Below, piece by piece: positions 1-37,815 of a stretch of 37,815 bases of DNA. Where the stretch lies: assembly GCA_029838195.1 (NCBI GenBank), contig JALGVJ010000033.1:1-37815 (forward strand), written 5' to 3'. The position numbers were made by a program, and so were the translations under genes. Within the stretch, counting starts at the first letter, position 1; every line of letters starts with the position of its first letter. The DNA comes from Promethearchaeota archaeon. GTDB lineage: Archaea; Asgardarchaeota; Lokiarchaeia; Sigyniarchaeales; SOKP01. A model generated the notes under the pieces. The model ran no database searches. It was not told the origin of the DNA and saw only the letters and a program-made list of their open reading frames with translations.

Positions 1-119
1 AATTTTTAACCCCATTTTTAAATAAGATAAATTAGATAATGAAGGGATATGAAAAAAAAGAAGTTTTTAAAAGCTTGGAGGGATTAATCCTTCTCGTGCT
101 GATCTAGATATCCCAAGTT

Positions 120-503
120 TTAATATTCAATATTTTTGTTTTTCAAGTATTCAAAAGCAGAATATGCGGCTATAACTCCTTCTGCAACTCCCGTAATGGC
201 TTGTTTATATGGCGAATCTGCCACATCTCCCGCAGCATAAACACCGGAGATGTTAGTCTCTGATTTTCTGTTTATGATTATTTCATCTTTATGATTTACT
301 TTTATACCAAACTCTTTTGCGGATTGCGAATTAGAAATAGTGCCTATTTCAATGAAAACGCCGTCTACTTTAAATTTTTCTCCTGAATTAAAAATAACAC
401 CTTTTACATGTTGATCTCCCGTTATTTCTATTATATTCGTTTTATAAATTATCTCAATTCGCTCATTATTGAAAACTCTTTTTTTATTAATTTACTCAGC
501 TCA
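120..503 (-). pseudogene. trxB: 5'-truncated thioredoxin reductase remnant (C-terminal ~125 codons)
   Basis: Manual translation: *AE*INKKRVFNNERIEII...KVDGVFIEIG...SETNISGVYAAGDVADSPYKQAITGVAEGVIAAYSAFEYLKNKNIEY*. It carries the TrxB motifs DGVFIxIG and TNxxGVYAAGD, has in-frame TGA (501-503) and TAA (492-494), and no start codon or N-terminal half. Confidence 0.85.
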
Positions 504-810
504 TTTTTTAATAAAGCCTCATTTCTTGAAATTTATTAGAATTATATTAAAACCTTGAAAACATTAAGAATGTATCTAAATTAAATTCTTTCTCAATTTT
601 TAATATTCTTCTTTAATAAAGCATTTTTAACGAAATATGAGTTTTAAATTTTTCATTCAAAATAAAAAATATCATGAATCGCTTCCCATATATTAATAAA
701 ATGTTACCTCCTCATGCAAATTAAAAAAATTACTAAATTGCTAACCTCAATAGATTTTTTATACCAAGCGGATTTTATCACCTCAAGAACATCTCCAGGT
801 CTTTTGAAAC

Positions 811-1782
811 ATGTATCTACTGGAACTCAGTTGGGACGATTCAAGTAATCTGATATTTGAATTTGAAAAAGAAGGAGAAGAAAAAAAAGTAATCCTCCCA
901 GAGACTGTAGATCGAATTAATATTAAATTTGAAATTTCAATGGTGCAACAATATGAATTAGGATCTAAACCCCCTCCCTACCTAGTTTCTGTCAAAGAAG
1001 TATTTTTCACGGAAAAAACGATGTGTTTCTTAATTAATTTACGACAATTAAATCGACTTGAAGAACTAAAGATTACAATTTTGAAACTGACCATCTTTTT
1101 TGTTAATGGAAATAAAGTTTTTCTTTCTTTCAATGAAAAATATAAATTTTCTGAAATTCAATATAGGGGTACATTTTATAAGGAAGATTACGTCCAAAAT
1201 TATTCTTCTCGCAATAATATCAAGAAAAGAATCACTCAAGAAAAGGTGTTTAAAGAAGTCCTTCGAGATTTTAATAAAAATACCCAAAAAACGACTTATG
1301 TATATCAAAAGAACCAAATTGAAAATACTATAGAAGATTCGCAATATTTTTCTTTAATTAAAGAAAATAATGAAAGATTAAAAAGAGTAGAGGAAGAACT
1401 AAAAACTATTTCTGCTCTCTTGAAAAATGCTAGATTTAACGGAAGCATTAATTATTCCAATCTCCCCTCTGTTCCATCAGCCCCTCCATCAATGGGAATA
1501 ACTCGCATCAAGCGACCTCCTAAGAGATCCACGGGAATTCAGCAAAATCTAGTTTATCTAAGTGAATTAAAAACAGTCCTCAAAAAAGGTAAAAAAGAAA
1601 ATAATGAATTCAATTTCCGTGAAATATTAAAACCATTAAGCGAAGAAGAGCTTAATAAAATAACATTAAGTGATGAAGAATTGATAAAAAAACAAGAAAT
1701 AGCCGTTAATAATCAACTCAAGCGACTGAAAAAAGAAGAAGAAAAAGTACTTCGCTTGGAAGATTTAAGAAAGCCAACATGA
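811..1782 (+). CDS. Hypothetical protein with short coiled coil, Pro-rich linker and charged helical C-terminus
   Basis: 323-aa ORF with coding-like composition; no family recognised; start uncertain. Confidence 0.7.
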   Translation: MYLLELSWDDSSNLIFEFEKEGEEKKVILPETVDRINIKFEISMVQQYELGSKPPPYLVSVKEVFFTEKTMCFLINLRQLNRLEELKITILKLTIFFVNGNKVFLSFNEKYKFSEIQYRGTFYKEDYVQNYSSRNNIKKRITQEKVFKEVLRDFNKNTQKTTYVYQKNQIENTIEDSQYFSLIKENNERLKRVEEELKTISALLKNARFNGSINYSNLPSVPSAPPSMGITRIKRPPKRSTGIQQNLVYLSELKTVLKKGKKENNEFNFREILKPLSEEELNKITLSDEELIKKQEIAVNNQLKRLKKEEEKVLRLEDLRKPT

Positions 1783-1789
1783 TATTGTT

Positions 1790-2727
1790 CAAGAAGATTT
1801 TTCTATGAGCTATATAAAAAGGCCTTTTAATTTTGGCTTAATCCGTGCTTTTTTTCTAAAAATCTTAATAAATCAAAAACAATCGGGGCAATAACACGTG
1901 ATATAATCACCTTTGTATTCCAAAACTCTATTACGAGCTATTTTTTCTTCCTCGTCTTTTCCTAACTGATAGCCTGAGCTCCTCCACAACACCAAATGGG
2001 AAGATCTAATATCTCATCCCTCAATACCTTTAAAATACATTCAACCTGTATATCCATGCCTATTTTCTGCTCTGTCTAATTCCTTTATCCAAAGGCTTAA
2101 GATAATCTATGAAACCGCTAATGGTTAAATTTTTTATGTTCATAATGTTTTTTAAAAGTCATGTAAAATTTGGAAAGATTGTAATTATCTCCCTCAATCT
2201 TCTTTCTCGAAATAAAGTCAAATTCTCTCTTTCAAGAGCTTAATAGGTCTCAATCACACCTGCAGCCAAAACGGGATATCCACAATAAATTAATTCATTT
2301 AGAATAGTAAAATCTTTCTTTTCATGGAAGATATACCTAATCGCATCTTCTGCATACGATGGAATTTTAGATTTAGTAAAAAAACCTAAATATAATAATA
2401 TGAAGCTATTTTAGATATCGAATTTTTAATCTTAACACGAGATTTATTATTATGGGGATAGGGTGATTTATAGCGAGTAAAAGTATTAATCATTTCCCCT
2501 TAATCCAGAAATGATATAACCTCTTCTAAATATTTATATTTTAGTAAGATCCATTCATCTGAGGTTCCATTTTCCCTGCAATGTATGCATTTATAAAGCG
2601 TTTAGTAATCCTTCGATGTAAATTTACATATGTCTTTATTTCTAAACAATTCAGTAATTTCTTCATTTATAAGAAAATGCTCGGAATCTGCTTCTTTTGT
2701 AGGATAATTACGTTTTCTTTTTTTCAT
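1790..2727 (-). pseudogene. Decayed (Fe-S)-binding CCG-domain oxidoreductase (HdrD/GlpC-like)
   Basis: Fragments across stops and frameshifts: LYKCIHCRE, LLYLG, IYCGYPVLAAG, EIITIFPN, LDLPIWCCGG, ITCYCPDCF. ATG at 2727; 3' end approximate. Confidence 0.75.
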
Positions 2728-2840
2728 GAGAAATAGATAATTCTTGTCTTAAATAAAACAATTATCTTCTTTATTTCATAGCATTCTCTTATAATGATCT
2801 TTCAACTATTTAAAATTTGGTTTAAAAAAATAAGAAAAAA

Positions 2841-2996
2841 TTATTCTTTTTTTAATTTTACATTTGATCTCTGAATGCCTATTTCTTTACTACTCGGAAT
2901 TGCGGTTCCACAATGATCTCTTTTTGCTTCTTTCTCTTTAAAGGCTTTATCCAGTTCTTCTTCTAAATTCTCGTCTGTTAAATCCTTCTTTGATAT
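2841..2996 (-). CDS. Possible small protein (51 aa) with no ATG/GTG/TTG start
   Basis: Open frame (ATA)SKKDLTDENLEEELDKAFKEKEAKRDHCGTAIPSSKEIGIQRSNVKLKKE*; protein-like composition. Confidence 0.35.
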   Translation of the reverse strand: MSKKDLTDENLEEELDKAFKEKEAKRDHCGTAIPSSKEIGIQRSNVKLKKE

Positions 2997-3103
2997 ATTA
3001 TAAATAGGGAAATCGACATATTTAAAATTTATATTTATTAAATATTGGACATTTTTATAAATACAAGTTTCGGAATAAAAAAATGAATCTTAATATAAGA
3101 ATC

Positions 3104-3472
3104 TCATAATTTTTCATTCATATATTCTAATGCGGCCTTTTCCTTTTCCAATGGCCTTCTTTCCGGTACTTGCATAAATGTTTTGTTTTCTTGATAAAAA
3201 TCTTCTCGTAAATAAAGATTACAATAGCAAGCTCCAAATTCTTTAATATCTAAAGGAGCATAATCACAAGGACAGATCAAATCTCTATCTAACTCTCTCT
3301 TTCCAGCTGCCAATCGACAAGGGCAAGATTGATATCCAAATCTTTTATAATTATCAACAAGGCCTTCAATTAAATCATTAAATGTTTGCTCATCCTTATT
3401 TAAAATCCAATTATTTTTCTTTGCTACTTGATTACAATATTGTTTCATTCCTTCCATAGTCTCCATTTTCAT
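3104..3472 (-). CDS. Ferredoxin:thioredoxin reductase catalytic subunit-like protein
   Basis: CPCR...ICPC...GACYC motif set. Confidence 0.92.
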   Translation of the reverse strand: MKMETMEGMKQYCNQVAKKNNWILNKDEQTFNDLIEGLVDNYKRFGYQSCPCRLAAGKRELDRDLICPCDYAPLDIKEFGACYCNLYLREDFYQENKTFMQVPERRPLEKEKAALEYMNEKL

Positions 3473-3792
3473 TCATCATCTCCTCCTTTCATTAATTCTT
3501 CATATCGGCTAGGATCATATCCCACGACAAGTTCTTTATCATCACAAATCATGAAAGGATATGATATTCGTGATTGAAATTTTTCCCCTAAATAGTTAAT
3601 GATTTGTCTCTTATCTGAATGGTCGATTTTATCGACATCCACATAACGATACTTAATGTTTCGCTCATTTAACCATCGTTTACATTTTTTACACCACATG
3701 CAAGTACTAAGGGTGAAAATAGTAATTTCTCTTTTATCATGTTCACCTTCTACATTAATAGCAAATTTATTGAAGAGTTTCTCTACTGACAT
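3469..3792 (-). CDS. Glutaredoxin/NrdH-like protein
   Basis: TLSTCMWC active site and SYP cis-Pro motif; overlaps the FTR gene start (ATGA coupling). Confidence 0.9.
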   Translation of the reverse strand: MSVEKLFNKFAINVEGEHDKREITIFTLSTCMWCKKCKRWLNERNIKYRYVDVDKIDHSDKRQIINYLGEKFQSRISYPFMICDDKELVVGYDPSRYEELMKGGDDE

Positions 3793-3824
3793 GAAACTAT
3801 CCTTATTTTTAATTAAATTTATTA

Positions 3825-4292
3825 TTAATTCATATTATTCGAATTATTTATTTGTTTTTTCCAGTTTGGATCAATGCAATGGATCGCATCTTCTGTAAAT
3901 TGTTTTATCTCTGCTTTACAAGATGCTTGGAGAAGGCCTAATTCTATTAATGCTTTTTTATCTCCTATTTTAAAAAGGCTTTCTATTATAATGAATAAAC
4001 TTGTTTTATTCAACTTATCATTTTTTAATTCTTCTTTTAAAAGTTCTAAAAGTGGGCGGGTGGCCATGGGACTTCTAATCTTTCCTAGGGCCTCTATTAT
4101 TCTCTGACGAACGCCTGGATCATTTTCAGTTTTAAGTGCGTTAATTAAATGGTTTGCAGTTTTATCATCTTTAAAATTACTCAAATATGTAGCTGCTAAA
4201 GCTCTTTGTTCCCACGTTTTTCCCTTTAATAATTGGCCGACAAGAATGTCATACTTTAATTTTTCTTTTTTCATAAATTTGCCTTGATCCAT
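3825..4292 (-). CDS. HEAT-repeat (PBS-lyase-like) protein
   Basis: Repeats such as QRALAATYLS, VRQRIIEALGKI and IESLFKIGD. Confidence 0.85.
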   Translation of the reverse strand: MDQGKFMKKEKLKYDILVGQLLKGKTWEQRALAATYLSNFKDDKTANHLINALKTENDPGVRQRIIEALGKIRSPMATRPLLELLKEELKNDKLNKTSLFIIIESLFKIGDKKALIELGLLQASCKAEIKQFTEDAIHCIDPNWKKQINNSNNMN

Positions 4293-4494
4293 TCTAATTT
4301 TTTAATGAACTTTTTAAAATTATAATCTAATGCTTATAAATTATTAAGAATTAATCGGATAGAAATCATTTTTATTTGAATTTCCCCGCCCGTATTTTTT
4401 AAATTCACCATACTATAGAATTTACGGCAAATATTAAATTATTTTATAAGAAAAGGTATAAACTTTTTATATTCTAAGATTTTTAGTTAAAAAT

Positions 4495-4791
4495 ATGACT
4501 GAAATGAATTTACCAATTATCATTACGAAAAAAGATTGCCATCGTTGTAAGGAATTAAAAGAATGGCTAAAGAATAATAATCGTAGATACGTGGAAAAAG
4601 ATATTGATGATGTAGAATTTGTTCAGCAGCTATTAAACGATAAAAATTTCATTTTAACATTCTGCGATGAAGAAGGTTGTATCGTTAATACTCCTATAGT
4701 TATATACAAGGGAAGATATTGGTTTAAGGAGCTATGGGGTGTCTCAGGATTGCGTGAAAAAGAAGCGAAAAAAATATTTGATTTGGAATGA
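4495..4791 (+). CDS. Glutaredoxin-like protein
   Basis: TKKDCHRC and NTP cis-Pro motif; extra Cys pair CDEEGC. Confidence 0.85.
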   Translation: MTEMNLPIIITKKDCHRCKELKEWLKNNNRRYVEKDIDDVEFVQQLLNDKNFILTFCDEEGCIVNTPIVIYKGRYWFKELWGVSGLREKEAKKIFDLE

Positions 4792-4838
4792 ATTCCATCC
4801 GTTCTTTCTCATCGATAATTAATTAAATGCACTCAAAT

Positions 4839-5435
4839 CTATTGGAATTCTGCTATTCTTTTTATGACTTTTCTTATTGCTTTTAATCCTTCCGAATCAT
4901 TCTCAACACCAGTTCTTCCTTGATCATTACTCCATAAACTCGCACCCAAATTTGCTCCAAAAGCGCCACCTGAAACTGTTATTACGTGATTTTGTTGAAA
5001 AAAATCTAATATTGTTCTAATTGCAATTTCTTGCCCCCCATTTCTATCTCCTCCTACTGCTAACGCAGCACCAAATTTATTTTTAAAAACATCAGGATCT
5101 TGAGCAACTAACGCTCTACAACGATCTAATACGGTTTTTAATTGACCGGACAAGGTTCCTTGAAATACGGGTGTTCCTAAAAGAAGATAACGTGCATTTT
5201 TTATTTTTCCAAATAATTCTCCAAGATCATCGTCTTGAATGCATCCTTTCTTTTCTCTAATGCAATAATCACAATGTAAGCAAAATTTGATCTCTTTCTT
5301 TCTTACGGTCCAATACTCTGTTTCAAAATTATATTTTTCTTTCGCATGATTTAATGCATATTTTACAGCAAATTCCGTTCCTTGATTTCTTGGGCTTCCG
5401 CATATACCTAATAATAATTTATTCATTATGTTCAC
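4839..5435 (-). CDS. Iron-sulfur flavoprotein / NADPH-dependent FMN reductase family
   Basis: GSPR..G.T, CLHCDYC-x5-C and GTPVF; AVGGDRNGGQE motif. Confidence 0.9.
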   Translation of the reverse strand: MNIMNKLLLGICGSPRNQGTEFAVKYALNHAKEKYNFETEYWTVRKKEIKFCLHCDYCIREKKGCIQDDDLGELFGKIKNARYLLLGTPVFQGTLSGQLKTVLDRCRALVAQDPDVFKNKFGAALAVGGDRNGGQEIAIRTILDFFQQNHVITVSGGAFGANLGASLWSNDQGRTGVENDSEGLKAIRKVIKRIAEFQ

Positions 5436-5564
5436 TTTATTTTATAGAAATCCTTATCACTTTAATGAAATGATTGTTTTAAAATACTCATGTTTAAGAT
5501 GAATTCATGCTTTTTTATTTTTCAAAATATTAACTTTTAATAAATTTTTAAAAATATTTAAACC

Positions 5565-6920
5565 ATGAAGATCGTAATTATTGGAAATGGCGTAGCCGGT
5601 ACTTTTTCTGCACAAAATATTCGAAATCTTGATAAGGACGTATCAATACACCTTTACTCAAAAGAGAATTATCCTTATTATACACGAATTAAGCTTCCTC
5701 AATTGATTTCTGAACAAGTTACCATATCAGATCTTATCGTTTTCAATAAAAATTGGTATGTTAAAAACAATATTGAACTTAACTTGAATTCAGAAATAAA
5801 AAAAATTGACACTCTTCATAAACAAGTGTTTCTAAATAATAATTCCTTACCCATCCATTATGATAAATTAATTCTCGCTACAGGGAGTCTGCCGAATATT
5901 CCTCCAATAAAAAATGCCAAAAAGTTTCTAAGAAATGGAGTATTCACATTACGAAGTATTCAAGATGCTTTAGATATTAAAAATTTTATTGTATCTAAAA
6001 AAGTTCAACGTGTAATCATTATCGGGGGAGGGCTACTTGGCTTAGAACTTGCTAAACAGATCAAGAATCGTGATTTAGATACGACTATTGTTGAATTTTT
6101 TCCTAGATTATTACCAAAACAATTAGATTTTGATTGTGGAACACTTCTGAAAGAAGAAATTGAAAGTATGGGCATAAATGTTATATTAGATGCTGCAACC
6201 GAAGAAATCCTCTCTGAACAAGAGGTTATTACGGGGATCCTAATAAAAAATGGGACAAAGATTGACGCAGATTTGGTTCTAATTCAAGCAGGAATTCGTC
6301 CCACCATCGATTTAGCAGTGGAAGCGGGAATAAAATGTAATCGTGGAATTATTGTAAACCAATATTTAGAAACTAGCATGAAAAATGTATTTGCTGTTGG
6401 CGATTGCATAGAATATAATGAACAAACATGGGGGATTATTCCCGCATGCATGGAACAAGCAAAAATTGTAGCATCGACCGTATTAGGAAAAAGGGATAAA
6501 GCTTATAAGGGCACTATTCCAAAAAATACATTAAAAATTATTGGCATTGACCTTACTTCCATTGGACTTTTTGATCCTAGTGATAAAGATTTAGTAGGGG
6601 CAGGTTGGGAAATCCTAAAAAATATCGATAAAAAAAGCAAGTGTTATAAGAAAATTGTTCTAAAAAATAAAAAATTAAAAGGCGCAATATTATTTGGAGG
6701 AAAAAAGGCTGTACCTTATATAAGTAAAAATATCGAGTCTGAGATAAATGAGGATGAATTGCGAAAAGTCGTTGAACTCTTTAAATGGAGGTGTAAAAAT
6801 TGCAACTATGTATATGATGATGCTAAGAACGATATTCTGTTTAAAGAATTGCCCGATGACTGGAAATGTAAATGCGACAGTCCAAAAACGATGTTTGAAA
6901 GAAATCCGGATAATATTTAA
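5565..6920 (+). CDS. NAD(P)H:rubredoxin oxidoreductase-like FAD oxidoreductase with C-terminal rubredoxin domain
   Basis: IIGNGVAG, LATGS, IIGGGLLGLE, FAVGDC; C-terminus WRCKNCNYVYD...LPDDWKCKC. Confidence 0.9.
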   Translation: MKIVIIGNGVAGTFSAQNIRNLDKDVSIHLYSKENYPYYTRIKLPQLISEQVTISDLIVFNKNWYVKNNIELNLNSEIKKIDTLHKQVFLNNNSLPIHYDKLILATGSLPNIPPIKNAKKFLRNGVFTLRSIQDALDIKNFIVSKKVQRVIIIGGGLLGLELAKQIKNRDLDTTIVEFFPRLLPKQLDFDCGTLLKEEIESMGINVILDAATEEILSEQEVITGILIKNGTKIDADLVLIQAGIRPTIDLAVEAGIKCNRGIIVNQYLETSMKNVFAVGDCIEYNEQTWGIIPACMEQAKIVASTVLGKRDKAYKGTIPKNTLKIIGIDLTSIGLFDPSDKDLVGAGWEILKNIDKKSKCYKKIVLKNKKLKGAILFGGKKAVPYISKNIESEINEDELRKVVELFKWRCKNCNYVYDDAKNDILFKELPDDWKCKCDSPKTMFERNPDNI

Positions 6921-6957
6921 CACTTAACTAATGGAAATTTCGTGAAAAGGTGATTAC

Positions 6958-7101
6958 ATGAGTTATAGATGTAAGAAGTGCAATTATTTGTACATTAATA
7001 AAGTTTATGAAATTCCTTTTGAAAATTTAAATAATGATTTTCGATGTCCACGTTGTCGTTGTTCGAAATCCATGTTTGTAAAGAAAAATCTTTCTACTTA
7101 G
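6958..7101 (+). CDS. Rubredoxin-like small protein (47 aa, not in ORF track)
   Basis: MSYRCKKCNYLY...FENLNNDFRCPRCRCSKSMFVKKNLST*; RBS AGGTGA at 6948-6953. Confidence 0.85.
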   Translation: MSYRCKKCNYLYINKVYEIPFENLNNDFRCPRCRCSKSMFVKKNLST

Positions 7102-7230
7102 ATTTTCAATCTTTTTCCTCATAATCTCCTCTCGGATACAAACGTTTATAAATTATTAAATCAATGTTTTTAATGAAAAAACAATTACATTTTTCAATCA
7201 GAACCCCTACAAAACTAAACGTGAATCACT

Positions 7231-7368
7231 ATGAAGTGGGAATGTACTGCATGTGGATATATTTATGATGAGGATGTAGAAGGAACCAAATTTGAAGATT
7301 TGCCTGATGATTGGACGTGTCCTGTGTGCGGTGTTGGAAAAGATATGTTTGAAAAGATAGAAGAATAA
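7231..7368 (+). CDS. rub: Rubredoxin (45 aa, not in ORF track)
   Basis: [45 protein letters not shown], a canonical rubredoxin. Confidence 0.95.
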
Positions 7369-7997
7369 TTTTCTAAATAAATTTAGAGCTTTTTCTTGAT
7401 TTTTTTTCTCCCTTTATTTCATTAATTTTTTTCTCTTTCATTAAAACAAACATTTTTATGACTTTCAATATTAAAAGAAATTTTTAAAATCTCTAATTAA
7501 GACTATTAAATTTAAATACTTATACGTATTATTAAGCGGTTTAAAATGCTAATGTGTCTTGATTTAAATTTTATATTTAATCTGATTTGGGCTCCTCTTG
7601 GGGAGATCATTTTTTTCATTTTTAGGCTTTCAATAATAAGAGAAATAAAATCTTTTCGAGTGCAAAAGTTATTAAAAAATGGATTATCATACAACGTCTA
7701 ATAATATTCTTCTGGATTCAGTTAATCCTGAATTTTTCGATGGATGGAATGGAGATAAGAAATATTTTCTCCCTTTCAAGAAAAAAGTAGATTTATATTT
7801 TAAATTAGGCAATCTTAGATTTCAGTTTCTTATTATCTTGCTTCTTTTTATAAAATAAATCCTTTGCCTTCCTTTCTTTAAATTAACATAGAATCCTTTC
7901 GGATTATTAATAATTAATAGAAATTAACTTTATTTTTTGGTCTAAAATATAATATATACTTAACTTATGTAAATAAAAACTTAAATGGTGATAACAT

Positions 7998-8264
7998 ATT
8001 ACTTTTCCAGCAATAATTAAAGATGTTTTTTTTGTAGGATACGTGGATTGGGAAGTTAGATCATTTTAATCCTCTTAAAATGAGGCTAAAAACTTTCACG
8101 GCTATTCTACTCATAAAGGCTCCTTTCCAGAAATTATAAAATATTTGCCTAATGCCGAAATCATTGCATCTGAGAAAGGAATTGAAATAAAATTCGTGCC
8201 AACTCCCGAACAGCTCAATTTCGATTCTATTATCGAAAAAATTATAAAAAAAATGGAAAAATAA
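7998..8264 (+). pseudogene. fprA: Internally deleted flavodiiron protein (FprA) remnant carrying a 30-nt intron-like insertion
   Basis: RBS GGTGA (7987-7991), then (ATT)TFPAIIKDVFFVGYVDWEVR-[30 nt]-NFHGYSTHKGS/FPEIIKYLPNAEIIASEKG/IEIKFVPTPEQLNFDSIIEKIIKKMEK*. The three blocks resemble the FprA N-terminus, the segment after DHSGS, and the flavodoxin-domain C-terminus. Confidence 0.8.
8060..8089 (+). other. Candidate BHB-type intron within protein-coding sequence
   Basis: AGTT-AG|A-TCATTTTAA-TCCTC-TTAAAATGA-GGCT-AA|A. Excision restores GAA GTT AGA AAC TTT CAC (EVRNFH). Confidence 0.6.
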
Positions 8265-8283
8265 TAGCGAGGTATGAACAACA

Positions 8284-9465
8284 ATGGAATTTACTTTAAC
8301 AAAAGAGCAAAAGGCTCTTAAAGAAAAAGCACGCATCTTTGCAATTAATGAAATATTACCTGTAGCGAGAAAATATGACGAATCAGAAGAATTTCCGTTA
8401 GATGTCATTAAAAAAGCTCATGAACTAGGATTATTGAATTTATCCATTCCTAAGAAATATGGTGGCCCAGACTTGGGAATTTTAGATGCTTGTTTGGTGG
8501 TGGAGGAAATATCCTCCGCTTGTCCGGGTATTGCAACGTCAATTTTTGATAATAATTTAGGTGCGGAACCCATTATATTAGGAGGGAATGAAGAACAAAA
8601 GCAAAGGATATTGTCTCAACTAATAAAGGATTATAAGCTCATTGCTTTTGCTACTTCTGAACCAACCATGGGGTCAGATGTTGCCGGAATGAAATGTAGG
8701 GCAGAAAAAGATGGAGAGGATTATCTCTTAAATGGAACTAAATTTTGGGTTACCAATGGTGGTTTTGCTGATTATATCATCATTTTTGCTACTATCGATC
8801 CTCAATTAAAACATAAAGGTATTTGTGCTTTTATCGTTCCTACCGATTCTGAAGGCGTGAAATTAGGGAAACAAATTCCAAAACTCGGTCAAAGGGCATC
8901 CAATACGGTAGCCGTGGTATTAAAAAACGTTCGCGTGAAAAAAGAAAATGTATTGGCGAAGCCAGGAAGGGGTTTTGTTTTAGCAATGCAAACATTTGCT
9001 CACACGCGTCCGGCAATTGGTGCTTTTGCTATTGGATGTGCTCGTTCTGCCATGGAATATTCTATCGATTACGCTAAAAAGAGAGAAGCATTTGGAAGAA
9101 CTCTCAATAATTATCAAGCTATTCAATTTAAAATCGCTGAGATGTATAAAGATATTGAGGCTGCCCGTCTTCTTACATATAAAGCTGCTTGGGAAGCAGA
9201 CCAAGGGCTTGATAATAATCTTAGCTCATCCATAGCTAAAGCGTTTGCTTCAGATGTCGCAATGAAAGTTACTATGGAAGCCATCCAAATCTTCGGAGGC
9301 TATGGATATTTAAGAACATATCCAGTTGAAAAATTATTTCGAGATGCGAAATTATATCAGATCTACGAGGGGACTAGCGAAATTCAGAGAATTATTATCT
9401 CTAGGTTTGCCATGAAACGCTATGAACATGCCATGCCCTCTCTTTTTAAACGCGATAGAAAATAG
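8284..9465 (+). CDS. Acyl-CoA dehydrogenase
   Basis: FATSEPTMGSD, LNGTKFWVTNG, QIFGGYGY, QIYEGTSEIQR. Confidence 0.95.
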   Translation: MEFTLTKEQKALKEKARIFAINEILPVARKYDESEEFPLDVIKKAHELGLLNLSIPKKYGGPDLGILDACLVVEEISSACPGIATSIFDNNLGAEPIILGGNEEQKQRILSQLIKDYKLIAFATSEPTMGSDVAGMKCRAEKDGEDYLLNGTKFWVTNGGFADYIIIFATIDPQLKHKGICAFIVPTDSEGVKLGKQIPKLGQRASNTVAVVLKNVRVKKENVLAKPGRGFVLAMQTFAHTRPAIGAFAIGCARSAMEYSIDYAKKREAFGRTLNNYQAIQFKIAEMYKDIEAARLLTYKAAWEADQGLDNNLSSSIAKAFASDVAMKVTMEAIQIFGGYGYLRTYPVEKLFRDAKLYQIYEGTSEIQRIIISRFAMKRYEHAMPSLFKRDRK

Positions 9466-9594
9466 ATTTCTTAACTAATTTTTTTTTTTCTTAACATCTC
9501 CTTAATAATAACTTAATATTCGTAAAAGAAATTATTCAAATTTCAGAATTGGTCTCAAAAATGAATGTTATTGAAACTTCAAGGGAACTTTATT

Positions 9595-10167
9595 TTAATC
9601 TTCTTTTTTAATATAATCCACGATTAAGTTGGCCGCTTCTAAAAAATTATCTGCAATTAATGTGGGCGTGATAGATTGCTGTTTTAAATCGGTTAGATGA
9701 TGTTTACCATGTCCTGTTAATAAATAGACGGTTTTACAACCAGCATTAATTCCAAGTAAAATATCAGTGGGGTGATCCCCTATTACCCATGATTGTCTTA
9801 AATCGATATCATATTGCGTGCGTGCTTCTAATAAAGAGTGTATTTTTGGCTTTCTGCATTCACAATTATCTTCAGGAATGTGAGGGCATACATAAGTTTT
9901 TTTTATATCAATTCCATGAGATTCGAGAACATGGACTAAATGTTCATTAAATCTTAAAAAATCCTCATGAGTATAATATCCCCTTCCTATGCCTGATTGA
10001 TTCGTGACAATAAAAAATATAAAATGCGGTTTAAGTACTTTTAATCCCTCAATTACGCCAGATAATAATTTAAAATCCTCTATTTTATGAACATATCCTT
10101 TATCTTCATTTAAAGTTCCATCCCTATCTAAAAATATAGCTTTTTGTTTTTCTTTCTTCGATTTCAT
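9595..10167 (-). CDS. gmhB: HAD-IIIA phosphatase (GmhB / histidinol-phosphatase-like)
   Basis: FLDRDGTLN, VTNQSGIGRG, CPH...CECRKP, IGD. Confidence 0.85.
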   Translation of the reverse strand: MKSKKEKQKAIFLDRDGTLNEDKGYVHKIEDFKLLSGVIEGLKVLKPHFIFFIVTNQSGIGRGYYTHEDFLRFNEHLVHVLESHGIDIKKTYVCPHIPEDNCECRKPKIHSLLEARTQYDIDLRQSWVIGDHPTDILLGINAGCKTVYLLTGHGKHHLTDLKQQSITPTLIADNFLEAANLIVDYIKKED

Positions 10168-10766
10168 CCTTTAAATTTCCTTTCTCTCCTCCTCTTTTCA
10201 TGAATAAAAATGATTCACGTGTAAAAAATTATGCTCAAAATAGTAAAATCCTTTTCCTTTTTTAGATCACGTTCAATGCGATATAATAAATAAACTTGTT
10301 GGGAACTATATAAACAATGATTTTTGTCTGATATGGAACTTCAAAATTTAATAAGATTTAATCAAATAAAAAAAGCTTCTAATTAGAAATCTTAAAATAA
10401 AAAAAAGAGAAAGAGAGATTCCTGAATTTTCATCAATTTTAATTGTTAAACAAAAGTGAATAAATTAGGAAATTACTTATATTAGGGGATATTGTTTTTT
10501 CATGAATCTCTCTCTATTCTACAAAGAAGTAATTTAAGTATTTAAATCTTAGCATTTTTACTCCAAATATAGTGATGGTTTAAGAGAAGATTGATTTAAA
10601 GAGAAAAGGAAAAATTTTAAGAAGAGTTTAACTCAATTGAGTATTCTTGAAAAAAATTCTATCTCTACTTGATTTCATGAATGATCTAAATGCATTAAGA
10701 ACACGGGCAAATATTAGATTTTCTAAAGGGATTAATAATTTAAATTATTCTTGATTAGAACTATTC

Positions 10767-11519
10767 GTGTCTGAGGAAAAAGATAGCGATAATACATTCG
10801 ACGAAGTTAATGGGCAGGAATTTGATGACTTTTTTAAAAAAGATATTATAATAGCGAAAAATTTAATTAAGGATTATGAAATCGGCGAATTCATCATTCG
10901 TGCAATAGATAATGTCTCATTAAGTATTGAAGCAGGAGCGTTTGTTGTAATTAAAGGACCCTCTGGCGCAGGAAAGACTACACTACTACGCTTATTAAGC
11001 GGGATAGAGCGCCCCACTCAAGGGGAAATCTATTCATTTGGGGTAAAAATCTCAGACATGTTGGAAGAATCAGTCAGTACATTTAGACTTGCTCATCATG
11101 GTTTTGTTTTTCAAAATTATAATTTAATCAGTACTTTAAGTGCTGAAGAAAATGTTATTTTTCCCATGAATCTTTCGGGCATCCCCATTAAAAGAGCAAG
11201 GGCACGAGCAGTAGAATTATTGAATAAAGTGGGCCTCTCAGAAAGAAAAGAACACCTTCCATTTCAATTATCCGCCGGGGAACAGCAGAGAGCAGCATTG
11301 GTTCGTGCATTAGCAAATGATCCTCCCTTGATCTTCGCAGATGAACCCACAGCAAATTTAGACAAATATTCAAGTATGAAAATAAAAGATATTTTTCAAG
11401 AATTAAAAGAAAAGAAAAAAACTATTATTTTAGCCACCCACGATGACAATTTGATACAACTTGCGAATAGAATCATTGAAATCGATGAAGGACAAATTAA
11501 AAATGATGTAATGAAATAA
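10767..11519 (+). CDS. ABC transporter ATP-binding protein (LolD/MacB-like)
   Basis: GPSGAGKT, LSAGEQQR, ADEPTANLD, ATHD. Confidence 0.95.
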   Translation: MSEEKDSDNTFDEVNGQEFDDFFKKDIIIAKNLIKDYEIGEFIIRAIDNVSLSIEAGAFVVIKGPSGAGKTTLLRLLSGIERPTQGEIYSFGVKISDMLEESVSTFRLAHHGFVFQNYNLISTLSAEENVIFPMNLSGIPIKRARARAVELLNKVGLSERKEHLPFQLSAGEQQRAALVRALANDPPLIFADEPTANLDKYSSMKIKDIFQELKEKKKTIILATHDDNLIQLANRIIEIDEGQIKNDVMK

Positions 11520-11547
11520 AATAGACTTGTGAGGGTATCGAAAGAGA

Positions 11548-13449
11548 ATGTCCATTAATTTTCTTTTAAAAGATTTCTTTCGAGGAAAAAATCAAACGCT
11601 TCCTCACATATTTGTTTTAATTATAATGATTGCTACTGATATCTTTCAGGTAAATTGTAATTTTTTAATAGGGTTGAAAATATATCCTCTTGGAAATTAT
11701 TCACAATTCCAGAATAATCCATATTTTTTCACTGGAACGATAAATCTGATTTATTCACAACTATCACTCCTTAATCTATATTTAATGCATCTTTTAACGA
11801 TTATTGTGATTTGGGTAATTATCACCTCCTTCTTAGCTTATAAAAAACGAGATATTGCAATAATGAGGGCAATTGGCGGTGTACCAAATAATTTATATGG
11901 TTTTTTCATGAAAGAAATTTTTTTATTATTTTTAATCGGGTATATCATGGGATTTTTTTTAGGAATTTTTTTTACATTAATTTTTTTTATATGGGGCTCA
12001 ATTATCACGGGATCTTTTAATCTTTCATTTGATTTCCTTCATAATTTAATCTTTTTTTTCATTTACATGGTTAGTGTCTTTCTAATTGCGGGCAAAAAGC
12101 TGAAAAAAATAGGTAATGAGCCATTAACTAAAAATTTTTCATCCGATCTTCCATTATCTTTAAATGTAACGGCGAAATTAAAATTTCTATTGAATTTTTT
12201 AAGTGCGCTAAGCTTAAAATTCAAAATTTCCATTATTAATGTTTTACGAAAGAAAAAAGAATATCAGAGAAATTTTCTTTTTTTTTCCCTAATATTTTCT
12301 CTCCTTTTTACGCTTGGGTTAAATATTTTGATTATTCGAGAATCTTCCCATCAATGGATTAATAATGCTCAAGGAACAAACGTCCTCATCATTGGTCATG
12401 AAGATGTTTTATATCATTATTCTCTTATGTATGAAATGTTTTCAGATCCCCGGATTTTTATTGATGAGAATAATATTGATTTCTTAAATGAGGATTACAT
12501 ATTCAGTCGTAACCAAATACAAGCATTAGAAAATATAAAGGGTATTCTTTCAATAGAAGATCGTTTAATCTCATTCTGCGAGGTTAAAGAACTCAAGGGA
12601 TTAATCGTAGATGATAATGGAGAATACATGACGATTGGTGAAAATCGACAAGGAATCATTCCGATTATCGGAATAGAACAAGACTCTCTCATAAAAAATA
12701 GTGAAATAGAAGGGAAATGGGGGGAAAACGATTATATGGTAATTGGAGATGGACTAGCAAGCAATTTTTTCGAATATCCTCTCAATCAATCAATTTATGT
12801 AAAATCTTTACAAGAGATTTTCCATATTTCTGGTGTAATTATCGATAGTTTTTATAATGGCCATGTCGGGTATATTTCATTAAAAGAATATCAAGAACAT
12901 TTAAAATTAAGACAAGATCTGGTAAATCTAGTGCTACTCTCATGTGATCCAATTTCTTGGGGAGATGATTTTGATCTTTTAAGGAGTATTATTACAAAGA
13001 ATCTGGGAGAAGAATTTACTTTTTTGAGCTTGGATTTTGCATTTAAAAAAAATCATGATTTTTTGGATTCGCTAGCAGTGTATCCATTCTTTCTATTTTT
13101 TTTCATTTCTCTAAATGTTTTCCTTTCAATATATAATTATCAAAGAGGAGCATTACAAGGGAATCTTAAAGATTTTATTCTCATTAAAATGTTAGGAGCT
13201 AAAATGAAAACTTTAAAACAAATTTTATTCTTAGAATCTTTTTATGCTTTTTTTCCTGCGTTAATTTTAGGCTTGTCCCTTTCGATGATAGCTACTCCTC
13301 TATTCTTACATGATCGTGCTTATTTACCTGGTCTGATTTTTCCAATAAGTTTATTTTTCATTTCTTTTATTATGATGTTAATATTTATTGGATTTAGTAT
13401 TAGAGTTCTATTCAAAAAATTAAGTGAGGCATTATTTTTGAACCGCTGA
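11548..13449 (+). CDS. ABC transporter permease, FtsX/MacB-like
   Basis: Two TM clusters with RDIAIMRAIG and DFILIKMLGA motifs flanking a large extracytoplasmic domain; adjacent to the ATPase. Confidence 0.85.
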   Translation: MSINFLLKDFFRGKNQTLPHIFVLIIMIATDIFQVNCNFLIGLKIYPLGNYSQFQNNPYFFTGTINLIYSQLSLLNLYLMHLLTIIVIWVIITSFLAYKKRDIAIMRAIGGVPNNLYGFFMKEIFLLFLIGYIMGFFLGIFFTLIFFIWGSIITGSFNLSFDFLHNLIFFFIYMVSVFLIAGKKLKKIGNEPLTKNFSSDLPLSLNVTAKLKFLLNFLSALSLKFKISIINVLRKKKEYQRNFLFFSLIFSLLFTLGLNILIIRESSHQWINNAQGTNVLIIGHEDVLYHYSLMYEMFSDPRIFIDENNIDFLNEDYIFSRNQIQALENIKGILSIEDRLISFCEVKELKGLIVDDNGEYMTIGENRQGIIPIIGIEQDSLIKNSEIEGKWGENDYMVIGDGLASNFFEYPLNQSIYVKSLQEIFHISGVIIDSFYNGHVGYISLKEYQEHLKLRQDLVNLVLLSCDPISWGDDFDLLRSIITKNLGEEFTFLSLDFAFKKNHDFLDSLAVYPFFLFFFISLNVFLSIYNYQRGALQGNLKDFILIKMLGAKMKTLKQILFLESFYAFFPALILGLSLSMIATPLFLHDRAYLPGLIFPISLFFISFIMMLIFIGFSIRVLFKKLSEALFLNR

Positions 13450-13583
13450 TATAAGCGATAATCTCTCTATAAAAGAAAAATATACTTTATCCATGGGAAA
13501 ACCGTAGCTTAAAATTTAAAAAAACCTTATTTATTATGAGAAGTTCTATAAAAAAGAAAAAAGATGCATTAATTTAAATCGAG

Positions 13584-14690
13584 ATGATAACAATGTCAGA
13601 GGAATCTTTAAAAAAACGTGTAAAAGAATTAGAAAAAGAGTTAGAAATAAAGGAAAAAGAAATAAATCAATATTTGGACAGGATTGAACAATTAGAAGAC
13701 ACTATCATGAGATTAGAAAAAATAATTTCCAATGAAGAGACAACGGATTCAAGAACGCTCATTCTTTTAGATGAGAAGGAAAGAGAAATTCGAGAATTAA
13801 AAGATAAGATGGGATTTTTAAGGAAAGAAAATATAAAATTACAACAAGAACTCAGTAAATATCAAAAAAAAGATAGTTCTTCCGTAATTCGATTAGAAGA
13901 AAAAAAATTCCCCCTTGATAACTTAGTAGAAGATTTACAGAGAAAAATTAATCAACAAAAAACTATCATTGCCCAATTAAAAACGGAAAATGAAAAATTG
14001 GAAGAATTGAAAAATAGCTTGAAAGCAAAAGATAAAAAAATCAATGAATTAACAGCAAGAATTAATGAATTGGAACAAATTAAAATTGAAAAGGGAGAAT
14101 TGCCGGTGGAGGCCAAAACGGCGGTCGAGAAAAGCTTAACTCAAGAATTACAAGAAAAATTAAATAAAACCCGAATGGAATTAGAAATAACCAAAGAAAA
14201 ACTACGGGCTGTTGAGAAAGCTCAAAAAAAAGGAGAAACAAGACCTCTCTCAAGCATGATTTCGAAATTACAGCAAGAAAAAGAAGATCTTAAAAACCTC
14301 TTACAAAAGAAAGAAGATGAAATTACCTTATTGAATAATGAATTAGAAAGCGTGAAAAAATCAAAATCAGAACTTGTTGAAGTACCCCCTTCCCTAGCGG
14401 CGAATATAAGCCCTACTGTTTCTGAACTAACCGAATTATTACAAGATAAATTAAATAAAGCACGTTCTCGTATTCAATTACTAGAACAAGAACTTAAAGT
14501 CGCTAAAGGAGGTTCAGAAATTTCTTCTGAAAAAATAAAATTCGAATTAATGGAAGAAGTAAAAGTTAAAGAAGATAAAATTAAACAACTTCAGCAACAA
14601 GTAAAAATGTTAGAAGAAAAATTAAAAGAACGAGAATTAAAACTTTCTGGTTTGAAAAGTACCCTTAAAAGTCTATTGAATGAAAAATAA
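13584..14690 (+). CDS. Long coiled-coil protein with internal repeats
   Basis: E/K/L heptads throughout; repeated LTQELQEKLNKTR / LTELLQDKLNKAR / LVEDLQRKINQQK. Confidence 0.8.
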   Translation: MITMSEESLKKRVKELEKELEIKEKEINQYLDRIEQLEDTIMRLEKIISNEETTDSRTLILLDEKEREIRELKDKMGFLRKENIKLQQELSKYQKKDSSSVIRLEEKKFPLDNLVEDLQRKINQQKTIIAQLKTENEKLEELKNSLKAKDKKINELTARINELEQIKIEKGELPVEAKTAVEKSLTQELQEKLNKTRMELEITKEKLRAVEKAQKKGETRPLSSMISKLQQEKEDLKNLLQKKEDEITLLNNELESVKKSKSELVEVPPSLAANISPTVSELTELLQDKLNKARSRIQLLEQELKVAKGGSEISSEKIKFELMEEVKVKEDKIKQLQQQVKMLEEKLKERELKLSGLKSTLKSLLNEK

Positions 14691-14745
14691 GTATTTTGTA
14701 CGGAAAAACGATTCAAAAAAATTTCAAAAAAAAAGCGTAGTTCTG

Positions 14746-15729
14746 ATGATTGAACTAATAATTCTAGGATCTTCCGGAAGTATCCCGATAAGAGAACGAA
14801 ACTTACCCTCCATTGCACTTAAATATCGATCCGAAATCCTTCTATTTGATTGTGGAGAAGATGTTCAAAGAAGATTTTTAGAAGCGGGATTGAAATTAAA
14901 CAAGCCCATGAAAATTTTTATCACTCATTTTCACGGGGATCACATTATTGGATTACCAGGTTTATTATTCCGATTTAATTTAACTGATAGAACCGCTCCT
15001 TTAGCAATTTACGGCCCCCCACGTCTTTTTATTTACCTTTATTTTCATCATAAAATAGTTGGATTGAAAGCTAGATATCCCCTAAGAATAATAGAAATTG
15101 ATCATGACACAAATACCCTTATTAAATATGATGGATTAAATAACTATGATTCTAAAACGGAAATAAAAATTGAAAATAACACTCTCTTTGAATCAAAATA
15201 TTATAGCATTCAATATGCTGTGATGGAACACTCCGTTCGTAATTATGCATATTCCTTTATCGAAAAGCCTCGTCCTGGAAAATTTCATCCTGAAAAAGCT
15301 AAAGAACTTGGAATTCCCCCGAGCCCTCTCTGGAAAAAAATGCAAGAAGGTAAAAAAATCACCTATAAGGGGAAAAGAATCAATCCCATTAACGAAGGAA
15401 TTGTCGATCCTAAACGTTCCGGGAGAAAAATTACGTACTCTGGAGATACAGCACCTTGTAATGCATTAATCGAATTAGGTAAAAATTCAGATATTTTGAT
15501 TCACGAAGCTACTTATACAGAACATCTGAAAAACATCGCTAGAAAGAAAAAACATTCTACTTCTGTTGATGCTGCCGAAATTGCATTAAAAATGAATGCC
15601 AAACAATTGCTACTAACACATATCTCTTCACGTTATGAAGATGATACCACTAAATTACTTGAAGAAGCAAAAAATGTTTTCCCTAATACTTTATTGGCAA
15701 GAGATCTAATGAAAATCTCTCTATTTTAA
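14746..15729 (+). CDS. rnz: Ribonuclease Z
   Basis: LFDCGE, THFHGDHIIGLPG, YSGDT, HEAT, HST, LTHISSRY. Start moved to MIELIILGSSGSIP (ORF track begins at 14680). Confidence 0.95.
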   Translation: MIELIILGSSGSIPIRERNLPSIALKYRSEILLFDCGEDVQRRFLEAGLKLNKPMKIFITHFHGDHIIGLPGLLFRFNLTDRTAPLAIYGPPRLFIYLYFHHKIVGLKARYPLRIIEIDHDTNTLIKYDGLNNYDSKTEIKIENNTLFESKYYSIQYAVMEHSVRNYAYSFIEKPRPGKFHPEKAKELGIPPSPLWKKMQEGKKITYKGKRINPINEGIVDPKRSGRKITYSGDTAPCNALIELGKNSDILIHEATYTEHLKNIARKKKHSTSVDAAEIALKMNAKQLLLTHISSRYEDDTTKLLEEAKNVFPNTLLARDLMKISLF

Positions 15730-15785
15730 AATAAGAATGAACTTCTTGAGCATAAAAATATAAATGAATAAAAAAAATTTAAATT

Positions 15786-15995
15786 TTATTTTCCTCCCGC
15801 AATGTGAGGAAGAATGACCACTTTTGAACTGGGAGTGATTTTCGTATCGGGATCCGCTTTTTTGCCATCCACTAAGATGCCAAAATATTTATCCTCTAAG
15901 TTTAATTCTCTGAGTAGATCACCGACAGTCATAGTTCTCTCTGGAGTAAACGTTTCATAAATTCCAGTTTCTAGTAATTCACTTACTTGTTTCAC
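15786..15995 (-). CDS. MoaD/ThiS/SAMP ubiquitin-like beta-grasp protein ending GGK
   Basis: TVGDLLRELNL...ILVDG...VVILPHIAGGK; GTG start with AGGTAAGG RBS upstream. Confidence 0.85.
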   Translation of the reverse strand: MKQVSELLETGIYETFTPERTMTVGDLLRELNLEDKYFGILVDGKKADPDTKITPSSKVVILPHIAGGK

Positions 15996-16282
15996 TTTTC
16001 CTTACCTATTATAAAATTTGAATTAGTTTTACTTTAAATAAAAATAAACACTACTCATATAAATATTTATTCCATTAATTTCTAAAACTTGGTCTTATAT
16101 AATAAGATGCAGTGAATATCTTTTAAATTTAGCTTTAAAAGAGAGCAAATATTAAAAAATGTTTTATAATTCTTTTGAAAGATATAAAGAATTTAAAAAT
16201 CCATTTCTTTTTTATTGATACATTAATTTTAGTGCATGATTAGATGAAATTGAAATGCCTTTCTAAAAGAGTTGAGAAATAG

Positions 16283-17953
16283 ATTATTGAAATTGACTCC
16301 GATTTAAAAGATTATAGCGATTTTCTTGAGAAGCAACGAAAAAAAATAATTCATGCACAAGAATTAAAGGATATTCATGAGAAGAAAAAAGTTTTAGAGG
16401 AAATCATCTCATCTACAATTACTTTTTCTAACGAACTTGCTACAGCAGGCGATTATTTTGAAGCATGTGAACTCGTGTATTCTACCGCAGAGTTACTAGA
16501 AAATATTTCATATCAACATTCGCAGAAATTGTATCGATATAACATTGAATTATGGGAGAAACAAATAGAATCGTATAAATTGCAAGCAAAACTTCATGAA
16601 ATTGCTGAAATATATTTAAGAATTGCTGATATTCATGAAACAAAATTAAATGATACGAGCGCTCGGGATGAGAACATTAGAAAAAGCATCACGTATTTAA
16701 AACAAGAAAGCAATCTGTTAAAAGAATTTGATGAGTTTAGAAAATTAGCTCAAAATTATCAACATGTTGCGGATTTGTTCTTTAAATTGAATGATAATGA
16801 AAAAGCGATCACCTATTATAAAAAAGTCATCACGCTTTCTAAAAAGTTTAATTTCTTTGATCTCCTCTCATTTTCTTACCAACAAATCGCCCAAAATTAT
16901 CGAAAACTTGAAAATTACAAGAAAGCGAAAGATATTATATTAGACGGAATTACATGTTTCATTGAATTATCAAAGGAATTTGAAAATACAAATAATAATT
17001 TAATTTTGGCCCAAATTTATCAAATTTTAAAAAAATTATGTAAGATAATCAAGGATAAAGAATGTTACACCAAATATGCTAAAAAAGAAGCAAGTGCTTA
17101 CATTAATCTTGCTGAAACGTTAAAACGCGAAGAAAATAATTATTATAAAATTGCTCGATATTATCGGGGGGCAGGATTATGTTATAAAGAAATAAATTAT
17201 AATTTAATTGAATCAGCGTCGTGCTTCTTATTAGCCGGAAATTATTATGAAAAAATCAAGGATTATCATAATGCGGCAATAAATTTTTTTGATGCTGCGC
17301 TCGTTTTTAAAGAATTAAAAAACCATGAAATGGTGTATAAGAATTTCATTAAGGCCGGAGATAACTTTTTTAAAATTAACAACATGGCTCTTTTCACGGA
17401 AAGTTATTTAAATGCATATGATACTGCGATGGAGGCGAACCTTGAGTTTAATCGGTATGGAATCTTCAATCAAATAATTCGGGGATTAAGCTACATGGCA
17501 AAAGAAGGGCTCAAAAATAAACAATTCTTTATGGCGGCTACTCTAATTTTGGAAAGTATAAAATTTTATGAACAATTAGAAACGGCAAAAGACTTTCTCT
17601 TGAGAGAAATGGTTCGAAACGTGTATAGATATTATTATAAAGCAGCGAATCTTAAGAAAATTGGATATTCCCATATCGTCCAATCCTATATTTTAGCCTC
17701 AATCTCATGCATCCTTACAGGGAAGATAGAAAAAGCTCGAAAGATTCTCAATGAGCTTGATTCTGATGGAGTTATTGTAGTAGAGCAGTATAAAACTTTA
17801 ATTAATATAATAATTGATAAAATTACTAAGGGGGAACAAGTAGAATTAAATAGTTTCCCTTTTCACATTCGCAGATTAATCGAAGGCTCTGAAGAAGTTT
17901 TATTTCTATTAAAACTCTTTAAAGGATTCAAGATAGAGAATTATAATTCTTGA
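16283..17953 (+). CDS. TPR / alpha-SNAP-like helical repeat protein
   Basis: Repeats such as AAINFFDAALVFKEL and SASCFLLAGNYYEKI. The frame stays open and protein-like for 64 codons upstream of the track GTG (16475), back to a TAG at 16280-16282; true start uncertain. Confidence 0.75.
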   Translation: MIEIDSDLKDYSDFLEKQRKKIIHAQELKDIHEKKKVLEEIISSTITFSNELATAGDYFEACELVYSTAELLENISYQHSQKLYRYNIELWEKQIESYKLQAKLHEIAEIYLRIADIHETKLNDTSARDENIRKSITYLKQESNLLKEFDEFRKLAQNYQHVADLFFKLNDNEKAITYYKKVITLSKKFNFFDLLSFSYQQIAQNYRKLENYKKAKDIILDGITCFIELSKEFENTNNNLILAQIYQILKKLCKIIKDKECYTKYAKKEASAYINLAETLKREENNYYKIARYYRGAGLCYKEINYNLIESASCFLLAGNYYEKIKDYHNAAINFFDAALVFKELKNHEMVYKNFIKAGDNFFKINNMALFTESYLNAYDTAMEANLEFNRYGIFNQIIRGLSYMAKEGLKNKQFFMAATLILESIKFYEQLETAKDFLLREMVRNVYRYYYKAANLKKIGYSHIVQSYILASISCILTGKIEKARKILNELDSDGVIVVEQYKTLINIIIDKITKGEQVELNSFPFHIRRLIEGSEEVLFLLKLFKGFKIENYNS

Positions 17954-18104
17954 TAAGTCTTTTTATTAATAATAATGAAATGATTCGGAAAGATTAAAAA
18001 CCCTCATTTTTAAATAAAACGCTTGAGAATAAATATTTATATCAATATTTCCTCTATTCCTAACTCATTATAAGATTTAAAGAATAATAGAAAAAATAAA
18101 AAAA

Positions 18105-19559
18105 TTAATTTTTTTTCCAAGATTCGTATTCTTTCATGAACTCTTCCGGTTTCCATTGAGTCTCCATGAACTTGGGAATTCCCGAACTATCTCGGGGTCC
18201 CACGACTACGTAGGCATCAGCTTCATCCTCAAGAGCTCCACTTAATCGAGCAGCCATTCCTGGGATGATTAAAATGCGATGCTTGACATTATCAAATGCT
18301 TTATACTTGTTAACTGCTTCAGCAATAGCACTTGCGTTGAATTGGCCACCTGCGACAGCAGATTCTATGCCGATACCCTCGCTATCTACGACTAAGAGCC
18401 AGCAATCAATATTTGCGCCTTGTAAATCTTGCTCCACTGGAATTTTGGTCATGCGATAGTTGGAAGTAACAAATATTGGCGACATTTCGTTCGGTTCACC
18501 GATCTTATATAAACCAGGCTCCACTGTAGGATAAATTCTGGGATCGGAAAACACGCTTTGTCGTAAAGTCATAAGAGCTAATAATGCCCATACATCTTCG
18601 GGATGACGGCCCGTGTGCATGACTATTAAGGAAGTATCAATCGATTCCATGATGGCACCCATAATGACTTCTTGGTATTGATGTTGCCATAATTCCTTAT
18701 CATCATTCACTTGACTCCAATATGCTGCTGGAACGCCTATAATGGGCCAGCCTGCATTTGGGTTTTCTTTATCAATTCCAGCAATCCTCAATTGCATGAT
18801 GTTATTATAAGTTTTTGCTATATTTCCGGGACCAAAAAATGTTCCTGCATCTAATACAAGGCCTTTAGCTCCAAGTTTTTGTAAAGTTGCGCTTAATGAC
18901 ATCAATTCATCTAAATCACTCGAAATAATTGCTAAGGGTAAGTCATTTTGGACTGCAAAGGTTCCAATTTTTTCCCACGTTTCTATCGTTGCCCCGTATA
19001 ACAAGGGCTTTTTGTTTTTAATTTCTTCTGCAGCTGGGAGTAAGATTTCAGGATTTAAACAACATAACATGAGGGGTAAATTAGTTAGCTCTGTAACTTT
19101 TTTTGCCATTGCTTTAAATGTATTTGCATCTCCAGTTACGCATCGTAATGCGATTCCATCCAAGGTTAAAGTTTCTCCTATACGTTCAATTTTTAAATCC
19201 GTCAAATATTTTATGGTGGACTCTAAAGCTCCTCCCAAATCATCAGGAACTTCAATGAAAATTGCAGTTTGATTGTAAAAAGTTAATTGATGGCGCATGA
19301 GAACTTCTTCTCCCCCAATTACGCATTCTCTTTCCCCTATTCCAATACGCACTTCTTTTTGAGGTGGTGTAATCAATTTTATTAATTTTTCCCGATTTTT
19401 TGCTTGCTTTGGATCCTTCATTAAATGCGTGCAATCTTTAATGCGGATCTTACGTTCTAGTAAATCGGTAGCAAACGCCATGCAAGTATCATAACCACAA
19501 TCGCCGCAATTGCTCTTATCGAGCAGGGCATATACTTCTAACGGTGAAGGACGTCCCAT
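18105..19559 (-). CDS. cdhE: Acetyl-CoA decarbonylase/synthase gamma subunit (corrinoid Fe-S protein large subunit)
   Basis: NCGDCGYDTCMAFA Fe-S motif, IGGEEVLMRH, PIFVTSNY, VVVGPRDSSGIP. Confidence 0.93.
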   Translation of the reverse strand: MGRPSPLEVYALLDKSNCGDCGYDTCMAFATDLLERKIRIKDCTHLMKDPKQAKNREKLIKLITPPQKEVRIGIGERECVIGGEEVLMRHQLTFYNQTAIFIEVPDDLGGALESTIKYLTDLKIERIGETLTLDGIALRCVTGDANTFKAMAKKVTELTNLPLMLCCLNPEILLPAAEEIKNKKPLLYGATIETWEKIGTFAVQNDLPLAIISSDLDELMSLSATLQKLGAKGLVLDAGTFFGPGNIAKTYNNIMQLRIAGIDKENPNAGWPIIGVPAAYWSQVNDDKELWQHQYQEVIMGAIMESIDTSLIVMHTGRHPEDVWALLALMTLRQSVFSDPRIYPTVEPGLYKIGEPNEMSPIFVTSNYRMTKIPVEQDLQGANIDCWLLVVDSEGIGIESAVAGGQFNASAIAEAVNKYKAFDNVKHRILIIPGMAARLSGALEDEADAYVVVGPRDSSGIPKFMETQWKPEEFMKEYESWKKN

Positions 19560-19865
19560 CTTGCATCTCTAAACCTTTTTGTTAAATCTTTCCCAATTTA
19601 ATTTGAATAATTAATATAAGTTAAAAAGTAATGTTTAAAATAAAAAAATTGGTTTTTTCAACCACTTAATTTTTTTAACGATTTGACCTTAAAAAGATCT
19701 AAAACTTTTTCTTAGATCAACTTATTTAATGCGTAAAATCATGATTATTATACATACGATTTGCATGAACCTCTTTAAATCAAGATGAGTGCTGATAATA
19801 ATATTAAGAGCAATAATTATAATAATAAAAAAGCCCTCCCATCTTACCCCAGGTGGGCGTGATGG

Positions 19866-21356
19866 ATGATGAATAAAGATATATATAGAAAGCGCTTAAA
19901 ATCTCCTCTAAATAAAGAAGTATTGGCATTTTTTTCCTCCCTAAAAGATGATTCTTGGATCGCCGAAGAAGATATAATCGGTACAGAAGTTCATGATATC
20001 ATGTTATTTGAGCAAGGTATATTGAATAACAAGGAAATTCAACAGATTTTAATTTCGTTGGAAAAATTGAAAAAAGAATACCGAGAAAATAAGTTAATAT
20101 TAAATGGGGCACAAGAAGATATCCACCCTTTCATAGAACAACGGATCATTGAAGAGATTGGAATTGAAATCGGGGGAAAAATCCATACAGGACGCTCCCG
20201 AAATGATCAAGTAAGCGTGGATTTAAGATTAAAAATAAGAAAAGAATTAAACGCTTTAACAGAAGCTTTATTAATCCTATTTGAGACTCTCTTCAATTTA
20301 TCGTCAGATTCCTTAGATGTTATCATGCCATTATATACTCATCTTCAGAGAGCACAATTAGGATCATTTTCCCATTATCTTAATGCTTATTTAGAGCAAA
20401 TCTTAAGGAACCTTCGAAGAATCGAAGAATTATATCATCGAATAAATATGAATCCACTAGGAAGCTGTGCTATTGGGGGCACGAGCATTGATATTGATCG
20501 GAGTAAAACAACGGAATTATTAGGGTTCGATTCAATAATATATAATTCCATTGACGCTGTGAGCTCCAAAGATTTCATCTTCGAAACACTAACATCTTTA
20601 TCAATGATCGCCCTTGATTTTTCTAGAATTGCTGAGGATTTACTTCTCTGGTCATCCAAAGAATTCGACTATATTGAAATAGACGATCAATACTGCTCTG
20701 TCTCGAGCGTAATGCCCCAAAAAAAAAACCCTGACACGCTTGAATTAATAAGAAGCGGATGTGCTAAAATCCTATCCAATGCGTTTACCAGCGCAACGAT
20801 AATTAAATCCGTTCCCACGGGATATTTTCGCGACTTCCAAGATTTAAAACCTATACTTCGAGACTCATTTAACCTCTTGCTTATCATTATTAAGATGTTA
20901 AATGGTATTTTTTCAACATTAGTTATTAAAAAAGCCAACATGAGAAAAGCTGTTGAGCAAGGTAATATCTTGGCATTGGATATTGCTGAATATCTTGTTC
21001 AACATTATAGTCTTCCTTTCCGACAAGCGCATGAAATTCTTGCCCGGTTAAGCATGAATGCTGAAAAAAATAACACTCTCATCGACAAAAATGCCTTGGA
21101 AGCCATGATTCTTGAAGTCACTAAAAAAAAAATTCAATTACCGCATGATTTTGAAACGCTTTTTGAAGACCCCGTGAAATGTTTAGAAAATCGAATAAGT
21201 CAAGGAGCACCCTCTAAAAAAGAAATGAAATATAACCTTAAACTCATTATGACGGAAAAACAAGATATGGTTGAGCTATTTAGTAAACGAAAGGAAAAAA
21301 TTGAAAAAGCAGAAGCTTTACGAGAAGCACGGATACGGGAAATAATTAATTCATAA
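19866..21356 (+). CDS. argH: Argininosuccinate lyase
   Basis: EDIH, HTGRSRNDQV, YTHLQRAQ, SSVMPQKKNPD. Confidence 0.95.
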   Translation: MMNKDIYRKRLKSPLNKEVLAFFSSLKDDSWIAEEDIIGTEVHDIMLFEQGILNNKEIQQILISLEKLKKEYRENKLILNGAQEDIHPFIEQRIIEEIGIEIGGKIHTGRSRNDQVSVDLRLKIRKELNALTEALLILFETLFNLSSDSLDVIMPLYTHLQRAQLGSFSHYLNAYLEQILRNLRRIEELYHRINMNPLGSCAIGGTSIDIDRSKTTELLGFDSIIYNSIDAVSSKDFIFETLTSLSMIALDFSRIAEDLLLWSSKEFDYIEIDDQYCSVSSVMPQKKNPDTLELIRSGCAKILSNAFTSATIIKSVPTGYFRDFQDLKPILRDSFNLLLIIIKMLNGIFSTLVIKKANMRKAVEQGNILALDIAEYLVQHYSLPFRQAHEILARLSMNAEKNNTLIDKNALEAMILEVTKKKIQLPHDFETLFEDPVKCLENRISQGAPSKKEMKYNLKLIMTEKQDMVELFSKRKEKIEKAEALREARIREIINS

Positions 21357-21633
21357 TATGGACGAAACCTTGCTCTTATCTTTTCCGAAAATTCTTGATC
21401 TGCATGATTTTACTTAACCTTTTCTTCATTTTAAATAATCTATTCACGTGACAGTAAACATCTCCCAACCCAGTTCCATTTTTTTTTTTACTATGAATCC
21501 ATTTAATTTCATATCCTTAGTGGATATCTAAGAGAGTAATTCACGTTCTATTTAAGAAAGAAAATTTTTATAACTATCGAATATTGAATAATATATAAAG
21601 AAGTTCTTATCATAAAAAAAAGGTGAAAAAAAC

Positions 21634-23259
21634 ATGCAATTAGGTGTCCCTGTTTTAATCTTGAAAGAAGGTACCGAAAGAAAAACAGGAAAAAATGCTC
21701 AAAAGAATAATATTGCAGCAGCAATTGCCGTTGCAGAAGCCGTTAGAACCACTCTGGGCCCAAAAGGCATGGATAAGATGCTAATCGATTCACTAGGGGA
21801 TGTTACTATTACAAATGATGGAGCTACCATTCTCGACACGATAGATGTGGAGCATCCTGCTGCAAAAATGATGGTGGAGGTTGCTAAAACTCAGGATGAT
21901 AGGGTTGGAGATGGTACCACTACGGCAGTCATACTTGGAGGCGAGCTGCTTGCCTTAGCGGATGAATTGATGGAACAAACAGTACATCCTACCATTATCT
22001 TTCGAGGGTATAAAAAGGGATTGGCGAGAACTAAAGATATTTTGACAGAATTAGCCACTAAAATTGATATCAACGATACCGATACTCTAGGAAAAGTCGC
22101 TGAAACGTCCATGAACAGTAAGCTCATTGCGGGTGTAAAAAGTCATTTTGCGGATATTGCCGTGAAAGCAATCTCCCAGATCAAAGAGAAACGAGGCGAC
22201 AATTATGTCATTGATCTCGATCATATTCAAATCATTAAAAAAGAAGGAAAAAGCCTCTTGGATACCGAACTCGTGGATGGCGTTATCGTTGATAAGGAAG
22301 TAGTGCATCCCATGATGCCCAAAATCATCCATGATGCTAAGATAGCGTTAATTAATTCTTCATTAGAAGTAGAAAAGACGGAATTTGACGCTGAAATCCG
22401 AGTTCAAACACCGGACCAAATCAATCGGTTTCTTGAAGAAGAAGCCAACATGCTGAAAAATCGTGTCATGAAACTCAAAGAAATCGGAGCTAATGTCGTG
22501 TTTTGCCAAAAAGGAGTGGATGAAAAAGCCCAAAATATTTTGGCGAAAGAAGGTATAATGACAATTCGACGAGTCAAGCGCTCCGATATGGAGAAACTTG
22601 CCAGAGCCACGAATGCGAACATCATCACAAATATTTTCGATTGTACTCCAGAAGATCTGGGTTCGGCGGGAAGTGTAGAAGAAAAGAAAATCGGAGAGGA
22701 TAACATGATTTTCGTGTCTCAATGTGCCGATCCTAAAGCAGTAAGCATTTTAATCCGGGCTGGCATCGAACATGTCGTAGATGAAGCTGAACGAATGATA
22801 AAAGATGCACTTTCCGTTGTAAAAGCTGCCGTGGAAGTTCCTCTTGTTTTGCCTGGAGGTGGAGCGGCTGAAATAGAATTAGCCAAACGATTGCGCACCT
22901 ACGCTCGTTCCATTGGAGGAAGGGAACAATTGGCCATTGAAGTATATGCAAACGCCATGGAAGTTATCCCTAAAACCCTCATTCAAAATGCCGGATTTAA
23001 CTCTATGGACTTGTTAGTAGAGCTGCGATCTAAACATGAAAATGATGAAGGCAAAAATTATGGCATCAACATCGATGAAGGAAAACCCGCTGATATGGTT
23101 AAACTTGGCGTCTTAGAACCTTTAGCCGTCCTCTTGCAAGCCATTCAATCTGCTACTGAGGTTGCGTCCATGATACTAAAAATAGATGATGTTATTGCCG
23201 CTTCAAAAACTTCTACTGGCGCAGGAGAAGAAGCGGGTGGTATGGGCGAAGAAGATTAG
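21634..23259 (+). CDS. ths: Thermosome (group II chaperonin) subunit
   Basis: [36 protein letters not shown]; RBS AGGTGA. Confidence 0.97.
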
Positions 23260-23291
23260 TTTTATTTTTTTTTTCCTTTAATTTTTATTTT
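23260..23291 (+). terminator. Oligo-T archaeal terminator-like tract after the thermosome gene
   Basis: TTTTATTTTTTTTTCCTTTAATTTTTATTTT immediately after the stop, between convergent genes. Confidence 0.5.
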
Positions 23292-23756
23292 TTACTTAAA
23301 ATTATTTAAAATCTTAAATTGTATTCCCCAAGAAAATTTTGATAATAATTCTTCTGCCAAATTATCATATCCTGTAATGTATAATGCAGCAGCCAAGGCT
23401 TCTACTGAACTTAATTTTTCCCATTTCCCATAATTCGTGGGATTTGCTGCCAATAAGGGAGGTAATTTCCGCTCTTTTTTAAATCGTGTTAAATTAATAC
23501 TGGAAAGTTCGTTCCAAGAACAATCGATCACCACGATTCCATGCCTTCTAATTATATCTCGATCGTTTATCGAAATCTCTCGAAGAGAAAAAGGATTGAG
23601 AACAATCGCATGCTGCATGATCCGATTTTTCTCGTCAATAAAATTGATCAAATTTGCTTTCTTTAATTTCAAAGCCGTACATTTCTTAGGATCACACTGC
23701 CCATGATGGATACAATATAATTTAGGAATTTTCATTGGTCCATTACCGGAATCCAT
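23292..23756 (-). CDS. tsr3: 16S/18S rRNA aminocarboxypropyltransferase Tsr3
   Basis: QCDPKKCT, IDCSW, RKLPPLLAANPTNYGK...LSSVEALAAAL...FSWG. Confidence 0.95.
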   Translation of the reverse strand: MDSGNGPMKIPKLYCIHHGQCDPKKCTALKLKKANLINFIDEKNRIMQHAIVLNPFSLREISINDRDIIRRHGIVVIDCSWNELSSINLTRFKKERKLPPLLAANPTNYGKWEKLSSVEALAAALYITGYDNLAEELLSKFSWGIQFKILNNFK

Positions 23757-23837
23757 GATCCTTAATTTAGTTTTTAATTGAAGAAGCCCTTAATTTAATA
23801 AATTTCAGGAAAAGTTTTCATGAAACGTTCTTATCAC

Positions 23838-24839
23838 TTATTCCTCATATTTATGGCTGGTTAATACGTTTGCCGTTTCAATGAATCGCTTGGTAATGGG
23901 ATCTTCTCCTAAAATTTCTAACATCGAATTAATTATATTCCGAGCCTCGCCCAAGACGGGAACGCCTCCATATTCTAAGGGAAACAATCCCACGAAAGAT
24001 ATCTCCTCATGATTGGAACTATCCTCAATCATCGAAAATTTTAACCTTCCTGAAGGTGCTGTCATGATTCCATACAAGTGTTCTACATCTTTCCCCGAAA
24101 TCGCAATGTAACAAAGAAGCTCTCCAATCGTGGAGCCCCTTGCTTCCCCTTTCATCTTCTGAAACGCCACATTAGCATTCGCAGAAAATGCTTCTATCGA
24201 AATGGGCAGCTCTACTCCACTTACTTCCCTTGCATCTAAGAGCAAGCCCGAGGGAACCACCATTGAGTACCGAAGGAAAATGAGATTTTGAAGAGAATCT
24301 AACACTTGAGAGATGGCAGGCAAAATATTCGTAGAATCGTGATTCGCTGGCGTATAGGATGAAAACGGGACATTCGATCCCATACCAAATAAATAAATTG
24401 CAGACCGTATCTTGTTAGAAAAAGATTCGGCCTCCTCCTCCGAAATGGGATTCGTGCCAAAAAATTCATTTATATTCAGGTATAAGAAATAAATGGCACT
24501 CGCCAACTTGTCTGCATCTAACGGCCACTCTCGATGATAATCATGAACGATCGTTAATAAAATATGATCCATCCGAATCGTTATCAAACATGCCTTTTCG
24601 AAATATGAAAATGAAATGACCTGATCCCGAATGTCCAAATCTATCCACGTTTCTTCACTCGCAGAAAATGCCACCGATGCTAAACTCGTGATCTGATTCG
24701 GATTCACCTCAATATCACTTTTCCTACCAATTTTCGCAATCGAAAGTCCATTCAAATCGCATAATACCACTAAAATCGTACCATCTGACGACCTCAAGAT
24801 GGTAGATAAATGCTTTATTAATGCTTCGCGCACGCTCAA
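23838..24839 (-). CDS. Roadblock/LC7 (MglB/LAMTOR-like) domain protein, probably with tandem domains
   Basis: VVLCDLNGLSIA...ITSLASVAFSASE and a second unit SMVVPSGLLLDA...FSANANVAF. Confidence 0.7.
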   Translation of the reverse strand: MSVREALIKHLSTILRSSDGTILVVLCDLNGLSIAKIGRKSDIEVNPNQITSLASVAFSASEETWIDLDIRDQVISFSYFEKACLITIRMDHILLTIVHDYHREWPLDADKLASAIYFLYLNINEFFGTNPISEEEAESFSNKIRSAIYLFGMGSNVPFSSYTPANHDSTNILPAISQVLDSLQNLIFLRYSMVVPSGLLLDAREVSGVELPISIEAFSANANVAFQKMKGEARGSTIGELLCYIAISGKDVEHLYGIMTAPSGRLKFSMIEDSSNHEEISFVGLFPLEYGGVPVLGEARNIINSMLEILGEDPITKRFIETANVLTSHKYEE

Positions 24840-25096
24840 CTGAATGACCCCGTATTTATTCTGCAGCTTTACTAATCTTTATATTAATTACACTAATATG
24901 GTTTCTTAAATTTTTCTACTTTTAAAAGTTTTTTAAATAACAATTTCCGCCTCTCCATCCTTTCCCCGAACCATATAAAATTTATCTAAAAATAAACATT
25001 TTTATTCTTAATAATACCACCTCGATCCCGGTTTTCTACAACTAAAATATTTCGCCTTTACGACGCCTCACGTGAGCACCAATCTCTAAAAACCAT

Positions 25097-25181
25097 GCGG
25101 GAATAGCCGAGTCTGGCCAAAGGCGCTGGACTTAGAATCCAGTCCCATAGGGGTACGGGAGTTCAAATCTCCCTTCCCGCA
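25097..25181 (+). tRNA. tRNA-Leu(TAG)
   Basis: Acceptor GCGGGAA/TTCCCGC-A, anticodon arm CTGGA-CTTAGAA-TCCAG, long variable arm, T-loop TTCAAAT. Confidence 0.95.
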
Positions 25182-25427
25182 CTTTCCTTTCCTCAATTAA
25201 TTGTTCTAATCCATGAGAATTCTCTTCATATCATAGTTATCTCCCCACCTCCGCCCTTTCCCTCCTACCACTAATCTCAATAAAACTTGATGTGCCTTAA
25301 TACATTAATCAAATGGAACTCTTCGCATTATTTAAAAACCTTTTCAACAAAATTTAAAATTGAGAGTTCATTCTATTTCTTTACTAACTCATCACTTTTC
25401 TTGATCCCCAAAAAATTGATAAAAAAA

Positions 25428-25568
25428 GCTCCTGTAGTGTAGTCCGGTCAAGGAACTTAATGCTTTCCCCGATTATTCCACCGAAAGCATACGGGGCCTT
25501 CTTAAGAGCATTTCACTAATGCTCTAAGGTAAACCCCCGCGACCCGGGTTCGAATCCCGGCAGGAGCA
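25428..25568 (+). tRNA. tRNA-Glu(TTC) with two non-canonical BHB introns (25451-25485 and 25502-25532)
   Basis: Acceptor GCTCCTG/CAGGAGC-A and T arm CCGGG-TTCGAAT-CCCGG. Intron 1: CGGT-CA|A-GGAA...TTCC-ACCG-AA|A. Intron 2: GCCT-TC|T-TAAGAGCATT...AATGCTCTA-AGGT-AA|A. Spliced arm CGGGG-CCTTCAC-CCCCG. Confidence 0.85.
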
Positions 25569-25932
25569 TCAACAATTACCAGATCATCCATTATCCCTTC
25601 TATTATTTATCAATTAACACGAAAAGAGATATAATAAAGGGAAATTTGACCCTCACATGATCTTGAACTAAAAAAGAGGACCTTGAACAAAAAATATATT
25701 GGTCATAAAAATACAAAAAATTGTCCAACTGTTATATTTCACGTATATTTTTGATCATTTGGCCTATCCCGTAATTTAGGTTGCTTCAAACGAATAAAAT
25801 AATACAATATCATGATCAGTAAAATCTAAATATTATCATTAATTTTAAAAAATAGATTATCATTGTAGATTAATAGGGAAAACAATACGCTGTGAACCAC
25901 TAAAAACAAGAAGGTTAATTTCCCTCTTGCCA

Positions 25933-26005
25933 GCCTCTGTAGCTCAGTCGGTAGAGCACCCGGCTGTTAACCGGGCGGTCGCATGTTCGAGCCATGCCAG
26001 AGGCG
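25933..26005 (+). tRNA. tRNA-Asn(GTT)
   Basis: Acceptor GCCTCTG/CAGAGGC-G, anticodon arm CCCGG-CTGTTAA-CCGGG, T arm GCATG-TTCGAGC-CATGC. Confidence 0.95.
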
Positions 26006-26271
26006 CTTATTCTTTCCTTTTCTACTATTTTTCCATGTTATTATTCTTTGAATTCCGTGATATAACTTTTTTAGGATGAGATGTCATGATTTTACTACAT
26101 TTATAAATTAAATGTTGCATGGTTAGTTCATGATATAAAAATTTTTTATTAGAAAAATCAACAATTTGAAAGTAAATCGTAATGGATAAAACAATTAACG
26201 AGATAGGTTTTAAAAACATGTGCCTGGTAAGTTTTAGGGGTATTTCGGGTGGGGAAGCAGAGACGTTAAAG

Positions 26272-26640
26272 ATGACGTTCGTAAGTAATGAGGAGATGTT
26301 ATCGCGGAGGGATTATTCAGGGTTAATACAAAGTCTTATGGAGAGGGGTAGAGAGGAGGGAGAAATGCATTATTTTAAGAATATAATGGGGGTAAAGATA
26401 GTTGAGGCGGGAGAATTGAGGATTAAGGGGGAAAAATTCGTTGTCTTGCTTTTTAAGCTCGTGAAAACCGGGGAAAAGTTAGGTTTTTTATTTGAGCAAC
26501 AAGAGGATGGTAAGACGAGTTTATTAGGAATTTGGCCGTTTACAGCGCTAACTACTCATTCAATGGAGGAAATAGATGCTATTCTCGATGATCTTATTCG
26601 GAATGAGGAGGGTTATAAGGAAATTAATATTATTGATTGA
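26272..26640 (+). CDS. Hypothetical protein
   Basis: ORF open from 26182; the internal ATG at 26272 looks the more plausible start. No family recognised. Confidence 0.6.
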   Translation: MTFVSNEEMLSRRDYSGLIQSLMERGREEGEMHYFKNIMGVKIVEAGELRIKGEKFVVLLFKLVKTGEKLGFLFEQQEDGKTSLLGIWPFTALTTHSMEEIDAILDDLIRNEEGYKEINIID

Positions 26641-26703
26641 ATAAAAGAGTGATTCTTTAATTTTAACAATATTTAAAAATTAAAAAAAGGAAAAACGATT
26701 AAA

Positions 26704-27627
26704 TCATTCAAATTGAGAAAAAAAAGCATTTAGTTCTTGTTTAGTAGGCATGCCCGTACGGGCGCCTAATTTTTTAATTTTTAAAGCGGCGGCGGCATTT
26801 GCATATTTTACGGATTGGAGGAGGTCCCATCCTTTTATCCAATAGGCGACGGAGAAAGCACCATTAAAAGTATCTCCTGCGCCGGTAGTGTCGATAATGG
26901 GGTCTACATGAAAGGCGGGGATTTCTTTTTGAAACTGTTCCGTGGTGACTAAGGCGCCACGCTCGCCTAGCGTGATAATGACGATCGGAATACCCTTTTT
27001 TATCAAGAGCTTAGCGGCTTCTTGAGGCGTCGAGGTGTTGGTGATGGTTTTTGCCCCTTCTTTATTTGGAATGAGAATATCTGCGCTCAAGAGGAGGTTT
27101 TTAAGGGCATTCCATCCTTTTTGGGCGATTTGGGCTTCTAAATCAATGCTTATTTTGACATTATGTTCTTTAGCGATTTGAATCGCTTTTTCGGAGACAT
27201 CTTGATGAATTAGTGTCGTATGTAATAATTTTGAATTTATAATATAAGTCTCATCAAGATCAGAAGGAGAGATTCTCGTGATTTTCATGTGCGGAGATTG
27301 GATTATAGTTTTTTCACCCTTGGCCACGAATATAAAATTAACTGGGGTTTTTTTACTTGGTATTTTAATGACGTGAGACTGGTCTACGTTTTCTTTCTTG
27401 AAGTCTTCCAATAAAAATTCGCCGTAATGATCATCGCCCACGGCTCCGATAAATCCGCATTTAACTCCAAGGCGGGCAACTGCTACCAAGTAGTTAGCCG
27501 TGACTCCTCCTGCAAAGTAATTCTCGCTTAAAGCATCAATCTTTTCATCTGGTTTGGGAAAATGGGGTATTTCAGCCACCCAATCTACAACAACTTCTCC
27601 TAAACCAATAATATCTACTGGCGTCAT
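26704..27627 (-). CDS. PfkB/ribokinase-family carbohydrate kinase
   Basis: GGVTAN...ARLG, GAVGDD, PNKEG, ITLGERG, DTTGAGDTFNGAF. Confidence 0.95.
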   Translation of the reverse strand: MTPVDIIGLGEVVVDWVAEIPHFPKPDEKIDALSENYFAGGVTANYLVAVARLGVKCGFIGAVGDDHYGEFLLEDFKKENVDQSHVIKIPSKKTPVNFIFVAKGEKTIIQSPHMKITRISPSDLDETYIINSKLLHTTLIHQDVSEKAIQIAKEHNVKISIDLEAQIAQKGWNALKNLLLSADILIPNKEGAKTITNTSTPQEAAKLLIKKGIPIVIITLGERGALVTTEQFQKEIPAFHVDPIIDTTGAGDTFNGAFSVAYWIKGWDLLQSVKYANAAAALKIKKLGARTGMPTKQELNAFFSQFE

Positions 27628-27726
27628 AATACGATAAAAAATATTAGTAATTAATATTTATCATTCTAAAAAAATGATCACGTGAATTGGCACGGAAAAC
27701 GGAGGGTTTTTATATCATGGAAAAAA

Positions 27727-29463
27727 TTAAAACTCTATTTCCTCGATTAATTTTGCCAATTCTTCTTCAACATCAAGATTTTTAAATTCGATGACATTCA
27801 ATTCATAGCGGTTGAGATTATTAAACTCATTAAACACGCCCCTGCCTTTAATTATCAAGTCTCGTCCCATCAATTCTTTCGAAAGATTGGTTAAAAATTC
27901 TTCCGTTTCCAGCACTTCTTGAATTTCATCGGCTCCCAGTCCGATGAGAGCTTCTGCTTGATCTCCGAAAAAAATCGTTTTTATGGTATCCGTTCCATCA
28001 TCAATGAATATTTTAACGATCATTCTCTTGGTGGGGGTTCCTTTTTGGGGGCAGGTGCAATTATCTATTTTTTTTAAACAATTCGAGCACGCTTCATAAA
28101 TGATGATGTCATTATCGCGTAATTCTTTTGCGATATATCCTTTGACTTCAAAAATGTCCGTGGAATTGATATCTTTTAATGGCGTGTACTGTCCCGAAAA
28201 AAACCCCGTTTTTAGAGCCCCCGCCCTTACGGGAGAACCCACTTTCAAGTCCTCGAATTGCACGTCAATGGTCTCCAGTTCGGAGCCATCCAAGAAAGTA
28301 AGCTCTTTTTTATTGCTAAAAGAATTGAATCGGATTAAAACATTTTTAAGGGCTACACCCATGCCCATTGTTAATCTCTCAGAAAATCTTTCTGCTTGTT
28401 CTCTCCACATTACCACGCGCACGCTGTCCGTATCGTCACTGAGTATAAAATTCAAAAGGTTCACTTCTTCTCCACTTTTTAAAGTAATGGTTTTCAAGTT
28501 ATCAATAGACGTGATCACTCCTTTTACAGAGATGATGCTTTTTATTTCTTGTATTTTTTTAATATTTTCCACGTAGTTTTTCTTGATTTCGATTGCTTTT
28601 TCTTTTACTTGGATTGTTGTTCTGCCAGTTGCGTGGAGATCTATCGTATTTGGATCTAACCTATTGATTCTAGGATTTAAAGCTGTTAAAGAGATGACGT
28701 TACCCGGTTTTAAATCTGATATTTTCATGGTATCTTCGTTCCAAAATGTTACCCTGATGGAACCAGTATCGTCTGAGACATACATGGAAGCTACCTTACC
28801 GGGAGTCCCATCATTTCGAGTAAATTCTCTAATGGGGGTGATTTGTAATATTTTTCCTTCAATAGAGATGGAGGAAAGGGATAAATGAATCTCATTAATA
28901 GGTGTAAATTGTTGGGTAATTTTTGGGTATTTTTTATAGTCAATATCCTCTGGATTTAAAAATATTCTTCCTAATCTTCCCACGTGAACTTCTGATTTCT
29001 GGTTAAGACCTTTTTTAACGTAAGCATTTATTATTTTCACAATGCTATTCAGTTTAAAATCGGGGTCTTCAAAAATTTTAACATGCTCATTCCATAATAC
29101 AATTCGAATATCCCCCGTTTCATCATGTAATATAAAGGATCCTAACGTGCCCTCCGTTCCATCTTTCCGACTAAACATGCGCGGTTCATGAACCTCTTTA
29201 ATTCTTCCAACGAGAGTTAAATTTTTCATGTTAGGGGTGACATCTGCTATATTAATTTCAAAATCATCCATGATCTCTTGGTTTTCTTCCTTCACGTCCA
29301 CACCCAATTCTTTTGCTATTATAAAAAGTGCTCCCTCATCAGAGATTAACCCTTTTAATTCTTTTATTTTTTCTTCTACCCTCTCTTGAATCTCTTTCTT
29401 TGATAAACCCGTTTTTTCAATAATTTTATTAATATACGCTTGCATTTTCATGGTAATTACCAC
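27727..29463 (-). CDS. rpa: Replication protein A large subunit (multiple OB folds plus Zn finger)
   Basis: N-terminal GLISDEGALFIIAKELGV, repeated D(E/D)T(G/D).(I/V)R...W OB units, and a CSNC...CTC Zn site in the last OB fold. Confidence 0.88.
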   Translation of the reverse strand: MVITMKMQAYINKIIEKTGLSKKEIQERVEEKIKELKGLISDEGALFIIAKELGVDVKEENQEIMDDFEINIADVTPNMKNLTLVGRIKEVHEPRMFSRKDGTEGTLGSFILHDETGDIRIVLWNEHVKIFEDPDFKLNSIVKIINAYVKKGLNQKSEVHVGRLGRIFLNPEDIDYKKYPKITQQFTPINEIHLSLSSISIEGKILQITPIREFTRNDGTPGKVASMYVSDDTGSIRVTFWNEDTMKISDLKPGNVISLTALNPRINRLDPNTIDLHATGRTTIQVKEKAIEIKKNYVENIKKIQEIKSIISVKGVITSIDNLKTITLKSGEEVNLLNFILSDDTDSVRVVMWREQAERFSERLTMGMGVALKNVLIRFNSFSNKKELTFLDGSELETIDVQFEDLKVGSPVRAGALKTGFFSGQYTPLKDINSTDIFEVKGYIAKELRDNDIIIYEACSNCLKKIDNCTCPQKGTPTKRMIVKIFIDDGTDTIKTIFFGDQAEALIGLGADEIQEVLETEEFLTNLSKELMGRDLIIKGRGVFNEFNNLNRYELNVIEFKNLDVEEELAKLIEEIEF

Positions 29464-29662
29464 TTAAAATGATTCTACCTTGTTATCAAATTGCAAGTAG
29501 AAACCAGTTTTAATAAAATCATTTATTTAAGGATTAATTTTTTTTTTTTAAATTTTAAATCATATGACTTACTATTTTTTCTAATTAATTTTAATTAAAC
29601 CCAACTTATTTTATTTCTTGAATGTTTAGCATGAAAGAAGAGATTTTGTGAGGCATTAAAAA

Positions 29663-30421
29663 ATGACAAGGCAAGAGGAAATGGGATTCAAAATAATTCC
29701 CGTCATAGATATCCTCAATTCAACTTGCGTTCATGCAAAAAAAGGGGAAAGAGCTAAATACAAACCTTTAAAAAATGTCTATTTTAATACAGTTAATCCT
29801 CATGAGTTGATCAAAAAACTTCATGAGAATTTTGGCTTTTCCCATTTTTATATCGCAGATTTAGATTCAATTTTAAATAACAATTTAAATAAGGCGTTGC
29901 TTTCTCAAATAACTGCCCTTTCGGGAATTCAAGTAATGTTAGATCCCGGAATAAGACGCGAAGAGGACTTATATCCGGTTTCCGAAATCAACCCGCATGA
30001 ACTCATTTTGGGATTAGAAACTATGGAAGATATGAGCGTGATTGAAAAAAGTATTGATTTGTTGGGCCGTAATAATGTCTTGGTAAGCATTGACATGTAT
30101 GACGGAACTATATTATCTCCCATTAAGGACTTTCAACATTCCTCAATTATCGAAGTGATTACGATTATAAAAAACCAAGGGATAAAAAAGATAATCTTGT
30201 TGGATTTACGGAGAGTAGGGCAAAAAAAAGGCTCACTTTCTCCAGTTCATGAAAAAATTCGAGAAGAATTTAAAGGTATCATTTATATTGGAGGTGGAAT
30301 TAGAAATCTTAAAGAAATCCTTCAAATTCGAAATAAGGGCTTCTCAGGCGTATTAATCGCCACATCGCTATATGACGGCTCAATAAGCATAAAAGATGTG
30401 AAAAAAAATAATTTATTATGA
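29663..30421 (+). CDS. HisA/HisF-related TIM-barrel protein (C1-cofactor-biosynthesis-associated type)
   Basis: IIPVIDI...VHA..G.R..Y.P, YIADLDSI, LLDLRRVG, GGGIR; lies near mfnB. Confidence 0.8.
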   Translation: MTRQEEMGFKIIPVIDILNSTCVHAKKGERAKYKPLKNVYFNTVNPHELIKKLHENFGFSHFYIADLDSILNNNLNKALLSQITALSGIQVMLDPGIRREEDLYPVSEINPHELILGLETMEDMSVIEKSIDLLGRNNVLVSIDMYDGTILSPIKDFQHSSIIEVITIIKNQGIKKIILLDLRRVGQKKGSLSPVHEKIREEFKGIIYIGGGIRNLKEILQIRNKGFSGVLIATSLYDGSISIKDVKKNNLL

Positions 30422-30422
30422 A

Positions 30423-30950
30423 TCATCCGGAAATAATTTCTCCACTATCCGTGATTTTTAGCGGTTGTTCGCAGGAAGGACAAACATGTTTCATTTTTAC
30501 CCATTCTAGCAAGTGATCCTTGTGAGCTTTCGTATTGCAAATGGGACATGAGGCAGTTTCATCAAAAATTTCAATATTTTTTCCACAGACGTTGCAATTT
30601 ACCTTGCCTTCTGTTAGCACGTTGACAATTCGTCTTTTCATGTCTAATAATACTTGTTTCGTGTTTTCTTCATTAGGATTTATTAATTTTAATTCAGATC
30701 CAGATTCCACGCAGAAAATGGTTCCTTGCGATGAGGTTTTATTATCACCAATCCATGTAATGGTACCTCTAAAAAACACACCACTTTGCTTTTGTAATGC
30801 GATTTTAAGATCTCTTTCCTCTAGAACAAATGTTTCTATAACTTTCGTATGTTTAAGTCCGATACTCTCTGCAATCTTATTCACGACTTCTGTGGGACCC
30901 TTAAATACTTCGTTTGTCAAATCCAAACTAGTAACTTGTTTAGGGGACAT
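30423..30950 (-). CDS. Protein with C-terminal RING-like zinc finger
   Basis: CNVC-x12-CPIC-x4-H-x2-H-LLEW-x6-CPSC. Confidence 0.8.
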   Translation of the reverse strand: MSPKQVTSLDLTNEVFKGPTEVVNKIAESIGLKHTKVIETFVLEERDLKIALQKQSGVFFRGTITWIGDNKTSSQGTIFCVESGSELKLINPNEENTKQVLLDMKRRIVNVLTEGKVNCNVCGKNIEIFDETASCPICNTKAHKDHLLEWVKMKHVCPSCEQPLKITDSGEIISG

Positions 30951-31267
30951 TTATTGTTCAAATCTTTTTTTCATGTTTATAATAATTTAATACAAGAATT
31001 CCATATTTATATTTAATTGAAATTTAAGATCTAAAAACATGAGACTTTCTATGGAATCTTCAATCGATTCGCAACATGAAAGGTATTATTATCAGAATTT
31101 TATTCCTATATTTGAAATAGATTATTTTGGCAACCTTGCCTTTTGATGGAAAATCTAATTAAGATAAAGTATTATTTTACTAAGGAGTATTATATTTAAA
31201 TGGAATAAAATATCTTTTTTATATTAACGCACATTCAATAATTATAAAAAGTTCTAAACAAATAATC

Positions 31268-31999
31268 ATGGAGAGAGAAATTAAACTATTAATTAGTCCC
31301 AATACAATTGAAGAAGCTATCACGGTAATTCGTTCCAATGTGAATTATATTGATTGTAAAAATCCTAATGAAGGATCTCTTGGGGCTAACTTTCCCTGGA
31401 TCATAAGCGAAATGAAGAAGCTAATCCCTCCTAATAGCTCGCAACTATTAAGTGCAACTATCGGAGATTTTCCTTATCTTCCGGGAAGCGCATCATTAGC
31501 AGCATTAGGGGCTGCAGTATCGGGAGCTGATATCATTAAAGTAGGTCTAAAAGGTCCCAAAAATGAAAAAGAAGGGATTGATTTGATGGAGAAAGTCGTT
31601 AAAACCATTAAGGAGTACAATCCTGAGATTTTGGTCGTAGCGGCGGGGTATGCTGATCAAAAAAGAATTAATACGTCCCCTCATTTTTTAGATATCCCTA
31701 TAATTGCCTCTAAAGCTGGCTGTGATATTGCAATGCTCGATACTTATATAAAAGATGGAACTTGCTTGTTTGATTTTTTGAATGAAAAAAAATTAATCAC
31801 TTTTGTGAATAAAGCACGGAAATTAAATTTACAAGTAGCATTAGCCGGAAATTTAAGGAAAAATCACTTGGACAAGATAAAATCTATAGAACCCGATATA
31901 ATCGGGATTCGAACCGCGGTATGTGAAGGATATGATCGTAATAGAGGACAAATTAAGTCAGAACTCATTGAAGAATTTAAAAATGAATTATACAAATAA
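31268..31999 (+). CDS. mfnB: (5-formylfuran-3-yl)methyl phosphate synthase (methanofuran biosynthesis)
   Basis: LLISP..EEA, IDCKNPNEGSLGANFPW, SATIGD, IKVGL, MLDT..KDG, ALAG. Confidence 0.92.
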   Translation: MEREIKLLISPNTIEEAITVIRSNVNYIDCKNPNEGSLGANFPWIISEMKKLIPPNSSQLLSATIGDFPYLPGSASLAALGAAVSGADIIKVGLKGPKNEKEGIDLMEKVVKTIKEYNPEILVVAAGYADQKRINTSPHFLDIPIIASKAGCDIAMLDTYIKDGTCLFDFLNEKKLITFVNKARKLNLQVALAGNLRKNHLDKIKSIEPDIIGIRTAVCEGYDRNRGQIKSELIEEFKNELYK

Positions 32000-32026
32000 A
32001 GGTAACTCATTTTAAAGGGAAATCTC

Positions 32027-32533
32027 ATGACTTCGAGTATAGAAATTAAAGAATCTAAAAAAAAAGATCTTCTTGATTTTTTATTATTTGCCGGTGAATT
32101 TAAAAGTTTTATTGAAAACCTCATTAATTCCATTCCGATTGAGAGACTATTTATTTTATCTGCTTACTGTAACAATTCTATTGCAGGAATACTAATTTCA
32201 GAAGATAAAAGTCAAAATATCGACTCTTTGGAAACCCTTATTCCCACGGCACGTTTGCATCTCATCCAAGTGAATCAACTTTATCAAAATAAGGGATTGG
32301 GCACGACATTATTAAAAGAATACTTAAAAAAACAACAATTTCGAGGTATTGCAACCATTAATATAAAAATCCCTAGAAATTACAAAAAAGGGAAGGAGTT
32401 TCTCTTAAATAATGGATTCCGTCAAAAATCTCGAGATAATGCTTTCATCCTTTTTAAATATAATCTCTGGAACGATTTTGGCATTCGAGATTCTGTTCTT
32501 ATTGGAGAACCGTCTCACTATTTTTTGGATTAA
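32027..32533 (+). CDS. GNAT-family acetyltransferase
   Basis: IQVNQLYQNKGLGTTLL motif A; FLLNNGF. Confidence 0.8.
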   Translation: MTSSIEIKESKKKDLLDFLLFAGEFKSFIENLINSIPIERLFILSAYCNNSIAGILISEDKSQNIDSLETLIPTARLHLIQVNQLYQNKGLGTTLLKEYLKKQQFRGIATINIKIPRNYKKGKEFLLNNGFRQKSRDNAFILFKYNLWNDFGIRDSVLIGEPSHYFLD

Positions 32534-32680
32534 CCATTGCATTTCCCTCCTTTCTTGCATGTTATCTTAAACTTTTAATTATATTGAATATTGTTTATTT
32601 TATCATTCTGTAAAGGGATTTTTAGTTTCCTCAAACACGATAATAAAAATAACTTAGCAAGATATGAAGGAGGAAAAAAA

Positions 32681-33490
32681 TTGAGTGAACATGATAAAGA
32701 AATAGGAATTATTGGCGTGGGTAAAATCGGATCTGTTCTCTTAAAAGCAATATTAGAAATTACGCCTAAAGAAAAAGTCATAATTCATGATATTAATAAA
32801 GAATTATTAAAAGAACGTGTTGAGCATTATAATGTAGAAGCGGCTAAAAATAACGTTGAATTAGTCCAAAGATCACGGTATATCCTCTTGGCGGTGATTC
32901 CTCAAGTAATTGATAATGTTCTTGAAGAAATTGGGCACCTTGTCCAACCAGATCAAACCGTGATTTCAATTGCAGCTGGTGTCCCTCTTTCTCATATTCA
33001 TGAATATGTTGACGAGCGAGTTGCATTAATACGAGCTATGCCAAATACCCCTGCGTTGGTTAAAGCGGGTGCCACGGCCATTGCTAAAAATAAAAATGTG
33101 TCTCCAGAAAAGCTCGCTTATGTAAAGAAAATTTTTACAACTGTAGGTCTCGTAGTAGAATTAAATGAATCCCACTTGGATGCTGTAACGGGTTTATCGG
33201 GAAGTGGTCCGGCTTATGTATTTATCATCATAGAATCTTTAGCAGATGGAGGCGTGAAAATGGGGCTTCCTCGCGATGTTGCTTTAAAGTTAGCCGCTCA
33301 AACCGTAATGGGGGCTGCGAAAATGGTATTAGAAACTAAAAAACATCCTGGAGAATTGAAAGATATGGTTGCAACGCCTGCGGGAACTACTATTACTGCT
33401 ATTCATGAATTAGAATCTTCGAAAATTAGAGCCACTTTAATAAGAGCCGTTGAAGCGGCGACATTACGCTCTAAATCATTGAAAAAATAA
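32681..33490 (+). CDS. proC: Pyrroline-5-carboxylate reductase
   Basis: IGIIGVGKIG, SIAAGV, RAMPNTP, TGLSGSGPAY, TPAGTT. TTG start at 32681 follows a GGAGGA RBS (ORF track begins at 32591). Confidence 0.95.
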   Translation: MSEHDKEIGIIGVGKIGSVLLKAILEITPKEKVIIHDINKELLKERVEHYNVEAAKNNVELVQRSRYILLAVIPQVIDNVLEEIGHLVQPDQTVISIAAGVPLSHIHEYVDERVALIRAMPNTPALVKAGATAIAKNKNVSPEKLAYVKKIFTTVGLVVELNESHLDAVTGLSGSGPAYVFIIIESLADGGVKMGLPRDVALKLAAQTVMGAAKMVLETKKHPGELKDMVATPAGTTITAIHELESSKIRATLIRAVEAATLRSKSLKK

Positions 33491-33496
33491 CTCTAA

Positions 33497-34471
33497 TTAA
33501 TTATAATTAATATCAATATTTATTATTTTAATCCCCTCTTCATAAATTTTTAGTACATGAATTTCATCCGGATTTAAATACGATTTGAAGGTATTAATTA
33601 CAGAATTTTTATCATCTTCATGACAAATAGCATACACGGAGCGCCCTAATTGATTCATGCTAGCGCCCATGATATCTAATTCATTTAATTCCTCCATCAA
33701 AGCTTTTGTTTCACTCAAATTCAAGTGTTCTAAAATATGAGTATTTTTTACAAATTCGATCGAGCATTCTATAAACGTTTTAATGGTTGGAGATTGCAAT
33801 AGTTTTTTTAATGCCAATTGACCCGCTTTTTTGATTCTCTTGCTTAATTGAGGATCAGAAAGAATGGATTTGGTGGCAATTTTTCCAAAAGTTCCGCAAA
33901 TCACGTTTATATTGTTCGGGACTTTTATGGTTTCAAATACGCAGGGATATCCCGGTTCTTTAAGAATGCTTAATCCTCTAGCAATCATGCCACAAACCGT
34001 TCCTAATCCCGTTTTGTTAACGACTTCCGCCACGTGAGCGATTTGTCCGCATTCAAAATGAGTTAAATTTAATTTTAAGAGTTCATTTAATCCGTGTACG
34101 GAGCCTAAAGCACCAGAACCACTCGCACCATATCCGCAACCTACGGGTAAATCAAATTCATGGAAAATCTTTATATTAACCGGAAAGAGCATCCGTTCTT
34201 TTAGATGATTAAAAATAAAAAATGTTGTTTCAGCGTTTTCATTTATTAAATTATTATTAATATAAATCTCACACGTCGTCTCTTCCTCTCTACTGAGCTC
34301 TTCGACCTCTATCCTTGTTCTTCCGACAGCATTTAAATTAAATCCCGCCCCCCTGGATCCTAATTTAATAGGGTCCGTGATTTTTGTTCCGTTTTCATGT
34401 ACATCCACGATTTCAAAGAAACCAGATATTCTATGAGGGACTTCAACAATTATCTCCTTCATTATCCCCAT
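33497..34471 (-). CDS. pok: Pantoate kinase (GHMP kinase family)
   Basis: VPHRISGFF, GSRGAG, LPVGCGYGASG, AHVAEV..KTGLGTV, SMNQLG. Confidence 0.85.
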   Translation of the reverse strand: MGIMKEIIVEVPHRISGFFEIVDVHENGTKITDPIKLGSRGAGFNLNAVGRTRIEVEELSREEETTCEIYINNNLINENAETTFFIFNHLKERMLFPVNIKIFHEFDLPVGCGYGASGSGALGSVHGLNELLKLNLTHFECGQIAHVAEVVNKTGLGTVCGMIARGLSILKEPGYPCVFETIKVPNNINVICGTFGKIATKSILSDPQLSKRIKKAGQLALKKLLQSPTIKTFIECSIEFVKNTHILEHLNLSETKALMEELNELDIMGASMNQLGRSVYAICHEDDKNSVINTFKSYLNPDEIHVLKIYEEGIKIINIDINYN

Positions 34472-34556
34472 GAACCTTTCATTTTAATCATATACTTTAA
34501 TAAATGAAAAATGAAATAAATAATATATAAAACATCAAAAAATTCAAACACTTATC

Positions 34557-35270
34557 ATGGAAAAGAATCGAAAAATTGTTATTAAATTAGGAGGATCCCT
34601 CTTATTCTCCCAAAATGAAGAAATTAACGTAGAAAAATTAAATGAATTTTGCAATATCGTGAAAAAGGATAAAAATTTCAAAAAAATTATCATTGTTTGT
34701 GGAGGAGGACGAATCGCAAGAAAATACATAACGGTTATGAGAAAATTCACGAAAAATGAAGCCGCATGTGATATAGTAGGAATTGAATTATCTCGCATTA
34801 ATTCTCGCCTTCTCATTTCCTTCTTAGGTGATATCGCCTATCCCATAGTACCAACACTCATGGATGAGGTCGCACTTGCAGCTTTAACAAATAAAATCAT
34901 CGTGATGGGGGGCTTGCAGCCCGGCCAATCCACTACCAGCGTGGCAGTAGAGGTGGCTGAATTCTTGAACGTTAAGGATTTGATTATTTTAACAGATGTT
35001 CAAGGAATTTACGAAAAAGATCCCAAGAAATTTCCCAATGCGAAATTATTTAAAAAAATAACTCCTGAAGAGTTATCTAGCATCATATTTCAAGAGACGG
35101 GCACTCAGCAAGCTGCTGCAGGAGAATATAGAATTTTTGATGCTGTTTCCTTCCAATTAATAAAAAGAAGTCATATCAGAGTCATTATAATGTCAGGACA
35201 AGACCTCTCGAATTTTAAAAAGTTTTGGAAGGGAGAAAAAGAATTCATTGGTACCATCATTGAACCGTGA
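34557..35270 (+). CDS. pyrH: Uridylate kinase
   Basis: VIKLGGS, VCGGGRIARKY, MGGLQPGQST, TDVQGIYEKDP. Confidence 0.95.
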   Translation: MEKNRKIVIKLGGSLLFSQNEEINVEKLNEFCNIVKKDKNFKKIIIVCGGGRIARKYITVMRKFTKNEAACDIVGIELSRINSRLLISFLGDIAYPIVPTLMDEVALAALTNKIIVMGGLQPGQSTTSVAVEVAEFLNVKDLIILTDVQGIYEKDPKKFPNAKLFKKITPEELSSIIFQETGTQQAAAGEYRIFDAVSFQLIKRSHIRVIIMSGQDLSNFKKFWKGEKEFIGTIIEP

Positions 35271-35404
35271 TCTCGATGTCTAACGTGTATTCCTTTCTTA
35301 CCCCTATCATTTCTTCAAGAACCCCTCTTTTATTAAAAACCTTAAATTATAATGAACATTTTCTTTCTTAATTTAATTGTTCTTACCCCATCTCTTAAAA
35401 GGTA

Positions 35405-37600
35405 ATGTCCTTGAAACTAATAGAAAAAAGTTATGACACTCAAGAAATTGAACGAGGATACGCCAACCGCACCCTCTATATCAATCTAACAACCAAAAAA
35501 ATCGCTCTCAAACCAGTAACCAATGAAATGAAAGAAAAATTTGTCGGAGGGAGAGGATTTAATCTCTGGTTAATGTGGAATGCCCTGCCTAAACATAAAA
35601 TCGTCCGGTGGAATGATCCCGAAAATGAAATATGTATAGGAAATGGCCCATTAGGAGCAAGTACCTTTTACCCTGGAGCAGGAAAATCCGTTGTCACATC
35701 GATATCTCCCCTCACGGGGCTCATCATCGATTCCAATGTCGGAGGGTATTTTGGCTCCCACTTGAAATTCTCTGGATTTGATGCCTTAGAAATCCAAGGA
35801 AAATCCAATAAAGAAGTCATCATATTCATTAATGGAGAAGAAAATTCCATTTCCATCGAGGCAGCACCAAGCACGCTGCCTAGATATTCCCACTTATTAA
35901 CTCAAGAACTCACAGAAAAATATGCCAAGGATTCTAGTGAAAGTGCTAAACAACACGTTTCGGTCGTTTCAACGGGTCCCGCAGCAAAATATTCAAAATG
36001 GGGTATGCTGAATTTTTCTTGGTATAATCGGAAGAGGAAATGGGCCTCTTGTAAGCAAGCTGGTCGAGGAGGCACTGGAACCGTGTTTGCTGATAAAAAC
36101 ATTAAAGCTATCATTTGTAGATCTCCAAAAATGGATTCCCGCAAGTTAAATCCCGCAGATCTCGAAACTCTTATGAAAATAGGACACCAACATCAAAAAG
36201 AGATTGTCCGCTTGGACCCCGGCCAAAATCAAATGCGCTTTGTGGGAACTGGATATTTGCCCGATATAATGAATCTTATGGATTTATTACCCACTGAAAA
36301 TTTCCGATTTGGCCATCATCCCGAAATTGATGATAAAAACATTCCATTTAATAGACAAACTTGGGCGAAGCTTTTTGGAGTAAACTCGGGTCAAGGAGCA
36401 GATGGATGTTGGTTAGGGTGTACTCTTAGTTGTTCTCATTTCGTAAAAGAATACCGCGTGAAAACTGGTCCTTTTAAGGGACAAAAAGTGGTCGTGGATG
36501 GGCCAGAATATGAAACCATAGCTGGGTGCGGCTCTAATTGGGGGGTTTGGGATCCTGAATGGGTGCTTGAAGTAAATTTTTACTGCGATACCTATGGATT
36601 GGACACCATTAGTGTTGGAACGGGAATTGCATTCGTCATGGAATGCTATGAAACAGGAATCTTGAACAAGGAAATTACGGGAGGCTTAGAATTAAAGTTT
36701 GGAAATGCCAAAGCTGCTTTAGAATTGCTCCATCAAATAGCACGGGGAGAAGGATTCGGAATGATTGTAGGACAAGGTATTCGAGAAATGAAACGGATTT
36801 TTGCGGCTCAATATGGGGCATCTCCCCAATTCCTCCAAGATATTGGAATGGAGCATAAAGGATTAGAGTTCTCTGAATATGTGACTAAAGAAAGCCTTTC
36901 TCAACAAGGAGGATATGGTCTTACCAATAAGGGCCCGCAACACGACGAAGCTTGGCTCATTTTTGAAGATATCGTGAGGAATTCCATCCCCTCTTTCGAA
37001 GATAAAGCAGCTGCTCTAACGTGGATGCCTTACTGGAGAACATTCTTTTCATTAGCTGGCTTGTGCAAACTTCCCTGGAATGATGTCATTGATCCCAAAA
37101 ATTTTGATGTACCAATACGCGACCCTAATACGGGTGAACTACTCCAAGCTAAAATACTTTACCACGTGGAATGGTATGCTAAATATTTTGAAGCCATGAC
37201 CGGTAAAAAAACAAGCATCGACGATTTAATTTGCATGTCTGAAAGAGTCTATACTTTTCAAAGAATTTTTAACATCCGTCAAGGCGGAGGTCTAAAAGAA
37301 CATGACTCCAATCTTCCCTATCGCGCAATGGGGCCCGTTACAATCCTCGAATATGAAAGCCGGGCAGAAAGATACGATTCCCAATTAAAAGAACACCTCG
37401 GTATTGTTCCTTCCCGCTTACCTACGGAAGAAAAGATAAAACTCCTACGAAAATATAGAGAAACTCAATATGAAAAACTCCAAGAGGCCGTCTATAAAAA
37501 ACGCCGCTGGTCTCCCCGTGGGTGCCCTACTATTGAATTGGTGAAAGAACTCGGAATTAATCACGAAGATATCATCGAATTAATTAAACCTTTTCAATGA
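35405..37600 (+). CDS. aor: Tungsten-dependent aldehyde:ferredoxin oxidoreductase family protein
   Basis: SPLTG...DSNVGG, GFDALEI, QAGRGGTG, CWLGCTLSC, GPEYET, CDTYGLDTIS, GLCKLPW. Confidence 0.93.
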   Translation: MSLKLIEKSYDTQEIERGYANRTLYINLTTKKIALKPVTNEMKEKFVGGRGFNLWLMWNALPKHKIVRWNDPENEICIGNGPLGASTFYPGAGKSVVTSISPLTGLIIDSNVGGYFGSHLKFSGFDALEIQGKSNKEVIIFINGEENSISIEAAPSTLPRYSHLLTQELTEKYAKDSSESAKQHVSVVSTGPAAKYSKWGMLNFSWYNRKRKWASCKQAGRGGTGTVFADKNIKAIICRSPKMDSRKLNPADLETLMKIGHQHQKEIVRLDPGQNQMRFVGTGYLPDIMNLMDLLPTENFRFGHHPEIDDKNIPFNRQTWAKLFGVNSGQGADGCWLGCTLSCSHFVKEYRVKTGPFKGQKVVVDGPEYETIAGCGSNWGVWDPEWVLEVNFYCDTYGLDTISVGTGIAFVMECYETGILNKEITGGLELKFGNAKAALELLHQIARGEGFGMIVGQGIREMKRIFAAQYGASPQFLQDIGMEHKGLEFSEYVTKESLSQQGGYGLTNKGPQHDEAWLIFEDIVRNSIPSFEDKAAALTWMPYWRTFFSLAGLCKLPWNDVIDPKNFDVPIRDPNTGELLQAKILYHVEWYAKYFEAMTGKKTSIDDLICMSERVYTFQRIFNIRQGGGLKEHDSNLPYRAMGPVTILEYESRAERYDSQLKEHLGIVPSRLPTEEKIKLLRKYRETQYEKLQEAVYKKRRWSPRGCPTIELVKELGINHEDIIELIKPFQ

Positions 37601-37815
37601 AATTAAATTAATCCCGTTCCTTCTATTTAAGGTGTAATTTTTCTCCCTAAAATTCTTTCAAAAAAGGCTAAAGAAAAAAAACCATGAAATTTCTTTTTTT
37701 TGGGATATTAAAAATAATTTAAACATATTCACTTTTTTTTTTGCTTATTTTCTCCTTTTTCAACCCCTTCTTACCAATTCTTTACATCTATCGAAATCCA
37801 GAGTAATCTCAGAAT

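Follow-up and report, generated by a model that had tools for sequence, protein, structure and literature searches.

A candidate BHB mini-intron in the remnant of an fprA gene from an Asgard archaeal genome

The stretch of DNA analyzed here (the window) is 37,815 nucleotides long. It is contig C37 of the G000 draft genome, an Asgard genome of 4.5 Mb with 33% G+C on 94 contigs and an estimated contamination of 7.9%. The FprA relatives of the window are annotated as Promethearchaeota, members of the Asgard archaea. Three genes for rubredoxin-type proteins are followed by what is left of an fprA gene, and directly after it stands an intact acyl-CoA dehydrogenase gene, acd (Table 1). The syntenic fprA locus (L006) in a genome of the same genus (G001) has a conserved upstream region, fprA in the same place and acd directly downstream; the two acd genes are 77% identical in DNA. 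The rubredoxin genes of the window are an oxygen-detoxification cluster that lost its FprA partner.

Table 1. Features of the fprA locus, of the tRNA-Glu gene in the window and of the mini-introns elsewhere in the same genome. Reference bases are numbered along the stop-to-stop open frame of the G001 fprA gene (402 codons). A slash marks a predicted cut.
Feature	Position	Strand	Basis or remark
Rubredoxin-reductase/rubredoxin fusion (451 aa), then two small rubredoxins	5565-7368	+	upstream of fprA remnant
GGTGA, ribosome-binding-like motif	7987..7991	+	5' of fprA remnant; same place in L006
fprA segment 1, reference bases 1-62, begins at ATT	7998..8059	+	global alignment to L006:454-1665
Central helix H, exon strand AGUU	8054..8057	+	pairs with 8084-8087: A-U, G-C, U-G, U-G
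5' bulge AGA, predicted cut 8059/8060	8058..8060	+	geometry; AG/A as in DnaG intron
30-nt insert, candidate BHB mini-intron, two in-frame TAA	8060..8089	+	DNA alignment, orthologue comparison
Inner helix h', perfect 9-bp stem 8061-8069/8075-8083, 5-nt loop UCCUC	8061..8083	+	
Central helix H, intron strand GGCU	8084..8087	+	GGCU also in DnaG intron
3' bulge AAA, predicted cut 8089/8090	8088..8090	+	AA/A in all four verified mRNA introns
fprA segment 2, reference bases 63-96	8090..8123	+	global alignment
fprA segment 3, reference bases 262-317, after 165-nt in-frame deletion	8124..8179	+	alignment
fprA segment 4, reference bases 1128-1212, C-terminal 26 codons and stop, after 810-nt in-frame deletion	8180..8264	+	
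Acyl-CoA dehydrogenase (acd), intact	8284..9465	+	Pfam Acyl-CoA_dh N, M and C domains
tRNA-Glu(UUC), introns of about 35 nt (D-arm) and 31 nt (anticodon loop)	25428..25570	+	in-window comparison
Elp3 intron, 31 nt, frameshifting	G000:C23:59892-59922	-	locus L026
DnaG primase intron, 37 nt	G000:C38:54987-55023	-	locus L028
E2 ubiquitin-conjugating enzyme intron, 31 nt	G000:C72:37243-37273	-	
MoxR-like AAA ATPase intron, 30 nt	G000:C72:148432-148461	-	splits Walker A GGHGGGK/TT

The fprA copy in the window keeps 79 of the 402 codons of the G001 gene. The rest was lost in two in-frame deletions, and short microhomology is found at both deletion junctions (8123/8124, where it is TTCC, and 8179/8180). 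The G001 protein carries an ODP/metallo-beta-lactamase domain (residues 34-234) and a Flavodoxin_1 domain (263-386), which together make a functional FprA; the remnant has no Pfam domain at all. The original prediction placed an intron inside a protein-coding gene, but the host turns out to be a 79-codon stump, and judged by its sequence it is no longer a working gene. Splicing such a degraded host would rescue nothing recognizable. The missing segments are nowhere else in the assembly, which eliminates a split or trans-spliced fprA. A conserved mini-protein is rejected as well: among 5.8 billion sequences none has a similar length and architecture, and the single match is a partial FprA. Two intact FprA paralogues, 34% identical, are encoded in the assembly.

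The start of the remnant is unusual. No ATG, GTG or TTG start lies 5' of the EVR/NFHGY motif, and the same is true of L006 (near 440-456). At the expected start point the window has ATT and G001 has ATA, in both cases 6 nt 3' of the GGTGA motif. These triplets may be non-canonical start codons. An N-terminal frameshift of the remnant is rejected, since both congeners have one of these two triplets where the start is expected. Other fprA orthologues have a methionine where the window has ATT (region 7987-8000) and G001 has ATA.

Read in the frame from position 7995, the remnant translates as HITFPAIIKDVFFVGYVDWEVR-SF*SS*NEAK-NFHGYSTHKGSFPEIIKYLPNAEIIASEKGIEIKFVPTPEQLNFDSIIEKIIKKMEK, and both stops are TAA. 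Sequence and translation thus bear out the first claim of the original prediction, that 30 nt with two in-frame stops split the FprA motif after EVR. To place the insert we turned to related genomes. Of the 40 genomes searched, 15 encode an intact FprA in about 400 codons, and 11 loci were taken for comparison. All 11, the syntenic same-genus gene included, carry VGY(V/I)D(W/F)EVRNFHGYST without interruption. The DNA alignment to L006 breaks at 8060 and 8090; a placement at 8061-8090 is equally good because of one A, so the borders are ambiguous by 1 nt.

The original prediction had also looked to fprA orthologues for an insertion at the same site with compensatory changes in its stem. This expectation failed: none of the 11 orthologues carries the insert or any counterpart between EVR and NFHGY. 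Hence covariation cannot support the helices.

The predicted RNA structure contains every element that had been described for it: the central helix AGUU:GGCU, the bulges AGA and AAA, the 9-bp stem and the 5-nt loop. A BHB motif is characterized by a 4-bp helix between exon and intron, by a pair of 3-nt bulges, one to a strand, which follow their helix strands on the 3' side and each hold a cut site, and by at least one flanking helix. Here the 4-bp helix includes two G-U pairs, the bulges are placed as they should be, and the flanking helix is the inner stem h'. An adjoining outer helix h is missing (0 bp), which puts the motif in class HBh' and not in the strict class hBHBh'. The only outer pairing that the BHB conformer forms is a distal 6-bp exon-exon helix. 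Cutting after the second base of each bulge would remove exactly 30 nt and leave GAA GUU AGA AAC UUU CAC, with GAAGUUAGAAACUUUCAC as the predicted spliced junction; the same-genus gene reads GAA GTC AGA AAC TTC CAT at this point. The cuts predicted by this rule coincide with the insertion borders, which were fixed independently from the orthologues. The excision of 8060-8089 was proposed with the correct coordinates.

The fold is not the most stable one available to the RNA. Its minimum-free-energy (MFE) structure is a non-BHB fold that pairs UUAG with CUAA, and the BHB conformer lies 2.4 kcal/mol above it. The valine codon within the central helix is GTC in the sister species. With that codon the helix would contain a single G-U pair, and at the time of the intron gain it may have been more stable than it is now.

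How often would such a geometry arise by chance? The baseline was the genome's set of 2818 perfect hairpins with stems of 8 bp or more. In 89 of them (3.2%), four pairs form in exactly the register of the central helix, and 12 of these 89 also have an adjoining outer helix. When an AAA second bulge is added to the 4-bp helix, 7 hairpins (0.25%) are left. Taken alone, the BHB geometry of the fprA insert is no more than moderate evidence. Other hairpins with both the 4-bp helix and AAA are found at C1(-)278905, C77(-)15415, C50(-)28330, C87(-)65025 and C1(+)27699 (strand-specific coordinates).

The insert might instead be an ordinary mutational lesion, one of three indels that destroyed fprA. 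It would then be palindromic filler unrelated to EndA, and its BHB look would be coincidental. Two large deletions show plainly that the gene is in decay, and with the two distant intact paralogues this copy would be dispensable. The quasi-palindrome reaches into host sequence through UUAG:CUAA, one hairpin in about thirty has the central helix by chance, as the baseline above shows, and relaxed BHB-like classes are reported to be common by chance (doi 10.64898/2026.10.13.758758). However, we found neither donor nor template for the 30-mer in the flanks or in the orthologues. When it was aligned locally to the 11 orthologous loci together with 6 kb of flanking sequence, its scores did not exceed those of shuffled sequences, so a templated origin is rejected. 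A target-site duplication, if any, is at most 1 nt long. Furthermore, five features of the insert match a class of introns in the same genome, described below: the length of 30 nt, four of four pairs in the central helix, the AAA bulge, the flush inner helix and the agreement of cuts with borders. We consider a mutational lesion unlikely.

The original prediction named as the case against itself a dispersed palindromic repeat. We looked for such a repeat and did not find one. The genome holds one exact copy of the 30-mer, and matches with 2 mismatches number 11, compared to 7 for a reversed control. No word of at least 16 nt from the insert recurs in the genome beyond chance, and exact-pattern scans of public genome contigs and metagenome contigs returned no copy of the 30-mer. 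A dispersed palindromic repeat or MITE is rejected on the grounds that the insert is single-copy and its near-matches are no commoner than those of the control. The BHB reading survives this comparison.

An assembly or sequencing artefact is conceivable in any metagenome-assembled genome, and the number of contigs and the contamination of this draft invite the suspicion. The insert, however, lies inside a 37.8-kb contig and its flanks are collinear with the sister genome. Artefacts also do not normally create a unique, in-frame hairpin of 30 nt with BHB geometry. We regard this explanation as extremely improbable.

Further evidence comes from elsewhere in the same genome. Four other protein genes, for Elp3, DnaG primase, an E2 ubiquitin-conjugating enzyme and a MoxR-like AAA ATPase, are split by short inserts of the same design. 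Judged from sequence, excision restores continuous family profiles in the split genes. The two predicted exons of Elp3 correspond to positions 2-135 and 136-522 of TIGR01211, with the predicted junction GAUGUGGAC/AAAAUUGAG. Those of DnaG correspond to positions 1-26 and 27-278 of NF003108, and those of E2 to positions 21-62 and 68-139 of UQ_con. Elp3 and DnaG are single-copy in the genome. Without a second copy, these two genes must be spliced to work.

All four introns have a 4-bp central helix, 3-nt bulges, AA/A at the 3' cut, a length of 30-37 nt and an inner hairpin that is flush with the bulges. The fprA insert shares this design: it is 30 nt long, has the 4-bp helix, AA/A and the flush hairpin, and its excision would restore the orthologous reading. 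Its AG/A 5' bulge and its GGCU AA/A 3' end are identical to those of the DnaG intron. The BHB conformers of the four introns lie 2.7 (DnaG), 1.3 (E2), 1.2 (Elp3) and 0 (MoxR) kcal/mol above their MFE folds. The gap of the fprA insert falls within this range of the verified introns, and hence counts for membership in the class. There are differences too. The four hosts are intact, whereas the fprA host is degraded, and the fprA helix has two G-U pairs and no adjoining outer helix.

Introns of this class come and go among relatives. The Elp3 intron is absent from G001, G002 and G017, and the comparison indicates a gain specific to the G000 genome. The DnaG intron is common to G000, G001, G002 and G014, where its inner stem shows changes, and it is precisely absent from G017; it thus spans two genera and is absent from a third. 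The absence of the Elp3 intron from relatives means that lineage-specific gains occur, and the fprA insert, likewise missing from the sister species, fits this pattern. It can be read as a dated gain, present here and absent in the sister species.

We also scanned the whole genome for BHB geometry whose excision would join long open reading frames. True motifs were in no excess over mirror motifs, with counts of 11419/11420, 947/1005 and 2040/2047. The scan has low power because operon junctions swamp the signal; it nevertheless recovered the Elp3 intron independently. In a strict-hairpin scan, excising the other hairpins in BHB register joined no convincing split gene. On the evidence of the four split genes, the proposal that this lineage splices mRNAs with its tRNA machinery holds up.

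The machinery itself is encoded in the genome, with three genes that contain the EndA domain (PF01974) and one RtcB gene. Candidate EndA subunits lie at C1:152191-152421 and C8:28388-28642, and possibly also at C53:22042-22209. Two-subunit EndA is reported to be common in Asgard genomes (doi 10.64898/2026.10.13.758758), and this type is reported to cut non-canonical introns (PMC5829648). A presumed tRNA substrate is found in the window as well. The tRNA-Glu gene with two introns, to which the insert had been compared from the start, is real, although neither ARAGORN with introns allowed nor Rfam detected it at 25428-25570. The ARAGORN boundary search on this gene was permissive and is taken as backing for the intron sizes and nothing else. 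In the anticodon-loop intron, the 4-bp helix CCUU:AAGG is perfect and the inner stem has 8 bp, but the bulges look longer than 3 nt.

Multiple introns are known from Asgard tRNA genes, with repeated gains on terminal branches (doi 10.64898/2026.10.13.758758). The fprA insert resembles these introns in the presumed enzymes, in the motif and in its size, which is near that of the 31-nt anticodon-loop intron of tRNA-Glu. Unlike them, it would sit in an mRNA-type transcript. The text of the same preprint contains 0 mentions of mRNA introns. Our literature search found endonuclease-type archaeal mRNA introns only in crenarchaeal cbf5 and in one Haloferax 5' UTR. The Asgard genome described here, by comparison, carries several introns of this kind in genes for proteins.

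The cbf5 pre-mRNA of Crenarchaeota contains a BHB intron whose splicing has been shown experimentally and which is common to whole orders (Watanabe 2002; Yokobori 2009, PMC2738675). Like the cbf5 intron, the fprA insert would be a short intron in the transcript of a protein gene, possibly with a relaxed BHB motif, a presumed substrate of the tRNA splicing endonuclease and of a kind that relatives have both acquired and lost. Unlike cbf5, which is a functional gene with demonstrated splicing, the fprA host is dead and belongs to an Asgard archaeon, and the candidate intron is confined to one genome. The second known case, HVO_1309 of Haloferax volcanii, is a 46-nt BHB intron in a 5' UTR, with a circular RNA, cutting in vitro and conservation among haloarchaea (PMC7714728). 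The likeness here is one of position. Both BHB motifs precede a gene and fall in mRNA that does not code for protein, since the fprA stump is effectively a leader of acd. The fprA insert differs from the Haloferax intron in that it is predicted from sequence and that it is absent from the 11 orthologues.

At most, the fprA stump serves as a leader for acd. One may ask whether the hairpin regulates acd in cis as a leader structure or an element for transcript stability, having been gained once fprA was a leader, and is never spliced. Its place is some 200 nt ahead of acd in the same orientation, the locus has kept the fprA promoter region as well as the 3' end beside acd, and the Haloferax 5' UTR intron is itself regulatory (PMC7714728). 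Regulation and splicing may thus be compatible. Yet the same pair of genes does without the insert at the same-genus locus, the hairpin has no match in Rfam, and no T run follows the stem. A purely regulatory hairpin is therefore very unlikely.

The best explanation in our view is that 8060-8089 is a BHB mini-intron of the same 30-37-nt class, a recent gain that postdates the divergence from the sister species, in a host that is now dead. The assignment is based on the shared length, central helix, bulges, AA/A end and flush hairpin, and on cuts that coincide with the insertion borders. We put the probability of this reading at roughly 0.7. We infer that the fprA copy is transcribed and cut. 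Transcription would start from the conserved fprA upstream region, and the RNA would fold into the HBh' motif. Next, EndA would cleave each bulge behind its second base, at 8059/8060 and 8089/8090. Finally, RtcB would join the exons to GAA GUU AGA AAC and circularize the 30-mer.

Against the intron reading weigh the two G-U pairs, the lack of an abutting outer helix, the competing UUAG:CUAA pairing, the absence of covariation, the genome-wide scans with no excess of true motifs, and the dead host, for which splicing cannot be explained by selection. The insert could be the relic of an intron gain that was very recent and may have failed, at a site with weak or no selection for splicing. We hold this reading only tentatively and find it rather doubtful. 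It comes in two variants. In the first, the intron would have landed in a working fprA, spliced poorly because of the two G-U pairs and the missing outer helix, and silenced the gene, which then eroded. In the second, the intron would have landed in an fprA that was already dead. If so, the perfect BHB register that it forms with the upstream exon would be a trace of how it was inserted, for example by an integration guided by the pairing of the intron's own GGCU with its target. A landing in a dead gene, if true, would bear on how archaeal introns arrive.

As a witness for splicing, the fprA locus is weaker than Elp3 or DnaG. It is more interesting than these two for the origin of introns and for their fate after the death of the host. 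An intron-like insert in a gene that has no need of it separates the output of insertion from what selection keeps. Short stop-bearing inserts in Asgard genomes should not be taken automatically for lesions of pseudogenes. The converse applies at fprA: an insert with BHB shape is no proof of a living host gene.

All three indels, of 30, 165 and 810 nt, are multiples of three, an outcome with a probability of about 1 in 27 if each length were random. After excision of the insert, a single frame of 79 codons would stay open up to a stop codon that lies 20 nt ahead of the acd start. The three frame-keeping indels could be due to chance. They could also reflect past selection that kept ribosomes translating up to acd, and such selection makes sense only if the insert is spliced out.
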